In this document: piece after piece, positions 1 through 64,000 of the stretch
Position numbering within the stretch: the stretch's first letter is position 1
Layout of the letters: every line of letters begins with the position of its first letter
Source: an uncultured Clostridia bacterium
GTDB lineage: Bacteria > Bacillota > Clostridia > Christensenellales > UBA1242
Direction: 5' to 3'
NCBI GenBank assembly: GCA_947630745.1
Contig: CANRIT010000003.1
Location: forward strand, 55,503 to 119,502
DNA: 64,000 nt
The notes under the pieces: model-generated
Databases searched by the model: none
What the model saw: the letters and a program-made list of their open reading frames with translations, nothing else
What the model was told of the DNA's origin: nothing
Position numbers and translations under genes: made by a program

Positions 1-405
1 ACCAAGTTTGACGAAAGTTTGTGGGAACTTTTGGACGATATGCACGAAACACTTGATGTTACAAAAGGCTCGGGTTTAAGCGCGGTGCAAGTGGGGGTGC
101 TAAAACGCGTGTTTATTATTGATATAAACGAAATGCGCATCGAATTTATCAATCCAACCATCATCAAAACCAGTGGGGCGCAGTATAAAAAAGAAGGCTG
201 TCTATCTGTTAAACTTCCATTTGACTATGTTAAGCGTCCAAAAACTGTTACTGTTTCCGCATTTGATAGATATGGCAACAAATTTACTTTGACATGTGAA
301 GATTGGACAGCGGTTTGCGTTTGCCACGAAAACGACCATCTAGACGGCATCCTATATATCGACAAAATTTGTGTTCCGCCGCGCGGTCTTGCAGAAGACG
401 ATTAG
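1..405 (+). CDS. def: Peptide deformylase, 5' end cut by window edge
   Basis: Frame is open from base 1. Contains GSGLSAVQVG (GxGxAAxQ), EGCLS and HENDH (HExxH) metal-site motifs. Lies directly upstream of fmt. Confidence 0.9.
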   Translation, partial: TKFDESLWELLDDMHETLDVTKGSGLSAVQVGVLKRVFIIDINEMRIEFINPTIIKTSGAQYKKEGCLSVKLPFDYVKRPKTVTVSAFDRYGNKFTLTCEDWTAVCVCHENDHLDGILYIDKICVPPRGLAEDD

Positions 406-414
406 GCGCAATAC

Positions 415-450
415 TTGTTCTTTTGTAACTTTTCTGTCAAAGAAAAGTTA
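415..450 (-). repeat. AACTTTTC hairpin repeat, inverted orientation (TAACTTTTCT-gtcaa-AGAAAAGTTA preceded by GTTCTTTTGT)
   Basis: 10-bp perfect stem at 426-435/441-450. The flanking GTTCTTTTGT is the reverse complement of the ACAAAAGAAC tail seen at 9790-9838. Located just after the def stop. Confidence 0.7.
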
Positions 451-488
451 TTATTAAAAATGCAATAATTTAAAATTGGGAGGGTGGC

Positions 489-1403
489 GTGAAAATTGTA
501 TTTTTTGGGACGGGGGAATTTAGCACAACAATATTAAACGGGCTTATTGAAATGGGGCAGGAAGTGGTTGGTGTGGTAAGTCAACCGGACAAGGTTAATG
601 GCAGAAATAACAAGTTGATTTTTTCGCCAATCAAGCAGTATTGCATAAAAAACAACATCCCACTTTTTCAATTCGAAAAGTTGAATAAACAAGGTGAGCA
701 GCCACTTAAAAACCTTGATGCTGACCTTTTTGTAACCGCAAGTTATGGTCAAATTATCCGCCAAAACATTTTGGATATTCCGCACATTTGCACCATTAAT
801 GTCCATGCAAGTTTGCTTCCAAAATATCGTGGCTCGTCACCAATTCAGTGGGCGATTATTAATGGCGAAAAGGTTACTGGCGTAACAATTATGCGCACCG
901 ATGCCGGGCTGGATACGGGCGATATGTATTTATCTAAACAAATTGATATTTCGCCAGAAGATACATCATCTAGTGTATTCAATAAGCTATCTACACTAGG
1001 AATAGAATGTTTAAAAGAGTTTTTTGCAAATTTTGACTATTACATAAATCACCCAATTAAACAAGACGAGTCCCAATCAAGTTATTACCCAATGATAAAA
1101 AAAGAAGACTATCTATTAAACTTTAATATGACCGCAAAAGATTTGGTTAACAAAATTCGCGGGCTGGAAAATTGCTATTTCATCTACAACAATTTGCGCT
1201 ACAAAGTTCTGTTTGCAAAAGAGTGCGAACTTAGCGGCAAGGTGGGTGAAATTTTGGAATGTGATTCAAAGCGCGGACTTGTTATCGCATGCCAAGACAC
1301 TTCAATTGAAGTAATCACCATTCAGCCAGAAGACAAAGGCAAAATGCCCGCCAAAGCCTATATGAATGCTGGCAAATTTGTTAAGGGAGATATAATTAAA
1401 TAA
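489..1403 (+). CDS. fmt: Methionyl-tRNA formyltransferase
   Basis: GTG start after GGGAGGGTGG SD. N-terminal MKIVFFGTGEFS, formyltransferase core HASLLPKYRGSSPIQ. def-fmt synteny. Confidence 0.9.
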   Translation: MKIVFFGTGEFSTTILNGLIEMGQEVVGVVSQPDKVNGRNNKLIFSPIKQYCIKNNIPLFQFEKLNKQGEQPLKNLDADLFVTASYGQIIRQNILDIPHICTINVHASLLPKYRGSSPIQWAIINGEKVTGVTIMRTDAGLDTGDMYLSKQIDISPEDTSSSVFNKLSTLGIECLKEFFANFDYYINHPIKQDESQSSYYPMIKKEDYLLNFNMTAKDLVNKIRGLENCYFIYNNLRYKVLFAKECELSGKVGEILECDSKRGLVIACQDTSIEVITIQPEDKGKMPAKAYMNAGKFVKGDIIK

Positions 1404-1452
1404 AACTTATAAAATTTTTGCAATAAGGCGAAATAAAAAACAAGGTTAATTT

Positions 1453-2487
1453 ATGGAAATTTTGGCAGATTTTAGTTTGGATGAATTATATGCAAAGTTT
1501 AACCAATATCCGCGTTTTAGGGTTAAACAGATTTTTGACGCGATAATCCAAGCAAAAGATTACAATAAAACAAATTTGCCAAAAGATTTAATTGCCACAT
1601 TGCAACAAGACTACATTTTAAAGCCGATTGAAATTGTTAAAGTGCTTTTAAGCGCGGATGGAACAAAAAAATATTTACTTAAACTTTTTGACGGCAACAT
1701 AATTGAGGGCGTGTTTTTGCATCAAAATTATGGCAACACAATCTGCATGTCCACCCAAGTTGGCTGTCGCATGGGCTGCAAATTTTGTGCGTCAACAATT
1801 GGCGGACGGGTGCGCGATTTGTCCGCGGGCGAAATGGTGGGCAGTATTGCCGCAATGAATGCGGACAACGGGGTTAAAACCAAACGCAACTTTTCCAACA
1901 TCGTGCTTATGGGAAGTGGCGAGCCGTTTGATAACTACGATAATGTGGTAAAATTTTTGCATCTTTTAACTGACAAAAGCGGCTTTAATGTAAGCGAGCG
2001 CAACATTTCACTTTCCACATGCGGGCTGGTGGACAAAATCTACCAATTTGCGCGCCTAAATTTTAACATTACGCTTTGTATTTCACTTCACGCCACCACG
2101 GACGAAACTCGCAAAACCATAATGCCAATTGCCAACAAATATTCAATTGCCGACATCATAAAAGCGGTAAAATTTTATCAGCAACAAAACAGCAGACGGG
2201 TGGTGTTTGAATATTGCCTAATTAAAGGCGTCAACAACACTCCAGCCGACATCGCGCGTTTAAAAACTTTAACCAGCGGGCTAACCTGCCACATAAATGT
2301 AATCTGCCTAAACGAAAATGGCGGCAGCCTAAAAGCCACCACGCGTGCCGAGGCGGAAAAATTTGTTACGGATTTAAACAAAAACGGCATTTCAGCCACA
2401 CTTCGCCGCAGCCAAGGTAGCGACATAGAAGGCGCGTGCGGAATGTTGCGCGCAAAAACTCTTAAAAAAGCAGACAACCAAAATTAA
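1453..2487 (+). CDS. rlmN: 23S rRNA/tRNA adenine-C2 methyltransferase, radical SAM (RlmN/Cfr family)
   Basis: CRMGCKFC radical-SAM cluster motif, C-terminal DIEGACGML, 344 aa. Confidence 0.85.
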   Translation: MEILADFSLDELYAKFNQYPRFRVKQIFDAIIQAKDYNKTNLPKDLIATLQQDYILKPIEIVKVLLSADGTKKYLLKLFDGNIIEGVFLHQNYGNTICMSTQVGCRMGCKFCASTIGGRVRDLSAGEMVGSIAAMNADNGVKTKRNFSNIVLMGSGEPFDNYDNVVKFLHLLTDKSGFNVSERNISLSTCGLVDKIYQFARLNFNITLCISLHATTDETRKTIMPIANKYSIADIIKAVKFYQQQNSRRVVFEYCLIKGVNNTPADIARLKTLTSGLTCHINVICLNENGGSLKATTRAEAEKFVTDLNKNGISATLRRSQGSDIEGACGMLRAKTLKKADNQN

Positions 2488-2634
2488 TCGCGCTTGCAAT
2501 TTCTTTTTATAAACTAACATAAACTTGTGCGTGCAAAAATTTGCCGCATTTTTTATTATTTTGAATTAATAATATGGTTTTTGTTTTTAATTTATTTCAA
2601 ATTATGATATAATTATATATCAAAAGGAAAATTT

Positions 2635-3291
2635 ATGCAAAAAGTTTTAATTTCAGCATCAAGTTTGCCTGCGGGCAGAAACATGAGTTCGCAATTGGAG
2701 TATGTTCAACGCGTGGGCAGCTATGGGGCGGACATCTATCACATTGATGTTATGGACGGCACATACACCAAATTTAAAACCATTGACTATGGCTACATTG
2801 ACCAGTTGCGGGTAAATTCCGCACTGCTTTTTGAGGCGCATTTGATGGTTAACGAGCCAGATAAGGTCATTGATAAATATCTAAAAACCAGCCTTAGTTT
2901 AATTTATGTGCATATTGAAGTGCTTGACGATGACGGCATTAAAAAAATCATCCACAAAATTAAAAAAGCCAAAAAAATGGTCGGTTTGGTGGTCGATTTG
3001 GATACTGACATAAAAAAGGTTGAACCATATTTAGATTTTATTGACGCCGTGCTTATTATGACGGTAAAAGCGGGCAAGGGCGGTCAAACTTTCAACGAAA
3101 AAGCGCTTAACAAAATTAAATACATCCGCAAAATAAACAAGGACATTTTAATTGAAGTGGACGGCGGCATAATCCCAGAAACGGGTGCAAAATGTGTTAA
3201 GGCGGGCGCGGACATTTTGGTAAGCGGCAACTATATCTATAAAAACGACACATACGAGGCAATTCAATCGCTGCGGGGCAAAAATGGATAA
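2635..3291 (+). CDS. rpe: Ribulose-phosphate 3-epimerase
   Basis: YHIDVMDG and VDGGI motifs, TIM-barrel size (218 aa), SD AAGGAAA upstream. Confidence 0.8.
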   Translation: MQKVLISASSLPAGRNMSSQLEYVQRVGSYGADIYHIDVMDGTYTKFKTIDYGYIDQLRVNSALLFEAHLMVNEPDKVIDKYLKTSLSLIYVHIEVLDDDGIKKIIHKIKKAKKMVGLVVDLDTDIKKVEPYLDFIDAVLIMTVKAGKGGQTFNEKALNKIKYIRKINKDILIEVDGGIIPETGAKCVKAGADILVSGNYIYKNDTYEAIQSLRGKNG

Positions 3292-3976
3292 CCGCTATTA
3301 TTTTGAAAAGCAGACCGCGGACAGCATATATTTTGTCGGGCAAGAAGCAAAACACTTAAGCCTTGTCCGCCGCGCATCTGTGGGGGAAGAATTGGTGGGC
3401 TTTAACGGCGATGGGTATGACTATCTTGCCAAAATTTCTTCAATCACAAAACAAGAAGTGGTGGCAAAAATCATTTCAAAAACTTTAAATCGCGCAAAAA
3501 CCAATAAAAGGGTGGCGGTGTTTTTGGCAATGATTAAAAACGATGCACTTACCGATGCAATTGACCATTTGGCGGAACTTAATGTGGGTGCAGTGTACTT
3601 GTTTAAAGCGGATAGAAGTGTGGCAGTAGTTGACCAAAAGAAGTTGGAAAAACTTGCCGCAATTTCACTTCAAACCAGCAAACAGTGTGAACGCGCGGAT
3701 GTTATGAAGATTAGCATAATTGACAAGGGCGAAATTAAGGCAAAAGCACAACAATTTAAAAACACCTTTTTTGCTTACGAAGATGCCAGCAACAACATTC
3801 AACCATTTAACGGCGATTATGCGGTTATAATCGGACCGGAAGGCGGATTTAGCCAAAATGAAGTGGAATATTTTTCTTCATTTGCAAAAACAATTACGCT
3901 AGGCAAAACCATATTACGCGCCCCAGTTGCCGCACTTGTTGCAGTAAGCAAACTGGAAGAGAAAAGCGAAAGCTGA
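3284..3976 (+). CDS. rsmE: 16S rRNA (uracil1498-N3)-methyltransferase RsmE
   Basis: 230 aa with a C-terminal IIGPEGGFS SPOUT motif. 8-nt overlap with rpe. rsmE-mtaB synteny as in Bacillus yqeU-yqeV. Confidence 0.75.
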   Translation: MDNRYYFEKQTADSIYFVGQEAKHLSLVRRASVGEELVGFNGDGYDYLAKISSITKQEVVAKIISKTLNRAKTNKRVAVFLAMIKNDALTDAIDHLAELNVGAVYLFKADRSVAVVDQKKLEKLAAISLQTSKQCERADVMKISIIDKGEIKAKAQQFKNTFFAYEDASNNIQPFNGDYAVIIGPEGGFSQNEVEYFSSFAKTITLGKTILRAPVAALVAVSKLEEKSES

Positions 3977-3977
3977 T

Positions 3978-4009
3978 TTACTTTTCAATGTGAAAAGTAA
4001 CAAAAGCAA
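3978..4009 (+). repeat. AACTTTTC hairpin repeat copy (TTACTTTTCA-atg-TGAAAAGTAA + CAAAAGCAA tail)
   Basis: 10-bp perfect stem at 3978-3987/3991-4000, followed by the ACAAAAG tail. Located right after the rsmE stop. Confidence 0.7.
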
Positions 4010-4060
4010 TAATATGGATTGAAAATGATATAAAAAAATTAAAAAAACAAAAGGAAAAAA

Positions 4061-5305
4061 ATGATTGCAAGTGTGGTTACGCTTGGCTGCAAGGTTAATG
4101 AGTACGAAAGTCAAAGCGTGTTAAATCAATTACAGCGTGCGGGCTATCAGGTTAGGGAAGGCTTGGTTTTTGCCGATGTGTATGTGCTTAACAGTTGCGC
4201 GGTCACCAATCTTGCCGAACGCAAATCGCGCCAATACATCACTAAAATTTTAAAAATAAATCCAAATGCAAAAATTGTGGTTATGGGTTGTGCCAGCCAA
4301 AATAATCCTGACCAGTTTTTAAAAAATCCCAACGTGGTTGCGCTAACTGGCAATTTTGGCAAAAATGATATTGTATCAATTTTAAACAGCCAAAATAAAC
4401 AGCCCCAACCAATACAAAAAGAGTACGCAAATTTCGCCCGCCCAATTGAAACGCGCGCGCGGCAGTACATAAAAATTCAAGATGGGTGCGACTATTTCTG
4501 CACATATTGTTTAATCCCATATCTTCGCGGCAGAAGTAGAAGCCGCAGCATTGCCGACATTTTGGATGAAATTAAATCCACCAACGCAAACGAAGTGGTG
4601 CTTACTGGCATAAATATGAGCGATTTTAAATCAAACAATCAGCTTGCACTAAAAGATTTAATTGAGCAAATCGATAAGTTAAACAAGCGGTTTAGGTTGT
4701 CTTCGCTTGAATGCAATGTGCTGGATGACCAGTTGTTGAACACGCTTGCAAGTTCAAAAAATTTTTGTCCGCATTTCCATTTAAGTTTGCAGTCTGCGTG
4801 CAACCAAACCTTAAAGCGCATGAACAGGCACTACTCAATTGAGGATTTTATTTCAATCGTCAAAAAAATCCGCCAAAAATTTGCCAACCCAACCATTTCC
4901 ACCGACATAATTGTGGGTTTTAAAGGCGAAACGGATGACGAATTTAACGATACAATAAAAAACCTTAAAAAAATAAAGTTTGACTTTATGCACATCTTCC
5001 CGTACAGCGAACGCGCAGGCACAGTGGCAAGCAAAATGTCGGGCGATGTAGATAAAAAGGTGGTTGCCGAACGCGAAAAGCAAATTCAAGCGCTTAACAG
5101 CAAGTTTAAAGCGGATTTTTACAAGCGCAACCAAGGCAAAATTCAAACCATGCTGGTTGAGGCGGTGGAAGGCAATTTAAGTTTGGGCTACACAAACAAC
5201 TATATTTATGCTTACTGCCCGACAAAACTAGAAGTTGGCAAAATCTATCGCGTTAAACTTACAAAACCGCACAAAGACGGCATGCTGGCTGAACTTATCA
5301 ACTAA
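4061..5305 (+). CDS. mtaB: tRNA threonylcarbamoyladenosine methylthiotransferase (MiaB-like, MtaB)
   Basis: N-terminal VVTLGCKVNEYES domain, radical-SAM CDYFCTYC, 414 aa, synteny after rsmE. Confidence 0.75.
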   Translation: MIASVVTLGCKVNEYESQSVLNQLQRAGYQVREGLVFADVYVLNSCAVTNLAERKSRQYITKILKINPNAKIVVMGCASQNNPDQFLKNPNVVALTGNFGKNDIVSILNSQNKQPQPIQKEYANFARPIETRARQYIKIQDGCDYFCTYCLIPYLRGRSRSRSIADILDEIKSTNANEVVLTGINMSDFKSNNQLALKDLIEQIDKLNKRFRLSSLECNVLDDQLLNTLASSKNFCPHFHLSLQSACNQTLKRMNRHYSIEDFISIVKKIRQKFANPTISTDIIVGFKGETDDEFNDTIKNLKKIKFDFMHIFPYSERAGTVASKMSGDVDKKVVAEREKQIQALNSKFKADFYKRNQGKIQTMLVEAVEGNLSLGYTNNYIYAYCPTKLEVGKIYRVKLTKPHKDGMLAELIN

Positions 5306-5364
5306 TTTTGTTGATTTTTTCCGCGTCGTTTGGTATAATAAAATTGTAAATTTAGGAGGATATT

Positions 5365-5700
5365 ATGGAAGATTGCATATTTTGCAGAATAAGAAAGGGT
5401 GAAATTCCAAGCGAAATTTTGTATAAGGACGATGATTTTATGATTATTAAAGACATAAATCCACAAGCCAAAATTCACTTGCTGGCAATCCCAACAAAGC
5501 ATGTGCCATACATTGACATGCTTGACGATGCGGGGGCAAGTTTGCTTGGCAAAATAATGCATAAGGTGTCCAAAATGCAAAAACAACTTGGATTAACTAA
5601 CGGCTATCGCCTTATTATCAACCAAGGTGAAGACGGCAGACAAGCGGTTAAACATATCCACATTCACATTTTGGGCGGGGAAAGGTTGTCAGAATTCTAA
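5365..5700 (+). CDS. HIT (histidine triad) family nucleotide hydrolase
   Basis: CIFCRI zinc-like N-terminus and HIHIHILGG histidine triad. 111 aa. SD AGGAGG upstream. Confidence 0.85.
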   Translation: MEDCIFCRIRKGEIPSEILYKDDDFMIIKDINPQAKIHLLAIPTKHVPYIDMLDDAGASLLGKIMHKVSKMQKQLGLTNGYRLIINQGEDGRQAVKHIHIHILGGERLSEF

Positions 5701-5716
5701 TTTTTGCATTAAATCA

Positions 5717-5745
5717 TTGACAATTTTCAAATTTTGTGGTATAAT
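5717..5745 (+). promoter_or_regulatory. Sigma-A-type promoter (TTGACA-17-TGgTATAAT) with a leader of about 15 nt and an AGGAGG SD
   Basis: TTGACA at 5717-5722, extended -10 TGGTATAAT at 5737-5745, SD 5756-5761, ATG 5767. Confidence 0.7.
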
Positions 5746-5766
5746 AAAAACAAGTTAGGAGGAAAT

Positions 5767-6159
5767 ATGATAAAAAGTAATTTAAATAGAGCAGGTATTG
5801 AACTTAAAGGATACAAACACTTGCTTGTGTATGTAGAAGATGGCAAACTTTATGTTGACCCGCAAGATAAAGGCACAATTTATTGTGAATCAGGTGCAGG
5901 CATGTATAACCAAATGGCTATGGATGCGGTAGATTTGCTTGCTGAACATCCAGATAGAGAATCATGTGTTTTTGATTTTAATAGCGTGTTTGGCACTTTC
6001 CATGTTAGGATTGGAAGGGAATTTACGTACGATGATGCAGTTGAATACACAGAAAAGCTCTTCAATTTGGAAGAAAAAAAATATAAAATGCAAAATGAAA
6101 TTCTAAGAAAAATGGAAGAAGAGATAGCACTCCGCAAGGACAAGGGCAATGAAGCATAG
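5767..6159 (+). CDS. Hypothetical protein (130 aa), acidic, coiled-coil C-terminus
   Basis: ORF with its own consensus promoter, strong SD and terminator. The track start at 5734 lies inside the promoter, so ATG 5767 is preferred. No recognisable motif. Confidence 0.6.
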   Translation: MIKSNLNRAGIELKGYKHLLVYVEDGKLYVDPQDKGTIYCESGAGMYNQMAMDAVDLLAEHPDRESCVFDFNSVFGTFHVRIGREFTYDDAVEYTEKLFNLEEKKYKMQNEILRKMEEEIALRKDKGNEA

Positions 6160-6182
6160 TGGCAAACGCCACTTTTTTTTTT
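6159..6182 (+). terminator. Rho-independent terminator
   Basis: GTGGC-aaac-GCCAC followed by a T10 run. Confidence 0.8.
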
Positions 6183-6201
6183 ATAAAATTTAAATATAAT
6201 A

Positions 6202-6230
6202 TTGACAAATTGAATTTTATATAATATAAT
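6202..6230 (+). promoter_or_regulatory. Sigma-A-type promoter placed for a leaderless transcript
   Basis: TTGACA at 6202-6207, 17-nt spacer, TATAAT at 6225-6230. ATG at 6237 is only 6 nt after the -10 box. Confidence 0.6.
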
Positions 6231-6236
6231 TGCAAT

Positions 6237-6605
6237 ATGTTTGAAAAATTAAAAAAATATAAATGTGAAGATCTCTATTTTGTAAAACTTGCTCAGGTGG
6301 TTGATATTAAACCGGACGACCACGATTTTGGTAGTGAGCATATCATATTTGAAGAGAAAAAAAAGATTTGGTTTGCCACCAAAGTTGAGTTTTATGACGA
6401 ATTTAAAATTATCTCACTTAACAAAACTTTTAAAAACGACCTTATTGGGGTTAATAGTGTGGGTGATTATTTCGTTTGCTATAGCGATAGTTTAATTGTA
6501 AACCTGCCAAAACTTCGTGGTAAAAAATTAAGTTTAAACGAAATTATTAAATTGGAAAATGACGCCAACAAAACAACCGAGCAACAAACCGAACGCCATG
6601 TTTAA
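6237..6605 (+). CDS. Hypothetical protein (122 aa)
   Basis: ORF with a dedicated promoter. No recognisable family motif. Confidence 0.5.
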   Translation: MFEKLKKYKCEDLYFVKLAQVVDIKPDDHDFGSEHIIFEEKKKIWFATKVEFYDEFKIISLNKTFKNDLIGVNSVGDYFVCYSDSLIVNLPKLRGKKLSLNEIIKLENDANKTTEQQTERHV

Positions 6606-6630
6606 TTTTTTATAAATTTTTTAAAAACTG

Positions 6631-6659
6631 TTGACAAAATTTGGTGGATATGCTAAAAT
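6631..6659 (+). promoter_or_regulatory. Sigma-A-type promoter of rpsU (TTGACA-17-TGcTAAAAT)
   Basis: TTGACA at 6631-6636 and extended -10 at 6651-6659. A leader of about 30 nt carries a GTGGGTGA SD. Confidence 0.7.
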
Positions 6660-6693
6660 AAATTAGTAATTTACATTAAAAGTGGGTGATTAA

Positions 6694-6882
6694 ATGACTA
6701 CTGTACGCTGTGGAGAAAATGAGTCGGTAGAAAGCGCATTAAAGCGTTTCAAACGCAAATGCCAAAAAGACGGCATCATTGGCGACCTTAAAAAGAAAAC
6801 TGAATATGTAAAGCCAAGCGTTCGCCGTAAAGAGAAATCTAAGGCAGCTCGCAAGCGTGCTATGAAACGTAGCCGTTATTAA
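6694..6882 (+). CDS. rpsU: 30S ribosomal protein S21
   Basis: 62 aa, ALKRFKRKCQKDGI...KPSVRRKEKSKAARKR, typical S21 sequence. Confidence 0.95.
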   Translation: MTTVRCGENESVESALKRFKRKCQKDGIIGDLKKKTEYVKPSVRRKEKSKAARKRAMKRSRY

Positions 6883-6926
6883 ACACTGGCTTTGCTGGTG
6901 TTTTTTCTTATTTTTAAGGGGGTTGT

Positions 6927-7490
6927 ATGAAAGTTTATGTGTGTGCAAGCAAGCATTATTCGTCCGATAAATCAATAAACGCATATGCAAAAAAATTGGG
7001 CGAGATATTGGGCAAAAATCCAAACATAACCTATGTTCAAAACGGCACAACAACCGGGCTGTGCGGGCTAATTTTAAGCGAATATTTAAAATACAGCAAG
7101 GATGTGCAGTTTTACATCGCGGATGCGTACGAATTAAGTTCGATTAAAGACATGCTTAGTGAAGAAAATTTCCATTGCGAAGTGTATAAAAGCGAAGCCG
7201 AACGCCTAAACCAGATTGCAAGTTGTGACATGGTTTTGGTGTTGCCGGGCGAACTTGACACGCTTTTGGAGTTTTTGTATTGCAATGTAACCAAATCTTC
7301 GCGTGAACACAATCCAAAAATTGGGTTTATCAACATAAACGGCTTTTTTGACGGCTTTTTGCAGCAGATTAGCACAATAGAAAAGCTTATAAAATCGCCC
7401 GACAAAGTCCCTTATCACGTGTTTGACAAAAGCGAGTTTGCAAAACTTATTTCGGAAGAAAATATCACAAAAAACAAGCCAAATATTTAA
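6927..7490 (+). CDS. LOG/TIGR00730-like Rossmann-fold protein (divergent)
   Basis: 187 aa. LPGELDTLLE sits where LOG proteins carry PGGxGTxxE. Overall layout resembles the lysine-decarboxylase-like/LOG family but the motif is degenerate. Confidence 0.45.
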   Translation: MKVYVCASKHYSSDKSINAYAKKLGEILGKNPNITYVQNGTTTGLCGLILSEYLKYSKDVQFYIADAYELSSIKDMLSEENFHCEVYKSEAERLNQIASCDMVLVLPGELDTLLEFLYCNVTKSSREHNPKIGFININGFFDGFLQQISTIEKLIKSPDKVPYHVFDKSEFAKLISEENITKNKPNI

Positions 7491-7497
7491 AAATATT

Positions 7498-7525
7498 TTG
7501 ATTAAAAAAATAATTTTGGTATAAT
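7498..7525 (+). promoter_or_regulatory. Promoter placed for leaderless pcrA mRNA (TTGATT-16-TGgTATAAT)
   Basis: TTGATT at 7498-7503, TGGTATAAT at 7517-7525. ATG 7532 is 6 nt after the -10 box with no SD. Confidence 0.6.
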
Positions 7526-7531
7526 TATATT

Positions 7532-9724
7532 ATGGATTACAAATCACTGCTTAACGAAGAACAATACGCTGCTGTAAAGTGTGCGTCTGGTCCAGTTTTG
7601 GTTAGTGCGGGTGCGGGGAGTGGCAAAACAAGGTTGCTTACTTACCGCATCGCTTATTTAATAACCGAATGTGGCGTGCCGGCACACAAAATTTTGGCAA
7701 TCACTTTCACAAACAAGGCAACGGGCGAAATGAAGGATAGAATAACCAAGGTTGCTCCGGATGGCGACTTGGTTACTGTTTGCACATTTCACAGTTTTTG
7801 CGCGCGCATGCTTAGAAGTTACGCAAGTTTTTTGCCAAATTACCGTGAAAACTTTACCATTTATAGCGAGCAAGACACGGCAAAAATTTTTAAGGACATT
7901 TTTAAAACCCTAAAAATTGAAGACGAAAGCACAAAAAGCAATTTCAAAAACAATCTGTCGGTTATAAAAAACGACAATATGACAATTGATGAGTATTGCA
8001 ACATAAATCGTTATTCGCGCGACATTGGCGAGTTTAAGCAATTTTACCTTATGTATCAAGACGAGCTGAAAAAGAACAACGCCATGGATTTTGACGATTT
8101 GCTTATAAATTTTTACAACTTAATTTCGTCAAACCAGCAAGTGCTTGACAGTATCCAAGCCAAATACACGCATTTTAGTGTGGACGAATTTCAAGACACA
8201 AACAAATTGCAGTACGACATTGTCAAACTTTTGGCAAGCAAAACGCACAATCTGCTGATTGTTGGGGACGAAGACCAGTCAATTTATGGTTGGCGTGGGG
8301 CAAACATCGCAAACATATTCAATTTTACCAAAGATTTCCCCGAGGCGCAGGTGTTTAAGCTTGAACAGAATTATCGCAGCACCAAAAAGATACTTGACCG
8401 CGCAAACGCAATAATAAAAAACAACCGCAATCGGCTTAACAAGCGGTTGTACACGCAAAATGACGATGGCAGAGATGTTGAATATTATCCCGCGTATAAC
8501 GAAACGGAAGAGGCGGATTTTGTGGTCTCCAACATCATTTCCAAGCATAACGGCGGAGTGCCATACAACGAAATGGCAATTTTGATGCGGCTAAATGCAC
8601 TGTCCCGCGCGTTTGAAGAAAAGTTGTTGGCTTACAACATCCCGCACATCATGTACAACGGCTTTAAGTTTTTTGAGCGCGCCGAGATAAAAAATGTGCT
8701 TGCATACCTTACCGTGCTAACAAATCCAACGGACGATATAAGTTTTATGCGGATTATCAACTTTCCTAAGCGCGGCATAGGTGACACAAGCATACAAAAT
8801 TTGCAGCAGATTGCTAGCGGGCTTAAAACCAGTCTATTTAATGTGGTTTTAAATTACGAACAACACAATTTTAAATCCGCGCTGGCAAGCAAGTTGAAAG
8901 AGCTTAAAACGCTGCTTGTGGATTTAACGCAAAAAATGGGTGAAATGAATATGTATGACTTCTTCACCTACATGTTAAGGGAAAGCAAAATCACATCCAC
9001 CTTTGACCTGGATAACGAGCAAGAATACGAACGCTATTTAAACATAAACTCGCTGTCAAATTCGGTTAAAGAGTACGCGGAAAACAACCCAACAAGCACA
9101 ATTGTGGACTATCTGCAATCGGTCACCCTGTCAAGCAACATGGACGAAGATGACGGCAAGGGTGTGGTTATTGCCACTGTGCATGGTGCCAAGGGGCTGG
9201 AATTTAACACTGTGTTTGTTGTTGGGTGCGAAGAAGGCATTTTCCCAATTTCGCGTGACGACAACAACGATTTGGAAGAAGAACGCCGCCTTATGTATGT
9301 TGCCATAACGCGCGCGCAAAAAGAGTTGTATCTAACCAGCAGTTCGCAACGTTTTATGTATGGCAAAACTGAGTACAGTCCAAAATCGCGCTTTTTGTAC
9401 GAGCTTGATTTGGTTAAGGATAGAAAAATAAATAGAAGTGCAAATTCATATAATACAAATTATAGAGGAGGAGATATGAACAAATTACAATCAAACAATC
9501 ATCAAACTTTCAACTACACTTTCAGCAAAAATACGGTTGAAAAAAAGGAGATAGATTATTCCAAAATTAAATTGGGTGCGCGTGTTACTCACCCTAAATT
9601 TGGCGATGGAGTTATTTCTGAAATTACACCAAACAGCAGCAACCATGCTGTTAAAATAAAGTTTGATTCGGTGGGCGAAAAAATGCTTAGTCTAGAATAC
9701 GCCCCAATTGAATTTAAAGACTAA
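7532..9724 (+). CDS. pcrA: ATP-dependent DNA helicase PcrA (UvrD family)
   Basis: Walker A GAGSGKTR, DEFQDT, QNYRS, VHGAKGLEF, VAITRA motifs. C-terminal Tudor-like HPKFGDGVI. 730 aa. pcrA-ligA synteny. Confidence 0.92.
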   Translation: MDYKSLLNEEQYAAVKCASGPVLVSAGAGSGKTRLLTYRIAYLITECGVPAHKILAITFTNKATGEMKDRITKVAPDGDLVTVCTFHSFCARMLRSYASFLPNYRENFTIYSEQDTAKIFKDIFKTLKIEDESTKSNFKNNLSVIKNDNMTIDEYCNINRYSRDIGEFKQFYLMYQDELKKNNAMDFDDLLINFYNLISSNQQVLDSIQAKYTHFSVDEFQDTNKLQYDIVKLLASKTHNLLIVGDEDQSIYGWRGANIANIFNFTKDFPEAQVFKLEQNYRSTKKILDRANAIIKNNRNRLNKRLYTQNDDGRDVEYYPAYNETEEADFVVSNIISKHNGGVPYNEMAILMRLNALSRAFEEKLLAYNIPHIMYNGFKFFERAEIKNVLAYLTVLTNPTDDISFMRIINFPKRGIGDTSIQNLQQIASGLKTSLFNVVLNYEQHNFKSALASKLKELKTLLVDLTQKMGEMNMYDFFTYMLRESKITSTFDLDNEQEYERYLNINSLSNSVKEYAENNPTSTIVDYLQSVTLSSNMDEDDGKGVVIATVHGAKGLEFNTVFVVGCEEGIFPISRDDNNDLEEERRLMYVAITRAQKELYLTSSSQRFMYGKTEYSPKSRFLYELDLVKDRKINRSANSYNTNYRGGDMNKLQSNNHQTFNYTFSKNTVEKKEIDYSKIKLGARVTHPKFGDGVISEITPNSSNHAVKIKFDSVGEKMLSLEYAPIEFKD

Positions 9725-9730
9725 CTTTTC

Positions 9731-9838
9731 ACTTTTCTTAACAAGAAAAGTTGCAAAAGAATCCGTCTACTTTTCTTTGTAAAAAAAGTAACAAAAGAAC
9801 AACTTTTCTTAACAAGAAAAGTAACAAAAGAATCCGTT
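9731..9838 (+). repeat. Three tandem copies of the AACTTTTC hairpin repeat
   Basis: Copy 1 is 9731-9767, copy 2 (one stem mismatch) is 9769-9800, copy 3 is 9802-9838. Each is ACTTTTCTT-N3-AAGAAAAGT plus an (A/T)(A/G)CAAAAGAA(TCCGT) tail. An extra half-site lies at 9723-9730. Confidence 0.8.
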
Positions 9839-9938
9839 ATAAATCTAAATTTAAAAAATTAATAAAAATTTAATAAAAAATGCAAAAAAACATTAAATTT
9901 TTGTTAAAAAACGCAATAATTTGAAAAAATCTTTGTAA

Positions 9939-11906
<1,968 letters not shown>

Positions 11907-12025
11907 AATCTAATAATTTGCTAAATTTTGGTCAATTTTAATAAAATTTTGTGATTTTTTAAAGATTTTTAAAAAATTTTGCAAAAAAGTGATACAAATT
12001 TTAAAAAAGTGTGTTATAATATAAT

Positions 12026-12165
12026 TATCCATAAAGAGTGTGCGAGGGACAGCCCCGTTGACCACACAGCAACCTGCTTTAAGCAAGGTGCTAATGGCTG
12101 ACCGATGGGTTTAATTTGATTTTTGCGCTCATCGGTAACGATGGGTTTTTTCATCTCTTTATGGT
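12026..12165 (+). promoter_or_regulatory. SAM-I (S-box) riboswitch leader of metK
   Basis: P1 CCATAAAGAG (12029-12038) pairs with CTCTTTATGG (12155-12164). Conserved core GAGGGA..GCCCC..GCAACC..AAGGTGCTAA present. Extended -10 TGTTATAAT at 12012-12020. Sits upstream of metK. Confidence 0.8.
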
Positions 12166-12181
12166 TTAAAGGGAGAAAGAT

Positions 12182-13276
12182 ATGATAAAATTTATCACCA
12201 GCGAATCGGTGAACATTGGACATCCGGACAAAACATGCGACACAATTGCGGATGCGTTTTTAGATGAGGCGCTTAGGCAGGATAAAAACAGCCAAATGGC
12301 GGTTGAATGCGCAATTAAAAACAACAAATTATTCATCTATGGCGAGGCGACAACAAAGGCAAAAATTAACTACAATAAAATTGCGCGGCAGGTTTTAAGC
12401 GAGATTGGGTACAAAAATCATTTTAAAATTATTAAAGAGATTTCACACCAAAGCCCGGATATAAATCAAGCCGTGGTAAAAAACAAGCTTATGGCAAATG
12501 ACCAAGGGATAATTTATGGTTACGCTTGCAACGAAACGGACGAGTTTATGCCGCTGCCAATTTTGATTGCTCACAAACTTATGAAAAGGTATGACGATTT
12601 TAGGCGCACAACCAGCACATATTTTGCCGATGCAAAAGCGCAAGTTTCGGTTAAGTACGAAGATGATGTGCCGCTTGAAATTACCACAATCTTAATAAGT
12701 GTATCGCATCACAAAAATTTAACTCAGCAGCAGATTGAAAACGAAATCAAATCAAATGTAATCATGCCAGTTTTGCAAAATTTTCCGCGATTTAAATTAG
12801 ACAACACGCGCTTTATAATCAACCCAAGTGGCAAATTTACAATTTGGGGAAGTTTTGGTGACAGTGGCTGTGTTGGCAGAAAAATTGTGGTGGATAGTTA
12901 TGGCGGAATAGGTCGAGTTGGCGGTGGCTGTTTCAGTTCCAAAAACGCAACCAAAGTTGATAGGTCAGCTGCATATTATTGTAGATATGTAGCAAAAAAT
13001 ATTGTGGCACACAATTTATGCGATAGGTGCGAAATTTCAGTTGCATATTCAATAGGTATGGAAAATCCAATTTCAATAAACATAGATTGTTTTAACTCAA
13101 ACAAAATACCCATGGAGGGTATATATAATTTTGTTAATAATAATTTTAATTTCAGCCTTAACAACATTATCGACGAACTAAATCTGTTAAATCCAATCTA
13201 TAAACAGACTGCATGTTATGGTCATTTTGGAAATGCAAGCTACCCATGGGAAAAGATTAAACAATGCAAAATTTAA
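12182..13276 (+). CDS. metK: S-adenosylmethionine synthetase
   Basis: SESVNIGHPDKTCD N-terminus, GDSGCVGRKIVVDSYGG and GGGCFSSKNATKVDRS motifs. 364 aa, slightly short for the family. Confidence 0.9.
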   Translation: MIKFITSESVNIGHPDKTCDTIADAFLDEALRQDKNSQMAVECAIKNNKLFIYGEATTKAKINYNKIARQVLSEIGYKNHFKIIKEISHQSPDINQAVVKNKLMANDQGIIYGYACNETDEFMPLPILIAHKLMKRYDDFRRTTSTYFADAKAQVSVKYEDDVPLEITTILISVSHHKNLTQQQIENEIKSNVIMPVLQNFPRFKLDNTRFIINPSGKFTIWGSFGDSGCVGRKIVVDSYGGIGRVGGGCFSSKNATKVDRSAAYYCRYVAKNIVAHNLCDRCEISVAYSIGMENPISINIDCFNSNKIPMEGIYNFVNNNFNFSLNNIIDELNLLNPIYKQTACYGHFGNASYPWEKIKQCKI

Positions 13277-13351
13277 ACAAAGTAATAAAATCAACAAAAA
13301 TTAAAAAATAAGCACATTTTAATGTTAATTTTAAATAAAATTTAAAAAAAT

Positions 13352-13382
13352 TGCACCAAATTTTAGTTTTGGCGCATTTTTC
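13352..13382. terminator. Bidirectional terminator between convergent metK and sigE
   Basis: TGCACCAAA-N7-TTTGGCGCA hairpin (one mismatch), flanked by an A-run upstream and a T-run downstream. Confidence 0.65.
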
Positions 13383-14123
13383 TTATAGATTTTTACTCAT
13401 CTCAATCTTTAATTTGTGCAAGATTTTCTTTTCTAGGCGTGAGATGTAACTTTGGCTGATATTCATACTGTCAGCCACTTCTTTTTGTGTTTGTTCGCTA
13501 TACCCATTAAGCCCATATCGCATACTCATAATTATGCGTTCGCGTTCGTTTAAATTTTTTATACTTTCTAATAGATAAGATTTTTGGTCTTTCAGTTCAA
13601 TTTCGTCCGACACAAATTTTTCGTCTGGGATAATTTCACCAAGCGTTAAATTGTTGCCTTCTTCATCGTTGACAAGCGTGTCGTCCAAACTTAAATCGTT
13701 AATGCTTTTGTTAACCTTTCTTAAATACATCAAAATTTCGTTTTCAATGCAGCGGCTGGCGTAGGTTGCAAGTTTAATATTTTTGTCCAATTTATAACTA
13801 TCGACCGCCTTAATAAGCCCAATGCTGCCAACCGACACCAAATCTTCCATATCCAATTTTTTGCTTTCAAATCGCTTTGCGATAAACATTACAAGCCTAA
13901 GATTATGCTCAATTAGTTGGCTTTTTGCAGTTAAATCTTTATAGTCTTGAAAAGCGCGCACCAGTTCGGCTTCTCTGTCCGCATCAAGTGGGGCAGGCAG
14001 GCTTTCAGCCGAGTAAATATAGTTAACAATGTCGCTTGCATCCAAAAGATTTGGCTTTTTAGTTTTAAAGAAAACCGCTATTTTATGCACTAAATTTTTA
14101 AAAAAGTTAATAATTTTTTTCAT
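13383..14123 (-). CDS. sigE: Sporulation sigma factor E (pro-sigma-E)
   Basis: Sigma-70 regions 2-4. N-terminal pro-sequence followed by YIYSAESLPAPLD (compare YYIGGSEALPPPL). Immediately downstream of spoIIGA on the same strand. Confidence 0.88.
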   Translation of the reverse strand: MKKIINFFKNLVHKIAVFFKTKKPNLLDASDIVNYIYSAESLPAPLDADREAELVRAFQDYKDLTAKSQLIEHNLRLVMFIAKRFESKKLDMEDLVSVGSIGLIKAVDSYKLDKNIKLATYASRCIENEILMYLRKVNKSINDLSLDDTLVNDEEGNNLTLGEIIPDEKFVSDEIELKDQKSYLLESIKNLNERERIIMSMRYGLNGYSEQTQKEVADSMNISQSYISRLEKKILHKLKIEMSKNL

Positions 14124-14131
14124 TTTACCTC

Positions 14132-14935
14132 CTAAAACAAAGATGGGTTTAATAACGCTTGATAATTTGTGTTTTTAAAACTGTTAGATACGGCAACAAA
14201 TTGATTATTATATATTTTGTTTTTGCCATCAACGCAAATTTCCAGCTTATCAATCTTTTCAATTTTTAACTTGCTATTACCATTTACAGTGGCAGTTTTT
14301 GCATACTCCCCGGGGGTAACAAAATAGTCAATTAAATTTTTGTTTGTAAGTTTTAAATAACTGTTTAAGTCAATAACAATAACTGGACTATTGTTGTAAT
14401 TCAACAAATTTCCCGTATCTAAGTACGCAAACAATTTTACTTTATTTTTATCTTTATATAGGGTAATGGGGTATATCAAATTGTTGGTGTTAATTTTAAA
14501 TTTTATATGTTTCACCACAAGTTCAAATATGTAACTAAGTGTAATAACACAAATTGCAACAATATTTAAATTTATTTTACTTGAAATTACCACTCCAAAA
14601 CTTGTTAAATAACTAGTTCCCGCAAAAGTTGTTACAATACCCCCAAGGGCATAGGTGTAAATAAATAAAAGTATAAAATTAAACACAAATTGTTTTTTGC
14701 TACATTTAAATGCAACTCTAATCATAATAATCGCCGACAAAAATTTTATAATGTTTAAAATTATAACATTTTTAATAAAAATTGCGCCTAAAACGCTAAA
14801 AAATGTGGCAAAAATTGAAGAAATTAGCATTTTATAAAACTTTGTGCCAGATTTTGTTGTTAAATACACAAGCCTTAACAAACAAAAATTTATCAACAAA
14901 TTTTGCAATAAGAACGATTCGATATATATAGTCAA
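14132..14935 (-). CDS. spoIIGA: Sigma-E processing aspartic peptidase SpoIIGA
   Basis: Five N-terminal TM helices and an LDTGN aspartic-protease motif. TTG at 14935 sits 5 nt after AGGAGG and is preferred over the track GTG at 14941, which overlaps the SD. Confidence 0.8.
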   Translation of the reverse strand: MTIYIESFLLQNLLINFCLLRLVYLTTKSGTKFYKMLISSIFATFFSVLGAIFIKNVIILNIIKFLSAIIMIRVAFKCSKKQFVFNFILLFIYTYALGGIVTTFAGTSYLTSFGVVISSKINLNIVAICVITLSYIFELVVKHIKFKINTNNLIYPITLYKDKNKVKLFAYLDTGNLLNYNNSPVIVIDLNSYLKLTNKNLIDYFVTPGEYAKTATVNGNSKLKIEKIDKLEICVDGKNKIYNNQFVAVSNSFKNTNYQALLNPSLF

Positions 14936-15052
14936 GCGCACCTCCTATATACAAAATTATATAATTTTAAACCCAAAATCCATACAAAATTTTTAAACAA
15001 CAAAAACATATTTTGTCGCTATTTGTTATATTTGCACTAAATTATTTTTTTT

Positions 15053-15081
15053 GAATATTTTTCTTTTGCTTGAACACAATA
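15053..15081 (+). promoter_or_regulatory. Candidate forespore (sigma-F/G type) promoter of sigG
   Basis: GAATA (15053-57), 17-nt spacer, CACAATA (15075-81). This fits the remembered sigma-G consensus GHATR-17/18-CAHWHTA. No sigma-A -35/-10 pair is seen here. Confidence 0.4.
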
Positions 15082-15102
15082 TTTACACACAAAGGAGAGA
15101 TT

Positions 15103-15873
15103 ATGTCTAGGCGAGTTTACATTTGCGGTATTGATACCAGCACCTTACCAAAACTTACAAATCAACAATCCATTGAAATTTTAAAAAAAATTAAAGCGGG
15201 CGATAACACTGCCAAAGATTATTATGTTTATTGCAACATGCGCCTTGTGCTAAGTGTGGCGCAACAATTTGTTTCCAGCAAAGAAAATATGGACGATATT
15301 TTTCAAGTTGGCTGTGTGGGGTTAATAAAAGCGGTCGACAATTTTGACACCAGCCTAAATGTTCAATTTTCCACCTACGCCGTGCCAATGATAAAGGGTG
15401 AAATCCGCCGTTTTTTGCGCGATTCTTCCACCATGCGGGTAAGCCGAAGTTTGCGCGACACAGCCTATTTGGTGCTTAAAAGCAAAGAGCGTTTGCAGCG
15501 TGACCGCCAAGATGAGGTTGGGCTTGAAGATATAGCATCTGATTTAAATTTGACCATACGCGAAGTTTATGACGCGATTGATGCTGTTTCAACTCCGCTT
15601 TCGCTTGACGAAACCTTTTACAACGAATCGGACGAAGAAATGCGCCTTAGTGAGCATGTTGCGGACAGCGAACATTCAGTCGAAAAATGGATTGACCACA
15701 CCGACCTTATTGACGCGATAAAACTTTTGGAGGATAGGGAAAAGCAGATTTTAAGCCTTAGATATTTTATGGGCAAAACCCAGATGGAAGTAAGCGATGC
15801 GGTTGGCATTTCGCAAGCGCAAGTTAGTAGGCTTGAAAAAAACGCGCTTGACCACATAAAGCGCAGTTTGTAA
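15103..15873 (+). CDS. sigG: Sporulation sigma factor G
   Basis: MSRRVYICGIDTSTLPKL (compare Bacillus SigG KVEICGVDTSKLPVL), sigma-70 regions 2-4. ATG 15103 follows AAAGGAGAG. Confidence 0.85.
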   Translation: MSRRVYICGIDTSTLPKLTNQQSIEILKKIKAGDNTAKDYYVYCNMRLVLSVAQQFVSSKENMDDIFQVGCVGLIKAVDNFDTSLNVQFSTYAVPMIKGEIRRFLRDSSTMRVSRSLRDTAYLVLKSKERLQRDRQDEVGLEDIASDLNLTIREVYDAIDAVSTPLSLDETFYNESDEEMRLSEHVADSEHSVEKWIDHTDLIDAIKLLEDREKQILSLRYFMGKTQMEVSDAVGISQAQVSRLEKNALDHIKRSL

Positions 15874-16047
15874 AAGAAAAAATTTGCTATTATTTTAGCG
15901 AATTTTTTTAATATTTTTTCGCCACGAATTAACAATTTTTGCTTTTTACTATTAAAATTTTAAAAATTTGCAACATTTTTTGTTAAAAAGCGCAATTTTT
16001 ATCTAATTCATTTTGATTTTATTGCATTTTTGTAGTAAATTAGTTAT

Positions 16048-17712
16048 ATGGAAGTGGAAAATAAAAAACAAGAAAACATCCTTAAACGCTGGTATAAATT
16101 GTGCCAGCCAAACAAATTTGATTGGGCAATGCAAATCATTACATATTCGCTATATGCAATAATAAACGCGCTTATGGCGATTTTTGCCGCAAAAACAATA
16201 AATTGCTTGTACAATTCGGATTTTAGTGGAGCATTCTTTTGGTTGGCAGTTGAATTTTTGGACATCTTGGTGCGCAACGTGGTGTATCATTTGGAGTATT
16301 ACTATTACGGCAAGGTGTATAGCAAAATAAACCGAACGCTGTGCAGCAAAATCTACGACAAAATTATGTCGGTCTCCAACACGGAAATCAAAAAGTTTTC
16401 GCCAGAAAAAATTATAAGCATCGCGCAAAGCAACACCAGCTATGCGTGCGAATTTCCAGATTATGTTGCATCAATGGTGTCAAGGGTGGTGTTTGTAATT
16501 GTGTCGATTGTTGCCGTGTTTTCAACAAGCTGGTTTGCGGGCATAATTATTGCGCTGCTTGGTGTGGTTGACTTTTTTGTCTATCGCGCGGCACACAAAA
16601 AACTTGGCTATCACCTTAAACGCCGTTTTGAAGCGCAGGATGAAAGATTTAGGGAATATTCTCGCATTATAGGTGCAAAAGAGGTTATAAGCGAATTTGG
16701 CGTGCAAGACGAATATAAGCAAAAAATTTTAAAACAAGTCGACAAATACAACGATGAGTATTCCAAATATTACATGACATATTCAGCCAAAGAAAACCTT
16801 TATTATGTGGTGTGGAATGCGGTGGTGTATGCAATAACTGCCGTGCTTATATTTTTGGTTTCCAAAAACATGTTTGACATTGCGCTATACCTAATTGTTG
16901 TGCCATATTTAACCAATTGCACCACTAAATTAAACGAACTTTACGACAAGTTTGGCTCGGTAGAAAACACGCGCGTGGATGTGGATAGGTTAAATTTAAT
17001 TCTGTCGCTTAACGATAAAGAACTTATAAGTTATGGCAATGTAAACAAAGAGTGTGAGGGTTACAACTTGGGTTTTGCTTCTGTTTCGTGCAAGGATAAA
17101 GATAACCCAACAATCAAACTTGTCAACAGCAATGTCGCCTTTAAAATGAACGCAATCAACATTGTGCGCGGCGAACGCGATAGCGGCAAGCGCATAGTGT
17201 TTGATATTTTGCGCAGGCGGATAAAACCAGATGACGGCGTGGTGGTGCTGGATAATTTGAATTTGTTTGATTATTCGCCAAAAATTTTTAAAAACCACAT
17301 CGATTATTGTTCGCAGCACCCAATGTTTATCAGCGGCACAATTATGGAAAATTTGCAGGCTACAAAGCGCGATTTGTCCAAACTTAACGACCTTATTGAA
17401 GAACTTAATTTAAATCAAGTTATTGCCCGCCAGAAAAACGGGCTTAACACCCAAATTGACGATGTAAGTAACCCAGAAGACCGCTTTTGGATTGGCATAA
17501 TCCGCGCGGCGCTAAGCAAGTGCAAGATTTTGATGATTTACGAGTATCCAAACACAGACAACCCAGAATTCCGCGAAATATTCCAAAACATGATACAGAC
17601 ATGCGAAACAGACAAGCGCACACTTATATTATTTACTCACAACACTCAGCACGACAACCTTGCCGATGCCGTGTTTGAAGTTAAAAAAGGCAAAATAAAA
17701 AAGGTTAAATAG
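16048..17712 (+). CDS. ABC exporter-type protein (TMD-NBD fusion) with degenerate nucleotide-binding motifs
   Basis: Six-helix ABC exporter TMD. The NBD has GERDSGKR for Walker A, VSNPEDRF for LSGGQ, and ILMIYEYP for Walker B. The Q-loop Q and H-loop H are retained. Confidence 0.7.
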   Translation: MEVENKKQENILKRWYKLCQPNKFDWAMQIITYSLYAIINALMAIFAAKTINCLYNSDFSGAFFWLAVEFLDILVRNVVYHLEYYYYGKVYSKINRTLCSKIYDKIMSVSNTEIKKFSPEKIISIAQSNTSYACEFPDYVASMVSRVVFVIVSIVAVFSTSWFAGIIIALLGVVDFFVYRAAHKKLGYHLKRRFEAQDERFREYSRIIGAKEVISEFGVQDEYKQKILKQVDKYNDEYSKYYMTYSAKENLYYVVWNAVVYAITAVLIFLVSKNMFDIALYLIVVPYLTNCTTKLNELYDKFGSVENTRVDVDRLNLILSLNDKELISYGNVNKECEGYNLGFASVSCKDKDNPTIKLVNSNVAFKMNAINIVRGERDSGKRIVFDILRRRIKPDDGVVVLDNLNLFDYSPKIFKNHIDYCSQHPMFISGTIMENLQATKRDLSKLNDLIEELNLNQVIARQKNGLNTQIDDVSNPEDRFWIGIIRAALSKCKILMIYEYPNTDNPEFREIFQNMIQTCETDKRTLILFTHNTQHDNLADAVFEVKKGKIKKVK

Positions 17713-17738
17713 TGCAAAAAGTAAAATAAGGAGATTTT

Positions 17739-17816
17739 ATGAAATTAGATGATGTTATTAAAGAAAGGCATTCATGCCGCAATGCGATGTGGCAAAATTT
17801 CCATTTAAATTTGTAG
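17739..17816 (+). pseudogene. Possible remnant of a nitroreductase-family gene (first ~15 codons only)
   Basis: MKLDDVIKERHSCRN resembles the M..D.I..RRS.R.F nitroreductase N-terminus and is preceded by AAGGAG. The ORF stops after 25 codons. Confidence 0.3.
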
Positions 17817-17882
17817 GTTACACAATTAATTAAATTTTAGATTACATTCAAAATTGTGATTTGATTTGGTAGGGAAGGATTT

Positions 17883-18391
17883 ATGAACAATAAAATTGTG
17901 ATAGCTGGCTTTGCGGGCATTGGAAAAACATACCTTGCAAAAAATATAGCAATGTTAAAGATTTGGAAAGTAGCATTTATAAATATGATTATTCCAGTAT
18001 AAAACACCCAAATTATGAAAGATTAAAAGGGAATACGGATAGGATTTTAAATGAAAATTTTCCGCAAAATTACATTGATGCCATAAAACAAGCGCAAAAA
18101 GAATTTGATATCGTTATGGTCTGGCTGAATGACGAAGTGTACGATGTTTACCGGAAAAATAATATAAAATTTTGCATGTGCTATCCAGATAAAACTGATT
18201 TTTTAAACAATTATATCTTTAGATACATTGCACGCGGCAACTCACAACGCTGGATTAATAATGTTGTGATGAATTATGATAATACAATAGATAAAATAAA
18301 TCATATGAAAGAAAAAAAGATTGTTTTGCACAACAATCAGACTTTGGAAGATTGGCTGCTTGAAAACGGATACAATTTAAAAATCAAATAA
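17883..18391 (+). pseudogene. P-loop NTPase gene interrupted by a frameshift in an A6 run
   Basis: MNNKIVIAGFAGIGKTYLAK (Walker A) stops after 39 codons. The 142-aa continuation (17963-18391) is in another frame. One extra A in the run 17939-17944 would restore LAKKYSNVKDLESSIYKYDY. Confidence 0.7.
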
Positions 18392-18483
18392 ACAAAACAT
18401 AACATTTATAATAGTGTAGGCTGCTCCCAAAGTCGTTCAAATTCCTAGTTGTTAAATGTCATAGACGTTCACTGATTTTTAAG

Positions 18484-18815
18484 ATGTAATAGTTTGTAAA
18501 CATAAAAATAGCATTTTTATTTATACGGACTTTTGTGTTAAATTTGTAAAATACTATAAAATTATAATCAAATTACGCTGATTTGTTATATATGATAATA
18601 ATGTGATAGTTTGTAAGCATAAAAAAATTGCATTCTATATGTACCCATTTTTGTGTTAAGATTAAATCTGTTTATAAATATAATTAAAATTAACTTTTTT
18701 GATATAGTATAATGTAATAGTTTGTAAATTATAAAAATAGCATTTTTATTTTGTGTGTATTTTTGTGCTAAGTTTAGATTTGTCAAGAATTATATATGAT
18801 TATAATCAAATTGCA
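18484..18815 (+). repeat. Three degenerate tandem repeats of ~111-117 bp
   Basis: Units start at 18484, 18601 and 18712 with the shared core ATGTRATAGTTTGTAARCATAAAAATAGCATTTTTAT..TTTTGTGYTAARTTT. ATTATAATCAAATT recurs at 18561 and 18798. Confidence 0.75.
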
Positions 18816-18863
18816 AAGGATTTCAATTTATAAATAATTTTTTAAAAAAGTTATAAAAAATCA

Positions 18864-18892
18864 TTGACAAATGTAAAAAAAACTGATATCAT
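18864..18892 (+). promoter_or_regulatory. Sigma-A-type promoter of the tRNA-Ala/tRNA-Ile unit
   Basis: TTGACA at 18864-18869, 17-nt spacer, TATCAT at 18887-18892. Confidence 0.5.
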
Positions 18893-18939
18893 AATAAAGC
18901 ATTGACTTTTTGGTTTTTGCAAAATCACCTATAAATAGC

Positions 18940-19016
18940 GGGGGATTAGCTCAGTTGGCTAGAGCACTTGCCTTGCAAGCAAGGGGTCATCGGTTCGAAT
19001 CCGATATTCTCCACCA
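18940..19016 (+). tRNA. tRNA-Ala (anticodon TGC), CCA encoded
   Basis: Manual cloverleaf with acceptor GGGGGAT/ATTCTCC including G3:U70, anticodon loop CTTGCAA, T-loop TTCGAAT. Confidence 0.9.
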
Positions 19017-19124
19017 TTAAATAAGTCGTTATGCGATTTATTTAAACTTCCTTAAAGAAGCTAAGCATTTTGTAAGTCCGCCTCCTTGGGCTTACAAAAC
19101 AGCTGCGGCTGTAAGGTTTTACAA

Positions 19125-19201
19125 TGAGATGTAGCTCAGCAGGTTAGAGCACCACCCTGATAAGGTGGGGGTCGGTGGTTCGAGTCCACTCATCTCAACC
19201 A
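19125..19201 (+). tRNA. tRNA-Ile (anticodon GAT), CCA encoded
   Basis: Manual cloverleaf with acceptor TGAGATG/CATCTCA, anticodon stem CCACC/GGTGG, loop CTGATAA, T-loop TTCGAGT. Confidence 0.88.
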
Positions 19202-19250
19202 GATCGCCACCTTATATGGAACAAAGTGAAATATAAGTGGGGCGAGGTGA

Positions 19251-19265
19251 TGAGTCCACTCATCT
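19251..19265 (+). repeat. Degenerate partial copy of the tRNA-Ile 3' part (copy 1)
   Basis: GAGTCCACTCATCT (19252-19265) is identical to tRNA positions 19182-19195. Upstream, CCACCTTATATGGA...GTGGGGCGAGGTGA mimics the anticodon stem through the T-stem. Confidence 0.7.
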
Positions 19266-19346
19266 AAGTAGGGTAACCTACTTTTTTTAGACCCCCACCT
19301 TATACGGAATATAATGTAGTATAAAGAACAGGGTCGTGAGGTCCAA

Positions 19347-19365
19347 AGTCCACTCATCTCAACCA
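19347..19365 (+). repeat. Partial copy of the tRNA-Ile 3' end (copy 2, 19 nt identical including CCA)
   Basis: AGTCCACTCATCTCAACCA is identical to 19183-19201. It is preceded by GGGTCG and CCACCTTATACGGA, as in copy 1. Confidence 0.8.
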
Positions 19366-19390
19366 AGCGGGCGACACGCCCTCTTTTATC

Positions 19391-19415
19391 AAAACCGCAA
19401 GTGTGCGGTTTTTTC
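19391..19415 (+). terminator. Rho-independent terminator
   Basis: AACCGCA-agtg-TGCGGTT followed by a T-run. A second hairpin GGGCG-aca-CGCCC lies at 19367-19379. Confidence 0.8.
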
Positions 19416-19677
19416 ATTATTGGTCGCTTGCCCGCTTTTAAGAAAGGGGACCGACCTCCCCTTTCTTCCTTTCCTCTTGAATAGGATATAAATTTATATG
19501 TGCATAAGATTGAATGTAAATAAACTGATTCAATAAATTTTAAAATATTTTAAAAATTTTTTAAAAAAACAGTTAAACTTTTGAAATTGTTAAAAATGCG
19601 GAAAGTTTGACAAAATGGCGAAATTTGTTTAAGATTAGGGCGAATATTATCAAATTTTTTAAAAATTACAATTTTAT

Positions 19678-19706
19678 TTGATTTATTTTTGTTTTGGTGG
19701 TATAAT
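19678..19706 (+). promoter_or_regulatory. Promoter placed for leaderless plsY mRNA (TTGATT-17-TGgTATAAT)
   Basis: TTGATT at 19678-83, TGGTATAAT at 19698-19706. ATG 19713 is 6 nt after the -10 box. Confidence 0.6.
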
Positions 19707-19712
19707 TACAAT

Positions 19713-20372
19713 ATGATTTATTTGTTGTACTATATTTTGCTTGCTGTGTTCAGTTATTTTATTGGAAATATTAACTTTGGCAGAGTTTTTGGCAAAATTA
19801 ATCATAAAGATGTAACCAAGTCGGCTAGTGGCAATCCCGGCACACTAAACACTTGGCGTGTGTGCGGATTTTGGCCCGGCGTTTTTACTTTTGTTTGTGA
19901 TATGCTTAAAGGCTTAATTGTATGTTTAGCGGCCTATTTTATATTTAAATACAACGGCGGCAATCCAGAAATTGCAATCTATGTCGCAGGGTTTAGCGTG
20001 GTGCTTGGGCACAACTATCCAGTTATATTCTGTTTTAAAGGTGGCAAAGGGGTGGCAACCAGCATTGGCGTGTTTTTGGTGGCAAACTGGTGGGTTAGCC
20101 TAATTGTTTTTGTTATTATGATTGTTGGTATGCTGTTTGTTAAATACGCTTCAATTTTCACCATTGGCTTTGTTATCACAATGTCGATTGTTGAACTTTG
20201 CCTGTGCAATCCAGCAAACTGGGTTAATTACATTTTAATATCCTTGCTTTTAACCGTGGTTTTAATTTCCCACCATGCAAACATCCACCGCTTGCTTACT
20301 GGTAAAGAGAATAAAACCGAACTTTGGGCGATGGTAAAAGGCATATTTAAAAAGAAAGATAAAACCAACTAA
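19713..20372 (+). CDS. plsY: Glycerol-3-phosphate acyltransferase PlsY
   Basis: GNINFGRVFGK...SGNPGTLNTWRV matches the PlsY signature. Multi-pass membrane protein. ATG 19713 is preferred to the track TTG 19689, which lies upstream of the -10 box. Confidence 0.85.
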   Translation: MIYLLYYILLAVFSYFIGNINFGRVFGKINHKDVTKSASGNPGTLNTWRVCGFWPGVFTFVCDMLKGLIVCLAAYFIFKYNGGNPEIAIYVAGFSVVLGHNYPVIFCFKGGKGVATSIGVFLVANWWVSLIVFVIMIVGMLFVKYASIFTIGFVITMSIVELCLCNPANWVNYILISLLLTVVLISHHANIHRLLTGKENKTELWAMVKGIFKKKDKTN

Positions 20373-20388
20373 ATTTTTCATTTTTTGT

Positions 20389-20416
20389 TTGAAAAGTTTT
20401 TATTTTGTTATATAAT
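20389..20416 (+). promoter_or_regulatory. Promoter placed for leaderless tatD mRNA
   Basis: TTGAAA at 20389-94, 16-nt spacer, TATAAT at 20411-16. ATG 20424 is 7 nt downstream. Confidence 0.5.
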
Positions 20417-20423
20417 ATTGTTT

Positions 20424-21179
20424 ATGATTGATACTCATTGCCATTTGAATGATGAAAAATATGAAAATGTTGACGAAATTGTAAACAACTATCTTTCCGC
20501 GGGGGTGGATAAGGTGGTTTGTGCAAGTTCTAGTTTTTCCGCAAGCATAAAGGCGGGCGAGATTGCTGCAAAATATCCGTCAGTTTATTACACGGTTGGC
20601 ATTCATCCAGACGAAGTTGATGAGTTTGATATTGACAGGCTTGAAAGTTTGGTTAAAAAAGCCAGCAACAAACTGGTTGCAATTGGGGAAATTGGGCTTG
20701 ACTATTTCCATAATAAAGAAAACAAGTCCGAGCAAATACACGCATTTATAAGCCAAATTGAGCTTGCAAACAAATACAAACTGCCAATTGTTATCCATTG
20801 CCGTGAAGCATATGGCGACACGCTTGATGTGCTTAAACAACATCCGCCAAAATATGGCGCGGTTATGCACTGTTACAGCGGAAGTTTGGAGTACGCGCGG
20901 CAAATTATTGCGCTTGGATACAAACTTTCATTTACTGGCAATGTAACCTTTAAAAACGCAAAAAACATAAAAGAAGTGGCGCAAAATATCCCAGAAGATA
21001 GTTTCTTTTTGGAAACGGACAGCCCATATCTTACCCCCGAGCCAAATAGGGGAAAGCGTAACGAGCCGAAAAATGTTTTCTTTGTGGCAGCAGTTATTGC
21101 CGACTTGCGCGGAATAAGTAAAAATAAACTTAGTGAGATTACTGATAAAAACGCAATCGAATTTTACAAATTTAAATAA
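20424..21179 (+). CDS. tatD: TatD-family metal-dependent hydrolase/DNase
   Basis: MIDTHCHL start, IGEIGLDY, VIHCR, ETDSPYL motifs. 251 aa from ATG 20424. Confidence 0.85.
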   Translation: MIDTHCHLNDEKYENVDEIVNNYLSAGVDKVVCASSSFSASIKAGEIAAKYPSVYYTVGIHPDEVDEFDIDRLESLVKKASNKLVAIGEIGLDYFHNKENKSEQIHAFISQIELANKYKLPIVIHCREAYGDTLDVLKQHPPKYGAVMHCYSGSLEYARQIIALGYKLSFTGNVTFKNAKNIKEVAQNIPEDSFFLETDSPYLTPEPNRGKRNEPKNVFFVAAVIADLRGISKNKLSEITDKNAIEFYKFK

Positions 21180-21228
21180 TACAAAATTCAACAAAAACAA
21201 ATAAATGTTTTTATAATTAGCACTTAAT

Positions 21229-21255
21229 TTAGGTGCTTGTTTTTTGTTGCTTTAA
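21229..21255 (+). terminator. Rho-independent terminator after tatD
   Basis: AGCAC-ttaatttag-GTGCT followed by TGTTTTTT. Confidence 0.65.
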
Positions 21256-21289
21256 ATAACTTATTTTAGGGTAACCAAAAGGAGTTAAT

Positions 21290-21679
21290 ATGAGCAAAAT
21301 AAAGTCTGTATCATCAAATATTTTACCAATTTTAAAAAGCGTGCTAATTGGCATTGCAACCACTTTGGCGGGAATTGTTATTTTTGCGCTTGTGCTTAAA
21401 TTTACCAACATAAATGCAAACGCGGTAACCTATGTAAACGACATAATTAAAGGGATTGCAATATTTTTAATGATTTTTGCGCTTAAAAGGAAATCTAACA
21501 GCCAACTTTTTGTTAAAAGTATAATTGCGGGCTTAATTTACGCGGTTTTAAGCTTTGTTATATTCTCTATTTTAAACGGCGGATTTAATTTTAACATCAC
21601 CTTTTTGTACGATTTAATTTTTGCAATAATTGTTGCCGCAGTTGCTAGCGTGATTTTAAGCTTATTCCACAAAAACTAG
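21290..21679 (+). CDS. Small integral membrane protein (4 TM, possibly TIGR04086-like)
   Basis: 129 aa with four hydrophobic segments and SD AAAGGAG. The family assignment is from memory only. Confidence 0.5.
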   Translation: MSKIKSVSSNILPILKSVLIGIATTLAGIVIFALVLKFTNINANAVTYVNDIIKGIAIFLMIFALKRKSNSQLFVKSIIAGLIYAVLSFVIFSILNGGFNFNITFLYDLIFAIIVAAVASVILSLFHKN

Positions 21680-21726
21680 TATTCGTTGATTAACTTGGCA
21701 AAACTAGTAAGTGCAGTCGACCAAGT

Positions 21727-21823
21727 GGGGGCGGGACTTTAAACCGAGCCGCCGCGGGCGGCTTGGTTTGGCGGGGTGCGTGGCACCCCGCAATTTGCGT
21801 TCTGCAAATCAAGTCCCGCCCCC
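21727..21823 (+). other. GC-rich four-way-junction (cloverleaf-like) palindromic element of unknown class
   Basis: 13-bp closing helix at 21727-39/21811-23, enclosing hairpins at 21741-69 (13 bp), 21772-90 (8 bp) and 21793-809 (6 bp). Strongly GC-rich inside an AT-rich spacer. Confidence 0.6.
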
Positions 21824-21973
21824 GAATAAGCCCCCGTTTTCTGTCAATAATTACAAATAAGCAAACTTTTTACAATTTTTTTGGTTTTTTAGTTAAATAA
21901 TTAAGTTTAAACTTTTTAAATTGTTTGACAATTATATTATATTTAGATATAATTATTTAAAATTAGGAGTAGT

Positions 21974-23311
21974 ATGACTAAAAGAAAATCTAAGGGCTTA
22001 TTTGTAGTTTTTTCTATAATTCTAACCATATTGCTTGTGGCAAGTTTTTTCAACTTTACTTATCCATTTACAATAAAAGGTGTTTATTATAGATACACAA
22101 GCTTTTTATCCAGTTTCAGTTTGGGCGAAGATGTAGGCAAATCGGTTAGGATAGTCTATCGTGCCGAACAAGAGGATGACCAGCAGAATGAATCGTATAT
22201 TAAGCTGCGCCATTCCACCATAAATCAATTGCACCAAATTGCAACCGATGCGGGATACAGCGATGTTACAGTTGCAACTTATGGTGAAAACGGCATAACT
22301 TTGCAGGTGGGCAACATCTTAACGCGTGAAGATGAGCAGTATATTCAAGCGCTAATTGGCAATCCAGCGCCAATAGTTTTTTGCGCATCTAACGACAAAA
22401 CCCAGTATTTTGCCAATCGCCACGATGTTGCAAGCGTAACCATGACGCAAAACGCAAGTCAAACCGGCGGCACAGACTATGGCATAACCATAACTTTTAA
22501 AAACAAACAAAAAGTGCTTGATGCAATCCGTGATGACTCGGGCAATATAACGGGCAATTTGTATGTATTTTTGGGCGACCAAACGCTTATGAATGGCGAT
22601 TTAAGTTTGTCCAGTTATGAGGAATTATTAGAGCAAAGCGGTCAAATCACATTCACCAGCAGTTCGTTTGAAGATGCCAACCAAACACAAGAATACATCA
22701 ACACCATCCGCACCGGCCTGCTTGATTTAAATTTAACTCAAATTGAATCCAACACCATCACACCAAGTTATGGGCAGAAGGCGGCACTACTGATAACAAT
22801 TGCAATTTTGGTTTTTGTGCTTGCATCGTTTATCTATTTAATTGTAAGGTATGGTCAACTTGGTTGGCTTAGTTGCTTTACGCTTTTGTTCTTTATAACA
22901 ATAAGCATGTTTATTATGCAATCAATTCCAATTTTGCATGTAAACTTCTCTGGCTTTATTGGTATGGTTATTGCTTATATCGTTGCGTTTGACAGTTTGG
23001 TTTGCGTGCTGGAAAGTACTCGCACTTACTATAATTCGGACACAAAACTTTACATTGCGCTTACTCAAAGCAGAAAAGACCATTTAATCCGCACACTAAT
23101 TTCCAACTTGTTGCTTGCAGTAACTGGAGTGATTTGTGTGTTTATGCCAGTGGCGGGACTGTCTTCGTTCGGCTGGCCAATGCTTATTATGCCAATTGTA
23201 AGTTTGTTCACTTCACTTGTGCTGTTTAGGTTGTTTACAAACATGTATTTGCCACTAAATTCTTACGATGGCAAAAAATGCAACTTCCACAAAGGAGGCA
23301 AAAATGCTTAA
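21974..23311 (+). CDS. secD: Protein translocase subunit SecD (divergent)
   Basis: N-terminal TM, large extracytoplasmic domain, six C-terminal TM helices with a SecD/F-type segment IGMVIAYIVAFDSLVCVLES. Followed by secF with an 8-nt overlap. Confidence 0.7.
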   Translation: MTKRKSKGLFVVFSIILTILLVASFFNFTYPFTIKGVYYRYTSFLSSFSLGEDVGKSVRIVYRAEQEDDQQNESYIKLRHSTINQLHQIATDAGYSDVTVATYGENGITLQVGNILTREDEQYIQALIGNPAPIVFCASNDKTQYFANRHDVASVTMTQNASQTGGTDYGITITFKNKQKVLDAIRDDSGNITGNLYVFLGDQTLMNGDLSLSSYEELLEQSGQITFTSSSFEDANQTQEYINTIRTGLLDLNLTQIESNTITPSYGQKAALLITIAILVFVLASFIYLIVRYGQLGWLSCFTLLFFITISMFIMQSIPILHVNFSGFIGMVIAYIVAFDSLVCVLESTRTYYNSDTKLYIALTQSRKDHLIRTLISNLLLAVTGVICVFMPVAGLSSFGWPMLIMPIVSLFTSLVLFRLFTNMYLPLNSYDGKKCNFHKGGKNA

Positions 23312-24254
23312 ACGAGATTTTTCTAAGCCAGTTAAACAATATTTTAACAAAAACAAATTTGTGTTAATAGGTGTGTTGGCTTTCTTTTTGCTGGCAATAA
23401 TTATTGGCGCAATTTTTGGTATGAATGGCAATTTTGAATTTAAAAATCATCAACAATTTGCCGTGCGCGTGTCGGGTGCAAGCGCAAAATCTTATGTTGA
23501 TGATGTGCAAAATATAGTCAACAAAGCGGGCGGAAAGTTTGATAGTTACCAGATATTTTCAAGTGGGGACAACACCCAAATTGTGGTGCGCTACAACAAA
23601 TTGTTAAGCGAGCAAAAGCAGCAAGAAATTAACGACCAAATAGAAGCCCTTTCAAAAGACAACATTCAGCTTAAAATTATAAAAACCTTATCTTCCACTG
23701 GGCATGAAACAGTCGGCAAAGTGGTTAATTACAAACATTACACCTTTACAGCCGTGTCAATTTTAATTTTGCTTGTGGCGGCAATTATCTTTGCTTACAT
23801 TAGATATAACGGGGCAAGCGCAATTGCAATTTTGTTTGCATCGCTTTTTGCCACGGCGGGCTACATTGCAGTTGGCGCAATTTTGCGGCTTACAATTGGG
23901 CAAAGTTATTTTGCAATGCTGGTGGCATTAAATGTGCTTACAATATACTGCACCATAATGTTGTTTGAAAACATCCGCTCAACCAATTGGCTGGTTAGCG
24001 AGCAGTACGACATGGCAATAGATGAGGGCATCAAAAAATCCAAACTAAGGCTGTTTATAATTTCAATCGCCTTGTTTGTGGCGGGATTGTTGTTTGTTAT
24101 CATCGCACCAAACAGCATAAAATATATCTCAATCAACCTGCTATTTATGGCAGTGACATTGCTTGCAGTTATGCTTTATGTTGTACCTTTTGTGTGGAAT
24201 ATCTTTATCCCTTACCGCAAAAAAGCAGTTAAAATCAAAAAAGAAAGCAAATAA
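23304..24254 (+). CDS. secF: Protein translocase subunit SecF (divergent)
   Basis: ATG 23304 follows AGGAGG. SecF-like topology with LTIYCTIMLFENIRS corresponding to the GYSxNDTIVxFDRIRE segment. Confidence 0.65.
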   Translation: MLKRDFSKPVKQYFNKNKFVLIGVLAFFLLAIIIGAIFGMNGNFEFKNHQQFAVRVSGASAKSYVDDVQNIVNKAGGKFDSYQIFSSGDNTQIVVRYNKLLSEQKQQEINDQIEALSKDNIQLKIIKTLSSTGHETVGKVVNYKHYTFTAVSILILLVAAIIFAYIRYNGASAIAILFASLFATAGYIAVGAILRLTIGQSYFAMLVALNVLTIYCTIMLFENIRSTNWLVSEQYDMAIDEGIKKSKLRLFIISIALFVAGLLFVIIAPNSIKYISINLLFMAVTLLAVMLYVVPFVWNIFIPYRKKAVKIKKESK

Positions 24255-24257
24255 AGT

Positions 24258-26651
24258 ATGAAATATATATGTAATTTAGACGAAAATTTTGACCAAGAAT
24301 TTATTGACAAGATGAGCGAAACTTTTAATTTGGATAAGCATCTTGTTCATCTTTTATATTCGCGCGGCATTGATAGTTACGACAAATTAAACAATTACCT
24401 AAACCCGTCTGAAAACGACATATATGACCCGTTTTTGTTTGAAGATATGTCAAAAGCGGTTGATCTTATAAAATATCACCTTAACAAGGGTAGCAAAATT
24501 TTGGTGTTTGGCGATTACGATGTGGACGGCATTTCAGCAAGCGCAATTCTTATTAAATATTTCAGTTCAATAGGGGCAAAAATCTTCAATTTTATGCCAA
24601 ACAGATATGTTGACGGCTATGGCTTAACCATTCCAACTCTGCAAAAAATTGTGGCAGACAACAAGCCTGACCTTGTTATTACTGTTGACTGTGGCATAAC
24701 CGCAGTTGAAGAAGTTAAATTTTTAAAGGATTTAAATATTGATGTGGTTATAACCGACCACCATGAGCCAGCCGAGCAGTTGCCCGATGCGCCAATAATC
24801 AACCCAAAAGTTAGCAAAACCTATCCATTCCACTGTCTGTGCGGGGCGGGCGTGGCATTTAAACTTGTGCAAGCGCTGGCTGGGCTTAATGAAGCCAAAA
24901 AATATATATCCATTTGCGCCATTGCCACCATTGCCGACATTGTCGAGTTGATGGAAGAAAACCGCGCAATTGTCTACCTTGGGCTTAAAGATATTTTAAA
25001 CGCGCCAATTGGGATACTGAAATTGATGCGAGAATGTGGCTTGTCAATAAAAAACATAAAGGCAAGCGACATCGCGTTTAAAATTGCACCAAAAATTAAC
25101 GCAAGCGGGCGTATGGGTTCGGCGGAAACAAGTTTAAAGCTTTATTTGGAAACAAATCCGCTTGAAATCCGCAAACTTGTAAAGCAAGTTTTGGATTATA
25201 ATACCGAACGCCAGCAGTTGTGCGACAGGGTGTACAATGATGTTAAGGAAGAATTGCGCACAAAGGATATTTTTAGGATAAATGCGTGCATTATGTCCAG
25301 CCCAAACTGGGATAGCGGCATTTTAGGTATTGTTTCAACCCGCATTGCGGAAGAATATCATCGTCCAACCTTTTTGTTCAGCCAGGTGGGGGATGAATTG
25401 GTGGGTTCGTGCCGCAGCGTAAACGGGGTAAATGTGCACACGCTTTTAAGCAATATGAGCCATTTACTTACAAAATTTGGCGGGCATCCAATGGCGGCTG
25501 GTCTTACCCTTAAAGTAGAAAATTATGACGAGTTTGTTCGCCTAACTGACGAATATGTGGCAAAAAATTTGAATAAAGCCGACTTTTTGCCTACAAAATC
25601 TTACGACTTTATGCTTGAACCGGAAGAGATTTCAATCAAGTTTGTCGAAGATATCGATAGGTTAGAGCCATGCGGGCATTATAATCCGCGCCCAATTTTT
25701 AATTTCAAGCTTAAAAATGCGGCAATTTCAAGTCTGCCAAAACATCCGCAGCACCTTGTACTTAACTATCCAAACTTCAATTTGCTTGCGTTTAACAGCA
25801 GCGATTTGTACTTTGTTTTGTCTGGCAACACCTCATGCAATGTGCTTGCCGACCTTAATATTGACACTTTTAGAAACAGCAAAAAAATCTCGGGCATAGT
25901 TAAAAGCGTGGATTATGAGGATATATATCGCCCGGTTGATGCGGACATAATTTCGGCGGAATACATAAAGCAAGTGTACTACAACCTTGACGGAACATAC
26001 AGTTTTAACAACTATAATCGTGACCAACTTATCCGCTTGGTGGTGGATATGCAGCACAATGTTTATGGCACGCTTATTGTGGCGTTTGATTACAACACAT
26101 ATATCAATTTTAAGTCGGTTTACGACAGCAACAACATATTTAAAAACCGCATTTTTACCATTAATGACGAAACTGGGCTTAACACAATTTTGCTTGCACC
26201 AACTGATTTTAAATCGTTTAACACCTTTAGCCGCATAATATTTTTGGACCCAGTACTTAACATGGGCTATTTAACCGAGCTTAAAAAGTACACCAAATCA
26301 ACAATCTATCTGCCTTATATGATGTCAACTTCAAATCAAATGCTTAAAAACATAAACTTGTCGCGCCAAGTTTTTGGTGAGTATTTCCGCCTTATCCAGT
26401 TTGCGTACGAAAATGGGGTAAAGGGATATTACACCTACAACTTTTACAAAAACATTTTGTCAAAAATCAAAGATAAATTCAGTTACAACTATCTGCAATT
26501 TTATGTTTGCCTTAATGTGTTTAAAGAATTGGGCATAATTATAACAGACGAGCGCGACACCCAAATTGTTGAGATAACCAAAGTTAAAAGCCCACTTAAT
26601 TCAAGCGCGTTCTATAATCGCCTTAACACCTTAAAAGTTGGCAATAATTAG
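24258..26651 (+). CDS. recJ: Single-stranded-DNA-specific exonuclease RecJ
   Basis: DHH-family motifs GDYDVDGISA, TVDCG, VITDHH and GGHPMAAG. 797 aa. secDF-recJ synteny typical of Bacillota. Confidence 0.9.
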   Translation: MKYICNLDENFDQEFIDKMSETFNLDKHLVHLLYSRGIDSYDKLNNYLNPSENDIYDPFLFEDMSKAVDLIKYHLNKGSKILVFGDYDVDGISASAILIKYFSSIGAKIFNFMPNRYVDGYGLTIPTLQKIVADNKPDLVITVDCGITAVEEVKFLKDLNIDVVITDHHEPAEQLPDAPIINPKVSKTYPFHCLCGAGVAFKLVQALAGLNEAKKYISICAIATIADIVELMEENRAIVYLGLKDILNAPIGILKLMRECGLSIKNIKASDIAFKIAPKINASGRMGSAETSLKLYLETNPLEIRKLVKQVLDYNTERQQLCDRVYNDVKEELRTKDIFRINACIMSSPNWDSGILGIVSTRIAEEYHRPTFLFSQVGDELVGSCRSVNGVNVHTLLSNMSHLLTKFGGHPMAAGLTLKVENYDEFVRLTDEYVAKNLNKADFLPTKSYDFMLEPEEISIKFVEDIDRLEPCGHYNPRPIFNFKLKNAAISSLPKHPQHLVLNYPNFNLLAFNSSDLYFVLSGNTSCNVLADLNIDTFRNSKKISGIVKSVDYEDIYRPVDADIISAEYIKQVYYNLDGTYSFNNYNRDQLIRLVVDMQHNVYGTLIVAFDYNTYINFKSVYDSNNIFKNRIFTINDETGLNTILLAPTDFKSFNTFSRIIFLDPVLNMGYLTELKKYTKSTIYLPYMMSTSNQMLKNINLSRQVFGEYFRLIQFAYENGVKGYYTYNFYKNILSKIKDKFSYNYLQFYVCLNVFKELGIIITDERDTQIVEITKVKSPLNSSAFYNRLNTLKVGNN

Positions 26652-26715
26652 TGTATTATATGCATTAAATACACAACATCTAGTATTTATTTAGATTTAA
26701 ATAAAAGGAGGAGAA

Positions 26716-27399
26716 ATGCTATTTTCAATACTATTCAGTGACGGACTTACGCCCTTGCAAGCGGTTATATGGTTTTTATTTACAATTGTAATATTTATCT
26801 TTTCGCTTGCTTGTCACGAATTTGCCCACGGGCTTGTGGCTTACAAAATGGGTGACCCAACTCCAAAGCAAGCGGGCAGGCTTACACTAAATCCGCTGCG
26901 CCACATTTCTCCGGTTGGCTTTTTGGCGTTTATGATAATTGGCGTGGGCTGGGCAAAACCTATGCCAACCAATCCGCTAAACTTCAAAAAATTTAAAACG
27001 GGCAATCGGCTGGTGGCACTTGCAGGGGTGGGTGCAAACTTGCTTATCGCGCTTGTTGCGGCAGTTATTCATCTAATTTTAAATTTAACAATCGGCTATG
27101 GCGTATATGTTCCGGTTGACTATATCCTTACCTTCTTTAACTACACAATTTTGATTAACTCGTTTTTGTTTATGTTCAACATTTTGCCATTGTTTCCGCT
27201 TGACGGGTTTGAATTTGTTGCAAGTTTTTTAAAATTAGACAACAAATTTATTAAATTTAATGTAAAATATGGTAGTATAGTTTTATATAGCATCTTGCTG
27301 GCATCAATATTTATTGAGCTTATAACTGGCTTTGACATAATTGGCTTTTATCTATCAATTTTGTACAACTATGTGCTTGGTCCACTTGCATTTATTTAG
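26716..27399 (+). CDS. Site-2 protease family zinc metalloprotease (peptidase M50)
   Basis: HEFAHG (HExxH) within a TM helix, NILPLFPLDG second motif, polytopic membrane protein. Confidence 0.8.
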   Translation: MLFSILFSDGLTPLQAVIWFLFTIVIFIFSLACHEFAHGLVAYKMGDPTPKQAGRLTLNPLRHISPVGFLAFMIIGVGWAKPMPTNPLNFKKFKTGNRLVALAGVGANLLIALVAAVIHLILNLTIGYGVYVPVDYILTFFNYTILINSFLFMFNILPLFPLDGFEFVASFLKLDNKFIKFNVKYGSIVLYSILLASIFIELITGFDIIGFYLSILYNYVLGPLAFI

Positions 27400-27407
27400 G
27401 AGATTTT

Positions 27408-28193
27408 GTGGAAGACGAAGAGATTGAATCAAGTTCCAAAATTACCTTTAAATTAGCGGATTTTGAAGGTCCGCTGGCTCTTTTATACAAACTTATTAAA
27501 GATAGGGACATGTCGATTGATGATGTAAAAATCTCGGATATAACCGCGCAATACTTGTCATACATGGACGGCGTGCAAGAGCTTGATATGGAAGAGGCAA
27601 CTGGCTTTTTGGATATGGCAAGCCGACTGCTGCTTATAAAATCGCGTTCAATTTTGCCAAAGGATGAAATCACCACGGAAGAAGAACCAATTGACGAAGA
27701 AACACTGCTTAAAATGCAACTTAAAGAGTACGAATTGTTTAAAGAAGCGGGCGGCAAATTGCACGATTTGGAAAATGTTGACCGCCTATACAAGCAGCCA
27801 GACAGGTCGGTGGGCGATGTTAGGGTGGTGTTTAATCAGTTTAATTTGGATAAAATGTTGGATGCGTTTGCCTTTATTTTGATGCGCACCAAAAATAGGG
27901 AAGAACCGCAAGAGAAAAAGATTAATCGTGACCGCTGGACGGTGGCAGACAAAATCAACTTTTTAACCAATCTATTAAAGGATACGCCAGAAATCAACTT
28001 TTTCAGCCTGTTTGACGACACCTATTCGCGCGGCGAAGTTATTACCGTGTTTATGGCGATTTTGGAGCTTTTAAAATTCCAAAAGATAGAAGTTGTGCAA
28101 GCTGAACGCTATGCCGACATAACCATCCGCCGCAAAAACACGGACGAAGACATGGTTGAAAATGAAAATAACGAAGGGGAAGATTATGAATAA
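27408..28193 (+). CDS. scpA: Segregation and condensation protein A
   Basis: GTG start. FEGPLALLYKLIKDRDMSIDDVKISDITAQY kleisin N-terminus. Followed by scpB with an overlap. Confidence 0.88.
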   Translation: MEDEEIESSSKITFKLADFEGPLALLYKLIKDRDMSIDDVKISDITAQYLSYMDGVQELDMEEATGFLDMASRLLLIKSRSILPKDEITTEEEPIDEETLLKMQLKEYELFKEAGGKLHDLENVDRLYKQPDRSVGDVRVVFNQFNLDKMLDAFAFILMRTKNREEPQEKKINRDRWTVADKINFLTNLLKDTPEINFFSLFDDTYSRGEVITVFMAILELLKFQKIEVVQAERYADITIRRKNTDEDMVENENNEGEDYE

Positions 28194-28857
28194 AATTGAA
28201 GAAATTGCCAAAATTGTGGAAGGAGTGCTGTTTGTTTCGGGCGAGGGGGTCGATATTGACGAATTTAAAACCCGCTTTGAAATGAACGACCGCGAATTTA
28301 ACAAGTGCTTGGATATTTTAAAGCAAAAGTATAATGAGAATAGTGGAATAAATGTTATTCAATACAAAAACAAAGTGCAGTTGTGTTCAAACCCATCAAT
28401 TGCGGAAAATATAACTGAAATTTTAAACCCAATCCGCGAGCGCAGCCTTACCAAAGCCGCACTTGAAACGGTGGCGATAATTGCCTACAAGCAGCCAATT
28501 ACGCGTATGGAAATTGAAAGCATCCGCGGGGTTAACAGCGACTATCCAATCCAACTTCTGCAATCCAACAACCTTATTGAAGTGGTTGGTAGAAAAGATA
28601 CGGTTGGCAAGCCGCTTATGTTTGGCACAACTGAAAACTTTTTAAAACGCTTTCAAATCCAGTCAATCGAGCAGTTGCCCGACTATAAAGATTTGCTTGA
28701 ACGCATCCGCGTAATTCACAGTGAGGGCGAAAGTTTGTATAGGGAATTTGACATTCCGGACGAAAATCAGGCGGATGAAAATCAGCAACAATTTCAGCAG
28801 TCGGTAGAAAATGTTGCCAACAAGCTTAGCGAGCAAGTTGATGACAGCGAAGAATAA
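28186..28857 (+). CDS. scpB: Segregation and condensation protein B
   Basis: ATG 28186 overlaps the scpA stop. IVEGVLFVSGEGV, ETVAIIAYKQPITRMEIESIRGV winged-helix motifs. Confidence 0.88.
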   Translation: MNKIEEIAKIVEGVLFVSGEGVDIDEFKTRFEMNDREFNKCLDILKQKYNENSGINVIQYKNKVQLCSNPSIAENITEILNPIRERSLTKAALETVAIIAYKQPITRMEIESIRGVNSDYPIQLLQSNNLIEVVGRKDTVGKPLMFGTTENFLKRFQIQSIEQLPDYKDLLERIRVIHSEGESLYREFDIPDENQADENQQQFQQSVENVANKLSEQVDDSEE

Positions 28858-29009
28858 TCATAAAAAACACAAAAAATTTTAAAATTTTGCTAAAATTTTA
28901 TAAAAAAACGCAAAAAAAAACTTAAAAAAACTAAAAAATCTGCAAAATATTTTTAAAATTGCACTTTTGCAAAAAGAATATTTTTAATTTAAAAAAAGAT
29001 ACTACATTT

Positions 29010-29597
29010 ATGTGGCGTCTTATTTTTTTATTTATCACGGCAATTACGCTTTTATCAAATTTGTATCCATTTTTGGTTTCGTTTGACATCAAATTTAACA
29101 TTTTACATTTGCACGGAGTGGTTACAATAAAAATCTTTAACAAAATTAAAATCGATTTTAAAATCCGCATAAAAAACGGCTATGTGTATATCAACCGCAA
29201 AAACAAGCAGCGCAGAGAAAAAATTACCAAGTCAAGTTTTATGTTGATTTTAATTTACAACCTTGTTGGGCAGTTGTATTTTAGAGAGCAATTTTTGGAT
29301 TTGTCCGTGGTGGGCGATTTTGGTTACAATCAAAATGCGCAAGTTACCGCGCTTGGCTGCGGATATGGCGAGATAATTTTAAAAGCAATTTTTTCAAAAA
29401 TAAAAAACAACAAAAAATCTTCACATATTTTTGTGGCAGTTGAGCCAAACTATAATCAAGATATACTTAATGTCAGCCTAACAAACACAATACGCATATC
29501 CGTGTTTGATTTGCTTTATACATTGGTGTATACAATAATTAAATCGTGGGGTAAATATGAAGAAGTTAGAAAATCAACAAACAGACAATCGAATTGA
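29010..29597 (+). CDS. YtfI-like membrane protein (DUF2953-type), sporulation-associated by synteny
   Basis: N-terminal TM followed by repetitive beta-like segments. Lies directly upstream of and overlapping ytfJ, as in the Bacillus ytfI-ytfJ pair. ATG 29010 preferred. Confidence 0.5.
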   Translation: MWRLIFLFITAITLLSNLYPFLVSFDIKFNILHLHGVVTIKIFNKIKIDFKIRIKNGYVYINRKNKQRREKITKSSFMLILIYNLVGQLYFREQFLDLSVVGDFGYNQNAQVTALGCGYGEIILKAIFSKIKNNKKSSHIFVAVEPNYNQDILNVSLTNTIRISVFDLLYTLVYTIIKSWGKYEEVRKSTNRQSN

Positions 29598-29949
29598 AAG
29601 CCTAATCGATGTTTCGCTTGACAAAATTCGCACGCTTATTGATGTAAATTGTGTGGTGGGCAGCCCAATAAGCATGCCGGACAACAGCGTAATCATCCCT
29701 ATAAGCAAGGTTAGTGTTGGATTTGTCGCGGGCGGCGGGCAGTACAACGACCTAAACGCCAAACGCAATCAAGCGGATTTCCCAATGGCGGGCGCAACGG
29801 GCGGCGGGTTTACCGTGCAACCACTTGGCTTTTTTGTGGTTAAGGACGACAAATTTAAACTTATCCATGCCGACAAATCCAACGCCTACTTAAACCTTAT
29901 TAAAAATGCCAGTGAAGTGCTTAAAAAGTATGTGGAGAAACTAAAATGA
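29557..29949 (+). CDS. ytfJ: GerW/YtfJ-family sporulation protein
   Basis: VVGSPISMPDNSVIIPISKVSVGFVAGGG...GGGFTVQPLGFFVV is characteristic of YtfJ. Confidence 0.85.
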   Translation: MKKLENQQTDNRIESLIDVSLDKIRTLIDVNCVVGSPISMPDNSVIIPISKVSVGFVAGGGQYNDLNAKRNQADFPMAGATGGGFTVQPLGFFVVKDDKFKLIHADKSNAYLNLIKNASEVLKKYVEKLK

Positions 29950-31115
29950 AAACCGCATCAAAATTTTTGGGGCTGTTTTTGTTGCCCTTGCTTGTGGTTA
30001 TATCGCTAATAAATGTTTTGGCAGTTATTCCAAGCCGCCCAGCAAAAGCATGCCAGTATGCGCCATCAACAAGCGCAAAAGCCATGTGTGTGCTGGATAA
30101 GGATAGCGGCCGCATACTATACAGCAAAAACCAAGATGCAAAGCTGCCCATGGCATCCACCACAAAGGTTGTAACCGCAATAACCGTGCTTAACAACTGC
30201 AACAATTTAGATGAATACATCACGGTTGACGACAAGGCGGTTGGGGTGGAAGGCACATCAATATATCTTAGACATGGCGAAACAATTAAGGTTATAGATC
30301 TATTATATGGACTAATGCTAAGAAGTGGCAATGATGCCGCAACTGCGCTTGCTTACCATGTGGGTGGAAGTGTGGAAGGTTTTGCCAACATGATGAACGA
30401 TTTGGCGCACAAAGTTGGGGCAACGAATTCGCATTTTTCAAACCCGCACGGGCTTGACAATCCGCAGCATTACACAACCGCATACGACTTGGCAAAAATT
30501 ACTGCATACGCGCTTAACAATCCAATTTTTAAACAGATTGTGTCAACAAAATCGTATCAAATTGAGCCGACAAACAAGTACGAAAAGCGCTATCTAACCA
30601 ACAAAAACCGCTTGCTAAATAGCTTATCTGGCTGTGTTGGTGTAAAAACTGGCTTTACATCAAAGGCGGGCAGGTGTTTGGTTAGTGCAGTCGAGCGCAA
30701 AAATGCCACAAGTGTGTGCGTGGTGTTAAATTGCGGGCCAATGTTTGAAGAAAGCACTGCACTTTTAGATAGCAGTTTTGAAGATTTCAATCGCATAAAA
30801 CTCATCGACAAAAACAAGGAAATTTACAACGAATACATTTTGGACGACAAACACGGCAAATTGTATCTTTACACAAACGAAGATTTCTGTTATCCGCTTT
30901 CGTATGGCGAAATAAACAAGGTTAAAATGGAGTATAAAGTAACCCTAGATGACGCTTGCGAAGGGGCAGAAGTTGGAAAAATTGACATAAAGCTTGATAA
31001 TCGCTTGATTAAAACGCTAAAATTGTATACAATGAATAAAATAGACAAGTTGATTGACAGCAAAACGCTTAAAATCAACGAAGTTCTATGGGAAGATAGG
31101 ATAGATGAGGATTAA
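29946..31115 (+). CDS. dacB: D-alanyl-D-alanine carboxypeptidase (PBP5* type)
   Basis: Signal peptide, SxxK (ASTTK), SGN (RSGND) and KTG (VKTGFT) motifs. scpAB-...-dacB synteny. Confidence 0.85.
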   Translation: MKTASKFLGLFLLPLLVVISLINVLAVIPSRPAKACQYAPSTSAKAMCVLDKDSGRILYSKNQDAKLPMASTTKVVTAITVLNNCNNLDEYITVDDKAVGVEGTSIYLRHGETIKVIDLLYGLMLRSGNDAATALAYHVGGSVEGFANMMNDLAHKVGATNSHFSNPHGLDNPQHYTTAYDLAKITAYALNNPIFKQIVSTKSYQIEPTNKYEKRYLTNKNRLLNSLSGCVGVKTGFTSKAGRCLVSAVERKNATSVCVVLNCGPMFEESTALLDSSFEDFNRIKLIDKNKEIYNEYILDDKHGKLYLYTNEDFCYPLSYGEINKVKMEYKVTLDDACEGAEVGKIDIKLDNRLIKTLKLYTMNKIDKLIDSKTLKINEVLWEDRIDED

Positions 31116-31815
31116 CAAATTTTTAGCACAAGCGGGCTTGGGCAGTCGCCGCAAGGTGGAAGAGCTGGTTACATCGGGCAAAATTAAGGTTAATGGCAAG
31201 GTTTGCACCTTGCTTTTTACCGATATAGCTGAAAACGATAGCGTAACATATTTAAATCACCCTGTTACAATCAGCCAAAATTATCAGTATTACAAACTTA
31301 ACAAGCCAAAAGGCTATGTAACCACACTGCATGATGAAAAGGATAGAAAAACGGTTGCCGACCTTATGCGCGGCGTGCATGCGCGAGTTTTCCCAGTTGG
31401 GCGGCTGGATTATGACACGGAAGGTTTGCTTATTATGACCAACGATGGTGATTTGGCAAACTATCTAACCAAGCCCAACAGCAAGGTGGAAAAAACCTAT
31501 ATGGCGCACATAGAAGGCAGTTTAACCAAGGAAGAAATTAAAAAACTATCAAGCGGGGTGGATATTGGCGGATATATCACCAAACCATGCAGTGTGGTGC
31601 AGACCGAAACAGATGGGCAGACAAGCAAGGTTAAAATCACCATAACCGAAGGCAAAAACCGCCAAATCCGCAAAATGTTGGCTGCTGTGGGCAAAAACGT
31701 AACCTACCTAAAACGCATCCAAATTGGCAACATTCATTTGGGCGGACTATCTCGCGGCGAATATGCACCTCTTAACCCAAAAGAACTCCGCTACATAAAA
31801 TCCCTAAAAAGTTAA
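31105..31815 (+). CDS. rluB: Pseudouridine synthase, RsuA/RluB family
   Basis: S4 domain (RINKFLAQAGLGSRR), catalytic RLDYDTEGLLIMTNDG, KNRQIRKM. Confidence 0.85.
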   Translation: MRINKFLAQAGLGSRRKVEELVTSGKIKVNGKVCTLLFTDIAENDSVTYLNHPVTISQNYQYYKLNKPKGYVTTLHDEKDRKTVADLMRGVHARVFPVGRLDYDTEGLLIMTNDGDLANYLTKPNSKVEKTYMAHIEGSLTKEEIKKLSSGVDIGGYITKPCSVVQTETDGQTSKVKITITEGKNRQIRKMLAAVGKNVTYLKRIQIGNIHLGGLSRGEYAPLNPKELRYIKSLKS

Positions 31816-31910
31816 CTGGGTGGCATTGCCACCTTTTTTGTTTTTTAAAATTAATAACAAATAGTAAATATAAATAATTAAAAAATATTAAAAATTTTTT
31901 AAAAAAACTA

Positions 31911-31944
31911 TTGACAATATACCCCCCCCCCCCTATGCTATAAT
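31911..31944 (+). promoter_or_regulatory. Promoter with a C12 homopolymer in the spacer (TTGACA-22-TGcTATAAT)
   Basis: TTGACA at 31911-16, C12 at 31922-33, extended -10 TGCTATAAT at 31936-44. The spacer is 22 nt, against an optimum of 17. Confidence 0.6.
31922..31933 (+). repeat. Poly-C tract (12 nt)
   Basis: Counted directly in the sequence. It is the only long C/G homopolymer in this AT-rich window. Confidence 0.95.
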
Positions 31945-31971
31945 AGGGGTGTGGGAGAAAAGGAGAAAAAT

Positions 31972-33075
31972 ATGACAAAGGAACAAATACGTTTAAAAGT
32001 TATTGATTATCTAAATGACAATCCAAGTATTTTAAAAGAGTTTGCAACTGTCAGGAGTGCTAGATTAAAATTGGAGGCAGATTTAAATCTGAACTACCCT
32101 TCATATGATGAGGTAACAATACAAAAAGTTATAACTGAGGTAGGAAATTGTAATGTCGAAGCGGTTGCTGATGATTTAATGAAAGGGCTCGCTTTTATGG
32201 GATATGGCGACGAGGACTATCACAAAGAACAATTAGAGGAATGCAAAAATAAAACTGACGAAGATTGCTATATATACTCAGTTTTTGATTGTGAAACCTG
32301 TAAAAAGTTGGGTACTTTTATTTCAACATATAAATCTTATCAAGAAAATATCGCTCTTGGTGGAGAACACAAAGAAAAGGTAGAAAAAATATACAATAGC
32401 GGTCTTGCTAAACGCGAACAGCATATAAAACATGGTAGAGAGATATTTAACGACTTTATAGCAAGATTTCAGGCTGCGTTGGAAAGAGACAAGCAAGATG
32501 ACATGCAGATGGATGAAATTATTCCTAGAAGAATAAATGATATGATCAAAGATGAAAAAACTCACATTGCCATGTTAAATAAAATTGAATATGCGGATGG
32601 CATTGTTGAAAAAGTATTTGATTTATTAGGTCAAAACATTCCTAAAAAGCAAGCACAAAAGATAGATAAAATTATAGAAATGAATGATGCAACCTTGGTT
32701 AATAACGTTTTAGATCGTTTAAAAGAAAATCCTACAAAAAACTTTATTGATTTAGGTAAAGTTTTGCTACAAACACCAGCACAAAATCCTGAAGAACTAA
32801 AATGGATGAAGGCTTTAGATGTTGCAGAAATGGTGACGGGTACAATTTTAACAGCAACTGGAATATTTACAAGTACGTTAACAGGCAATATTTCTTCTTT
32901 ATCTGTTACATTACCAGGTTTTGGTCTTATAGGATTGGGATTTGCTGGAATAAATCGGCATATTAAAAAAGCAAAAATTTGGGCTGAAAGAGATAGATTG
33001 GTTTCTTGTTGTGTTAATGATTTTCTTCATGAGGTTGAAGTTGAAAAAGCGATGCAAGCGGGATTAACAAATTAA
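31972..33075 (+). CDS. Hypothetical protein (367 aa): helical soluble region plus C-terminal Gly/Thr-rich transmembrane hairpin
   Basis: ATG 31972 follows AAAGGAGAAAAA. C-terminal VTGTILTATGIFTSTLTGNISSLSVTLPGFGLIGLGFAGI. AT-rich codon usage (AGA, GGA, TTA) unlike its neighbours. Confidence 0.6.
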   Translation: MTKEQIRLKVIDYLNDNPSILKEFATVRSARLKLEADLNLNYPSYDEVTIQKVITEVGNCNVEAVADDLMKGLAFMGYGDEDYHKEQLEECKNKTDEDCYIYSVFDCETCKKLGTFISTYKSYQENIALGGEHKEKVEKIYNSGLAKREQHIKHGREIFNDFIARFQAALERDKQDDMQMDEIIPRRINDMIKDEKTHIAMLNKIEYADGIVEKVFDLLGQNIPKKQAQKIDKIIEMNDATLVNNVLDRLKENPTKNFIDLGKVLLQTPAQNPEELKWMKALDVAEMVTGTILTATGIFTSTLTGNISSLSVTLPGFGLIGLGFAGINRHIKKAKIWAERDRLVSCCVNDFLHEVEVEKAMQAGLTN

Positions 33076-33089
33076 ATAAAGGGGTAAAT

Positions 33090-33299
33090 ATGAAAGTTAA
33101 TGATGTTATAAAAACCAAATCGGGCAATTTGTACACTATTCAGCGTGCAAAGGTTATAAATAAGGTTGAATATCTTGTGCTGTTTGAAGTGAGTACGGGT
33201 AATTTACTTATGGGATTTATCGAAAATGACGAACTGCAATTTGTAAACGACCCAAAAAAGCGCATTGAAATTGCCAAAGAGTTTGACAAAAAAGGATAA
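33090..33299 (+). CDS. Hypothetical small protein (69 aa)
   Basis: SD AAAGGGG. 14 nt downstream of the preceding orphan gene and followed by a terminator. No motif recognised. Confidence 0.5.
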   Translation: MKVNDVIKTKSGNLYTIQRAKVINKVEYLVLFEVSTGNLLMGFIENDELQFVNDPKKRIEIAKEFDKKG

Positions 33300-33308
33300 A
33301 AAGTAAAA

Positions 33309-33332
33309 GGATAGCATGTGCTATTCTTTTTT
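33309..33332 (+). terminator. Rho-independent terminator of the orphan cassette
   Basis: GGATAGCA-tg-TGCTATTC followed by T6. Confidence 0.7.
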
Positions 33333-33501
33333 ATATAAAGCTTTATAAATAAATTTTTTACAATTCATATGTATAGTTACTTAAAAACTATTATAATAAC
33401 TTGTAAAAATATACAACTTATATTATGTATTTTTTGCTTACTTTTTAAAAGTAAGTCGTTTTAAGGAGTCCGAGGGAAATCGAAATCCCTCGGTGCTTTT
33501 A

Positions 33502-33524
33502 TAACTTTTCACACTGAAAAGTTA
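33502..33524 (+). repeat. AACTTTTC hairpin repeat copy (no ACAAAAG tail)
   Basis: TAACTTTTCA-cac-TGAAAAGTTA, a 10-bp perfect stem. Confidence 0.65.
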
Positions 33525-33535
33525 ATATCATTTTA

Positions 33536-33564
33536 TTGCCAAAAATTTAAACTTGTGTTAAAAT
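33536..33564 (+). promoter_or_regulatory. Promoter placed for a leaderless transcript (TTGCCA-17-TGtTAAAAT)
   Basis: TTGCCA at 33536-41, TGTTAAAAT at 33556-64. ATG 33571 is 6 nt after the -10 box. Confidence 0.55.
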
Positions 33565-33570
33565 AGGGGT

Positions 33571-34788
33571 ATGGAAACAAATTTTGATGTGATAATTGTT
33601 GGTGGTGGGGCGGCTGGCATGATGGCTGGCATTTTTGCAAGTAAAAGTAAGCGTGTGCTTATAATTGACCATAACGAAAAGTTGGGCAAAAAGTTGTATA
33701 TCACGGGCAAGGGCAAATGCAATCTTACCAACAACAGCGAGGTTGAAACCCACCTTAACAACATAATTACAAACAGCAAATTTATGTACAGCGCACTTAA
33801 CAATTTTACCCCGCAAGACACAATAAATTTTTTTGAATCTAACGGCTTAAAAACGCGCACCGAACGCGGCAACCGTGTTTTTCCCGCGTCAGACAAAAGC
33901 AGCGATGTAATTAAATGTTTAATCAATTGCCTTAACAAAAATGGCGTAAAAGTTACCCTAAACACCGAGATTAAATCCATTTCCAAACACGATGATGTGT
34001 TTCATATATTGTGTATGTCGGGCATAGAATACACCTCATCTAGTTTAATTATGGCAACTGGTGGGCTAAGTTATTCTGGCACTGGCGCGTCGGATTTCGG
34101 CTACAAAATCGCAAAACAGTTTGGTCACAAAATTGTAAAACCAACAAGCGCGCTTTGCCCAATTGTAGTCAATCAAAACATATCTGCACTAAATGGAGTA
34201 AGTCTGCGCAACATCACACTATACACAAAAATTGGCAACAAAACATTCAGCCAGTTTGGCGACTTGCTTTTTACTTACAACTCGCTAACTGGACCAACCG
34301 CGCTCACCATGTCAAGTTTAATAAACAAGCTAAACATAAAAAATCAAACCATATCAATCGATTTTAAACCCGCCTTGTCGCATCAAAAGTTGGAAGAAAA
34401 ATTTAAGCGCGAATTTGTCGCTTTCGCCAAAAAGGATTTTAAAAACTATCTCTACACGCTTTTGCCAATCAAAATGGCAGACTATTTTTACTCATCAATC
34501 GGCATAAAAAATAAAAAGTTGGCAGACCTAACAAAGGAGGATAGGAATATTTTAATAACCAACCTTAAAAAATTTGACTTTTCAATAAAAAGTTTGGATA
34601 ATATAAATGTTGGAATTGTTACTTCGGGTGGGGTGGATGTTAAGGATATTGACGCGCACACCTGCATGAGTAAACTAATTAAAAACCTATATTTTGTGGG
34701 TGAACTGCTTGATGTTGATGCGCTAACTGGCGGATTTAATTTGCAAATTGCTTGGTCAACTGGGCATCTTGCCGGCGTTTCGGTTTAG
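33571..34788 (+). CDS. NAD(P)/FAD-dependent oxidoreductase, HI0933/YhiN (BaiN-like) family
   Basis: FDVIIVGGGAAGMMAG dinucleotide fold, GKKLYITGKGKCNLTN, C-terminal GGFNLQIAWSTG. 405 aa. Confidence 0.8.
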   Translation: METNFDVIIVGGGAAGMMAGIFASKSKRVLIIDHNEKLGKKLYITGKGKCNLTNNSEVETHLNNIITNSKFMYSALNNFTPQDTINFFESNGLKTRTERGNRVFPASDKSSDVIKCLINCLNKNGVKVTLNTEIKSISKHDDVFHILCMSGIEYTSSSLIMATGGLSYSGTGASDFGYKIAKQFGHKIVKPTSALCPIVVNQNISALNGVSLRNITLYTKIGNKTFSQFGDLLFTYNSLTGPTALTMSSLINKLNIKNQTISIDFKPALSHQKLEEKFKREFVAFAKKDFKNYLYTLLPIKMADYFYSSIGIKNKKLADLTKEDRNILITNLKKFDFSIKSLDNINVGIVTSGGVDVKDIDAHTCMSKLIKNLYFVGELLDVDALTGGFNLQIAWSTGHLAGVSV

Positions 34789-34847
34789 TTTTTTGTTTTG
34801 GTTTATTAAAATTTAAAAACCGCATCCACAACGCAAAAGGAGAAAAT

Positions 34848-35549
34848 ATGATTTTTATAATTTCTATCGCCGTGCTTTTTATTCCATGCACGCTTTTGTT
34901 CCCAGTTTTTAAGGTGGGCAAAAAAAATTTAAAAAAGTTAAAAGGTAAAAATTACATAATTTCGTGCAATCACACCAGCAACCTTGACGCGGTTATGCTT
35001 GATATTCGCTTTTGCAAAAAGCATGTGATTTTGGCAAAGAAAGAACTTTTTAAGCACAAATTGTCTGGTTGGTGGCTTAAACATTTGGGTGCGATTCCAG
35101 TTGACCGCGAGCATGTTGAACCGCAATCGGTAAAGCAAGTGTTTGGCGCACTTAACAAAAACAAGCCGGTTATGATTTTCCCGCAAGGCACGCGCGCAAC
35201 CGTTCGCATTGAAGAAGGCGCGGCAAAAGAGGGTGTTGCGATGTTTTCAATACGCACTGGTACGCCAGTTGTCCCAATGATGTTTGACAGAAAAATCCGC
35301 ATTTTCCATCGCACGCGCCTAATAATTGGTGAGCCAATTTTCCCGGACACCACACGCAAAAAAGACAAGGAATATTTGGACGAATTTGCCAATTTAATTA
35401 TTGAAAAAATGAACGCGCTTTTGGACCTTCCTGACCCAAAACAGGTTAAAAAACAAGCAAAGCAACAAAAACGCGAACAAAAACGCGCACTAAAACAACA
35501 GCGCAAACAAATTAAACTAGCAAAAAAGCAAGCGCGCAAACAAGCATAA
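34848..35549 (+). CDS. plsC: 1-acyl-sn-glycerol-3-phosphate acyltransferase with a Lys/Gln-rich C-terminal tail
   Basis: NHTSNLD (HxxxxD), FPQGTR motifs. ATG 34848 follows AAAGGAGAAAAT. The last ~40 aa are KQVKKQAKQQKREQKRALKQQRKQIKLAKKQARKQA. Confidence 0.85.
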   Translation: MIFIISIAVLFIPCTLLFPVFKVGKKNLKKLKGKNYIISCNHTSNLDAVMLDIRFCKKHVILAKKELFKHKLSGWWLKHLGAIPVDREHVEPQSVKQVFGALNKNKPVMIFPQGTRATVRIEEGAAKEGVAMFSIRTGTPVVPMMFDRKIRIFHRTRLIIGEPIFPDTTRKKDKEYLDEFANLIIEKMNALLDLPDPKQVKKQAKQQKREQKRALKQQRKQIKLAKKQARKQA

Positions 35550-35644
35550 ATACAATCAAATAAATAACAACAAATAAATTAGGAATTTAATTTGCATTTT
35601 AAATAAATCAATTTTGAAGTAAAATATATAAAGGAAAGTTAGTT

Positions 35645-36652
35645 ATGAAAATGAGTGATTTTGATATTACCATGACGCAATACAATCGCGGCGATATTAT
35701 TACTGGCACAATTGTTATGATTGGCGAAAGCGAGGTTGTGGTTGCGCTTGGCGGACTTAAAGAAGGAGTTTTTAAAAAGGAAGAGCTGCCCGCAGCGTTT
35801 AAACTGGGTGACGCCATTTTGGTTATGGTTACGGGCGAAATTGACGACAAAGGTTGCCTTGTTGTAACCCATGCGGGCGTAAACAAAGCGCTTGAAGAAA
35901 AGCAAAGATTAAACGACCTTAAAGTCGGCAGTGAATTTGATTTTGTTGTGTCCGAAATTGGCACAGCTGGCTTTGCGGGGGAATTTTCGGGCTATCATGT
36001 GTTTTTGCCATATGGTCAATGCACGGCAAACGAATTTGAAAACAAGGGCGAACTTAAAAACAACCCAATCCATGCCGCGGTTATTGAACTTAACAACCTA
36101 AAAAAGTCGATAGTTTGCAGCACAAAAATTTTGCAATCAAACCAAATCACCCCTGTTGCAGTGGGGGATATTCTGTCGGGCAAAGTCATCCGCGTGGAAG
36201 AGAAATACGCGCTTGTTATCCTTGCAAATAACGCCCGCGCAAAACTTTCAATTAAAGACGCAAGTTGGCAGCACATAAACAGCATGGAAGAAGTGGTAAC
36301 TTTGGGTGAACATTACGATTTTATGGTGCTTGAATGCAACACTGATTTTTCGCGCGTAACGGTTGGGCTTAAACAGTTGCAAACTAGCCCGCTGGATGCC
36401 AAATTTGACAGCCTTAAAATTGGAGATGAAGTGGAAGGCGAGGTGGTAAAAATTATGCCGGTTGGCGCACTGATTAAACTAACCAACGGCCTTACCGCAC
36501 TTGCAGTTACACGCGAAAATTCCGACCGCGCCAATGTTGCCACTCATCACATATACAAACTTCACACGCAGGTTAGCGGATACATCAGCCGCCTAGATAG
36601 TGAAACTCATCGCATAAATATAATCACCGCAAAAAAGCCAAGCCAGAACTAA
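35645..36652 (+). CDS. S1 RNA-binding domain protein (ribosomal protein S1 homolog, 4 S1-like repeats)
   Basis: Repeated GDIITGTIV / GDILSGKVIRV / GDEVEGEVVKI S1-type segments. Position after plsC matches the Bacillota cmk-plsC-rpsA-type loci. Confidence 0.75.
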   Translation: MKMSDFDITMTQYNRGDIITGTIVMIGESEVVVALGGLKEGVFKKEELPAAFKLGDAILVMVTGEIDDKGCLVVTHAGVNKALEEKQRLNDLKVGSEFDFVVSEIGTAGFAGEFSGYHVFLPYGQCTANEFENKGELKNNPIHAAVIELNNLKKSIVCSTKILQSNQITPVAVGDILSGKVIRVEEKYALVILANNARAKLSIKDASWQHINSMEEVVTLGEHYDFMVLECNTDFSRVTVGLKQLQTSPLDAKFDSLKIGDEVEGEVVKIMPVGALIKLTNGLTALAVTRENSDRANVATHHIYKLHTQVSGYISRLDSETHRINIITAKKPSQN

Positions 36653-36669
36653 GCTGCTGGCTTTTTTTT
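36641..36669 (+). terminator. Rho-independent terminator
   Basis: AGCCAG-N10-CTGGCT followed by T8. Confidence 0.7.
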
Positions 36670-36854
36670 AATGCCGCAAAAATATCATTTAGTTAGAATT
36701 TTTTATTATTTAAAACTAATAAACTAACCAAAATTGTGTTAAATTGTTTTGCAAATTTTAGGTTTGCGCTGCCCAAAATAACGCAAAATTTTTAAACATT
36801 ACAAAAATTTTTTTGCTTTAAAATTAAAAAAATCAAACTTTTATTAGTTGCAAA

Positions 36855-36881
36855 CAAAAAATAGGCTAGCAGCCTATTTTT
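36855..36881 (-). terminator. Terminator of the 36894-38519 gene (hairpin usable in both directions)
   Basis: ATAGGCT-agc-AGCCTAT, flanked by an A-run and a T-run. Confidence 0.7.
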
Positions 36882-36893
36882 CATTCACCCTTT

Positions 36894-38519
36894 TTACACA
36901 TTCATGCCGTCATCGTGGTGGAAGAAGTTGCGGGTGTTTTCTCTGCGCCTTTCGTGGTTTGAATACATTTTAGGATTGCGTTTGTATTTTAAATCATCAT
37001 CAAACCTTTTTTGCATTGCGGATAGCATTGCAGATTTCCTTTTTTCTTCTTTATCATATTCTTCGCGTTTTGCGTCAACAATGGCTTTAAATTTTTCCCA
37101 TTCCTCATTGTAAATTTTGTCAACTTCTTCTTGCTGCATCCCTTGTTCAATAAGTTCGGAAATATATTCTTTTGCCAACAAATATCTGGTTTCGGCAATC
37201 TGTTTCATTGGCTCGCTGTCTTTAACGAAATTTTTGCATGGGGTTTTTGTAAGTTCTAAGTAAAACTCAGCAAGTTGAACGTTTTGCGAGCTGGTGTCGT
37301 ATTTTGTATTAGTATCGATTTTGTCTAAATTTTCTGCCGGTTTCTCTTCATCATTTTTAATATCTTCAGCTGCGTTATTGATTTCATCTAAGTTATTTTT
37401 ATCCGCCTTTGCACCATCATCCACAACTTGTTTGCGTGTTAGTCGCGCATATCTATCGGCGATGTTCTTTTTGAAAGTTTTAAAATCTTCGCTGCACGAT
37501 TTTGCAAACGAAACCATCTTCCAATATCCCTTTTTGTCCGAAGTAAATTTTATGTAGTCGGCTAGGGTGGTCACGCCTTGATTCATCAGATAGTTAAGCA
37601 AAGGTTCAGCCGTGCTAGGAACAAGGTTTTCTATGCTTAAATTGTCTTTTTCCAGCACAGTTTTAACCGCTTTCGTTATCATAAATTCATCTTTCTTGGT
37701 GGTGGCTTTACTAACCAAACCGCCACTATTTTTGTTGGCTTTTGGCTTGGCTTTTGCTTCTTCTGGCAACTTTAACAAGCCGTCTTCTTCCAAATTTTTA
37801 ATATGCGCCATAACATTGTCTAAAAACACGGTGTACGCGTTTTCATAGTTGACTTTGCAGTTGTGGTGAAATTTGTTGAAATACTCTTTGTTTGCCGCAA
37901 ATTTTGCAAAATCGCCAAGCGTTTTAACATTGCGCTTATACAAATAGTTTGCCATCAATGGGCAATCGGTAGGGATAAATTTGTCAATAGGGGTGGTGTC
38001 CAAAGTTAAATACGCTATGTAACTTTTAAATTTTGCAGTGGTAACCTTAATTGGGTCGTCAAACAAATTGTATTTGCTTGCCTCAATGTCGGATTTTGAC
38101 TTTGATTCCCTTTCTTCCTCGCGCAACTCAGTTGCCAATTCTTCTTGCAAATTTTTTAAATCGGACATTATAAAATCGGTAACCTTAAATTTGTCCGCAT
38201 ATAAAGTGTTTGCCGCAAGTTTAAGATTTTTAACAAGTGTGCCCATTTCTTCCATTCTGGCGGTTTTGGTGCTATCCATAAATGTTGGATTGTATTTAGC
38301 CAGCAACTGCCTTATATTATCTTCAAACAGAAAAAACTCTGGACAATCTAAAAACAATTTCCAAACAAAATTAGAAGTGATAGTTTTGCCCAAAATTCTA
38401 CCAACCGTGCGCGCTCTTGCTTCTTCAACTGAGCGGGCTGGTTGCCAAGATGTGTTTTTTATACATTTAATAAGTTCATCAGGTGATTTTTCTGACCTTT
38501 TTTGTCTATTATTACTCAT
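36894..38519 (-). CDS. Hypothetical protein (541 aa) with two internal HhH-like repeats resembling the RNA polymerase alpha C-terminal domain
   Basis: ATG 38519 follows a GGGGG SD. Repeats are CPLMANYLYKRNVKTLGDFAKF and EPLLNYLMNQGVTTLADYIKF. Charged coiled-coil linkers and a basic C-terminus. Confidence 0.65.
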   Translation of the reverse strand: MSNNRQKRSEKSPDELIKCIKNTSWQPARSVEEARARTVGRILGKTITSNFVWKLFLDCPEFFLFEDNIRQLLAKYNPTFMDSTKTARMEEMGTLVKNLKLAANTLYADKFKVTDFIMSDLKNLQEELATELREEERESKSKSDIEASKYNLFDDPIKVTTAKFKSYIAYLTLDTTPIDKFIPTDCPLMANYLYKRNVKTLGDFAKFAANKEYFNKFHHNCKVNYENAYTVFLDNVMAHIKNLEEDGLLKLPEEAKAKPKANKNSGGLVSKATTKKDEFMITKAVKTVLEKDNLSIENLVPSTAEPLLNYLMNQGVTTLADYIKFTSDKKGYWKMVSFAKSCSEDFKTFKKNIADRYARLTRKQVVDDGAKADKNNLDEINNAAEDIKNDEEKPAENLDKIDTNTKYDTSSQNVQLAEFYLELTKTPCKNFVKDSEPMKQIAETRYLLAKEYISELIEQGMQQEEVDKIYNEEWEKFKAIVDAKREEYDKEEKRKSAMLSAMQKRFDDDLKYKRNPKMYSNHERRRENTRNFFHHDDGMNV

Positions 38520-38538
38520 AATTTCCCCCAACAAATAT

Positions 38539-38567
38539 ATTATATCACATATTTAAATTTTAGTCAA
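38539..38567 (-). promoter_or_regulatory. Consensus sigma-A promoter (TTGACT-17-TATAAT) of the 541-aa orphan gene
   Basis: The reverse strand reads TTGACT (38567-62), a 17-nt spacer ending in TGTGA, then TATAAT (38544-39). Confidence 0.7.
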
Positions 38568-38618
38568 TAGGTTAGAAAAAAATTGTGCCATTTAGTACAA
38601 CTTTTTTATGTTTTTTTA

Positions 38619-38657
38619 TGGAGCTGATGGGCGGACTCGAACCGCCGACCTGCTGAT
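38619..38657 (-). repeat. 39-nt exact copy of the 3' part of tRNA-Thr(CGT), from anticodon stem to CCA
   Basis: TGGAGCTGATGGGCGGACTCGAACCGCCGACCTGCTGAT is identical to 38854-38892. No 5' half is present. Confidence 0.85.
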
Positions 38658-38853
38658 AATGAGCTGAGCAATTAAAACCACTATGGATTTAATTGCCAAG
38701 CGAATTTCATTGTGTAACAATTTAATGTAAAGACAATTAAATGGCATAAAAGGCAATTAAAGACATAAGTGAAGTTTTAAGTTGCGAAGCGAAATTATAT
38801 TGAAACATTGTTTTCAATATTGCGAATCAGATTCGTAAGCAGCAGTATAGAAG

Positions 38854-38929
38854 TGGAGCTGATGGGCGGACTCGAACCGCCGACCTGCTGATTACGAATC
38901 AGCTGCACTACCGGCTGTGCTACATCAGC
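38854..38929 (-). tRNA. tRNA-Thr (anticodon CGT), CCA encoded
   Basis: Manual cloverleaf with acceptor GCTGATG/CATCAGC, anticodon stem GCTGA/TCAGC, loop TTCGTAA, T-loop TTCGAGT. Confidence 0.88.
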
Positions 38930-38938
38930 GTACACAAT

Positions 38939-38967
38939 ATTTTAGCATAAATTTTTGCTTTTTACAA
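38939..38967 (-). promoter_or_regulatory. Sigma-A-type promoter of tRNA-Thr(CGT)
   Basis: The reverse strand reads TTGTAA-17-TAAAAT, about 10 nt upstream of the tRNA 5' end. Confidence 0.6.
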
Positions 38968-39140
38968 TAGATTTATGCAAGTTTTTAAAATTAATTTTTT
39001 ATTTATACCAGCATATCAAACAATTTTAACTAAAACCACAATTAAACATAATTAAACATTGTGTTTGCCACAAACAACTGGCGGATTTATTACATTTTTT
39101 CAAATTTTGCAAAATAATTTAAATTAACAAATTTATTTGC

Positions 39141-39169
39141 TTGCAAAAATGGATTTTGTTTGCTAAAAT
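39141..39169 (+). promoter_or_regulatory. Promoter placed for a leaderless transcript (TTGCAA-17-TGcTAAAAT)
   Basis: TTGCAA at 39141-46, TGCTAAAAT at 39161-69. ATG 39177 is 7 nt after the -10 box. Confidence 0.55.
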
Positions 39170-39176
39170 ATAGATA

Positions 39177-40517
39177 ATGTTGGCATTAAAAATTGTTTTA
39201 GGTATAATATTTGTAATTTTGTATGTTGTTATGATGAGCATAATGATTATTTTTGAACGCGACAAGCCCAAAAATATCATTTTGTGGACAATAGCATTTT
39301 TCTTTTTAAGTTTGGTGGGGTATGTGTGGTACACAGTTGCAAAAATTGTGCATTTCAACAAACAACACTCGCTTGTGGTCAAAGATTGGGAAGATGGGGT
39401 ATACAACAATTTGGTTAAGGAAAATTTGACCGACATTGGCATTGTTGCGGACGACAACGGCTTGTATCAATTCAACCAAATGGCGTACGGCAGCAAACTT
39501 ATAGTAAATAATCAAATTGAAATGTACACGGCGGCGGACAAGTTTAAATCCGCGCTTATTAAAGACTTGCAATCGGCAAAAGAGCGCATTATCCTTGAAC
39601 TTTCCCGCATCAACGCCCACGATTTTGCCACTATCGCAGACGCAATTTGCAAAAAGGCGCAACAAGGGGTGCTTGTGAAGTTTGTTTATGACAAATCAAT
39701 TGGCATCCGCCTTAAAAAACAGCTTAAAAACGCGGGTGTAAAGTTGCACAAATTCAGCAAATATCACACGCTTAACAACACTTTTTCCAACATGCGCAAC
39801 CTTATAACTATTGACGGCAAAATTTCATACATGGCAAATTTGGATGTAAAAAATCGTCAACTTAAACAAAATGCGGATGTTTTAGATGTGTTTATGCGCC
39901 TAACGGGTGAAGTGGTGCAAGAAATTAATTTATTAACCAACAAAGACACCACTTTTGCCAGCGGCAAATTTTTGCCGTACTGCCAAACCATAGCAGAAAC
40001 AAAGCAGCAAACCACAATGCAGTTTGTTGCAAACTCTTCGTCTGCGGATTTGGAACTTTTGATAATAAAAGCCATAACCACAGCCAAAAAGTCAATTGTG
40101 TTGCAGTTGGATGAATTTATCCCAACCGAAAGCATAATTTCGCTGCTGCGCTTTGCCATAAATTCGGGCATAGAAGTCAAGCTTATGGTGCCAATAAAAA
40201 TTATCCGCCCGTCCACATATTACGCAACGCGCGCGTACGCAAAACAGCTGGCACTTTATGGCGCAAATGTGTATTTGTACGATGGTTTTATCCGCTACAA
40301 TTCAATTGTCGTGGACGATAACTATGTAATTTACGGCTCGTTTAGGCTGGATAGGCAACACATCAACACCGCACTTCAAAGCCTTGTTATTGTGGAAGAT
40401 GAAAAAATTGTCGACCAGTTTATTAAGCAATTTGATTTGGGGGTGGAAAACAGCTTCCGCATCAGCAACGCGCGCTATATGCTTATTCAAGAAAGATTTT
40501 TCAAAAACTTTGTGTAA
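39177..40517 (+). CDS. Cardiolipin synthase-like phospholipase D family protein with both HKD motifs substituted
   Basis: Two N-terminal TM helices and two PLD domains. Motif 1 reads NMRNLITIDGK (expected HxKxxxxDG). Motif 2 reads GFIRYNSIVVDD (expected HxKxxxxD). Confidence 0.7.
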   Translation: MLALKIVLGIIFVILYVVMMSIMIIFERDKPKNIILWTIAFFFLSLVGYVWYTVAKIVHFNKQHSLVVKDWEDGVYNNLVKENLTDIGIVADDNGLYQFNQMAYGSKLIVNNQIEMYTAADKFKSALIKDLQSAKERIILELSRINAHDFATIADAICKKAQQGVLVKFVYDKSIGIRLKKQLKNAGVKLHKFSKYHTLNNTFSNMRNLITIDGKISYMANLDVKNRQLKQNADVLDVFMRLTGEVVQEINLLTNKDTTFASGKFLPYCQTIAETKQQTTMQFVANSSSADLELLIIKAITTAKKSIVLQLDEFIPTESIISLLRFAINSGIEVKLMVPIKIIRPSTYYATRAYAKQLALYGANVYLYDGFIRYNSIVVDDNYVIYGSFRLDRQHINTALQSLVIVEDEKIVDQFIKQFDLGVENSFRISNARYMLIQERFFKNFV

Positions 40518-40567
40518 ACATATTGACAAATTTATTTTTTGTGATATATTTTTCCACGAGGTGAATT

Positions 40568-40945
40568 ATGGAAGCTATTATTGATGTTAGTGATGCGCAT
40601 GTGCTAAAAGATAATCAAGTGGCAGTTGTGGTGTCAAAAAACTGCAATCAGTCAATTGTTTATGCAATTATTGACGGCAATCCTTATAGCAAAATTTTGC
40701 AAACTGCTGACGAAAATGCTATTAAAGATTATTTAAACAAAGCCGATTATCCCGACGATATAAAATTTTACAATGCGGAAGACGGAAGTTGTTGCTTTAT
40801 TTCGGCATACAGCATTTCATCAATTGGCTGCTGTGTGCAAGAAATAAAAGAAAAATTTTGCGAGCCAGAACTATCCAAATCATATGCTTATGTAAACGGA
40901 TTTAAACCAGAATTTTACAAACCAGTCAGCAACAAAACATTTTAA
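40568..40945 (+). CDS. Hypothetical protein (125 aa), Cys-rich
   Basis: Own promoter (TTGACA at 40523-28, TGATATATT -10), SD GAGGTG, terminator downstream. No motif recognised. Confidence 0.5.
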   Translation: MEAIIDVSDAHVLKDNQVAVVVSKNCNQSIVYAIIDGNPYSKILQTADENAIKDYLNKADYPDDIKFYNAEDGSCCFISAYSISSIGCCVQEIKEKFCEPELSKSYAYVNGFKPEFYKPVSNKTF

Positions 40946-40960
40946 CAACTAATATAAATG

Positions 40961-40985
40961 GTCAACTTTGGTTGACTATTTTTTT
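40961..40985 (+). terminator. Rho-independent terminator
   Basis: GTCAAC-tttg-GTTGAC followed by TATTTTTTT. It overlaps the -35 box of the next promoter. Confidence 0.7.
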
Positions 40986-41000
40986 AAATTTTGCTACAAT
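40972..41000 (+). promoter_or_regulatory. Promoter placed for a leaderless transcript (TTGACT-17-TGcTACAAT)
   Basis: TTGACT at 40972-77, TGCTACAAT at 40992-41000. ATG 41007 is 6 nt after the -10 box. Confidence 0.6.
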
Positions 41001-41006
41001 TTTTAT

Positions 41007-41855
41007 ATGGAAAAAGAAATATTTGGTGTGGCTGGCGTGCCTACCAACTACAAGGGCAAGTTTAAAGATTTGTTCGCTTGGCTAAAAGGCATGGGTTTAA
41101 ACGCGTTTGAAATTCAATGCACATATGGCTTTAAAATAAGCGAGGATAGGCAGCAAATTATCCGCGAACACAATAATAATGGCGTGTTTTTCAGCATTCA
41201 TGCGCCGTACTACATAAATTTGGGCAGTTTAAATAAGGCGGTTGTTGACCGAAGTTTTAGCAATATGAAAGAAGGAATAAGCCTTGCCAAAAGCCTAAAT
41301 ATCACTCGCATAATTTTCCACCCGGGCGGCGGGCATGAAAATACGCCTGAAGGTAGGGTTAAGGCAATAAATCAACTTGTTGACGCGGTTAACAAACTTA
41401 CCAGCGAAATAGATATGGGCGAGGTGCGCTTGTACCCAGAAATTGGCGGGAAAACCGCAAGTTTGGGTAGTCTTGACGAGATTATTGACATATGCAAACG
41501 CTGCAAATATTGCTATCCTTGCATTGATATTGCCCATCTGCACGCACGCGAAATTGGCAGCATAAACACAAAGCAAGACATTTTAGATAAACTTAACAAA
41601 ATCAAGTCCGCATTGCCAGATAAGTTTGATAAAATTCATTTTCACGCCTACACAATTGAATACGGCGACAAAGGCGAAATTAAACATCTGTATCATGGTA
41701 AAAACATGGCGGATGGGCGAGTGGGCAAACCAAACCTAGATGATTTTATTTCAAGCTTAAAAGAACTTAAACTTTCGCCTTGGGTGATAAGCGAAGCGCT
41801 CGACAGCCAAGAACTAGGCGCAAAATACATGCACGATTTATATTTAAAAAATTAG
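41007..41855 (+). CDS. Endonuclease IV-like TIM-barrel protein (AP endonuclease family 2)
   Basis: SIHAPYYINLGS, IFHPGG, YPEIGGKTASLGS, CIDIAHLHA and HFHAY occur in the order of endonuclease IV metal-ligand motifs. The start is moved to ATG 41007. Confidence 0.6.
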   Translation: MEKEIFGVAGVPTNYKGKFKDLFAWLKGMGLNAFEIQCTYGFKISEDRQQIIREHNNNGVFFSIHAPYYINLGSLNKAVVDRSFSNMKEGISLAKSLNITRIIFHPGGGHENTPEGRVKAINQLVDAVNKLTSEIDMGEVRLYPEIGGKTASLGSLDEIIDICKRCKYCYPCIDIAHLHAREIGSINTKQDILDKLNKIKSALPDKFDKIHFHAYTIEYGDKGEIKHLYHGKNMADGRVGKPNLDDFISSLKELKLSPWVISEALDSQELGAKYMHDLYLKN

Positions 41856-41931
41856 TTTATTAAATTGTTGATATTTATATTTCTACCACATGATAAGTGT
41901 ATAACGAGCAACATACACAATATTTTGAATT

Positions 41932-42762
41932 ATGCAAAAGTTGGAGTTTGTTTTAAAAGAAGATAAAAAGTTGGTTAAGGCGATTATTGATGAATTGCCA
42001 TTTCTTTCGCGCTATGATGTAAAAAAGATTTTAGACAACAAGGATGTTAAAGTAAACAATGTTCGCGTTAAGGCGGATTGTGATGTTTTTGCGGGGAATA
42101 AGATTGTGGTTTTTTACACCCCAAAACAAGACAAAGAGTGGTTTATTCCCGTTTATCAAGACGAAAATATCCTTATTGTAAACAAGCGCGCGGGCATTGA
42201 AGTTGTAAGCGAAAACGAACGCGATTTGCTGTCTGTTTTAAAGCAGAATTTTGGCGAAATTTACGCGGTGCACCGCTTGGATAGAAATACGGAAGGGTTA
42301 ACAATTTTTGCACTTAACTTAAAGGCAAAAAGTGTGCTTGATGATGCCTTTAAAAATCGCAAAGAGATAACAAAAAAATACGCGCTTTTGGTCCATGGGC
42401 GGGTTGACATAGCAAAAATTAAGCGCACGGTTTACTTAAAAAAAGTAGAAAATTTGTCAAAAGTTTGGATAAGCGAACTTAAAACCAGCGGCTATGACCC
42501 AATTGTAACCGAATTTACCCCGATTGAATATAGGGGAGAAAACACGCTGCTAGAAGCCAATTTGGTTACTGGCAAAACCCACCAAATCCGCTCCCATATC
42601 GCATATTACGGCCACCCAATAGTAGGCGACAACAAATACGGCAAGGACAACGAAAAAACCCTGCACCTTACCGCCAACTATCTTTCCTTTTCCTTCAAAA
42701 AAGGCAGCCCGCTAAGCTACCTAAACACCAAATCCTTCGAAATCATCCCAAGTTGGCTTTAA
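41932..42762 (+). CDS. RluA-family pseudouridine synthase (RluD-like)
   Basis: S4-like N-terminus, catalytic HRLDRNTEGL, GKTHQIRSH. Confidence 0.85.
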   Translation: MQKLEFVLKEDKKLVKAIIDELPFLSRYDVKKILDNKDVKVNNVRVKADCDVFAGNKIVVFYTPKQDKEWFIPVYQDENILIVNKRAGIEVVSENERDLLSVLKQNFGEIYAVHRLDRNTEGLTIFALNLKAKSVLDDAFKNRKEITKKYALLVHGRVDIAKIKRTVYLKKVENLSKVWISELKTSGYDPIVTEFTPIEYRGENTLLEANLVTGKTHQIRSHIAYYGHPIVGDNKYGKDNEKTLHLTANYLSFSFKKGSPLSYLNTKSFEIIPSWL

Positions 42763-43949
42763 TGCTTTTTAATACATTTTAAAAATTTAAAATTATCAGA
42801 AATATTTGCTAAAAGGTTATCTGTATTTTCAATTTCAAATATTTCTTGGCTTTTTTCTGCATACTGAGTTTGAGATAATATTAGCTCTTGTGATATATTG
42901 TTGTTTTTGTCTAACAGCAAAATACCCGTTCCAATCCAGAAATCTGTGTTGCTTGCTGCAGTAGATTTGAGATGTAGTCCGCCGTCAGTAGGAGATGCAC
43001 AAGGGGATTTTCCCCAAGTCCCAAACAAAGATATTGCATTTGGCCTTTCCCAAAAATTAATTCGCAGTTCATAATCGGCAGCCAAAAAACATTCATTATT
43101 TATTCTTGCTTCAATAATTAATTTGTTAATTTCTTCTTCATTTAAATTTGAATAATCAGTTGTTCCGTTAACTAAAAAGTTGGTTTTTGCTCTTTTAAAC
43201 CAAATTTCTTTTCCTTCGTTTGATAGATTATTATAAGTGGCTTTCATTTCGTCATGATAATCTTTCATGCGGTTGTATAAATCTTGTGGGGTATATAAAT
43301 CTCTTGCAATAATTAAATTATAATCTAATTTTACACCATTTGCTTGGTAAATTTTGTCTGTAAAATATTTTAAAAGTGCCTTAAAAGTTTTGGTGTATCT
43401 ATCAGTTGTTGCTTGTGGCACATTGTTAAATTGTATAGAAATTTCTTCACTTTCGTATTCAAATTTAACACCATATTTGTATTTGGTTATTATTGGCCAT
43501 AAAAATGTGGTCATGTATTTCATGTGAAAAAGTTCAGCCAAATCAACTTCTGGATAGGATGGAGAGTTATAGTTTTTGTAGCCGCCAAAGCCAAAAATAA
43601 AAATGATTGGTTGTTTATTAGTAAAAGAATATATTAACTTATCAATTGTTAGTGAAATGGCCAAATTTGCTTGCTTACTTCCAGAAAATTTTGCAGATAA
43701 TAGGCGCGACAAAAAATCCAACAACAAATTTTTATCATTATTATTTAACTTTGCAAGTTTTGCTCTTTGTTCCAAAACAAAACTTAATTTGTCTTTAACT
43801 TTGTCATCGTCAATTGGCAAATTCATTTCTTTTGCAATCCAATTTATAAAAAGATTCGTATCTTCAGTTGAAAAGCGTAAACATTTTATTAAAGCAGAAT
43901 CGTTTGATTTTGCATTAGATACATCAATTTTAAAATAATTATCAAACAT
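42759..43949 (-). CDS. Hypothetical protein (396 aa), AT-rich orphan next to the tRNA cluster
   Basis: Own promoter (TGTGATATAAT) and AGAGG SD. No family assigned with confidence. 4-nt overlap with the convergent rluD-like gene end. Confidence 0.6.
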   Translation of the reverse strand: MFDNYFKIDVSNAKSNDSALIKCLRFSTEDTNLFINWIAKEMNLPIDDDKVKDKLSFVLEQRAKLAKLNNNDKNLLLDFLSRLLSAKFSGSKQANLAISLTIDKLIYSFTNKQPIIFIFGFGGYKNYNSPSYPEVDLAELFHMKYMTTFLWPIITKYKYGVKFEYESEEISIQFNNVPQATTDRYTKTFKALLKYFTDKIYQANGVKLDYNLIIARDLYTPQDLYNRMKDYHDEMKATYNNLSNEGKEIWFKRAKTNFLVNGTTDYSNLNEEEINKLIIEARINNECFLAADYELRINFWERPNAISLFGTWGKSPCASPTDGGLHLKSTAASNTDFWIGTGILLLDKNNNISQELILSQTQYAEKSQEIFEIENTDNLLANISDNFKFLKCIKKH

Positions 43950-44018
43950 ATAAACCTCTAATATATTATATCACAAAATTAGCCACGATTCCAAATGTTT
44001 TTGAATTATGAAAAGAAA

Positions 44019-44093
44019 TGGAGCTAGTGAGAGGAATCGAACCTCCAACCGGCTGATTACAAGTCAGCTGCTCTACCATTGAGCCACACTAGC
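44019..44093 (-). tRNA. tRNA-Thr (anticodon TGT), CCA encoded
   Basis: Acceptor GCTAGTG/CACTAGC, anticodon loop CTTGTAA, T-loop TTCGATT. Confidence 0.88.
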
Positions 44094-44114
44094 ATCTAAT
44101 AATATTAAATTTTT

Positions 44115-44199
44115 TGGTGGGAAGAGGTGGATTCGAACCACCGAAGACAAAGTCGACGGATTTACAGTCCGTTGCATTTGGCCGCTCTGCAATCTTCCC
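44115..44199 (-). tRNA. tRNA-Tyr (anticodon GTA), long variable arm, CCA encoded
   Basis: Acceptor GGGAAGA/TCTTCCC, anticodon loop CTGTAAA, 85 nt with an extra arm. Confidence 0.85.
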
Positions 44200-44235
44200 A
44201 TATTTATCCATAAAAATGGATTTTACCTAAAAGGT

Positions 44236-44266
44236 TGGTGCCTCGAACCGGAATCGAACCAGTGAC
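44236..44266 (-). repeat. 31-nt exact copy of the 3' end of tRNA-Phe (T-arm, acceptor 3' strand, CCA)
   Basis: TGGTGCCTCGAACCGGAATCGAACCAGTGAC is identical to 44413-44443. It is followed by TTGCAAGAGATTTGCTTGTGT (44267-87). Confidence 0.85.
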
Positions 44267-44351
44267 TTGCAAGAGATTTGCTTGTGTCCCTGTTTCTTTC
44301 AGGTTTTTTTTGGCTTATTTGTTACCCAAACCAATGTGGTTCAAGCAACTA

Positions 44352-44395
44352 TGGTGCCTCAGCGAACCATTAACTTGCAAGAGATTTGCTTGTGT
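44352..44395 (-). repeat. Degenerate second copy of the tRNA-Phe 3' end plus the TTGCAAGAGATTTGCTTGTGT motif
   Basis: TGGTGCCTC (44352-60) followed by AGCGAACC. An exact second copy of the 21-nt motif lies at 44375-95. Confidence 0.7.
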
Positions 44396-44412
44396 AACAT
44401 GGTTCGTGAGAA

Positions 44413-44488
44413 TGGTGCCTCGAACCGGAATCGAACCAGTGACACAAGGATTTTCAGTCCTTTGCTCTACCGACTGAGCTATCGAGGC
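44413..44488 (-). tRNA. tRNA-Phe (anticodon GAA), CCA encoded
   Basis: Acceptor GCCTCGA/TCGAGGC, anticodon loop CTGAAAA, T-loop TTCGATT. Confidence 0.9.
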
Positions 44489-44554
44489 GTGGTGGTTTAA
44501 AACCCAAATTATTTTACACTCTGTTGTTAAATTTATTTACCCTTGTAAATAAAA

Positions 44555-44631
44555 TGGCGACCCGTACGAGACTTGAACTCGTGACCTCCAGCGTGACAGG
44601 CTGGCGCTCTAACCAACTGAGCTAACGGGCC
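44555..44631 (-). tRNA. tRNA-Asp (anticodon GTC), CCA encoded
   Basis: Acceptor GGCCCGT/ACGGGTC, anticodon loop CTGTCAC, T-loop TTCAAGT. Confidence 0.88.
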
Positions 44632-44651
44632 ATAGGTTTGTACAACAAGGG

Positions 44652-44728
44652 TGGTGGGCCTTCACGGACTTGAACCGCGGACCGACCGGTTATGAGCCGG
44701 TTGCTCTAACCAACTGAGCTAAAGGCCC
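44652..44728 (-). tRNA. tRNA with CAT anticodon (elongator Met, or lysidine-modified Ile2)
   Basis: GGGCCTTTAGCTCAGTTGGTTAGAGC...CTCATAA loop. There are no three G:C pairs in the anticodon stem, so it is not an initiator. The 5' half resembles Bacillus tRNA-Ile2 as remembered. Confidence 0.8.
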
Positions 44729-44732
44729 CTAA

Positions 44733-44808
44733 TGGTCGGGGTGAAGGGACTCGAACCCCCGGCCCCATGATCCCAAATCACGTGCGCTACCAACTGCGCT
44801 ACACCCCG
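44733..44808 (-). tRNA. tRNA-Pro (anticodon TGG), CCA encoded
   Basis: Acceptor CGGGGTG/CACCCCG, anticodon loop TTTGGGA, T-loop TTCGAGT. Confidence 0.85.
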
Positions 44809-44828
44809 ACAAACAAGGTTACTTTTTA

Positions 44829-44857
44829 ATTTTACACTAAGTTTAAATATTTGTCAA
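44829..44857 (-). promoter_or_regulatory. Sigma-A promoter of the six-tRNA operon (Pro-Met/Ile2-Asp-Phe-Tyr-Thr)
   Basis: The reverse strand reads TTGACA-17-TAAAAT, about 20 nt upstream of tRNA-Pro. Confidence 0.65.
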
Positions 44858-45078
44858 TAAATTTTAACCAATTTTTTTAAAAAAATTAAATTAAACAAAA
44901 TAACGCCCAAAAAATAAAAAGCCAACAATTAAAGTAAACAATCATTTTAATATATGATAACCGCACAAATTATGATAAAAACAACAGACACAATTACACA
45001 AAAATTTAATCACCCACACTCGTCTAAACCATTTTTTCATACGAAAAAATCAAAATTTAGATTAATCATTTAAAATAT

Positions 45079-45107
45079 TTGTAAAATAAAATGATATGTG
45101 GTAAAAT
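45079..45107 (+). promoter_or_regulatory. Promoter placed for a leaderless transcript (TTGTAA-17-TGgTAAAAT)
   Basis: TTGTAA at 45079-84, TGGTAAAAT at 45099-107. ATG 45114 is 6 nt after the -10 box. Confidence 0.55.
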
Positions 45108-45113
45108 ACAATT

Positions 45114-46145
45114 ATGATTGAAAAATGCAAAAATTGTGGCGGAAAATTGTTTTTTAGCCCAAAAGATAAAGGGGTAAAGTGCGCGAATTGTGCGTCAGTT
45201 TTTCCTATTAAATATAATTATAATTTCACAAAAAAGCCGTTTGAACAGAATGTCGAGCCCAAGGTGGACAAACTTGCCAGCAGTCTAAAAAGCATAAAAT
45301 GCAAAAACTGCGGGGCAAACATAATGCTTAACAAACAGCAAATTCAAGCAAAGTGTCCATACTGCGGCAGCACCACGCTTATCGAAACAAAAACTGGAAA
45401 ATTGATGTACATTGACAGCCTTATTCCGTTTGCAATGACTAAAGAAGAGGCAATCGCCAAATTTAAAGCCAACTTGCTTAAAAAATTTTACGCAAACAAG
45501 CGCGTTTTTGCCAAGTTTAAGGAAGAAGATGTGGTTGGCGCGTACATAAACGCATTTGTGTTTGACCTTATTGCCGATTGCAGTTACGCGGGCGTGTTAA
45601 GTTACACGGTTGAGCACCGCGACAAAGAAGGGCGCACCCAAACCATAACCAAATATAAGGACGTTGCAGGCATACACAACAAGCGCATAAACAACTTGAC
45701 CATTGAATCCGACTCGTACCTTACGCAAGGCGACATGATGCAAATTTTGCCTTTTGATTACGCCTCAGCCGTAACCTTTGAAGACGATTTTTTGCAAGGC
45801 TATGTTATGGAGTATAAGGATAGGTTGTTTAACGATTGCTTTGCCAACGCCGAGCGGATTGTTAAGCGCATTGTTCAGCGCGAAATTTTGCAAAAATACA
45901 ATTGCCAAGATGTTGTAACTTTAACAATAAATGTGTCTTACCCTAAAAAAGAGTACAACTATTGCTTGCTGCCCGTTTACTTTTTCAATTCAACCTACAA
46001 AAACAAGCACTATCGCGTGCTGCTAAACGGGCAAACTGGCAAATTTGGCAAATTCCCAAAAGACGGCTTGCGCATTTTCTTAACCGCACTTTTTGCAAGC
46101 GTGCTTATCGTTGGCATAATATTCCTAATTTGGTTTTTGGTGTAA
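45114..46145 (+). CDS. Double zinc-ribbon protein with C-terminal membrane anchor (343 aa)
   Basis: CKNCGG..CANC and CKNCGA..CPYCGS CxxC pairs, C-terminal TM LRIFLTALFASVLIVGIIFLIWFLV. No family assigned. Confidence 0.6.
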   Translation: MIEKCKNCGGKLFFSPKDKGVKCANCASVFPIKYNYNFTKKPFEQNVEPKVDKLASSLKSIKCKNCGANIMLNKQQIQAKCPYCGSTTLIETKTGKLMYIDSLIPFAMTKEEAIAKFKANLLKKFYANKRVFAKFKEEDVVGAYINAFVFDLIADCSYAGVLSYTVEHRDKEGRTQTITKYKDVAGIHNKRINNLTIESDSYLTQGDMMQILPFDYASAVTFEDDFLQGYVMEYKDRLFNDCFANAERIVKRIVQREILQKYNCQDVVTLTINVSYPKKEYNYCLLPVYFFNSTYKNKHYRVLLNGQTGKFGKFPKDGLRIFLTALFASVLIVGIIFLIWFLV

Positions 46146-46337
46146 AAAAAAGGGCAGGTGAGATTACTGCTCTTTTTTTATGGTTTATTTTGTGGTAGTG
46201 TCTTTTTAAACTGCTTTTTAAAATAAGAAGGATATTTTTAAAGTGATTTTAAAAATAATCAACAATAGCCGACAAAAACTGGCGGAATTTCAACAATTGT
46301 TGTTGTTTTTTTTAATTTTTGGTTTGTTAGCATTATT

Positions 46338-46667
46338 GTGTTTAAGGGGGAAAATATGCAAATTAAATCACGCATTGTTAACAAAACGCTTTACATATTG
46401 CTATCTGGCGAACTTGACGAATATACCGCACCCAAAGTACGCGATGATTTGGACAGGCTTATGGAAACGGAAAAAGGCTTTGTGCAGATAGTTATGGATT
46501 TAAGCGAACTTACTTTTATGGACAGCCTTGGCGTGGGTGTGATGATTGGTCGATACAAAAAAATGAAACAGCTTGACAAGCCAATTTTTATATCCAATCC
46601 AAGCCGTGTTGCCGAACGAATTTTTAAAATGTCTGGGCTGTATGACATCATGCCCAAAATTATATAG
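46338..46667 (+). CDS. spoIIAA: Anti-sigma-F factor antagonist SpoIIAA (STAS domain)
   Basis: 109 aa with the phosphorylatable Ser context FMDSLGVGVMIGRYK. First gene of the spoIIAA-AB-sigF operon. Confidence 0.88.
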   Translation: MFKGENMQIKSRIVNKTLYILLSGELDEYTAPKVRDDLDRLMETEKGFVQIVMDLSELTFMDSLGVGVMIGRYKKMKQLDKPIFISNPSRVAERIFKMSGLYDIMPKII

Positions 46668-46675
46668 GAGGTTAT

Positions 46676-47110
46676 ATGAAAAATAGTATGGAAATAAAAT
46701 TTAAAGCAATTGCGGAAAATGTAAGTTTTGCGCGCAATGTGGTGGCGGCTTTTATTATGCCGCTTAATCCAAGTTTAAACGAGATTAGCGACATAAAAAC
46801 TGCGGTTAGCGAGGCGGTTACAAATGTTATTGTGCATGCCTATCCAAAAGAAGAAAAGGGGCTGGTTACAATAAAGGTTAACACAAAGGATAATTTTGTG
46901 GAAATTAGCGTTATAGATAACGGGGTGGGTATTCAAGATATTGAACGCGCACTTACACCTTTTTACACCAGCAAACCAGACGAAGAGCGTAGCGGCATGG
47001 GGTTTACTGTTATGGAAAGTTTTATGGATAAATTGGAGGTTAAAAACAACAAAAACGACGGGTTGATTGTTGTTATGAGCAAAAATCTAAGCGAAGCAGT
47101 GGGTATGTAG
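46676..47110 (+). CDS. spoIIAB: Anti-sigma-F factor SpoIIAB (serine protein kinase)
   Basis: HATPase N-box SEAVTNVIVHAY and G-boxes DNGVGI, GMGFTVM. 144 aa. Confidence 0.9.
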   Translation: MKNSMEIKFKAIAENVSFARNVVAAFIMPLNPSLNEISDIKTAVSEAVTNVIVHAYPKEEKGLVTIKVNTKDNFVEISVIDNGVGIQDIERALTPFYTSKPDEERSGMGFTVMESFMDKLEVKNNKNDGLIVVMSKNLSEAVGM

Positions 47111-47111
47111 T

Positions 47112-47834
47112 ATGCTGACAAATAGTGAGACCGCAGAACTTATTGAAGAAGCAAAAAAGGGCGACAACTTGGCAAAAGAAAAGCTTATTACCCTAAATTC
47201 TCCACTTATAAAAAGCGTGGTGAAACGATATTTAAACAAGGGAGTGGATTATGACGATTTGTACCAACTTGGCGCGCTTGGGTTTGTTAAGGCAATAAAC
47301 AATTTTGATGCCAAATTCAATGTTAAATTCACCACATACGCCGTGCCTATGATTGCGGGCGAGATTAAGCGTTTTTTGCGTGATGATGGCAGTGTAAAGG
47401 TGTCGCGCAGCATAAAGCATATTTCGATTGAAATTAACAATTTTATTGCAGAATATAATCGCCAGTTTGGCGAAAACCCAACATACGAGCAACTTTCAAA
47501 GCAGTTTAACATGGATAAGACCGAACTTGTTTTTGCTATGGAGGCGGTTAACAAGCCGCTTTCTATTGACGAAAAATTTAGCGATGACGAAGATTCCACC
47601 AGTTTAAAAGATAAGTTGCAAGACAATTTTAACTACGAAAATTATGTGGATAAATTGGCATTGCGTGATATGATTGCTGGGCTTGAAAGGCGGGAAAAAC
47701 AGGTTATAATTATGCGATATTATTTAGATAAAACCCAAAGCGAAATTGCAGCCATTTTGGGCATAAGTCAGGTGCAGGTTAGTAGGATAGAAAACAAGGT
47801 GCTAAAACAGTTAAAGGAGGGGATAATTCAATAG
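47112..47834 (+). CDS. sigF: Sporulation sigma factor F
   Basis: Sigma-70 regions 2-4. Follows spoIIAB with a 1-nt gap. 240 aa. Confidence 0.9.
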   Translation: MLTNSETAELIEEAKKGDNLAKEKLITLNSPLIKSVVKRYLNKGVDYDDLYQLGALGFVKAINNFDAKFNVKFTTYAVPMIAGEIKRFLRDDGSVKVSRSIKHISIEINNFIAEYNRQFGENPTYEQLSKQFNMDKTELVFAMEAVNKPLSIDEKFSDDEDSTSLKDKLQDNFNYENYVDKLALRDMIAGLERREKQVIIMRYYLDKTQSEIAAILGISQVQVSRIENKVLKQLKEGIIQ

Positions 47835-47905
47835 TTTTTATATAAAACATTAAGCAATAGATGTTAAATTAAAACTTTAAATCAATTTTGTATGTTTAAC
47901 ATTAA

Positions 47906-47939
47906 AAACAAAAAATGCAAAACTAATTTTGCATTTTTC
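47906..47939. terminator. Bidirectional terminator between convergent sigF and the lipoprotein gene
   Basis: ATGCAAAA-ctaa-TTTTGCAT, flanked by an A-run and a T-run. Confidence 0.75.
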
Positions 47940-49396
47940 TATTTGCCGATTAAGTTTTTTACGCGTGTTTTAAAATTTTTAATTCTGGCAATTGGAGTGG
48001 GAGTGTCCGCGTTGCGGAAAGTGTCAACATTTTTAATTAATCGCTTTTTTGATTTTTTGTTTGTGTCCGTTTGATTGTTATTTTCATCATTTACAGCGTT
48101 GTTTTCTTCCACAACATTTGGTGTATTATACGCTCTATCTACACCATAATTATTGCCTAGCATGTTGTTGTAACCATAGCCATTAAAGCCGTTTTCCATG
48201 CCATACATTCCATTAAAACCAAAACCATTCATTCCGTTTGCTGTGTTGTAAAAAGTGTCAATGTTGCGCTGCCTTGGATAGAATGTGTCAATATTGCTGT
48301 TTAAAAATTGACCATTTTGATTGTTGTTTTGATTATTTTCACCTTGTTCATTATTGTTGTTTTGTTTATCGTCATTGTTTTGCTGATTTTGTTCATCCGC
48401 TTGATTTTGCTCTTTATTATCAACTTCTAAATTATTTTGTTTACTATCAATGTCCGTTTTTTCAGTGTTTTCTTCATCTTTGTTATCTATTTGTTTATTT
48501 TCTTCTTTATTAATTGTATCTTCTTTATTTTCTAAATTATTGGTTTCTTCGCTTAAATTTGGCTGAATTTCTGTGTTTTCTGCTTTGTTTATCTCGGTCA
48601 GTTTGCCGTCTTTAAGTTCAAATTCCTTATATATTGATGGTTCACCTTCCTTTTGATAGCGGTAGGTTATTTTACCTTCCATATTATTCAATCGATTAGC
48701 GTAAAAGGTCTGATTTATTTGCTCAATCGAATGCAGCCCATTTTCAATCATCTCGTTGCCGTCCACCAAATTGTTTAAAATTACCAAATATTTAAGCGGC
48801 ATAAACCCAATATTTTGGTTCAATTCATCTATATTGTAGTTTAATTTGCTTGTTATATGTGTCAATTGTCGTGATAGTGAGCGCAATTGTTTTGTTTGGT
48901 CGGCAAGCATCATTTTTTGTTCGGAATTTAGTGTAATCTCTTTGTTTTTCACCTTGTTTAGCAAATTTTCCGTTTCGTTTATTGCGTTTATAATCTCGTT
49001 TTTAAGCGCGGTATAACGCTGGCAATTTTCCTTTATATCGGTCGATAGATTATATAGGGTCAAATCATCGATTTCCGCCTTTTCAACCGAACTATCCAGC
49101 TCATCATTTACAATAGGGTTGCCATTTTCATCCAATTTAACAATCGGTTCGCTCAAATTTTTGTCAGTTATTGGCGAAATCTCCAATTTGTAATTATTCA
49201 ATATGTTGTATGGATTGCCACTTGACAACACATCATGTTTATAATTTGTAATACTTTCCTTTAAATCCGCAATGTTGGATTTGTTGTCATTATGGTTTAA
49301 GTTGTTTGAGCAGCCAGTAAGCAAAACACCCGCACCCAAAAGCACAACGGCGGGCAGTATTTTTTTAATTTTTGATGATTTTTTACTATTTTTCAT
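47939..49396 (-). CDS. Lipoprotein (485 aa) with coiled-coil region and Asn/Gln-rich low-complexity C-terminal half
   Basis: Signal peptide with lipobox LLTGC. N/Q/D-rich tract. Three (N/S)(I/V)DTF repeats near the C-terminus. Confidence 0.7.
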   Translation of the reverse strand: MKNSKKSSKIKKILPAVVLLGAGVLLTGCSNNLNHNDNKSNIADLKESITNYKHDVLSSGNPYNILNNYKLEISPITDKNLSEPIVKLDENGNPIVNDELDSSVEKAEIDDLTLYNLSTDIKENCQRYTALKNEIINAINETENLLNKVKNKEITLNSEQKMMLADQTKQLRSLSRQLTHITSKLNYNIDELNQNIGFMPLKYLVILNNLVDGNEMIENGLHSIEQINQTFYANRLNNMEGKITYRYQKEGEPSIYKEFELKDGKLTEINKAENTEIQPNLSEETNNLENKEDTINKEENKQIDNKDEENTEKTDIDSKQNNLEVDNKEQNQADEQNQQNNDDKQNNNNEQGENNQNNNQNGQFLNSNIDTFYPRQRNIDTFYNTANGMNGFGFNGMYGMENGFNGYGYNNMLGNNYGVDRAYNTPNVVEENNAVNDENNNQTDTNKKSKKRLIKNVDTFRNADTPTPIARIKNFKTRVKNLIGK

Positions 49397-49502
49397 ACTT
49401 TTCTCCTTAACTTAGTGTGGCAAAATTATCAAATTTAATGCAATATATCAAATTTTTGTTTTAAAATTTTTAATTTGTATATAATCAAACCAAAGGACGA
49501 TT

Positions 49503-49949
49503 ATGGACAAACAAAAACGAAACGAAAATTACAACATTTATGTGGAAAGCAAAGTGCCAAAAACCAAGGCTTGGCCCTCACTTTTTAAGGCATTTTTAAC
49601 GGGGGGAATAATTTGCGTGATAGGGCAAGGATTTTTTGACCTATACAGCTATCTTTTTCCAAACCTTGCGGAAAGCGAAGTTACCACTTGCATGCTTATG
49701 AGCATAATTTTTTTGACCTGCCTACTTACTGGTTTTGGCATTTATGACGTTATTGGCGCATGGGGTGGCGCAGGCTCGGTTATTCCAATTACTGGCTTTT
49801 CCAACAGCATATCTTCCCCCGCAATTGAATTTAAAAAGGAAGGAATAATTTACGGCATCTGCGTAAAAATGTTTACCATTGCGGGTCCAGTTATTGTGTG
49901 CGGCGTGGTTGGAAGCATAATTTGTGGCATAGTTGGGCTGTTTATTTAG
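49503..49949 (+). CDS. spoVAC: Stage V sporulation protein AC
   Basis: 148 aa, four TM helices, AFLTGGIICVIGQ and GAGSVIPITGF motifs typical of SpoVAC. Followed by spoVAD and spoVAE. Confidence 0.88.
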   Translation: MDKQKRNENYNIYVESKVPKTKAWPSLFKAFLTGGIICVIGQGFFDLYSYLFPNLAESEVTTCMLMSIIFLTCLLTGFGIYDVIGAWGGAGSVIPITGFSNSISSPAIEFKKEGIIYGICVKMFTIAGPVIVCGVVGSIICGIVGLFI

Positions 49950-49956
49950 GGGGATT

Positions 49957-51057
49957 ATGCAAACTATAAAAATGAAAAACAACACCTATCTAACAGAGGG
50001 TTACAGTATTGTTGGACCACTTGAAGGCAAAGGTCCACTTAAAGATTATTTTGATTATATCCTAAAAGACGACACGCTTAAAGAAAAGACGTTTGAAAAG
50101 GCAGAGCGCAAACTTTTGGAAAATATTGTTGCGGGCGCAATTGATAAATCTGGCTTAAAAACCACAGATATTCAATTCTTTTTTGGGGGCGACTTGCTTA
50201 ACCAAATTGTAAGCTCATCTTACACCGCGCGCGAACTTGAAATACCTTTTATTGGGCTATATTCCGCATGTGCCACCATGGCGGAGTCAATTGCGCTGGC
50301 TGCCATTTTTGTGGACAATGGGCTGTGCGAAAACGCGCTTGCTGCCACTTGCACTCACTTTTCCAGCGCGGAAAGGCAATATCGTTTTCCGCTTGAACTT
50401 GGCAACCAACGCGCGCCAACAACTCAGTGGACAATAACGGGCGGCGGGGCAAGCGTGGTGTCAAAGTTAAAAAGCAATGTAAAAATTGTGGCAGTAACTT
50501 TTGGCAAAGTGTTGGATTTTGGCATTATTGATGTAAACAATATGGGGGCAGCAATGGCACCCGCCGCATGCGATACAATACGCGAGCACTTAAAAAACAT
50601 GGGCAGAACAACCAGCGATTACGATTTTATTGCCACGGGTGATTTGGGAAAACTTGGTTGCGAAATTTTGTTTGATTTGCTTGAACAAAACGAAATTGTG
50701 CTTGGCAAAAACTATCAAGATTGCGGTTGCATGATGTATAACAAAAAACAGCGCACTTTTATGGGTGGCAGCGGGGCGGGATGCAGTGCCAGTGTGTTTA
50801 ATGGATATATTTTAAACAAACTAAAAAAGGGCGAGTTTAAACGCGTGCTTTTGGTCAGCACGGGCGCGCTTATGAGCACAACCACAAATCAGCAAGGCGA
50901 CACAATCCCCGCAATTGCGCATGCGGTTGAATTTGAATATGTGGGCAACCAAATCAGCGCAAACAACCTTAAAGCCGCGCAAAATCCCGCACAAAATGCT
51001 AAGTTTTCACAAAACAAAAGCGCAAAATCCAAAGCTAAACACAACACGCGCAAGTAA
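49957..51057 (+). CDS. spoVAD: Stage V sporulation protein AD (thiolase-like fold)
   Basis: ATG 49957 follows AGGGGG. GPLEGKGPL, YSACATMAES (active-site-like Cys) and GGSGAGCSA motifs. Extra Lys/Asn/Gln-rich C-terminal tail. Confidence 0.88.
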   Translation: MQTIKMKNNTYLTEGYSIVGPLEGKGPLKDYFDYILKDDTLKEKTFEKAERKLLENIVAGAIDKSGLKTTDIQFFFGGDLLNQIVSSSYTARELEIPFIGLYSACATMAESIALAAIFVDNGLCENALAATCTHFSSAERQYRFPLELGNQRAPTTQWTITGGGASVVSKLKSNVKIVAVTFGKVLDFGIIDVNNMGAAMAPAACDTIREHLKNMGRTTSDYDFIATGDLGKLGCEILFDLLEQNEIVLGKNYQDCGCMMYNKKQRTFMGGSGAGCSASVFNGYILNKLKKGEFKRVLLVSTGALMSTTTNQQGDTIPAIAHAVEFEYVGNQISANNLKAAQNPAQNAKFSQNKSAKSKAKHNTRK

Positions 51058-51068
51058 AAGGAGATAAA

Positions 51069-51446
51069 ATGATTTCTGTTTGGGACTATGTTATATCGTT
51101 TTTGGTGGGCGGAATTATCTGCTTTTTAGGGCAAATTTTGGTTATTCGCACAAAAATAACCACCGCGCGCATACTGGTGCTGTTTTTGGTTATTGGTATG
51201 GTGCTTGAAGTGTTTAATGTGTACGCGCCGTTTAAAGAATTTGCCAAAGCGGGCGCAAGCGTGCCAATAATAGGATTTGGCGCAAGTTTAGCGCGTGGGG
51301 CGATTTTGGCAACAAAAGAGTACGGCATAATTGGCATTTTTACAGGTGGGTTAACCGCCACCGCGGGTGGAATTTCTATGGCGATTTTTGCCTCGTTTAT
51401 TTTTGCGCTGATATTCAGCAGCAAATCTAAGCGAGGAGGACACTAA
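51069..51446 (+). CDS. spoVAE: Stage V sporulation protein AE (SpoVAEB-type)
   Basis: 125 aa membrane protein, FLVGGIICFLGQ, AGASVPIIGFG. Confidence 0.85.
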   Translation: MISVWDYVISFLVGGIICFLGQILVIRTKITTARILVLFLVIGMVLEVFNVYAPFKEFAKAGASVPIIGFGASLARGAILATKEYGIIGIFTGGLTATAGGISMAIFASFIFALIFSSKSKRGGH

Positions 51447-51467
51447 GAGTTTTATACTCTTTTTTTT
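51445..51467 (+). terminator. Rho-independent terminator after spoVAE
   Basis: AAGAGT-tttat-ACTCTT followed by a T-run. Confidence 0.65.
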
Positions 51468-51520
51468 AAAAATAATTGACAAATAAAAAAGTTGTGCTAT
51501 AATTAAATTAGGAGTGAATT

Positions 51521-52027
51521 ATGGATTTTAACTTAAATGAGTATCAAGCAAACGAGCTTGCTAATCGAATTGTGGAGCAACTAAATAAAGCTGCTAAAAA
51601 GAATGGCAAAGCCTATTCTCCAATTTACGAAACATTTTCTTACAAAATGGACGAAGATTCCGCGCCAGAAATTTCGCTTACCGCAACCGTTTATAGTTAC
51701 GAAGATGATGAAATTAAGGACGCAATTATGCGTACACCTATTGCAATTCTTGTAACCGATTTTGCAATTAGTGTGCTTGTGCATGGGCTGGATGTGGTTG
51801 TTAAGGGCGATGATATGATGTTCTTTAAAATTTACTACCAATTTATGAGCGAGCAGTTTGATAACTATCTTCCAGAATTAAGGAAATATTTAAATCAAAA
51901 GAAGTTTAATTCGTTAAAGGAATATTATAAAGAATTTAGGAAAAAGGAGCGCGAATTGTTGTCTAAGTTTAAAAAATACGATGACGCGCTGTATGAAATT
52001 GAAGGGCAAAATATAAATAAAAATTAG
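51521..52027 (+). CDS. Hypothetical protein (168 aa)
   Basis: Own promoter (TTGACA-17-TGCTATAAT upstream), SD AGGAG. Flanked by two near-identical terminator hairpins. Confidence 0.55.
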   Translation: MDFNLNEYQANELANRIVEQLNKAAKKNGKAYSPIYETFSYKMDEDSAPEISLTATVYSYEDDEIKDAIMRTPIAILVTDFAISVLVHGLDVVVKGDDMMFFKIYYQFMSEQFDNYLPELRKYLNQKKFNSLKEYYKEFRKKERELLSKFKKYDDALYEIEGQNINKN

Positions 52028-52047
52028 AGTTTTACAACTCTTTTTTT
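52026..52047 (+). terminator. Rho-independent terminator, near-duplicate of 51445-51467
   Basis: AGAGT-tttaca-ACTCT followed by T7. Confidence 0.65.
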
Positions 52048-52124
52048 ATGTGGTTTTTATGTAGTTTTGTGTCTAAAAAGTGCTAAAAATATATATTGTT
52101 GCGGGCAAAATAATACAATGTTTT

Positions 52125-52763
52125 ATGGCAAGGTTTAAAAAAAAGTGGATGGCAATTTTTGTTTTTTTGTGTGCGGTTTTGCTTGCATACTACTTTTTTG
52201 TAATTAGCCCGGTTGTAAAAACCTATTCAGCGGCCAAAACCAAGCAGTTGACCGAAAACGCCATGAATTTAGCGGTAAGCACGGTAATAAACCGCACAAT
52301 AAGTTATGATAGTTTGATTGATATAAACTACGCGCCAAATGGCGAAATTACCTCATTTTCCGCCAACCAGTACGAAATAAACAGCATTGCGCGCGAAATT
52401 GTAAACGAAGGCCAAACGCTTATGCGCACGCTTGGGGAGGATGGGCTAAATTTAAACATTGGCACTTTTTCTGGCATGCCGTTTTTAATCGGTCGCGGAC
52501 CGGAAATTAAACTTAAACTTGTGCCAATTGGCATTGTTGCAAGTCGTTTTGACAGCGAGTTTAGCGCGGTGGGCATAAACATGACCAAACACACGCTTTA
52601 TCTATATTTGGATGTGCATGTAAACATTGCGCTGCCTATAAAATCGTACGAGGTGTATTCTACAAGTCAAGTTATGCTTGCCGAAAGTATAATTATTGGT
52701 AAAGTACCAGAAGTGTATTTAAACGGGGGCAGTTTGGGTGAAAGCCTAAATTTAGTGCCATAA
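52125..52763 (+). CDS. yunB: Sporulation protein YunB
   Basis: N-terminal TM, then the YunB-type domain (EINSIAREI..., GTFSGMPFLIGRGPEIKLKLVPIG, LYLDVHVNI). ATG 52125 preferred. Confidence 0.8.
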   Translation: MARFKKKWMAIFVFLCAVLLAYYFFVISPVVKTYSAAKTKQLTENAMNLAVSTVINRTISYDSLIDINYAPNGEITSFSANQYEINSIAREIVNEGQTLMRTLGEDGLNLNIGTFSGMPFLIGRGPEIKLKLVPIGIVASRFDSEFSAVGINMTKHTLYLYLDVHVNIALPIKSYEVYSTSQVMLAESIIIGKVPEVYLNGGSLGESLNLVP

Positions 52764-52825
52764 AGCGTTTAAAAGGAAAATAAGAAAAAAATTTAGCCAA
52801 AATAAGCGCGCGGGCAAAAAACCAT

Positions 52826-52854
52826 TTGTAAAAATATTTGATTTATGGTATACT
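52826..52854 (+). promoter_or_regulatory. Promoter placed for a leaderless transcript (TTGTAA-17-TGgTATACT)
   Basis: TTGTAA at 52826-31, TGGTATACT at 52846-54. ATG 52861 is 6 nt after the -10 box. Confidence 0.55.
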
Positions 52855-52860
52855 AATTGC

Positions 52861-53967
52861 ATGCTATATTTTGACAATGCGTCAACCACAAAAATTAGTG
52901 AGGCTGCTTTAAATAGTTATGTTGAAGCAAGTGAACTTTTTTACAATCCAAGCGCGCTGTATGCTGAGGCGGGTAAGACAAAACAACTGCTGGAAAATGC
53001 GCGCAGTCAAATTTTAAAGCGACTTAAAGCACCCGCAAAGTCAAATTTTATATTTACTGGTTCGGCAACCGAGGCAAACAATGCGGTTATAAACGCGTGT
53101 GTTGCGCGCAAAGATAAAACCTACCTTATTTCAGCGGGCGAGCATAGTTCGGTGTATGCGGCGGCAAAACAGAAAAAGGACGAAGGATATAATGTCAAAT
53201 TTGTTCCGCTGTTAAAAAATGGCGGGGTAGATAAGCAAAAGTTGTTTCAAATGCTTGACGATTCGGTTGCGTTTGTGTCAATAATTCATGTTAGCAACGA
53301 AACGGGCGCAATAAACGACATTGCGGACATTTGCGCACAGATAAAACAATTTAACCCAAACATACTTTTTCACAGCGATGGGGTGCAAGCGGTTGGCAAA
53401 ATGGATGTAAATTTGTCTAAACTTGGGGTGGATTTTTACACCATTTCCGCGCACAAAATATACGGACCAAAAGGGGTGGCGGGTTTGTACATTAAAAACA
53501 CCAACCGATTTAAACCGCTTTTGTTTGGTGGCGGGCAAGAGTTTAATCTTAGGTCGGGCACAGAAAATTTACCCGGGATTTGTGGATTTGTAACCGCGCT
53601 TAAAAATGTCGAAATTCATGATTTTTCTAAGCATAAACAAGCGCTTTTAAATGAAATTAATGAGCCACACATTTTGGTTAGTGACGCTAACTGCGAGGAT
53701 AATATAATATCCATTTGCTTTGAAGGTATGCGCGGTGAAACCATACTTCACATGTTGGAAGAACAAGGGTTTTTAATCGGCACAGGCTCGGCATGTAACA
53801 GCCATGCGGCAGGCAATCGCGTGCTGGAACAGATTGTGCCAAAAAACTATCTATCTGGCGCGGTGCGTATAAGTTTTGGTGCGGAAATTTCGCTTGATGA
53901 CTGCACAAATTTAGGCAAGACGCTAGATGGCGCGGTTAAAACCTACAAATTAAAAACAAAAAGATAA
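52861..53967 (+). CDS. Cysteine desulfurase (class V aminotransferase, NifS/IscS-like), partner of ThiI
   Basis: PLP-lysine motif SAHKIYGPKG, catalytic GSACNS, 368 aa. Immediately upstream of thiI. Confidence 0.88.
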   Translation: MLYFDNASTTKISEAALNSYVEASELFYNPSALYAEAGKTKQLLENARSQILKRLKAPAKSNFIFTGSATEANNAVINACVARKDKTYLISAGEHSSVYAAAKQKKDEGYNVKFVPLLKNGGVDKQKLFQMLDDSVAFVSIIHVSNETGAINDIADICAQIKQFNPNILFHSDGVQAVGKMDVNLSKLGVDFYTISAHKIYGPKGVAGLYIKNTNRFKPLLFGGGQEFNLRSGTENLPGICGFVTALKNVEIHDFSKHKQALLNEINEPHILVSDANCEDNIISICFEGMRGETILHMLEEQGFLIGTGSACNSHAAGNRVLEQIVPKNYLSGAVRISFGAEISLDDCTNLGKTLDGAVKTYKLKTKR

Positions 53968-53976
53968 AGGATAATT

Positions 53977-55125
53977 ATGAACGAAGTTATTTTAATACGA
54001 TTTAACGAAATACACTTAAAGGGTGGCAACAAACACTATTTTTTAAAGCTTTTGATAAACAACATTCGCCATGCGCTAAGCGGGATTGACTGCAAGATAG
54101 AAAACATTCAAAATCGCGTGCTTGTGCGCGGATATGATGACGCGGATGAGATTGTTGAAAAACTTAAATTTGTGTTTGGCGTGCATTCAATTTCAAAGGC
54201 GGCAGAGGTTAACAATAGCGAAGAAGAAATCGTAAATTTTGTAAAAAACATAACCATTTCTGGCAGTTTTAAATGCCAAGTCAACCGTGCGGACAAAGCT
54301 TTTCCAATTAAATCTAACGAATTTGCCGCAAAGTTGGGTGAAATTGTGCTTAACAACAACAGCAAAAGCTATGTTGATGTGCGCCAACCAAACACAGTCA
54401 TTAATGTCGACATTAGGGAAACGGGCAAAACATACATTTTTTACCACACAACCTACGCATATTCTGGCTTGCCGCTGGGTGAGCATCGGGACGGACTGCT
54501 GCTGTTAAGTGGCGGAATTGATAGCCCGGTTGCTGGTTTTTGTATGGCAAAACGCGGGCTTAGGCAGGATATTTTGCATTTTGATAGTTTCCCATACACA
54601 AGCACGCAAGCCAAACAAAAAGTGGTTGATATTGCAAAATCTATTAAAGACAAAATTGGCGCAAAATATATGTATGTCTGCTCAATGACCAAGATGCAGG
54701 AAGAATTTCACGTTAATTGCAAAACCGAGTTTGCCATAAACCTTCTTAGGCGCGCGATGATTAGAGTAGCCAACGCAGTGTGCAAACAATATGGCTACAA
54801 AACCATAATAACGGGCGAAAGTTTGGGGCAGGTCGCCAGCCAGACCATAGAAAGTTTAACCAGCACAAACAGCGTGGCGGAATATCCAGTTTTACGCCCG
54901 CTTATCAGCTTTAATAAAGATGAAATTATCTCGCTTGCCAAAGAAATTGGCACATACGATATAAGCATTTTGCCATACGAAGATTGCTGCACTGTCTTTT
55001 TGCCACGCAACCCAATAATCAAGCCCAAAGTTGAAGATGCCGTGCGTGAAGAAGCCAAAATCAACTACGCCGAACTTCTTCAAGCGGTTATCAACAACAT
55101 AGAAATAATAAATTTGGACGAATAA
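53977..55125 (+). CDS. thiI: tRNA 4-thiouridine synthase ThiI
   Basis: THUMP-like N-terminus, PP-loop LLLSGGIDSPVA, 382 aa. Confidence 0.9.
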   Translation: MNEVILIRFNEIHLKGGNKHYFLKLLINNIRHALSGIDCKIENIQNRVLVRGYDDADEIVEKLKFVFGVHSISKAAEVNNSEEEIVNFVKNITISGSFKCQVNRADKAFPIKSNEFAAKLGEIVLNNNSKSYVDVRQPNTVINVDIRETGKTYIFYHTTYAYSGLPLGEHRDGLLLLSGGIDSPVAGFCMAKRGLRQDILHFDSFPYTSTQAKQKVVDIAKSIKDKIGAKYMYVCSMTKMQEEFHVNCKTEFAINLLRRAMIRVANAVCKQYGYKTIITGESLGQVASQTIESLTSTNSVAEYPVLRPLISFNKDEIISLAKEIGTYDISILPYEDCCTVFLPRNPIIKPKVEDAVREEAKINYAELLQAVINNIEIINLDE

Positions 55126-55211
55126 TCCGCAAATTTAACTCTGAGCAAGTGTTTGGCAACGTTATCTAATTTTAACTTAAAAAAATTGTTTTAATAAAAA
55201 GAAAAACTAAT

Positions 55212-55238
55212 AGGGAGATATTTTTCCCTTTTTTTTAT
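55212..55238 (+). terminator. Rho-independent terminator after thiI
   Basis: AGGGA-gatattt-TCCCT followed by T9. Confidence 0.7.
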
Positions 55239-55245
55239 TTAAGTA

Positions 55246-55274
55246 TTGACAAATGTAGATTTTCGATATATAAT
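55246..55274 (+). promoter_or_regulatory. Consensus sigma-A promoter (TTGACA-17-TATAAT)
   Basis: TTGACA at 55246-51, TATAAT at 55269-74. The leader carries an AGGAG SD. Confidence 0.7.
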
Positions 55275-55294
55275 CAAGGTGTTAGGAGTTAAAA

Positions 55295-55960
55295 ATGACA
55301 CATCAAATGCTCGAAATACTTTACAATACAACATTGGATAATATGGACGACAAAAAAGCAAATTATTTTGAATACTTGTTATCTATGAGACAATTAAAAA
55401 TTTTATCTTTTATTCCTACTGCCTTTGCTGGCTTATTTTTAGCAGTTGGTATAGCATGTTCTATAATCAATTTATCAATTTATCCATTTGCTGTCTGTGG
55501 GGTTTTTAGTACAATTACGGCAGGAATTGGCACAGCTATGTTTGTTGCATCACCTCATTCAAATGATTATAATATAACAAGACAAGAGTATAAAGCATTT
55601 GTAAAGTCGGGCGGACGAAAGCGTATTAAAACATTGTTAAAAGAGTATCGTAAAAATATAAAAAGCAACCCTTTAACCAATGAAGAAAAAGAAATTGTAC
55701 GCCTTGATATATTGCAAAACAATTTAGAACTCACAAAGCAAGAAAAGTTAAACACAATTGCAGAGGCACAAAAAACCATCTCAGATGTGGAAGAGGAATT
55801 AAGCAAAGTGAAAACAAAAAAAGAAAACTTAATTAAGCAGTTATCCGAGCGCAAAGCAGCGGAAAAAGTCGAGCAAGCAAATGCTGAGCAAGTTGTAAAG
55901 CATAACACAGAAAAAGTGGCGGATGAGCAAGAAGAGATTAAAGAAGAAAAACTAAATTAA
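55295..55960 (+). CDS. Hypothetical membrane protein (221 aa): two TM helices plus charged coiled-coil tail
   Basis: TM hairpin ILSFIPTAFAGLFLAVGIACSIINLSIYPFAVCGVFSTITAGIGTAMFVA. C-terminal KENLIKQLSERKAAEKVEQ... AT-rich codon usage. Confidence 0.6.
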   Translation: MTHQMLEILYNTTLDNMDDKKANYFEYLLSMRQLKILSFIPTAFAGLFLAVGIACSIINLSIYPFAVCGVFSTITAGIGTAMFVASPHSNDYNITRQEYKAFVKSGGRKRIKTLLKEYRKNIKSNPLTNEEKEIVRLDILQNNLELTKQEKLNTIAEAQKTISDVEEELSKVKTKKENLIKQLSERKAAEKVEQANAEQVVKHNTEKVADEQEEIKEEKLN

Positions 55961-55998
55961 ATTAGGGAGATTAATTTCTTCCTTTTTTATTCTAGGTA

Positions 55999-56027
55999 TT
56001 GACAAGCATGGATTTTTAATGTAAAAT
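55999..56027 (+). promoter_or_regulatory. Sigma-A promoter (TTGACA-17-TAAAAT), duplicate of the 55246 promoter region
   Basis: TTGACA at 55999-56004, TAAAAT at 56022-27. Preceded by a terminator-like hairpin paralogous to 55212-38. Confidence 0.65.
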
Positions 56028-56046
56028 ATATCACAATAGGAGAGTA

Positions 56047-56464
56047 ATGATGTCAAAGAAAACAATTGATTTATTACACAGCATAAAATTAGAAGATTTA
56101 AACGATAATAAAGTTAAAGAGATTGAAGATAATTTATTTTGTCGTTCTGATATAATAAAAAATATTGTTGCTATTTCTATTTTACTTCCAACTTTAAAAG
56201 GTGGCAAATTTAGAAGAAATCAAAAGTAAGCAAGAAGAGGACATTGACCTATACCAATATACAATTAAAAATGTTGATATCAATCTAGTCGCAATAAAAG
56301 CGGATAAAGAAAACTTAATTAAGCAATTGTCTGCACGCAAGGCAGCAGAAAAAGCCGAACAAATGAATGTTGAAGAAGTCGAAGAGAATAACACAGAAAA
56401 AGTAGCGGATGAAATTCAGCAAGAAGAAATTGTAAATGAAGACAATGATAATTTAAATAAATAA
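56047..56464 (+). pseudogene. Truncated and frameshifted paralog of the 55295-55960 gene
   Basis: Two overlapping ORFs in different frames (56047-56229 and 56201-56464). The TM region is deleted. The C-terminal KENLIKQLSARKAAEKAEQ...NTEKVADE is about 80 percent identical at DNA level to 55830-55940. Confidence 0.65.
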
Positions 56465-56608
56465 TCAATATATATGGTATGTAGGTTGCTATTTACCATA
56501 TATTTTGTATATAAAAACAATTTTGAATAATTTGTTAGTTTAGTTGACTTTAATTTTTATATTGTGTTATAATTATAGTGTTGCAAAGCAACTTAAAGGT
56601 AGGATAGC

Positions 56609-58201
56609 ATGAGCATGATATTATCAATGCTTTGTGCTGTTAGCACACCAGTTGCAGTGATTTTATCTATTGTAATGTTAGCAGTTGGCGGGGGCGCAGG
56701 TTTGGGCGTCACGCTGGTTGTTATAAATAAAAAATCTAAATCGGCACAAAACAAAGCAGATAAAATTTTAACTGATGCGCAAGCACAAGCAGAAAAAATT
56801 AAAAAAGAACAAGTTGAACAGACAAGCAAAGAAATCAGCGTTTTAAGGGCAACCTTTGAGCAAGAGAACAAAGAGCGCAGGGAAGAGGCAAAACGCAGTG
56901 AAGAACGCTTGTACGCAAGGGAAGAGCTTTTAACTAAAAAAGAAGCCTCTCTTGACAAAAAAACTGAAGAATTGGAGCAAACCAAACAAAAAGTTCAAAA
57001 TCAAATTCAAGCGCTTAATTCTAAGGAAGAAGCCCTTGACGAGATGCAAGAAAGCATTGTTAAAGAGCTTGAAAAGGTTAGCGGCATGAGTAAGGACGAG
57101 GCAAAACAAGTTATTATTGACCGCTATACAGAAGAAGCAAAGATTGACGCAGTTAAAATTGCTAAGGAAATTGAAGACAAAGCGCGTGAAGAAGCAGAAA
57201 AGAAGGCAAAAAACATCATCACACTTGCAATTCAAAAGTGCGCAGCCGACCACACAAGTGAAGTTACAACCAGTGTGGTTACCTTGCCAAGTGAAGAGAT
57301 GAAAGGTAGAATTATCGGCCGCGAAGGGCGCAATATTCGTGCGTTGGAGGCAGCAACTGGGGTGGACTTTATTGTTGACGACACACCAGAGGCAATCACA
57401 ATTTCTGGCTTTGACCCAATTAGGCGTGAAGTGGCACGCATTGCGCTTGAAAAGCTTATTTTGGACGGGCGCATTCACCCAGCACGCATTGAAGAATTGG
57501 TGCAAAAAGTGCAAAAAGATATTGAAGAGACCATTAAAGAGGCGGGCGAAAACGCTTGCTTTGACGCGGATATTCACAACATCCACCCAGAACTTGTTAA
57601 AATTTTGGGCAGGCTTAAATATCGCACCAGTTATGGTCAAAATGTGTTAAATCATTCGCTGGAAACCTCGTACATTGCAGGTATGTTGGCAGCGGAAGTT
57701 GGCGCAAACGAAAAGGTTGCCCGCCGCGGTGGCTTGTTGCACGATTTGGGTAAGGCGGTTGACCACGAAGTTGAAGGCACCCACGTTTCTATTGGTGTTG
57801 AACTTGCCCGCAAGTATAAGGAAAGTGAAGCGGTTATCCACTGCATTGAGGCGCACCACAACGATGTTGAACCTCGCACTTTGGAGGCTGTTATCGTTCA
57901 AGCAGCCGACACAATTTCAAGTGCAAGGCCGGGCGCAAGGCGAGAATCTATTGAAAATTACATCAAGCGTTTGCAAGACTTGGAGGCAATTGCCAACGGC
58001 TTTAATGGGGTAGAAAAAACCTTCGCCATTCAAGCTGGGCGTGAAATTCGCGTTATGGTTAAGCCAGAACAGATAACGGATGAAGAAGCACAAGTGCTTG
58101 CACACGACATCGCCAAGGAAATTGAAGCAAAGCTTGAATATCCTGGCCACATTAAAGTTAATGTAATCCGTGAATCCCGCTTTTCTGACACAGCAAAATA
58201 A
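56609..58201 (+). CDS. rny: Ribonuclease Y
   Basis: N-terminal TM, long coiled coil, KH domain ([15 protein letters not shown]), HD domain (LLHDLGK...HH). 530 aa. Confidence 0.93.
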
Positions 58202-58208
58202 TAAAATT

Positions 58209-58231
58209 GCCCTAAATTACGGGCTTTTTTT
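58209..58231 (+). terminator. Rho-independent terminator after rny
   Basis: GCCC-taaattac-GGGC followed by T7. Confidence 0.7.
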
Positions 58232-58337
58232 ATTGAGTATTTTTTATGATAATCTGTTTATTTTCTTAGTCTAGTTAAATTTGTGCCTTTTTGATTATAT
58301 TATATCATTTAATAAAAAAAACCACCCAAAAGGGTAG

Positions 58338-58763
58338 TTAAACTCCAAGAGTTTTTTCTTTATTAAGGTTTATTTCAAATTCTTGCGAATAATGCGGATT
58401 GTTTGTTGGAGCAGGGAAACAATATTGTTTTGTAACTTTGTCAAAATTTACTTCCACATCAACACCAGCATTTTTCTTAACAAAGGCGGAAATCTTTTCT
58501 TCATCCAAACCTTCTTCGCCAAACATCATAACATAAGCTTTTATGCAATTTGCAATTTTGCTAGTGGTTGTTTTAAATAATAGGTCATCAGAAACAGTGT
58601 GAACATGGATGTTGTAAATTGCGCTAATTCCTGTGCCAACTTCGCGGTTAAGAGTTTCCACAACTTTGCCATCTTTATCTTTTTTGTGAACTTCGGTTTT
58701 TTCTTCTAAGATTTCATCCCTTATAACAATTAATTCACTTAAATGATTTTGTACTTTTGCCAT
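58338..58763 (-). CDS. Hypothetical protein (141 aa), paralog A
   Basis: Own promoter, SD AAGGAG, terminator. Shares the segment SA.Y.....(~20 aa)...A......M.GE..L.E..I..F.K.N.G......... with the adjacent 140-aa protein. Confidence 0.6.
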   Translation of the reverse strand: MAKVQNHLSELIVIRDEILEEKTEVHKKDKDGKVVETLNREVGTGISAIYNIHVHTVSDDLLFKTTTSKIANCIKAYVMMFGEEGLDEEKISAFVKKNAGVDVEVNFDKVTKQYCFPAPTNNPHYSQEFEINLNKEKTLGV

Positions 58764-58783
58764 ATTTTCTCCTTTATGTAACT

Positions 58784-58812
58784 ATATTAACACAAAAATA
58801 AATTTTAGTCAA
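58784..58812 (-). promoter_or_regulatory. Sigma-A promoter (TTGACT-17-TAATAT) of paralog A
   Basis: The reverse strand reads TTGACT (58812-07), a 17-nt spacer ending in TGTGT, then TAATAT (58789-84). Confidence 0.65.
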
Positions 58813-58855
58813 TAATATCTTATCTATTATTTAAAAAAACCGCCGGCTAGGCAGT

Positions 58856-59278
58856 TTAAACATTTTTGGTTGTGGTAGGGGCTAAAAGGTTAATTTCATC
58901 TGAATAATATTTTCCAACCCTGTATGTGGAAATATATGTTTTGTTGGCTTCGGTAATTTTTAAGTTTTTGATAGCAATGCCAGTGTTTTCTTTTAAAAAT
59001 TTTGCAATAATATTTTCCTCTAAACACTTTTCGCCTTGCATAACAATTATTGCCCTTAAAGCATTATCTAAAGCAAAAAAATCTTCGGTTGCCAGTTGTT
59101 TATTAAATTCATATAATACATTAACAATATATTGCGCAGATACCGCTTTTCCAGCATCTAAATCAATTTTACCGGTTATTGTATCACCCGTGCTTGCGCG
59201 ATATTTGTGCAAATATACAGTTATTTTATTTGGCAGCACTTCAGGTCTATTAATAGTTGTAAACAATTTATATTCCAT
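58856..59278 (-). CDS. Hypothetical protein (140 aa), paralog B
   Basis: Own promoter, SD AGAGG. Collinear similarity to paralog A, for example IIVMQGEKCLEENIIAKFLKENTGIAIKNL against YVMMFGEEGLDEEKISAFVKKNAGVDVEVN. Confidence 0.6.
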   Translation of the reverse strand: MEYKLFTTINRPEVLPNKITVYLHKYRASTGDTITGKIDLDAGKAVSAQYIVNVLYEFNKQLATEDFFALDNALRAIIVMQGEKCLEENIIAKFLKENTGIAIKNLKITEANKTYISTYRVGKYYSDEINLLAPTTTKNV

Positions 59279-59295
59279 AATTTAACCTCTATTTT

Positions 59296-59324
59296 ACTCT
59301 AACACAAAACAAAGTTTTTGTCAA
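59296..59324 (-). promoter_or_regulatory. Sigma-A promoter (TTGACA-17-TAGAGT) of paralog B
   Basis: The reverse strand reads TTGACA (59324-19), a 17-nt spacer ending in TGTGT, then TAGAGT (59301-296). Confidence 0.6.
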
Positions 59325-59411
59325 TATTATATTATAAAATTCTAATAGGCTATTTAAAAATTTGTCAAATAATTATCGGCAAAATATCTATAATTATTTT
59401 GGCTTAAACAG

Positions 59412-59440
59412 TTGACAATTAAGTGCGGTTAAGTTATAAT
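59412..59440 (+). promoter_or_regulatory. Consensus sigma-A promoter of tRNA-Trp (TTGACA-17-TATAAT)
   Basis: TTGACA at 59412-17, TATAAT at 59435-40. The tRNA starts at 59451. Confidence 0.75.
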
Positions 59441-59450
59441 ATAAAAGCAT

Positions 59451-59525
59451 AGGGGAGTGGCTCAATGGTAGAGTAGCGGTCTCCAAAACCGTAGGTTGCG
59501 TGTTCGAATCGCGTCTCCCCTGCCA
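59451..59525 (+). tRNA. tRNA-Trp (anticodon CCA), CCA encoded
   Basis: Acceptor AGGGGAG/CTCCCCT, anticodon loop CTCCAAA, T-loop TTCGAAT. Confidence 0.88.
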
Positions 59526-59530
59526 AATTT

Positions 59531-59554
59531 GACCCAATTGGGTTGATTTTTTTT
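59531..59554 (+). terminator. Rho-independent terminator after tRNA-Trp
   Basis: Palindrome ACCCAATTGGGT followed by TGATTTTTTTT. Confidence 0.7.
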
Positions 59555-59555
59555 A

Positions 59556-59581
59556 TTAAAAAAAAACGGATTTGTAATCCG
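59556..59581 (-). terminator. Rho-independent terminator after tRNA-Glu
   Basis: The reverse strand reads CGGAT-tacaa-ATCCG followed by T9. Confidence 0.7.
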
Positions 59582-59583
59582 CT

Positions 59584-59658
59584 TGGTAGCCCTATGGGGA
59601 TTCGAACCCCAGTTCCCACCGTGAGAGGGTGGTGTCCTAACCACTAGACGATAGAGCC
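59584..59658 (-). tRNA. tRNA-Glu (anticodon CTC), CCA encoded
   Basis: Acceptor GGCTCTA/TAGGGCT (two G-U pairs), D-region GTCTAGTGGTTAGGAC typical of tRNA-Glu, anticodon stem CCACC/GGTGG, loop CTCTCAC. Confidence 0.8.
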
Positions 59659-59857
59659 ATAAATTTTTCCACGCAGCCATGTGTAAACACATGGGGTGCG
59701 GAAAATTTATGGATACTATATTTAATTTTCTTCGTAGGTTTTGCTTGCTAATATAGACCGTGCAGATGACTATTTATGGGATAAGCATAAGAAATTGTAG
59801 GTTCTATATTTTACTTAACTTCGTAGGCTTTCTTTAAAATATAGGACCATAAACATG
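59659..59857 (-). ncRNA. ~200-nt structured leader co-transcribed with tRNA-Glu (two repeated hairpin modules plus an imperfect palindrome)
   Basis: A promoter at 59864-92 points toward tRNA-Glu. Module stems are 59800-11/59837-48 and 59711-22/59750-60. Each loop carries CTTCGTAGG (+ strand). A palindrome at 59659-59710 abuts the tRNA 5' end. Confidence 0.45.
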
Positions 59858-59863
59858 CAATTT

Positions 59864-59892
59864 ATTATAACACATATTAAATATATTTTCAA
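59864..59892 (-). promoter_or_regulatory. Sigma-A promoter (TTGAAA-17-TGtTATAAT) driving the tRNA-Glu leader
   Basis: The reverse strand reads TTGAAA (59892-87), a 17-nt spacer ending in TGT, then TATAAT (59869-64). Confidence 0.6.
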
Positions 59893-59982
59893 CTGTTTTT
59901 CAACAAAATTTTCAACAAATTTAAAAAAGGGTATTGCCAAATCAAAAATTGTGTGTTAATATAAGGGCAAGGAGACGAAATT

Positions 59983-60297
59983 ATGCAACAAATCAGTTTA
60001 GATGACATTAAAGCATTTTTACAGCAAAAAGTTGGTGTTGAATGGAAGGGCGAGGTAATGCTTGCAAATCAAACCTTTACATTTGCAAGGTCGGCTGAGC
60101 AGATTTTAAATCAACCAATTTCCTTTAAAGTATTTAAGGGTGAAAATTTTGGCTGGTTTACCTTTATCATCAACGAAAATCAGTTTAAATCGGTGTTTAT
60201 TTGCACAAAAAATGGGCAAGAATTTTTGGTTGATGGAATTGATTTTTCAAGCAAATGGCGCGATTTCATCACACAAGAAAGCACAAAAAATGCCTAA
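59983..60297 (+). CDS. Hypothetical protein (104 aa)
   Basis: Promoter TTGCCA-17-TAATAT, SD AAGGAG, terminator downstream. No motif recognised. Confidence 0.55.
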   Translation: MQQISLDDIKAFLQQKVGVEWKGEVMLANQTFTFARSAEQILNQPISFKVFKGENFGWFTFIINENQFKSVFICTKNGQEFLVDGIDFSSKWRDFITQESTKNA

Positions 60298-60302
60298 CTA
60301 CA

Positions 60303-60327
60303 ATATGCCGCTTGGCATATTTTTTTA
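60303..60327 (+). terminator. Rho-independent terminator
   Basis: ATATGCC-gctt-GGCATAT followed by T7. Confidence 0.8.
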
Positions 60328-60371
60328 TTTCTACAAAATGCGATAATTTGTAAACAATTTTTGTCGATATA

Positions 60372-60380
60372 TGTTATAAT
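60372..60380 (+). promoter_or_regulatory. Extended -10 element (TGTTATAAT) placed for leaderless comEC mRNA
   Basis: GTG 60387 lies 6 nt after the -10 box. No SD, and no good -35 at 17 nt. Confidence 0.45.
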
Positions 60381-60386
60381 TTAAGC

Positions 60387-61904
60387 GTGAAACGACATTG
60401 GTTTAATTTTAGGGCGCTTTGTTTGATATTTATCTTCCTACTTTTAGGGAGTTTGTTTGGCTTTTACATATACACAAAATTTGTTGGCTGCCTAATTGTT
60501 GCGCTGATAATTTTTGTTGGTTCGCTGGTTGTGGCGATAGTCAACAAAAAGGCATCAAATTTTTTAATACCAATAATCTGCTTTGTCATCGGGTTTTGTT
60601 GTTACAGCGTGGCAATTGACAATTTCAACAAAGGTCAAGATAAAATTTTGCCAACCACGGTAAGCGCGCGCATCTACAATGTTGGGCTAACTGATGGCAA
60701 AACGCTTAGTTTGTGTGTTGACAGCCTAAAATTTGACGGCAGAAAAGTTGATGGCAGGGCGCGGCTTTACATTGTTGACTACCAAAACCGATTTGATGAT
60801 TTTTCAATTGGCACAACAATAGATTTTGAGCCGTACAGCGTTGATTTGGTCAATTTGTTGGTGGGCGACATTCCGTCCGCATACTATTACAAAAACGATT
60901 TTAAATACCAAATTTACACTGGATATTCGCTTGTCAACATTACGGGCAATGACAAAACGTTTGCGGAAAAACTTCAACTTAAAATAAAGGAAAACTTGTC
61001 AAACGGCTTGTCAAACGAAAATGTGGAAATTGCATACGCTGCCATGTTTGGCGACAAATCGCTTATGCCAAGCGAGCAGTATTCAAATTACCAACTGTCG
61101 GGCGTGGCGCACATTTTAGCTGTGTCTGGCTTGCATGTAAGCATAATTGTTGGCGTGCTGTACGCTTTCTTTAAACTTATACATGTAAAAGGTTGGTGGA
61201 GATTTGCAATTTTAACCGCATTTTTGCTGTTTTACATGTATTTGTGCAGCTATTCAGTGTCGGTTGTGCGCGCCTCGATAATGTCGATAATCATGTTGCT
61301 TGCTCCGCTTATTGGGCGAAGATACGATACGCTATCCGCCTTGTCAGTTGCTGGCATAGTCATCTTTTGCACCAATCCGCTTTGTGTTTACGATGTTGGC
61401 TTTTTGATGAGCTTTTCGTGCGTGCTTGGCATTGCGTTTATGTTTAAGCCAATTGCAAGCGCAATATCCAAAACCCACCTTCCAAAATGGCTAGGGGATA
61501 GCGTGGCAATTTCAACTGCCACCATGGTATCCGTACTTATAGTTATGGCGTATTTCTTTGGCAGAATAAACATTGTGTCCGTATTTGCCAACATTTTGAT
61601 TTTGCCAATGTTTTCGCTTGCCTTTTCAATTGTTTTTGTGCTTGGATTTTTGTCGCTTATTGCACCGTTTATAACATACATGCTGCTGCCGCTAAACTTT
61701 TTGTTTAACATAATCAACAGCATGACATTTGTTATTGCAAATTTAAAGTACGTTAACTACAACACAGCCAACCTAAATTACTATGTTTGCCTTATATATT
61801 TCTTTTTATTGATGATTTTGGGCAGAATTTGCACGGCAAAACGGGGTGAAAAAGTGGTAACATCCCTTACAATAGTTGCACTTTTGATGGCATGTTTGGT
61901 ATAA
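60387..61904 (+). CDS. comEC: ComEC/Rec2-family DNA internalization channel protein (no C-terminal metallo-beta-lactamase domain)
   Basis: Polytopic membrane protein with SGVAHILAVSGLHVSII competence-domain motif. 505 aa. comEC-holA synteny. Confidence 0.8.
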   Translation: MKRHWFNFRALCLIFIFLLLGSLFGFYIYTKFVGCLIVALIIFVGSLVVAIVNKKASNFLIPIICFVIGFCCYSVAIDNFNKGQDKILPTTVSARIYNVGLTDGKTLSLCVDSLKFDGRKVDGRARLYIVDYQNRFDDFSIGTTIDFEPYSVDLVNLLVGDIPSAYYYKNDFKYQIYTGYSLVNITGNDKTFAEKLQLKIKENLSNGLSNENVEIAYAAMFGDKSLMPSEQYSNYQLSGVAHILAVSGLHVSIIVGVLYAFFKLIHVKGWWRFAILTAFLLFYMYLCSYSVSVVRASIMSIIMLLAPLIGRRYDTLSALSVAGIVIFCTNPLCVYDVGFLMSFSCVLGIAFMFKPIASAISKTHLPKWLGDSVAISTATMVSVLIVMAYFFGRINIVSVFANILILPMFSLAFSIVFVLGFLSLIAPFITYMLLPLNFLFNIINSMTFVIANLKYVNYNTANLNYYVCLIYFFLLMILGRICTAKRGEKVVTSLTIVALLMACLV

Positions 61905-61905
61905 T
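61876..61905 (+). promoter_or_regulatory. Promoter inside the comEC 3' end, placed for leaderless holA mRNA (TTGCAC-18-TGgTATAAT)
   Basis: TTGCAC at 61876-81, TGGTATAAT at 61897-905, overlapping the comEC stop. ATG 61912 is 6 nt after the -10 box. Confidence 0.5.
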
Positions 61906-61911
61906 ATAGGT

Positions 61912-62820
61912 ATGAAGTTTATTGAAATAAACAAAAAATTGAAAGAGAAGATAGAAAATGTTTACAACCTTGTTGGCGAGGATGATTTTTTAATTAAAAA
62001 TGCCATTTTAAACATCAAGGCAGCCACCATAACTCAGTTTGAAGAATTTAATTACCAAGTTTTGCAAAACGATTGTTCAAAACAGAGTTTTTTGGCGGCT
62101 TTGTCCACCTTGCCAATGGCAAATGATTATAGGCTGGTGGTGATATATAATCCAACCGCTGAGCAAGTTAAATTGATTGGCGATTTTGAATTTGATTCGT
62201 CCGTGGTGCTTGTAACTGTAAATGCGGACAAGCTTAAAATTGGCGAAGTTGTGGATTGTTCAAAACTGGATAGAATCGACATCAACCGCTATGTGCTAAA
62301 CTATCTAAAAAAGGTGAATTTAAGCATAGAAGAGCAAGCGTTGGACTATTTAATTGATGCGTGTTCGTCAAACATGAGCAGAATTTCAAACGAACTTAAC
62401 AAAATTGTCAGCTACTGCGCGGACGAGCAGATTATTAAGTTAAATGATGTGGTAAACCTTGTTTCAAGCGCAAGCGAGTATGTTATCTATATGCTGACCA
62501 GCGCGATAGATGAAAAAAACTATCAAAAATTTCAGCAGATTGTAAACGAGATGGGCAAAACCAACACGGCAAACGAAATATTTTCCTACCTTGGGCGGTA
62601 TTTTAGGCGAATGCAGTATGTGTCAATCAACAAAAACGATGATGAAGTGGCAAAATATTTGGCAATAAAACCATACGCGGTTAAGATGTCGCGCAAGGAA
62701 GTTAATAAAAACGGAATTAAGTACTACATAAACTTGTACCAAAAATATATTGACTTGGACTATAAAATTAAGTCGGGCAAAATATCGGCGATAAATGCGC
62801 TGTATAGTTTGGTTTTTTAG
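61912..62820 (+). CDS. holA: DNA polymerase III delta subunit
   Basis: 302 aa. Position directly after comEC as in Bacillota (comEC-holA). Delta-like N-terminal domain pattern, though sequence conservation is weak. Confidence 0.7.
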   Translation: MKFIEINKKLKEKIENVYNLVGEDDFLIKNAILNIKAATITQFEEFNYQVLQNDCSKQSFLAALSTLPMANDYRLVVIYNPTAEQVKLIGDFEFDSSVVLVTVNADKLKIGEVVDCSKLDRIDINRYVLNYLKKVNLSIEEQALDYLIDACSSNMSRISNELNKIVSYCADEQIIKLNDVVNLVSSASEYVIYMLTSAIDEKNYQKFQQIVNEMGKTNTANEIFSYLGRYFRRMQYVSINKNDDEVAKYLAIKPYAVKMSRKEVNKNGIKYYINLYQKYIDLDYKIKSGKISAINALYSLVF

Positions 62821-62828
62821 GTTGAATT

Positions 62829-63482
62829 ATGTTTTATCCAAGTGAAATTATCCGATGCAAGCGAAGGACAATAAGCCTAATTATCAATTCGGCCGGCGAA
62901 CTTATTGTGCGCGCACCGTTGCGGGCAAGCGATAGGGCGATTTTTAATTTTGTTAACGAAAAGCAGGCGTGGATTGAAAAAAATGTCAACAAAATAATAT
63001 CAAAACACATCGTTCCGCTAAAAGTGGTGGACGACGAGGTGTTTTATATTTTGGACACGCTTGTCACCATAAAATTGTCAACAAGCGGCAGCGTAAAATT
63101 GGTTGGCGACAAAATTTTTGTGCCAGCAAACAATGCAAAACAAAAACTCATTGCCTTTTTAAAGCGTTTTGCAAAACAATATCTAACGGGTAGGGTAAAT
63201 GAAATTGCAGCCAAGTGCGGGTTTAAATTTAATGGGATAAAAATTTCGTCCGCGCACACAAATTGGGGTTCGTGTTCAAGCAAAAACCACCTTAATTTTA
63301 CCTACAAACTTATGCTTTGCCCGTCCGATGTGGTGGACTATATTATTATCCACGAACTAAGCCACACCATAGTTAAAAACCACAGCAGCAAATTTTACAG
63401 CCTTGTTAGCCAGTACGACCCAAACTATAAACTGCACAAAAAATGGCTTAAAGACAACAGCGCAATAATAGATTTAATCTAA
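62829..63482 (+). CDS. YgjP/DUF45-type zinc metallohydrolase (M48-like)
   Basis: C-terminal WGSCS...HLNFTYKL...IIHELSHTIVKNHSSKFY with an HExxH motif. 217 aa. Confidence 0.8.
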   Translation: MFYPSEIIRCKRRTISLIINSAGELIVRAPLRASDRAIFNFVNEKQAWIEKNVNKIISKHIVPLKVVDDEVFYILDTLVTIKLSTSGSVKLVGDKIFVPANNAKQKLIAFLKRFAKQYLTGRVNEIAAKCGFKFNGIKISSAHTNWGSCSSKNHLNFTYKLMLCPSDVVDYIIIHELSHTIVKNHSSKFYSLVSQYDPNYKLHKKWLKDNSAIIDLI

Positions 63483-63498
63483 AATTTACCATTTTTGT

Positions 63499-63527
63499 TT
63501 GACAATTTGGTTTATAATACTTACAAT
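63499..63527 (+). promoter_or_regulatory. Sigma-A promoter (TTGACA-17-TACAAT) placed 6 nt before a GTG
   Basis: TTGACA at 63499-504, TACAAT at 63522-27, GTG at 63534. Confidence 0.55.
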
Positions 63528-63533
63528 ATTAGT

Positions 63534-64000
63534 GTGAAAAATTCTAGCACACAAAACAAACAATATCAAAAACCAAGCCTTAAAATGTATTTAAAAAAAT
63601 TTAAAGGCCCAATTTTTGCGTACATTTTGGTGTCTATTATTTACACAATCATTGGCGTTTTTAACACCATACTTGCCGCAGAAGGCATTGTTAAAATTAC
63701 CGAACACTTGTATGTGCAAGCGGTTTACACCTTTGTTTTGCTTATCGTTTTGTCGCTGATTGAACGGCTTATGTGGTGGTTAACTCACTTTATTTACAAC
63801 AAATACGCAAACAAAATGATGGCAAGTTTAAATATCGACCTAGCAAAACAAGCTTTTAAGTTAACCAGTTCAACATACGAATCGCATGATACTGGCACAT
63901 TCGTTCAAAGGATAGTTAACGACCCGCAACAGGTGGTGGATAATCTTGCCACAATAATTGATGAAATTGCCGAGGTGCTTTCTGTTTTAATTATTGCGCT
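63534..64000 (+). CDS. ABC exporter transmembrane domain, 3' end cut by window edge
   Basis: Frame open to the window end. Helices IFAYILVSIIYTIIGVF and VYTFVLLIVLSLIERL, then HDTGTFVQRIVNDPQQV typical of the ABC exporter intracellular loop. The start is uncertain (GTG 63534 or ATG 63585). Confidence 0.7.
   Translation, partial: MKNSSTQNKQYQKPSLKMYLKKFKGPIFAYILVSIIYTIIGVFNTILAAEGIVKITEHLYVQAVYTFVLLIVLSLIERLMWWLTHFIYNKYANKMMASLNIDLAKQAFKLTSSTYESHDTGTFVQRIVNDPQQVVDNLATIIDEIAEVLSVLIIA

What the first reader, a model, noticed from the sequence alone, without database searches (positions are those of the whole stretch)
38619..38853. 39-nt exact duplicate of the tRNA-Thr(CGT) 3' part enclosing a ~195-bp segment rich in RCAATTAAA repeats
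The intact tRNA-Thr(CGT) is complement(38854..38929). Its 3' 39 nt, from the anticodon-stem 3' strand to CCA, are repeated exactly at 38619-38657. This is the geometry of attL/attR core repeats left by integration at an anticodon-loop crossover site.

The enclosed 195 bp contains five copies of an RCAATTAAA-like motif:
- 38668-77.
- 38687-96, inverted.
- 38717-26.
- 38733-42.
- 38753-62, which lies 20 bp from the previous copy.

The segment also contains two hairpins (TATTGAAACA..TGTTTTCAATA and GCGAATC-a-GATTCGT). Clustered short repeats next to an att core resemble integrase arm-type sites or iterons. The segment may be the stump of an integrative element, or a very small mobilisable att cassette.
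Basis: partly seen in the sequence, partly recalled or inferred. Interest (0 to 1): 0.55.

Follow-up and report, generated by a model that had tools for sequence, protein, structure and literature searches.

The report
Integration scar beside a threonine tRNA gene
A perfect 39-base copy of the end of a threonine tRNA gene sits 196 bases downstream of that gene; it is most likely the worn-down remnant of mobile DNA that once inserted into the tRNA gene, which is a common and well-understood kind of scar.

Summary
tRNA-Thr(CGT) is complement(38854..38929). Its last 39 nt (A38 to CCA) recur exactly at 38619-38657, in the same orientation, enclosing 196 bp. That spacer holds four exact and one degenerate RCAATTAAA; none of 20,000 local shuffles reaches four. 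Both hairpins are real.

This is the tRNA-gene-plus-displaced-3'-fragment geometry of site-specific integration with its boundary in the anticodon loop. No recombinase gene lies in the spacer, and none was found among the 17 window ORFs scanned. No larger relative of the spacer was found anywhere searched.

Relatives support a recombination hotspot:
- Two sister species carry orphan halves of this same tRNA, split at the anticodon loop. The element responsible brings its own tRNA-Thr(CGT).
- One assembly breaks exactly at the A38 boundary.
- The genes between the tRNA and the conserved S1 gene differ in every lineage.

The spacer looks composite. Its tRNA-proximal ~65 bp, with a palindrome built from the anticodon arm, is shared with a distant relative. 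The RCAATTAAA part is unique.

Similar short tRNA-fragment modules follow tRNA-Ile and tRNA-Phe in this window.

Verdict: an ordinary, integrase-less att-flanked relic, CIME-like. Whether it can still move is untested. Interest is low to moderate.

The parts
38854..38929 (-). Intact tRNA-Thr(CGT) gene with encoded CCA. Its 5' half is contiguous with the conserved tRNA-cls spacer.
   Evidence: ARAGORN; Rfam tRNA 71.3 bits; 91% identity of 38863-38998 to the sister species L009.
38854..38892 (-). Repeat copy inside the tRNA gene (tRNA positions 38-76), the attL-type core.
   Evidence: Exact 39-mer match; tRNA numbering.
38619..38657 (-). Orphan copy of tRNA positions 38-76, the displaced 3' fragment (attR-type core). 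It is not a tRNA gene.
   Evidence: Exact 39-mer match with 0 expected; no tRNA called here. The next 5 nt match at only 3 of 5, so the boundary is sharp (D2).
38658..38853 (.). 196-bp spacer (stump) between the two cores. It has no gene-sized ORF, no known RNA family and no second copy.
   Evidence: ORFs of at most 46 aa; no Rfam match at E<=10 other than tRNA-related noise; blastn against the window and loci finds only itself.
38668..38761 (.). Cluster of RCAATTAAA sites: 38668(+), 38688(-), 38717(+, degenerate ACAATTTAA), 38733(+), 38753(+). The first two form the inverted pair GCAATTAAA-N11-TTTAATTGC. The last two are direct repeats 20 bp apart. These are candidate protein-binding sites (arm-type, Xis or repressor); this is inferred.
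   Evidence: D10, I3, I8; 4 observed against 0.05 expected; 0 of 20,000 shuffles reach 4.
38797..38820 (.). Imperfect palindrome ATATTGAAA-cattgt-TTTCAATAT.
   Evidence: Sequence; predicted 9-bp stem.
38819..38845 (.). ATTGCGAATCAGATTCGTAAGCAGCAG, a palindrome (CGAATC-A-GATTCG) built from the anticodon arm. 38830-38845 is an inverted copy of tRNA positions 30-45 (15/16). 38822-38829 is an exact direct copy of positions 28-35, which extends to T39 with one mismatch. It is probably the core half-site and truncated orphan of an older integration event (inferred).
   Evidence: I7, D11; exact matches inv 30-38 and dir 28-35; unique in the window with 0.03 expected; the only other occurrence in all loci lies downstream of tRNA-Thr(CGT) in L008.
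38790..38853 (-). tRNA-proximal part of the stump, homologous to the stretch downstream of tRNA-Thr(CGT) in the distant relative L008.
   Evidence: MAFFT alignment A1.
38539..38567 (-). Strong sigma-70-like promoter (TTGACT-17-TATAAT with extended TG) for the lineage-specific 541-aa gene, directly after the orphan copy.
   Evidence: 11 of 12 positions match.
36894..38519 (-). Lineage-specific 541-aa gene filling the variable slot between the conserved S1 gene and the tRNA. It is context, possibly island cargo.
   Evidence: Only itself among 5.8e9 proteins by word search; 16 remote relatives at 25-33% identity by HMMER; no Pfam or PHROG family. Homology to L019 and L020 stops at 36672 and resumes at 38617.
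38939..38967 (-). Promoter-like site just upstream of the tRNA. No terminator-like site lies between the tRNA and the orphan, so the stump is probably co-transcribed as a 3' trailer (inferred).
   Evidence: 9 of 12 positions with TG; 0 terminator-like sites in 38300-39300.

Best explanation
The 39-nt repeat is the pair of att cores left by site-specific integration of a mobile element into tRNA-Thr(CGT). The recombinase was most probably a tyrosine recombinase. The element carried a copy of tRNA positions 38-76. Recombination at or near the anticodon loop rebuilt an intact tRNA at one junction and pushed the original 3' fragment to the far junction.

The element has since lost its recombinase and all cargo. 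Only 196 bp remain, so the locus is an integrase-less, att-flanked relic. Formally it is a minimal CIME-like remnant.

The relic is probably composite:
- The ~65 bp next to the tRNA look like the leftover of a second, related event. They contain a palindrome made from the anticodon arm and a truncated copy of tRNA positions 28-39.
- The ~130 bp next to the orphan carry the RCAATTAAA sites. These are most likely binding sites for the lost element's integrase, excisionase or regulator.

Shown: the repeat geometry, the local motif enrichment, the hotspot behaviour of this tRNA in relatives, and the absence of a recombinase gene from the spacer and from the 17 window ORFs scanned. Inferred: the recombinase class, the function of the repeats, the number and order of events, and the absence of present-day mobility.
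For: 1. The repeat is exact, direct, ends at the encoded CCA and begins at A38 in the anticodon loop. There are only two copies and no copy of the 5' half. This is the geometry used to define tRNA-borne islands: a regenerated target plus a displaced fragment. 2083 of 3919 Islander islands are anticodon-centred (PMC4383910). A common core of 30-45 bp covering the tRNA 3' half is typical (PMC10865867).

2. Sister species show the same tRNA in recombinant states.
- L010 and L021 come from two independent samples. Each has the native 5' half ending at the anticodon loop TTCGTAA, followed by foreign DNA that carries a different complete tRNA-Thr(CGT) (62/76 identical).
- L019 has the native 3' part, from T32 to CCA, joined to foreign DNA.
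- Both foreign arms carry clustered TAGGTGTA/AGGTGTAT repeats next to the junction. This is a direct analogue of the RCAATTAAA cluster.

3. L020 ends exactly at the A38 boundary. It overlaps L009, from the same run, by 30 nt, which would equal k-1 if that assembly used k = 31 (an assumption, not checked). This indicates an assembly-graph branch at that very position.

4. The slot between the conserved S1 gene and the tRNA holds unrelated genes in the window, L019, L020 and L011-L015. In the window it holds a near-ORFan.

5. More distant relatives have the plain tRNA with no duplicate.

6. RCAATTAAA is enriched about 80-fold locally.

7. The tRNA-proximal part of the stump, including the anticodon-derived palindrome, recurs downstream of the same tRNA in the distant relative L008. 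In both, the direct arm stops at T39.
Against: - No integrase or other mobile-element gene lies in the spacer, and none was found among the 17 window ORFs scanned.
- No larger element with the same arms, the same junctions or the RCAATTAAA cluster was found. The searches covered 8 scans of viral contigs, 2 scans of metagenome contigs, INPHARED phages, PLSDB plasmids and 23 fetched loci.
- The 7 nt next to the orphan (CTCATTA) differ from the anticodon loop (TTCGTAA). The crossover therefore cannot be placed in the loop itself.
- The orphan is 39/39 identical although it should be free to drift. This needs recency, gene conversion or selection to explain it.
- Three tRNA genes in one 64-kb window carry short modules of similar build. 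That is more regular than random erosion of large elements would predict.
Confidence: 0.72

Rival explanations
1. The 235-bp unit (spacer plus one core) is a still-functional miniature att cassette. It would be a non-autonomous element that a related integrase, encoded elsewhere or by an incoming element, can excise and re-integrate. It could also serve as a secondary landing site into which further elements accrete.
For: Both cores are perfect, 39/39. The spacer size, 196 + 39 bp, is close to a complete lambda-type attP (about 240 bp, from my own knowledge). It carries clustered repeats in both orientations. CIMEs are defined as elements that kept attL and attR but lost integration and transfer genes, and they can be mobilised through accretion (PMC5704250). 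Active elements that target this tRNA exist in the genus.
Against: No second copy of the spacer was found in the window, in 23 related loci or in any collection searched. No cognate integrase was found among the 17 window ORFs scanned. The elements seen in sister species use a different core (7 nt) and different arm repeats.
Confidence: 0.1
2. The spacer and orphan act at the RNA level. They would be part of the tRNA-Thr 3' trailer, forming a structured RNA. In it the inverted anticodon-arm copy pairs with the tRNA or the orphan, affecting tRNA maturation or acting as a small RNA or decoy.
For: No terminator-like site lies between the tRNA and the orphan. The tRNA-sense strand folds well beyond shuffles, z = -5.2, and the tRNA-Ile region gives z = -6.4. 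The trailer starts with a sequence complementary to the tRNA's own anticodon arm at both tRNA-Thr and tRNA-Ile.
Against: The low folding energy follows automatically from inverted DNA repeats. There is no Rfam family. The module is absent from most relatives of the same family, so it is not a conserved part of tRNA expression. There is no alignment depth to test covariation.
Confidence: 0.07
3. The duplication arose without a site-specific recombinase. Candidate routes are fold-back or template-switch DNA synthesis at the tRNA gene's hairpins, or insertion of a reverse-transcribed tRNA 3' fragment. The orphan starts at A38, one base 3' of position 37. On general knowledge of tRNAs that read ANN codons, that base would be expected to carry t6A, a modification that blocks reverse transcriptase. 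This was not tested here.
For: Every module seen pairs a direct 3' copy ending in CCA with a short inverted copy of the adjoining arm: Thr(CGT), Ile and Phe in the window, and Thr(TGT) in L009. That is what snap-back synthesis would give. The A38 start fits a stop at position 37.
Against: The inverted copy at tRNA-Ile includes positions 36-37, and the older direct copy at tRNA-Thr includes positions 28-37. Both lie beyond the supposed stop. No reverse transcriptase was seen among the 17 ORFs scanned. CCA is genome-encoded here, so it does not argue for an RNA origin. Sister species show clean two-sided recombinant junctions with foreign DNA at the same loop, which is the signature of recombinases.
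Confidence: 0.06
4. The duplicate is an assembly artefact of a metagenome-assembled genome, such as a strain bubble laid out in tandem.
For: The source appears to be a metagenome-derived contig of a rare organism; the one short protein tried (125 aa) was found only on two short, low-coverage contigs. Assemblies of relatives do break at this tRNA.
Against: The two flanks of the repeat are unique and continuous with conserved genes on both sides. Orphan halves of the same tRNA are seen independently in three other assemblies, one of them in two samples. The same window holds two further short-range tRNA-fragment copies at other tRNAs.
Confidence: 0.03

Closest known systems
tRNA-integrated genomic islands and prophages of the anticodon-centred class (Williams 2002 sublocation classes; Islander, PMC4383910)
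   Same: An intact tRNA gene plus a displaced 3' fragment in the same orientation. The identity block runs from the anticodon loop to the 3' end and is 39 bp long, within the usual 30-45 bp. The tRNA is a hotspot with variable flanking cargo.
   Different: The interval is 196 bp rather than kilobases and holds no integrase. It would be rejected by Islander's integrase and length filters. The loop-side 7 nt next to the orphan are not identical to the anticodon loop.
CIMEs, cis-mobilizable elements of streptococci (decayed ICE/IME that kept attL and attR; PMC5704250)
   Same: It has lost all integration and transfer genes but keeps both att cores. It lies at a tRNA 3' end where further elements can accrete. 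There are signs of nested or tandem relics.
   Different: Known CIMEs are, as far as I recall (not checked here), kilobases long and were shown to move by accretion with a cognate ICE. Here the size is 196 bp, descent from an ICE or IME is not shown, and mobility is untested.
tRNA-dependent lysogeny of actinobacteriophages (Guerrero-Bustamante & Hatfull 2024, PMC10865867)
   Same: This applies to the sister-species loci L010, L021 and L019, not to the window. [quoted passage not shown] The paper describes related phages with a long core (tRNA restored) and a short core (tRNA replaced) using the same attB. That parallels the window's 39-bp relic and the 7-nt element of its sister species.
   Different: The window's relic restores the tRNA and carries no tRNA of its own. 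The sister-species element is seen only as contig ends, so no integrase gene or phage identity is shown, and no experiment has been done.
MITEs and PATEs (non-autonomous derivatives of IS elements)
   Same: Small size, no coding capacity, internal and subterminal hairpins.
   Different: There are no terminal inverted repeats at the spacer ends. The flanking 'duplication' is 39 bp of tRNA rather than a 2-14 bp target-site duplication. It is single-copy.

Membership tests
tRNA-borne integrative island or prophage (Islander criteria) | Complete tDNA plus a cognate tDNA fragment on the same replicon, in the same orientation, with the fragment on the 3' side | tested here: met
   a 39/39 copy on the same strand, 196 bp downstream of the tRNA 3' end.
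tRNA-borne integrative island or prophage (Islander criteria) | Fragment boundary at a recognised crossover sublocation (anticodon loop, T loop or T/acceptor junction) | tested here: met
   The boundary lies at A38, the last base of the anticodon loop. Sister-species junctions lie in the same loop.
tRNA-borne integrative island or prophage (Islander criteria) | An integrase gene inside the interval | tested here: not met
   The interval is 196 bp with ORFs of at most 46 aa. No integrase family was found in the 17 window ORFs scanned with Pfam, five of them also with PHROGs.
tRNA-borne integrative island or prophage (Islander criteria) | Island-sized interval carrying cargo | tested here: not met
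   The interval is only 196 bp. The adjacent 2-kb lineage-specific gene lies outside the repeat pair, and no third repeat bounds it.
CIME (cis-mobilizable element) | attL and attR retained | tested here: inconclusive
   Both core repeats are perfect. Whether the arms are complete cannot be judged without the parent attP.
CIME (cis-mobilizable element) | Integration and transfer genes lost | tested here: met
   The spacer has no coding capacity.
CIME (cis-mobilizable element) | Derived from an ICE or IME, and mobilisable in cis after accretion with a cognate element | not testable with these tools
   No parent element was found. This needs excision and transfer assays.
MITE or IS-derived miniature element | Terminal inverted repeats, a short target-site duplication, and multiple copies in the genome | tested here: not met
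   The ends are not inverted repeats of each other. The flanking repeat is 39 bp of tRNA. There is no second copy in 64 kb or in related loci.
Group I intron or other known RNA family in or next to a tRNA | Match to a covariance model | tested here: not met
   Rfam at E<=10 over 38000-39500 gives only the tRNA and sub-threshold noise.
Element using tRNA-dependent lysogeny | A short core that fails to rebuild the tRNA, plus an element-borne tRNA of the same isotype | tested here: not met
   In the window the tRNA is rebuilt by a 39-bp core and there is no second tRNA-Thr(CGT). The two sequence features are present in sister-species loci: L010 and L021 have the short core and the element-borne tRNA, and L019 has the matching orphan 3' part.

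The most novel reading that the evidence does not exclude
In this lineage, short modules recur directly behind tRNA genes. Each is an inverted copy of a tRNA arm, then a spacer of 7 to about 170 nt, then a direct copy of the tRNA 3' end through CCA. They follow Thr(CGT), Ile(GAT) and Phe(GAA) in this window and Thr(TGT) in a sister species.

They might be a distinct class of miniature recombination-site cassettes rather than random wreckage of large elements. Such cassettes could be kept, or repeatedly made, because they offer complete secondary attachment sites. An incoming element, including the tRNA-splitting type seen in sister species, could then land in the cassette instead of in the working tRNA gene. 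Alternatively a resident integrase could move them in trans.
Probability: 0.1. Interest if true: 0.6.

Novelty: new member of a known kind. Interest (0 to 1): 0.3.

Why it matters
As an integration scar it matters mainly for annotation and for genome history.
- It marks tRNA-Thr(CGT) as a recombination hotspot in an uncultured gut lineage of Christensenellales-like Clostridia.
- It explains why the neighbouring 541-aa gene is lineage-specific.
- It warns annotators against calling the orphan a tRNA pseudogene or a split tRNA.

Two side observations give it somewhat more value.
- Sister species appear to carry an element that splits this tRNA and supplies its own copy. If confirmed, that would extend tRNA-dependent lysogeny, described in 2024 for actinobacteriophages, to gut Firmicutes.
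- Three of eleven tRNA genes in this window carry similarly built short modules. This hints at a regular process, or at retention of att sites, which could be tested with long-read metagenomes.

Tried and rejected
Searches for a parent element, all negative:
- Predicted attP junctions, the 39-mer itself, orphan-type cores (core followed by any base other than T), the sister-species element's tRNA, the GCAATTAAA-N-TTTAATTGCC pair and the conserved palindrome were each scanned against viral contigs. All 8 scans found nothing relevant; the only two hits were chance matches inside coding sequence of large phages.
- The 39-mer found nothing in JGI metagenome contigs. The relaxed orphan pattern found only unrelated GC-rich organisms.
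- blastn of the locus against INPHARED phages hit only tRNA genes. The human-gut 'phage' contigs H1, H2 and H5 carry ordinary tRNAs or an unrelated att fragment. PLSDB gave nothing significant.

Confirming the stump in another sample:
- Exact-protein look-ups failed for every window protein tried that flanks the stump (cls, the 541/546-aa gene and a 46-aa spacer ORF).
- The organism is rare. Only two short contigs carry its 125-aa protein, and neither reaches the tRNA.

Ideas considered and dropped:
- A group I intron or other known RNA: no Rfam match.
- Tandem tRNA duplication followed by decay: the 3' half is 39/39 identical while the 5' half has no trace of a copy.
- A third, degenerate att copy bounding the 541-aa gene: local alignment is no better than shuffles.
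- Homology between the 541-aa protein and the other unknown proteins next to tRNA-Thr genes: none.
- An IS200/IS605-type miniature element: it is single-copy and has no family hallmarks.
- The weak Rfam HPnc0260 hits at both the Thr and Ile loci: these reflect only tRNA-antisense similarity.

Full report
**1. The observation**

- ARAGORN and Rfam place one intact tRNA-Thr(CGT) at complement(38854..38929).
- Its last 39 nt on the tRNA strand are ATCAGCAGGTCGGCGGTTCGAGTCCGCCCATCAGCTCCA. They recur exactly at complement(38619..38657).
- These are the only two copies in 64 kb even with three mismatches allowed, and none is expected by chance.
- In tRNA numbering the repeat runs from A38, the last base of the anticodon loop, through the 3' anticodon stem, variable loop, T arm and acceptor strand to the genome-encoded CCA.
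- The boundary is sharp. The next five bases match at only three positions (D2). No trace of the tRNA 5' half is found near the orphan, in the 2 kb beyond it, or upstream of the tRNA.
- The enclosed spacer is 38658-38853, 196 bp.

**2. The repeats in the spacer**

- RCAATTAAA is not enriched in the window as a whole: 12 found against 12.1 expected.
- Four of the twelve copies lie within 94 bp of the spacer, and a fifth degenerate copy (ACAATTTAA) lies among them.
- Dinucleotide-preserving shuffles of the spacer itself give 0.05 copies on average. None of 20,000 shuffles reaches four. No other 200-bp bin of the window has more than one CAATTAAA.
- The first two sites form an inverted pair, GCAATTAAA-N11-TTTAATTGC. 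The last two are direct repeats 20 bp apart within a 13-nt repeat (D10).

- 38830-38845 is a 15/16 inverted copy of the tRNA's own positions 30-45.
- The adjoining arm is a direct copy of positions 28-39 with one mismatch.
- Together they form the palindrome CGAATC-A-GATTCG, which is unique in the window.

**3. What the spacer is not**

- It has no gene-sized open reading frame; the longest ORF is 46 aa.
- It has no Rfam match beyond tRNA-related noise.
- It has no terminal inverted repeats.
- It has no second copy in the window or in any fetched locus.
- It has no relative in phage or plasmid records.
- None of the 17 window ORFs scanned with Pfam, five of them also with PHROGs, matches a recombinase or another recognisable mobile-element family.

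**4. Context and relatives**

The neighbouring cls gene and S1-domain gene identify the organism as an uncultured member of a Christensenellales-like group of Clostridia. The nearest named relative is Candidatus Onthoplasma, at about 50% cls identity.

In all relatives, tRNA-Thr(CGT) lies divergent from cls. The more distant ones (L006, L007, L011-L015) have the plain tRNA with no duplicate.

Three closer genomes, with about 81-83% nucleotide identity in flanking genes, are informative.
- **L010 and L021.** These are two independent samples. The native 5' half of the tRNA is still joined to the conserved tRNA-cls spacer, but it ends right after the anticodon loop TTCGTAA. It is followed by 55 bp of foreign DNA and then a different, complete tRNA-Thr(CGT), 62/76 identical to the native one.
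- **L019.** The native 3' part, from T32 to CCA, is joined on its loop side to foreign DNA.
- **Shared features.** The sequence common to both junctions is the 7-nt anticodon loop. Both foreign arms carry clusters of TAGGTGTA/AGGTGTAT repeats in both orientations next to the junction.
- **L020.** This contig ends exactly at the A38 boundary. It overlaps L009, from the same sequencing run, by 30 nt, which would equal k-1 if that assembly used k = 31 (an assumption, not checked). L009 continues into the intact tRNA. The assembly graph therefore branches at that very base.

The interval between the S1 gene's terminator and the tRNA holds unrelated genes in the window, L019, L020 and L011-L015.
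- In the window it holds a 541-aa protein. The word-based search of 5.8 billion proteins returns only the protein itself.
- Exhaustive HMMER finds just 16 remote relatives at 25-33% identity.

So this tRNA is a recombination hotspot whose crossovers fall in the anticodon loop.

**5. Interpretation**

A complete tRNA gene plus a displaced 3' fragment in the same orientation is the standard signature of integration by a tyrosine integrase.
- The element carries the 3' part of the tRNA in its attP, so the gene is rebuilt at one junction and the original fragment is displaced to the other (PMC4383910; PMC9897764).
- Common cores of 30-45 bp that cover the tRNA 3' half are typical (PMC10865867).
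- Anticodon-centred sites are the commonest class in Islander, 2083 of 3919 islands.

The window's locus fits this in every respect except that the interval is 196 bp and has no integrase. I therefore read it as a relic: an element that integrated here and was then deleted down to its att-proximal DNA. By definition this is CIME-like, meaning that attL and attR are kept while the integration and transfer genes are lost (PMC5704250). Descent from a conjugative element and cis-mobilisation are both untested.

By analogy with the TAGGTGTA clusters at the live junctions in sister species, the RCAATTAAA cluster next to the orphan core is best explained as binding sites for a protein of the lost element. 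Candidates are integrase arm-type sites, or operators for an excisionase or repressor given the inverted pair. This is inference. Iterons of a replication origin are not excluded, but no rep gene is present.

**6. The relic is probably composite**

- The 65 bp next to the tRNA (38790-38853) align with the stretch downstream of tRNA-Thr(CGT) in L008, a distant relative with 48% cls identity. The aligned part includes the anticodon-derived palindrome and the following AATATT...AATTTC.C.TCG.
- The palindrome occurs nowhere else in the window or in the 23 loci.
- In both genomes the direct arm matches the tRNA up to T39 and then diverges.
- The simplest reading is that this is the remains of another attR-type site: an element-borne half-site that mirrors the anticodon 3' stem, plus a truncated older orphan. 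At least two integration events would then be stacked here, as in the tandem accretions described for tRNA-borne elements.
- The order of events, and the reconstruction of a 13-7-13 core-like site, are hypothetical.

**7. Rivals**

- **A still-mobile mini-cassette.** This cannot be excluded, because the cores are perfect and the size resembles a full attP. Nothing supports it, since there is no second copy anywhere.
- **An RNA-level role.** The absence of a terminator and strong predicted folding, z = -5.2, suggest it. But inverted DNA repeats give such scores automatically, and the module is missing from most relatives.
- **A non-recombinase origin (fold-back synthesis or reverse transcription stopping at position 37).** This fits the A38 start. 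It fails for the inverted and older direct copies, which include positions 28-37, and no reverse transcriptase was seen among the 17 ORFs scanned.
- **An assembly artefact.** This is unlikely, given unique flanks continuous with conserved genes and independent orphan halves in three other assemblies.

**8. Seen in passing, and relevant**

The Thr(CGT) case is not alone.
- **tRNA-Phe(GAA), complement(44413..44488).** Its last 31 nt are repeated exactly at 44236-44266. A degenerate third copy lies between. Each orphan is preceded by the same 21-mer, which forms a 5-bp stem and 7-nt loop.
- **tRNA-Ile(GAT), 19125..19201.** It is followed by two tandem ~90-bp units. Each has an inverted copy of the anticodon arm (an exact 9-nt core within a ~12/14 match, and 14/14), a hairpin, and a copy of the tRNA 3' end (14/14 and 19/19), and each ends in terminator hairpins.
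- **tRNA-Thr(TGT) in sister species L009.** It has a 15-nt inverted copy of its T arm and an 18-nt direct 3' copy.
- A systematic scan found such copies at 3 of 11 tRNAs in the window and at none of 29 tRNAs in the fetched loci of relatives.

This regularity is the one aspect that simple erosion does not fully explain. It underlies the novel reading given separately.

**9. Verdict**

- The function of the repeats is inferred, and the 'mobilisable cassette' alternative is unsupported.
- This is a new instance of a well-known kind of feature. The interest is low to moderate, raised slightly by the hotspot evidence, by the tRNA-replacing element in sister species, and by the recurrence of similar modules at other tRNA genes.

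Noticed in passing
window 44236-44412 (next to tRNA-Phe(GAA), complement 44413..44488): The 3' 31 nt of tRNA-Phe (positions 46-76) are repeated exactly at 44236-44266. A degenerate, internally deleted copy lies at about 44345-44367. Each orphan abuts the same 21-mer TTGCAAGAGATTTGCTTGTGT (44265-44287 and 44373-44395; the enclosing 33-nt repeat is 94% identical), which forms a 5-bp stem with a 7-nt loop. It looks like two stacked attR-type scars inside the tRNA cluster. The order of Tyr and Thr(TGT) downstream also differs from relatives L011 and L012.
   Followed up: partly
window 19202-19365 (downstream of tRNA-Ile(GAT), 19125..19201): There are two tandem ~88-94-bp units. Each contains an inverted copy of the tRNA's anticodon loop, 3' stem and variable region (GATCGCCACCTTAT, ~12/14 with an exact 9-nt core; GACCCCCACCTTAT, 14/14). 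Each also has a long hairpin and a direct copy of the tRNA 3' end (GAGTCCACTCATCT; AGTCCACTCATCTCAACCA). Each unit is followed by terminator-like hairpins. The region folds with z = -6.4.
   Followed up: partly
L010 1-440 and L021 1-150 (ENA ERZ27249546 and ERZ27249050); L019 11682-12312 (GCA_947632645.1): In sister species, tRNA-Thr(CGT) is split at the anticodon loop; the sequence common to both junctions is the 7 nt TTCGTAA. The inserted DNA carries its own, different, complete tRNA-Thr(CGT), 55 bp from the junction, and clusters of TAGGTGTA repeats at both ends. This matches the two sequence hallmarks of tRNA-dependent lysogeny (PMC10865867), here in gut Clostridia. The integrase and the body of the element were not recovered.
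   Followed up: partly
L020 10280-10318 and L009 1-30 (Logan ERR14656748): One contig ends exactly at the A38 boundary of the 39-mer. It overlaps by 30 nt the contig that continues into the intact tRNA. This suggests two alternative continuations (occupied and empty site, or two strains) in that sample.
   Followed up: partly
L009 7100-7312: Next to tRNA-Thr(TGT) of a sister species lie an exact 15-nt inverted copy of the T arm (20 nt after CCA) and an exact 18-nt direct copy of the tRNA 3' end, separated by about 98 bp that contain hairpins. The window's own tRNA-Thr(TGT) (44019..44093) lacks this.
   Followed up: partly
L008 5660-5745: A perfect 16-bp palindrome, TACGAATCGATTCGTA, built from the anticodon loop of tRNA-Thr(CGT), lies about 45-55 nt downstream of that tRNA in a distant relative. 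It is followed by sequence homologous to window 38790-38820 and then by what looks, by eye only, like a truncated acetyltransferase-like reading frame. There is no orphan 3' half within 5.7 kb.
   Followed up: partly
window 36894-38519 (-): A 541-aa lysine/glutamate-rich protein with its own near-consensus promoter. It has no Pfam or PHROG family. It is the only member of its kind by word search among 5.8 billion proteins, and it has 16 remote relatives (25-33% identity, 231-436 aa) by exhaustive HMMER. It fills the variable slot between the S1 gene and the tRNA.
   Followed up: partly
window 31946-33497: A second lineage-specific insertion relative to L019 and L020, between the pseudouridine synthase gene and the HI0933-like flavoprotein gene. 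It holds ORFs of 374 aa and 69 aa with no family match. Relatives carry different small genes at this position.
   Followed up: no
window 39038-39060: ACAATTAAACATAATTAAACA lies upstream of the tRNA, outside the repeat pair. It contains one more exact RCAATTAAA and a near copy. It is not conserved at the equivalent position in L009 or L010, and its meaning is unknown.
   Followed up: no
window 12026-12147 (+): A SAM riboswitch (65.5 bits) lies upstream of the S-adenosylmethionine synthetase gene (12182-13276). This is ordinary.
   Followed up: no

What the first reader, a model, noticed from the sequence alone, without database searches (positions are those of the whole stretch)
44236..44412. 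tRNA-Phe 3'-end fragments and a duplicated 21-nt motif embedded inside a six-tRNA operon
Two fragments lie between tRNA-Phe (complement 44413..44488) and tRNA-Tyr (complement 44115..44199).
- An exact 31-nt copy of the tRNA-Phe T-arm, acceptor 3' strand and CCA (44236-66).
- A degenerate copy (TGGTGCCTC...GAACC, 44352-70).

Each is joined to an identical 21-nt motif, TTGCAAGAGATTTGCTTGTGT (44267-87 and 44375-95). A terminator-like hairpin on the + strand, CCTG-tttcttt-CAGG followed by T8 (44289-311), sits between them.

On the transcribed strand the fragments would be part of the polycistronic pre-tRNA. This is the third tRNA locus in the window showing 3'-end duplication, here with a crossover near the variable-loop/T-arm boundary. 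It may represent scars of two integration events or a small tandemly duplicated insert. A T-arm/acceptor minihelix ending in CCA inside a tRNA operon could also be processed by RNase P or RNase Z into a stable fragment.
Basis: partly seen in the sequence, partly recalled or inferred. Interest (0 to 1): 0.55.

Follow-up and report, generated by a model that had tools for sequence, protein, structure and literature searches.

The report
Palindromic tRNA-Phe tail copies in operon
The stretch between tRNA-Phe and tRNA-Tyr is a short array of three decaying hairpin units, each made of an inverted plus a direct copy of the tRNA-Phe 3' part. It is the same kind of tRNA-tail repeat long known downstream of E. 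coli tyrT, and it does not look like a mobile-element scar.

Summary
The last 31 nt of tRNA-Phe recur exactly at 44236-66, a degenerate copy lies at 44352-69, and the 21-nt motif occurs twice and nowhere else in the window.

The interpretation needs revision. Each fragment is the right arm of a quasi-palindrome. The left arm is the reverse complement of tRNA-Phe positions 39-72 (p<=0.002 for 7 units). The "21-nt motif" is the hairpin tip, a remnant of the anticodon arm. The "terminator hairpin" is a decayed piece of a left arm. The layout is therefore direct-inverted-direct. The window holds three such units: one symmetrically shortened, one centrally deleted, and one full-length.

Homologous 74-78-nt units directly follow tRNA-Phe in at least 5 related Christensenellales-like MAGs. 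Other relatives have a spacer of 0-35 nt instead.

The E. coli tyrT/rtT repeats and a Variovorax tRNA-Leu array also contain an inverted tRNA copy inside each unit.

I found no integrase, no foreign DNA and no viral contig carrying the core sequence.

The best reading is fold-back (template-switch) duplication of the tRNA 3' part, followed by unequal recombination and decay. The units are co-transcribed and possibly processed as rtT is. Function is unproven: there is no covariation and no excess of G.U pairs.

The parts
44413..44488 (-). tRNA-Phe(GAA), an intact gene with encoded CCA. Its 3' part (positions 39-76) is the source sequence of all the units.
   Evidence: ARAGORN; Rfam tRNA model, 72.1 bits.
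44352..44412 (-). Unit u2 (61 nt), a symmetrically shortened quasi-palindrome. Left arm CTCACGAACCAT (about 44399-44411). Both arms lack the same internal T-loop segment.
   Evidence: MFE hairpin -19 kcal/mol, z = -4.30, 0 of 200 shuffles as good. The left arm aligns to rc(tRNA-Phe) with p ~ 0.0015.
44321..44349 (-). Unit uB, a centrally deleted mini-palindrome: GTTGCTTGAACCA-cat-TGGTTTGGGTAAC. By eye, the left arm resembles rc of GGTTCGAGGCACC and the right arm resembles GGTTCGAGGCACC, both changed by transitions. The stem is 13 bp, including 4 G.U pairs.
   Evidence: MFE -14.5 kcal/mol, z = -3.97. The sense strand folds at -14.3 against -4.2 kcal/mol for the antisense strand. Sequence read.
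44304..44320 (-). A-rich linker (AACAAATAAGCC + A8) between uB and u1.
   Evidence: Sequence. No terminator-like site found.
44236..44303 (-). Unit u1, a full-length unit. The decayed left arm (44281-44305, overlapping the linker by 2 nt) reads AACCTGAAAGAAACAGGGACACAAG. Tip at 44267-44287 (motif copy 1). The right arm at 44236-44266 is the exact 31-nt copy of the tRNA-Phe T-arm, acceptor 3' strand and CCA.
   Evidence: Left arm against rc(tRNA-Phe 39-72): p ~ 0.0005-0.002. Exact 31-mer. Aligns with the 74-nt units of L044 and L040.
44200..44235 (-). Spacer between unit u1 and tRNA-Tyr. It contains a small hairpin, TCCAT-tttt-ATGGA.
   Evidence: Sequence. Homology with the spacers of relatives is not established.
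44115..44199 (-). tRNA-Tyr(GTA), the next gene of the operon.
44829..44857 (-). Sigma-70-type promoter TTGACA-17-TAAAAT upstream of tRNA-Pro. It is the likely single promoter of the six-tRNA operon, so the units would be co-transcribed.
   Evidence: 11 of 12 consensus matches. A similar ttgaca...taaaat is seen upstream of the operon in relatives.

Best explanation
The 213 bp between tRNA-Phe and tRNA-Tyr are a tandem array of three decayed quasi-palindromic units derived entirely from the 3' part of tRNA-Phe itself.

Structure (shown). The ancestral unit is about 79 nt and begins immediately after the CCA of the gene. It consists of the reverse complement of tRNA positions 72 to 39, then a hairpin tip made from the anticodon arm, then a direct copy of positions about 35-76. 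Gene plus unit therefore read direct-inverted-direct, which is an inverted triplication of the tRNA 3' part.

Mechanism (inferred). I infer that this arose at the DNA level by fold-back or template switching of a nascent strand. The first switch was at the 3' end of the gene. The return switch was at the natural palindrome of the anticodon stem. This is the same logic as tandem-inversion duplications and inverted triplications that are bounded by short inverted repeats. Later steps would be:
- unequal recombination between the 25-31-nt direct repeats, which changed copy number (0 to 3 units among relatives);
- gene conversion from the adjacent gene, which kept the right arm identical to the tRNA;
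- point mutations, central deletions and symmetric deletions, as is usual for DNA palindromes, which eroded the left arms and tips.

Fate of the RNA (inferred). In the RNA the units sit in the polycistronic precursor as hairpins ending in CCA. They are probably removed by the tRNA-processing nucleases, possibly leaving short CCA-ended RNAs as with E. coli rtT. In this genome the units are too decayed to argue for a function of their own.
For: - The left arms of all 7 type-A units (window u1 and u2; L044, L040, L012, L017, L055) align to rc(tRNA-Phe 39-72) with p <= 0.002. They do not align to the tRNA 5' half (p 0.05-0.94). For the window this is repeated with coordinates.
- The predicted fold-back product, rc(39-72) + 27-76, aligns with the real units at 79% mean column identity.
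- In 5 of 5 relatives with type-A units the left arm starts at the first base after the CCA.
- Each unit folds into one long hairpin: z = -2.7 to -4.3 for L040, L017, u2 and uB. The whole insert on the tRNA strand gives z = -4.34.
- Shortened units are symmetric. u2 lacks the same T-loop segment in both arms. Type-C units (L055 u2/u3, L013) and uB lack the centre.
- Copy number varies among about 21 related operons: a 0-nt Phe-Tyr spacer in L083, L084 and L101, one unit in L044, L040, L012 and L017, and three units in L055.
- Mismatches between arms show no strand bias (G.U 20 against A.C 20) and many are transversions (84). This fits DNA-level decay.
- The two other duplicated tRNA loci in the window show the same inverted-plus-direct pattern (Ile 14/14 at 19290-19303; Thr 38845-38818). 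So do the E. coli tyrT units (19/22, p ~ 0.0005) and the Variovorax tRNA-Leu units (14/15, p ~ 0.0025).
- Replication errors at short interrupted inverted repeats are an established source of inverted triplications (PMC4689423).
Against: - The mechanism is inferred from the end product. No intermediate was seen, and no sister strain with and without the units could be found, because the contigs of the closest relatives break at the operon.
- Junction 1, at the acceptor end, has no demonstrated pre-existing inverted repeat.
- The tip AAATCTCTTG is invariant in all 7 units while the left arms differ by about 20-27%. Neutral decay does not explain this, so there may be constraint.
- Two compensatory changes keep the hairpin paired: u1 G-C against u2 U-A, and the L108 left arm tracks its own T-stem. 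These could reflect selection rather than palindrome-templated correction.
- 11 of 14 units fold better on the tRNA-sense strand than on the antisense strand.
Confidence: 0.6

Rival explanations
1. The units are a functional, conserved cis-encoded RNA module. Each would be a hairpin with a G1-C72-type closing helix and a free ACCA that abuts the CCA of tRNA-Phe. It would act as an RNase P-type hairpin substrate, so that one cut makes the mature 3' end of tRNA-Phe. Alternatively, or in addition, it would yield a stable tRNA-mimic small RNA like E. coli rtT.
For: - The units start exactly after the CCA in 5 of 5 relatives and close with GCC/GGC followed by ACCA.
- In three relatives tRNA-Tyr abuts tRNA-Phe with a 0-nt spacer, the same geometry.
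- The tip AAATCTCTTG and the right arm are invariant while the left arms vary.
- Two compensatory changes keep the hairpin paired.
- Sense-strand folding is better in 11 of 14 units.
- E. coli rttR ends at the CCA of a repeat unit.
- Hairpins with a 3' RCCA are known RNase P model substrates (PMC3874170 and PMC3299987, listed).
Against: - RNAalifold finds no covariation; only the invariant tip stem is predicted.
- There is no excess of G.U over A.C mismatches (20:20).
- The units are absent from about half of the related operons, so they are dispensable.
- In the window itself u1 has lost the closing helix, with 11 nt single-stranded before the CCA, and its z-score is only -1.06.
- Right-arm identity can be explained by gene conversion from the gene 60-180 nt away.
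Confidence: 0.2
2. The fragments are attR-type scars of two successive integrations of a tRNA-Phe-targeting phage or ICE whose interiors were later deleted (CIME-like remnants). On this reading the 21-nt motif is the element arm next to the core.
For: - Direct repeats of a tRNA 3' segment are the classic footprint of integration (PMC9897764).
- The identity boundary is sharp, at 31 nt.
- The motif next to the core is conserved across species and also sits next to a differently sequenced tRNA-Phe T-arm in L108.
Against: - The flanking ORFs tested gave no integrase or other mobile-element match.
- No IMG/VR contig contains the 25-nt core, the 23-nt motif or the motif-plus-T-arm pattern.
- The phage database gives only generic tRNA T-arm hits.
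- The DNA between the repeats is not foreign. It is the reverse complement of the tRNA itself, starting at the base after the CCA.
- The motif is explained by the tRNA's own sequence.
- Distant Firmicutes with the same tRNA-Phe have a plain terminator downstream.
Confidence: 0.1
3. The units are retro-copies. A tRNA-Phe 3' half, cut in the anticodon loop, was reverse-transcribed from its CCA end. The cDNA snapped back and self-primed second-strand synthesis, giving a hairpin DNA (inverted arm - tip at the anticodon loop - direct arm). This DNA recombined into the gene's 3' end.
For: - The turn-around point of every unit is in the anticodon loop, for Phe, Ile and Thr alike. That is where tRNA halves begin.
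- The product geometry is what self-primed cDNA gives (inference).
Against: - No reverse transcriptase was looked for or seen in the window.
- The left arm lacks the complement of ACCA.
- DNA template switching at the anticodon-stem palindrome explains the same geometry with fewer assumptions.
Confidence: 0.05
4. The units are ordinary decayed tandem duplicates of the whole tRNA-Phe gene, that is, pseudo-tRNAs.
For: The units in relatives are tRNA-sized (74-78 nt) and begin with GCC like the gene.
Against: - The 5' halves of the units do not align to tRNA positions 1-38 better than shuffles do (p 0.05-0.94). They do align to the reverse complement of positions 39-72 (p <= 0.002).
- ARAGORN and Rfam do not call them tRNAs.
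Confidence: 0.03

Closest known systems
E. coli tyrT-tyrV trailer repeats (178-bp units, rtT RNA / rttR, tpr)
   Same: - Tandem units downstream of a tRNA gene, each ending in the terminal segment of that tRNA including the CCA. In K-12 the 19-mer occurs 6 times, and three copies lie 178 nt apart.
- The units are co-transcribed with the tRNA.
- Each unit also contains an inverted copy of the tRNA T-arm/acceptor region (19/22, p ~ 0.0005), as the units here do.
- The annotated stable RNA rttR ends at the CCA of a unit.
   Different: - No sequence or Rfam-model similarity: there is no rtT hit even at E <= 10.
- The units here are much shorter (29-76 nt against 178 nt), consist almost only of tRNA-derived sequence, and sit between two tRNA genes rather than at the operon end.
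- There is no ORF like tpr.
- The RNA product here is untested.
Inverted triplications / tandem inversion duplications formed at short inverted repeats (TID in Salmonella, from my own knowledge; ODIRA and DUP-TRP/INV-DUP, PMC4689423)
   Same: - Three copies with the middle one inverted.
- One junction lies at a pre-existing short interrupted inverted repeat, the anticodon stem.
- Later remodelling by deletions in the palindromic junctions.
   Different: - The scale is tens of nucleotides instead of kilobases.
- No replication origin is involved.
- The first junction, at the acceptor end, has no proven inverted repeat.
- The mechanism is inferred only from the product.
tRNA gene fragments left by integrative elements (attL/attR duplications; PMC9897764)
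   Same: A direct repeat of the 3' portion of a tRNA gene lies next to the intact gene.
   Different: - The repeats are not separated by a 9-23 kb element or by any foreign DNA.
- There is no integrase.
- The intervening sequence is the tRNA's own reverse complement.
Variovorax tRNA-Leu(UAA) trailer array (found here, L097 and L034)
   Same: - Units of 104-107 nt recur in tandem: three trailing copies in L097 and one exact copy plus a truncated second unit in L034. Each complete unit ends in the same 25-nt T-arm/acceptor/CCA sequence.
- Each unit holds an inverted copy of the tRNA segment (14/15).
   Different: - A different phylum and a different tRNA.
- The units are young and nearly identical to each other.
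- The inverted segment is short and internal.

Membership tests
att-site duplication by an integrative element (prophage/ICE/CIME) | A direct repeat of the tRNA 3' segment flanks the insert. | tested here: met
   Exact 31-nt repeat at 44236-66 and 44413-43.
att-site duplication by an integrative element (prophage/ICE/CIME) | An integrase or other mobile-element genes, or at least foreign DNA, lie between or next to the repeats. | tested here: not met
   The insert is 213 bp and tRNA-derived. The neighbouring ORFs tested gave hits only to cardiolipin synthase, an Nfo-like nuclease, an RluA-family pseudouridine synthase, a Zn-ribbon domain and SpoIIAB/SigF, or no hit; none matched an integrase.
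att-site duplication by an integrative element (prophage/ICE/CIME) | A matching attP (core plus adjacent arm) exists on a free or integrated element elsewhere. | tested here: not met
   0 hits in IMG/VR for the core 25-mer, the 23-nt motif and the motif-plus-T-arm pattern. The phage collection gives only generic T-arm matches. ICE collections were not searchable.
tyrT-type tRNA trailer repeats / rtT RNA | Tandem units downstream of a tRNA gene, each ending in that tRNA's 3'-terminal segment with CCA. | tested here: met
   u2 and u1 end in GGCACCA. The E. coli layout was verified.
tyrT-type tRNA trailer repeats / rtT RNA | Sequence/structure homology to Rfam rtT (RF00391). | tested here: not met
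   cmscan of 44100-44520 at E <= 10 lists no rtT match.
tyrT-type tRNA trailer repeats / rtT RNA | A stable RNA is released from the unit by processing. | not testable with these tools
   Needs RNA-seq or a Northern blot. Only the E. coli annotation could be checked.
Inverted triplication (TID-like) | Three copies of one segment with the central copy inverted. | tested here: met
   Gene 3' part, then rc(39-72), then a direct copy.
Inverted triplication (TID-like) | Both junctions lie at pre-existing short inverted repeats. | tested here: inconclusive
   Junction 2 lies in the anticodon stem-loop, a natural palindrome. For junction 1 (ACCA|GCC) the ancestral downstream sequence is unknown.
tRNA pseudogene (whole-gene tandem duplicate) | The 5' half is homologous to tRNA positions 1-38. 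| tested here: not met
   p 0.05-0.94 for the 7 units.
Intrinsic terminator | A G+C-rich stem of at least 5 bp followed by a T run. | tested here: not met
   0 terminator-like sites in 43900-45000. The CCTG/CAGG stem has 4 bp and lies on the non-transcribed strand.
Dispersed palindromic repeat (REP/MITE-like) | Many copies at unrelated sites. | tested here: not met
   Only the two adjacent copies exist in 64 kb, even with 3 mismatches. In 24 related loci, motif-like sequences occur only next to tRNA-Phe. The insert shares nothing else with the window.

The most novel reading that the evidence does not exclude
The hairpin-plus-CCA units could be a conserved class of tRNA-mimic processing modules or small RNAs in Christensenellales-like Clostridia. 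RNase P, or another tRNA-end enzyme, would recognise the hairpin with its ACCA tail. It would thereby define the 3' end of tRNA-Phe and release a stable CCA-ended hairpin RNA whose invariant loop (YAAAUCU) has a partner of its own. More broadly, tRNA-tail repeats from E. coli rtT to these units would share one fold-back origin and one processing logic.
Probability: 0.15. Interest if true: 0.65.

Novelty: new variant of a known kind. Interest (0 to 1): 0.45.

Why it matters
tRNA 3'-end fragments are routinely read as footprints of phage or island integration. This case shows a second source that can be told apart by sequence: fold-back duplication of the tRNA's own 3' part, recognisable by an inverted copy placed before each direct fragment.

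- The signature is present at three of the eleven tRNA genes in this window, in related MAGs, in a betaproteobacterial tRNA-Leu array, and in the classical E. coli tyrT/rtT repeats. The origin of those repeats has, to my knowledge, never been explained. This gives a testable common origin for tRNA-trailer repeats.
- It warns against using such fragments to delimit genomic islands.
- If the units are processed, they are also candidates for CCA-ended hairpin RNAs in a poorly studied group of gut Clostridia.

Tried and rejected
- Exact look-up of the two flanking proteins in public assemblies: not on record.
- Synteny through the 396-aa downstream gene: its homologues sit next to tRNA-Gly or Peptidase_M60 genes, not this operon.
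- Synteny through the upstream Zn-ribbon gene: the closest relatives (81% and 79% identity) have contigs that break at tRNA-Pro/Met, and others lack the operon there. No strain-level presence/absence test was possible.
- The 23-nt motif in genome contigs and viral contigs: 0 hits. The motif-plus-T-arm pattern in JGI metagenomes: a single hit, L108.
- Phage database with the whole insert: only generic tRNA T-arm matches to Pseudomonas jumbo-phage tRNA-Met and a 5.8-kb faecal contig.
- Whole-gene pseudo-tRNA hypothesis: rejected by the alignment test.
- 'GCC-GNRA-GGC trailer hairpin' as an independent motif of the Phe units: reinterpreted as the start of the inverted arm. A similar small hairpin after tRNA-Met in relatives remains unexplained.
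- RNA-level selection test (G.U against A.C): no signal, 20:20.
- RNAalifold covariation: none.
BLAST only bridges it.
- Resemblance of the tip to rolling-circle nick sites, and of the unit ends to integron attC boxes, was considered from memory and dropped. The sequences do not fit the consensus.
- Bosl & Kersten 1991 (PMC329039) could not be read.

Full report
**1. The observation**

The window comes from a low-GC (about 37%), spore-forming Firmicute. SpoIIAB, SigF and SpoVAD are encoded at 46.7-51 kb. tRNA-operon relatives are MAGs labelled Candidatus Onthoplasma, Christensenella or Clostridia.

ARAGORN and Rfam agree on six tRNA genes on the minus strand: Pro, Met, Asp, Phe (44413-44488), Tyr (44115-44199) and Thr.

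- The 31-nt 3' end of tRNA-Phe recurs exactly at 44236-66, with 0.00 matches expected by chance.
- The 21-nt motif occurs at 44267-87 and 44375-95 and nowhere else in 64 kb, even with three mismatches.
- The degenerate copy is at 44352-69.

**2. What the fragments really are**

On the tRNA strand the 213-nt insert is strongly structured: -60.6 kcal/mol, z = -4.34, no shuffle as good.

A scan of GTDB species representatives with the tRNA-Phe 3' 25-mer returned 98 loci. About 24 of them are Firmicute MAGs, and about 21 of those carry the same Pro-Met-Asp-Phe-(Thr)-Tyr-Thr operon.

The spacer after tRNA-Phe ranges from 0 nt (L083, L084, L101) to 395 nt. In L044, L040, L012, L017 and L055 it starts with a 74-78-nt unit. 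That unit ends in the same T-arm/acceptor/CCA sequence and contains the same ACAAG-YAAATCT-CTTG element as the window. The window's motif is therefore not private to this genome.

Folding these units gave one long hairpin each. This prompted the key test.

- The 5' half of every unit aligns to the reverse complement of tRNA-Phe positions 39-72. For all seven units p <= 0.002 against shuffles.
- The same 5' halves do not align to the tRNA 5' half (p 0.05-0.94).
- Window coordinates of the inverted copies are 44389-44406 (u2) and 44281-44305 (u1).
- A sequence built as rc(39-72) followed by positions 27-76 aligns with the real units at 79% mean column identity.

So a unit consists of an inverted arm, a tip at the anticodon loop, and a direct arm. 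Gene plus unit read direct-inverted-direct.

- The 21-nt motif is the hairpin tip. Its ACACAAG is the reverse complement of the tRNA's CTTGTGT.
- The CCTG...CAGG 'terminator' is a decayed stretch of the left arm of u1. The terminator scan finds nothing in the region.
- The window holds three units, not two:
  - u2 (44352-44412) has both arms shortened by the same T-loop segment (z = -4.30).
  - uB (44321-44349) has its centre deleted (13 bp, z = -3.97).
  - u1 (44236-44303) is full-length with an eroded left arm (z = -1.06).

**3. Generality**

The same signature is found at the other two duplicated loci in the window.

- tRNA-Ile: GACCCCCACCTTAT at 19290-19303 is 14/14 identical to the reverse complement of the tRNA-Ile anticodon-stem/variable region. 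A 12/14 copy lies at 19202-19215.
- tRNA-Thr(CGT): an inverted anticodon arm lies at 38818-38845.

It is also found outside the clade.

- Variovorax tRNA-Leu(UAA) happens to share the 25-mer. It is followed by three tandem trailing units about 104 nt apart in L097, and by one unit plus a truncated second in L034. Each complete unit ends in that 25-mer and contains a 14/15 inverted copy.
- In E. coli K-12 I verified the classical tyrT-tyrV arrangement. The 19-nt tRNA-Tyr end occurs six times. Three downstream copies lie 178 nt apart, and the annotated small RNA rttR ends at the CCA of the first unit.
- Each E. coli unit contains GGGGAAGGATGAGAAGCTTCGA, which is 19/22 identical to the reverse complement of the tRNA-Tyr T-arm/acceptor (p ~ 0.0005).

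**4. Mechanism**

*Shown:* the architecture, its conservation, the variable copy number, and the symmetric and central deletions.

*Inferred:* the origin.

An inverted triplication bounded by short inverted repeats is the known product of replication template-switch or fold-back errors (PMC4689423; the Salmonella TID literature, from my own knowledge). Here the anticodon stem supplies the palindrome for the return switch. The first switch would lie at the acceptor end, where the loop would be ACCA.

The 25-31-nt direct repeats then allow unequal recombination, which explains 0-3 units among relatives. They also allow gene conversion from the gene, which explains why the right arm stays identical while the left arm diverges by about 20-27%. 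Central and symmetric deletions are typical of DNA palindromes.

Arm-to-arm mismatches show no strand bias (G.U 20, A.C 20) and include 84 transversion-type mismatches. RNAalifold finds no covarying pair. Both results fit DNA-level decay rather than selection on an RNA.

*Transcription:* one strong promoter (TTGACA-17-TAAAAT, 44857-44829) precedes tRNA-Pro, and no terminator precedes tRNA-Tyr. The units should therefore be part of the precursor and be removed by tRNA-processing enzymes.

**5. What speaks for more than junk**

- The 10-nt tip AAATCTCTTG is invariant in all seven units.
- A related fragment in a metagenome contig (L108) keeps the tip but carries that organism's own T-stem on both arms.
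- u1 and u2 differ by a compensatory G-C to U-A change.
- 11 of 14 units fold better on the sense strand.
- In relatives the hairpin closes with GCC/GGC followed by a free ACCA, directly abutting the CCA of tRNA-Phe. This is the geometry of RNase P hairpin model substrates (papers listed) and of the 0-nt Phe|Tyr junction in L083, L084 and L101.

Palindrome-templated correction could explain the compensatory changes without selection. The tip conservation remains unexplained. I give a functional reading 0.2.

**6. Rivals rejected or down-weighted**

*Integration scars.* The flanking ORFs tested gave no integrase match. There is no foreign DNA. No IMG/VR contig has the core or the motif, and the phage database gives only generic T-arm hits. 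Distant Firmicutes have a plain terminator after the same tRNA-Phe. Integration is a well-documented source of tRNA fragments (PMC9897764), but it does not predict an inverted tRNA copy starting at the base after the CCA.

*Whole-gene pseudo-tRNA.* Rejected.

*Dispersed repeat.* Rejected.

*Assembly artefact.* Unlikely, because homologous units occur in at least six independent assemblies. Reads could not be checked.

**7. Comparison and novelty**

Functionally and structurally the closest known system is the E. coli tyrT trailer repeat/rtT locus. There is no sequence or covariance-model homology, so this is an analogue, not a member of RF00391.

As far as I can tell, three things are new:
- recognition that such tRNA-tail repeats are inverted-plus-direct copies of the tRNA itself;
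- that this holds across three distant lineages;
- that a family of such units is conserved after tRNA-Phe in Christensenellales-like bacteria.

**Verdict.** It is a new variant of a known kind, of moderate interest (0.45). The most novel reading still open is that of conserved tRNA-mimic processing modules or small RNAs. I give it probability about 0.15 and interest about 0.65 if true.

Noticed in passing
window 19202-19365 (+): tRNA-Ile(GAT) is followed by two tandem fragments. Each starts with an inverted copy of the tRNA's anticodon-stem/variable region: GATCGCCACCTTAT at 19202-15 (12/14) and GACCCCCACCTTAT at 19290-19303 (14/14). Each then has an AT-rich hairpin and a direct 3' copy; the second ends in an exact 19-20 nt plus CCA at 19365. 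A terminator-like TAGG-gtaa-CCTA + T7 lies between them on the tRNA strand.
   Followed up: partly
window 38619-38853 (-): tRNA-Thr(CGT) is followed, after 8 nt, by an inverted copy of its anticodon arm (38818-38845). Then come about 150 nt of AT-rich DNA with internal direct repeats (AATTTCGCTTCGCAA / AATTCGCTTGGCAA), and then an exact 41-nt copy of positions 36-76 (38619-38659).
   Followed up: partly
window 18940-19201 (+): tRNA-Ala(TGC) and tRNA-Ile(GAT) lie together, in the order Ala-Ile, with no rRNA gene detected anywhere in the 64-kb window. This pair usually sits in the 16S-23S spacer.
   Followed up: no
window 12026-12147 (+): A SAM (S-box) riboswitch, 65.5 bits, lies upstream of the 364-aa ORF at 12182-13276.
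   Followed up: no
L062 (Phe-Thr spacer) and L016 (Phe-Thr spacer): Small DUF1653 protein genes (94 and 84 aa, Pfam E ~ 1e-15) are embedded between tRNA genes of the same operon in two relatives. In L062 the ORF starts inside a second, truncated tRNA-Phe unit.
   Followed up: partly
L060 and L107, Asp-Phe spacer (412 nt): A 122-aa ORF with no Pfam match lies between tRNA-Asp and tRNA-Phe in two relatives.
   Followed up: partly
L101, L061 and L013 (tRNA-Thr TGT); L040 and L062 (tRNA-Thr CGT): These are mirror-image cases. A copy of the tRNA-Thr 5' end (exact for at least 18 nt; about the first 37 nt, up to the anticodon loop, in L101 and L013) lies 86-130 nt upstream of the intact gene. In L013 and L101 the insert ends in an inverted copy of the anticodon-stem 5' strand (GCAGCTGAC ... 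GTCAGCTGC) followed by an A run.
   Followed up: partly
L014, L065, L044, L040, L012, L017, L055: first 10-12 nt after tRNA-Met: A small GCC-GNRA-GGC-type hairpin (for example GCCGAAAGGC) directly follows the CCA of tRNA-Met in many relatives. It is absent in the window. It is not a reverse complement of the tRNA-Met end, and its role is unknown.
   Followed up: no
L097 5600-6100 and L034 2900-3300 (Variovorax): tRNA-Leu(UAA) is followed by tandem near-identical units 104-107 nt apart: three trailing copies in L097 and one exact copy plus a truncated second unit in L034. Each complete unit ends in the tRNA's last 25 nt and contains CGAACCGGTCCGCCC, a 14/15 inverted copy of the tRNA.
   Followed up: partly
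L109 (E. coli K-12 1286000-1288200): Each 178-nt tyrT trailer unit, including rttR, contains a 22-nt inverted copy of the tRNA-Tyr T-arm/acceptor (19/22). It pairs with the terminal 19-mer in the predicted fold.
   Followed up: partly
window 59660-59860 (+): Upstream of tRNA-Glu(CTC), on the + strand just beyond its 5' end, there is a hairpin (CCACGCAGCCATGTGT...ACATGGGGTGCGG) and two similar stretches beginning CTTCGTAGG(T/C)TTT, about 100 nt apart.
   Followed up: no
L110-L113 and L094, L066, L106: Contigs of several related assemblies end inside or right at this tRNA operon. This is expected if repeats or strain variation break the assembly graph there. It limits what MAGs can say about this locus.
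   Followed up: no

Follow-up and report, generated by a model that had tools for sequence, protein, structure and literature searches.

A conserved modular hairpin array between the promoter and the tRNA-Glu(CTC) gene of uncultured Clostridia, a candidate tRNA leader RNA

In the 64,000-nt stretch of clostridial DNA analysed here (the window), a tRNA-Glu(CTC) gene is separated from its promoter by a chain of hairpins that recurs in two other species. Leaders of bacterial tRNAs are usually short, from a few nucleotides to a few dozen, and are regarded as disposable. The leader described here measures 200-300 nt, consists of conserved modular hairpins under apparent selection, belongs to no described RNA family and was found in uncultured gut Clostridia related to Christensenellales. 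The interpretation we favour, which we hold to be possible rather than probable, is that the array is a co-transcribed modular 5' leader RNA which is released by RNase P, its M hairpins being sequence-specific recognition sites. The features of the unit are as follows.

59864..59892, minus strand: sigma-70-type promoter of the tRNA-Glu unit; TTGAAA and TATAAT are separated by 17 nt, the latter preceded by TG-n (11 of 12 positions match).
59800..59848, minus strand: hairpin M_A (module 1 of the earlier note), 14-bp stem interrupted by a single C.A mismatch (tRNA strand), 21-nt loop AAGAAAGCCTACGAAGTTAAG.
59760..59799, minus strand: spacer P', a degenerate P copy, essentially unstructured, which keeps only the AATTTCTT start.
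59711..59759, minus strand: hairpin M_B (module 2), stem of ~10 bp with two bulges, loop CCTACGAAG as in M_A.
59659..59710, minus strand: hairpin P, long and irregular: 4-nt loop on a 7-bp inner stem, then a conserved internal region (GCAC...TGCG) and an outer stem of A-U pairs.
59584..59658, minus strand: tRNA-Glu(CTC), CCA encoded (ARAGORN; RF00005, 61.1 bits).
59555..59584, minus strand: intrinsic terminator of the tRNA-Glu unit directly after CCA, 9-bp stem followed by a T run.

The -10 element is located 205 nt from the 5' end of tRNA-Glu, and the predicted transcription start at ~59857 would give a leader of ~200 nt. A promoter scan revealed no minus-strand promoter-like site between the promoter at 59864..59892 and tRNA-Glu, and the other tRNA units of the window have their promoters ~5-45 nt upstream of the tRNA. 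Both results bear out the earlier note on this DNA, which had described the distant promoter as the sole good one on the tRNA strand, ~200 nt upstream, and the promoters of the remaining tRNA units as close. Three independent ENA assemblies contain the locus with 100% identity, which rules out an assembly artefact; the organism is present in the ENA samples ERZ27249610, ERZ27249358 and ERZ27249352. Note that three direct copies of GTTGAAAA, 11-12 nt apart, are present on the minus strand of the window (59885-59920), the last of them including the -35 element of the tRNA-Glu promoter; a second TTGAAAA is found upstream of the promoter in outgroups as well. These copies may serve as sites for a regulator, as alternatives to the -35 element or as an UP-like element. 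Note also that the first acceptor pair of tRNA-Glu(CTC) is G1.U72, unusual for bacterial tRNA-Glu, in every species examined (the window and the tRNAs of L001-L042).

Read on the tRNA strand, the gap between promoter and tRNA contains four elements in the order M_A, P', M_B, P. The arms of M_A (59800-59813 and 59835-59848) are 93% complementary, and the 3' arm of P ends at tRNA position -1. Thus the stem of module 1, the doubly bulged module 2 and the palindrome adjoining the tRNA 5' end, all proposed from the sequence beforehand, were found again, and the paralogy of the two modules was borne out as well, one window M copy being degenerate. Equally real is the identical 9-mer pointed out in both loops: the 64-kb window contains CTTCGTAGG two times, once in each module, with 0.06 occurrences expected and no case of two in 100 shuffles. 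Because its first bases (AATTTCTT) are common to both, P' can be recognised as a decayed copy of P, so that the array is built from a two-part unit, M-P, of ~100 nt. RNAalifold proposed a nested pairing of the 5' arm of M_A with the 3' arm of M_B; this is possible since the arms are all alike, but the local M_A hairpin pairs better in the window.

Relatives were sought by means of ComEC. A contig scan gave only L001, and the protein collection gave three ComEC versions with >60% identity, namely the window's own, that of L001 (uncultured Clostridia MAG, rabbit; 68%) and that of L002 (Logan assembly; 66%). The three species are about equally distant from one another (ComEC 66-68%), and since only three such proteins were found, the clade is tiny in current data. 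The order M-P'-M-P-tRNA is present in all three, with extra M-P units in L001 and L002. The following elements correspond to those of the window.

L001 92-140: orthologue of M_A, 82% identical to window M_A.
L001 173-220 and L002 3561-3609: orthologues of M_B.

Four species at a greater distance (ComEC identity 44-51%), among them Candidatus Onthoplasma (L041; Christensenellaceae), have tRNA-Glu(CTC) divergent from ComEC and possess neither M nor P; from the outgroups, the minus orientation of the tRNA-Glu unit is ancestral. A homologous promoter, CTTGAAAA-N13-TATGYTAnnnT, is located upstream of tRNA-Glu(CTC) in L002, L003, L037, L039 and L041, so that the promoter assignment does not depend on the consensus match alone. 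Its distance from the tRNA is 8-34 nt in L003, L037 and L039 and 190 nt in L041 (561-745), where the intervening DNA is rich in A/T, has no relation to M or P and is unstructured (z = -0.88); weaker promoter-like sites were also observed inside the L041 gap. The sole tRNA-strand promoter of L002 is likewise situated upstream of the array. As the outgroups keep the promoter without M or P, the array arose in this lineage alone, by insertion or expansion downstream of an ancestral tRNA promoter, and, judging by the genomes compared, it is confined to one small clade.

The number of M copies is two in the window, three in L002 and at least three in L001. L002 carries an additional P and a truncated M beside the promoter, and L001 at least one additional M-P unit, its contig ending inside the repeat, within a 77-nt exact duplicate of M_B-P (100% identity). 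Furthermore, four of the six M copies start with GGYYYTAT, match the first nine tRNA bases at 6-7 positions and follow a P-type element, as the tRNA itself does; these M starts and the preceding P-type element suggest that the duplicated unit took in the first ~8 nt of the tRNA. In L001 (1-349), array and tRNA-Glu are inverted as a whole relative to the 104-aa ORF and ComEC. All these features are consistent with a DNA-level palindromic tandem repeat without RNA function, whose ~100-bp M-P unit would have expanded locally by slippage or duplication, including the start of the tRNA, and whose hairpins would arise and be mended when the lagging-strand template, while single-stranded, undergoes template switching within the strand or gene conversion; on this view the cell tolerates the leader without using it. 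Template switching can create and maintain hairpins with apparent compensatory changes in the absence of selection (PMC8794818). If the array is such a self-maintaining DNA palindrome array, it would be a clean natural case of hairpins preserved without RNA function, which bears on how covariation is read.

We nevertheless consider the repeat explanation rather unlikely, mainly in view of the pattern of conservation. The third codon positions of ComEC are 49% identical between the window and L001, and a control intergenic region shows 54% identity, whereas M_A retains the 82% given above and M_B reaches 90% (L001 vs L002). Identities among P orthologues are 56-72%, and those among P' orthologues (53-58%) are at the neutral level. 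Conservation extends to the M loops, which are asymmetric and non-palindromic. The contrast between conserved M and neutral P' speaks for selection acting on M and against a cassette that was recently transferred as a whole; this mosaic points to selection on sequence and not on palindromy alone. The architecture has, moreover, been kept across species with near-saturated synonymous sites.

P shows a different pattern, its pairing being retained while the sequence changes. In the three sequences 92.5% of its cells are paired, compared with 26-49% in slid controls, and 6 of 18 pairs are changed on both sides; the covariation score was reached by 2 of 500 shuffles. Counted by hand outward from the loop, five of the seven positions of the inner stem differ via double changes and none is broken. 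For M, both bases have changed in 4 of 14 pairs, and its covariation score was reached by 5 of 500 shuffles. With three species, the covariation of both elements rests on few events. A covariation search in relatives had been recommended as a check by the earlier note, and its outcome is positive insofar as the hairpins are conserved in two other species and compensatory changes are present.

These data also bear on a reading of M as double-stranded DNA operators, at which a dimeric regulator would roadblock tRNA-Glu or control the divergent 104-aa ORF and ComEC. The M arms are indeed sequence-conserved and symmetric, and the array is located between divergent transcription units, but the arms are 21-25 nt apart with a conserved, asymmetric loop between them, and the array of L001 points away from ComEC. 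In addition, the sequence of the P inner stem is wholly changed with its pairing kept, a pattern of nucleic-acid folding rather than of protein-DNA contacts. The operator reading, put forward at first as a pair of protein-binding DNA sites, is thus disfavoured by the changing P stem and the conserved asymmetric loops, and we regard it as very improbable.

As M is conserved in its stem and in its asymmetric loop sequence, it most likely is a sequence-specific recognition site. The 9-mer itself is confined to the window species, the relatives carrying CCTTCGAAG, CCGTTGGAG or CCTTTGGAG instead, so the motif first noticed in the loops is no general feature of the array. Targets complementary to the loop motif, for which a search had been proposed, do not exceed chance in the window, and the idea of an sRNA or sponge acting through its loops is therefore unsupported. 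For the loop 14-mer with up to three mismatches, the window contains 10 matches versus 5.0 +/- 2.3 expected, three of the ten being inside the array. What stands of the proposal of a structured RNA co-transcribed with the tRNA is a real structured element between the tRNA and its own promoter; targeting through the loops is unsupported.

Strandedness had been left open in the earlier note, and with good reason: the leaders of all three species fold better than dinucleotide shuffles on both strands, and in all three the opposite strand folds better than that of the tRNA.

Window leader: z = -3.46 opposite strand, -2.35 tRNA strand.
L002 leader: z = -3.78 opposite strand, -2.58 tRNA strand.
L001 leader: z = -7.4 opposite strand, -4.29 tRNA strand.

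The same holds for 12 of 13 individual elements; the opposite strand has 23 G.U pairs versus 7 on the tRNA strand, and the summed energy difference amounts to -37.7 kcal/mol versus -13.5 +/- 8.0 for composition-matched shuffles. Positions 3-4 of the M stem, read on the tRNA strand, are a C.A mismatch or unpaired in nearly every copy. The module 1 mismatch is C.A on the tRNA strand and a G.U pair only if the plus strand is read, exactly as had been observed. Similarly, P contains a CGC/GUG helix, without variation among the three species, that has G.U on the opposite strand where the tRNA strand has C.A. The better folding of the opposite strand counts against a leader RNA, as do the differing copy numbers and the degenerate M of the window.

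Consistently better folding, conserved G.U pairs that are C.A mismatches on the tRNA strand (e.g., in the P helix) and the inversion of the locus in L001 would fit a functional strand opposite the tRNA, forming either an antisense RNA over the leader or single-stranded DNA hairpins for a recombinase, an HUH-type enzyme or a replication factor. Against this, neither the window nor L002 has a promoter-like site on the opposite strand ahead of the array, which is preceded there by intrinsic terminators. What lies upstream on that strand changes from species to species: the window has tRNA-Trp, L001 the 104-aa ORF region and L002 a protein gene. No Pfam match to a transposase or recombinase was obtained in the flanking ORFs scanned, nor any match in phage and plasmid collections (blastn, distant mode). 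Unlike REP or IS200-derived elements, the array has no other copies in 82 kb of the three genomes. A functional opposite strand therefore seems improbable to us.

Replication may contribute to the asymmetry. The better-folding strand of the window (plus) and of L002 is the G-rich leading strand, i.e., the lagging-strand template, as the DNA-repeat explanation would have it, and leading-strand C-to-T bias could explain the asymmetry in these two species. The array of L001, however, is inverted relative to the strand of positive GC skew, which is still the ComEC strand, and yet its asymmetry is the strongest of the three and favours, as in the others, the strand opposite the tRNA. This weakens replication mutation bias as the cause and likewise speaks against the DNA repeat.

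The resemblance of the M starts to the tRNA 5' end allows two further readings. According to the first, the M hairpins are what remains of tRNA-Glu copies that have decayed, or of integration events that struck the tRNA repeatedly, and have no function today. An HTH regulator and a phage-type integrase adjoin the 3' end of tRNA-Glu(CTC) in two outgroup contigs (L003 2123-3892 and L004 2036-3805), which identifies this tRNA as a mobile-element integration site there, and the GGYYYTAT starts behind P-type elements would be in line with such an origin. The M interior, however, is no more similar to tRNA-Glu than shuffled controls (z -0.8 to 1.6), only the first ~8 nt being tRNA-like; no tRNA-like element could be detected in M, as ARAGORN finds only the true tRNA and no tRNA-clan Rfam family matches at E-values up to 10. 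Decay would also not keep stems of 10-14 bp with compensatory changes or an interspecies identity of 82-90%. There is accordingly only a slim chance that M derives from tRNA relics.

According to the second, the M hairpins mimic the acceptor stem of tRNA-Glu and would either be excised by the tRNA-processing enzymes as small hairpin RNAs or act as decoys for an acceptor-end enzyme or toxin. This reading is based on the GGYYYUAU start shared with the tRNA 5' strand and on the P-type hairpin before each M. We judge it to be doubtful, somewhat more so than a functional opposite strand; if true, it would represent a new class of tRNA-linked mimic RNA made from the tRNA's own promoter.

Rfam 15 at gathering thresholds identifies only tRNAs and a SAM riboswitch elsewhere in the window and has no family for the array; with E-values up to 10, the window and L002 leaders yield only far sub-threshold, miRNA-type noise on the hairpins. 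No further M or P copies were found by nhmmer and covariance model across 64 + 8.3 + 9.5 kb of the three genomes, the P covariance model matching only the three tRNA-Glu leaders. The array contains no terminator or attenuator (the scan finds only two terminators, downstream of tRNAs, and no T run follows P or M) and no conserved small ORF. IMG/VR scans with the M pattern and with the P-plus-tRNA pattern gave chance matches only, and the degenerate M pattern gave 30 matches in JGI metagenomes, all of them single chance matches without GG...CC feet and without a nearby tRNA. The array is not of the CRISPR type either, as the P and P' elements between M copies are homologous to one another and conserved between species.

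Several motif-based identities were considered for the loops and rejected. The window loop CUACGAA resembles the loop of tRNA-Arg(ACG), a TadA-type site, but the relatives lack UACG, which excludes an anticodon-loop mimic. CsrA-type GGA loops, a loop GAG codon pairing with the tRNA anticodon and a T-box-like UGGN are each represented in only some copies or species. A boxA-like sequence is a partial resemblance on the opposite strand only and is not conserved.

The neighbourhood of the array deserves a few remarks. ComEC starts (GTG or ATG) are located 6-7 nt after a TGnTATAAT-type -10 element and have no Shine-Dalgarno sequence (window 60365-60389, L001 ~790-813, L002 ~3945-3964); judging from this arrangement, the ComEC mRNA appears to be leaderless, in the clade and in at least one outgroup, L037. 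The 104-aa ORF (59983-60297) belongs to no Pfam family and has one homologue cluster among 5.8 billion clusters. Two tandem ORFs on the minus strand between RNase Y and tRNA-Trp, 58338-58763 (141 aa) and 58856-59278 (140 aa), are apparently paralogous and have no significant Pfam match. Elsewhere in the window, a SAM-I riboswitch is present on the plus strand (12026-12147, 65.5 bits), and tRNA-Ala(TGC) and tRNA-Ile(GAT), which as a pair are usual in the spacers of rRNA operons, form a unit by themselves under a promoter of their own (18940-19201), no rRNA being present in the window.

Returning to the leader RNA, we propose the following course of events. Transcription would start at the ancestral tRNA promoter and produce the ~200 nt leader ahead of the tRNA; that the leader is transcribed at all is deduced from the single conserved promoter upstream of the array. 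The leader would fold co-transcriptionally into local hairpins, with M_A ~10 nt from the 5' end, followed by M_B and P, and with P' remaining unstructured between the M hairpins. RNase P cleavage at tRNA position +1 would presumably free the leader as a separate hairpin-rich RNA. The M hairpins most likely would be recognised in a sequence-specific manner by a putative protein, and the leader could thus serve as a multivalent platform for binding, or as a decoy, whose expression follows that of the tRNA. P, for which pairing and a small internal motif suffice, would most likely be an insulating or processing hairpin that lets the tRNA fold apart from the upstream modules. Release by RNase P, protein binding to M and any cellular role are conjectural parts of this scheme.

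Among known systems, several share single traits with the array. Leader and spacer stems of rRNA operons (RNase III stems, boxB-boxA-boxC) also form a long structured region between a strong stable-RNA promoter and the mature RNA, and P resembles them in being conserved for pairing and not for sequence. Unlike these, the array has no stem enclosing the mature RNA, precedes a single tRNA gene and has no Rfam match, and on reading the sequence no boxA was found on its tRNA strand. Type III toxin-antitoxin arrays (ToxI) are likewise tandem short structured RNA repeats directly after a promoter and before another gene. In the present case that gene is a tRNA and not an endoribonuclease toxin, the tRNA and its terminator follow the array directly with no conserved ORF, and the units are bipartite, ~100 nt long and non-identical. 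The proposed mechanism recalls MALAT1-mascRNA of mammals, where tRNA 5' cleavage sets the 3' end of an upstream structured RNA; that system is eukaryotic and contains a tRNA-like element rather than a functional tRNA, so that the resemblance is by analogy only.

With regard to form, the alternating hairpins, the variable copy number and the imperfect palindromes pairing better on one strand are reminiscent of REP/BIME elements of enterobacteria, BOX elements of pneumococcus and IS200/IS605-derived PATEs. Genomes with such elements carry tens to hundreds of scattered copies along with a RAYT or TnpA-type enzyme, whereas M and P occur solely in the tRNA-Glu leader (82 kb, three genomes) with no such enzyme gene nearby.

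With regard to the proposed working, the closest parallel is 3'ETS-leuZ, reportedly a short Hfq-bound segment that base-pairs with the sRNAs RyhB and RybB. According to the passage of PMC9514646 that cites Lalaouna et al. 2015, it is the 3' external transcribed spacer of the E. coli glyW-cysT-leuZ tRNA operon, a non-coding segment which, as proposed for the array, is made along with a tRNA from the tRNA promoter, and which is freed by tRNA processing and has a function of its own. In contrast to 3'ETS-leuZ, which lies 3' of the tRNA, the array is situated 5' of it as a chain of long hairpins of 200-300 nt whose release is predicted, and no complementary target for its loop was found in the window. 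The array is therefore nearest to 3'ETS-leuZ in its proposed working and to BIME/BOX in its form, with the defining features of neither. Tentatively, and a little short of calling it probable, we designate it a tRNA 5' external transcribed spacer that is long, modular and conserved and has a putative role. If it is a functional RNA, it would be a 5' counterpart to the few known functional spacers of tRNA operons and a candidate for RNA-protein work.
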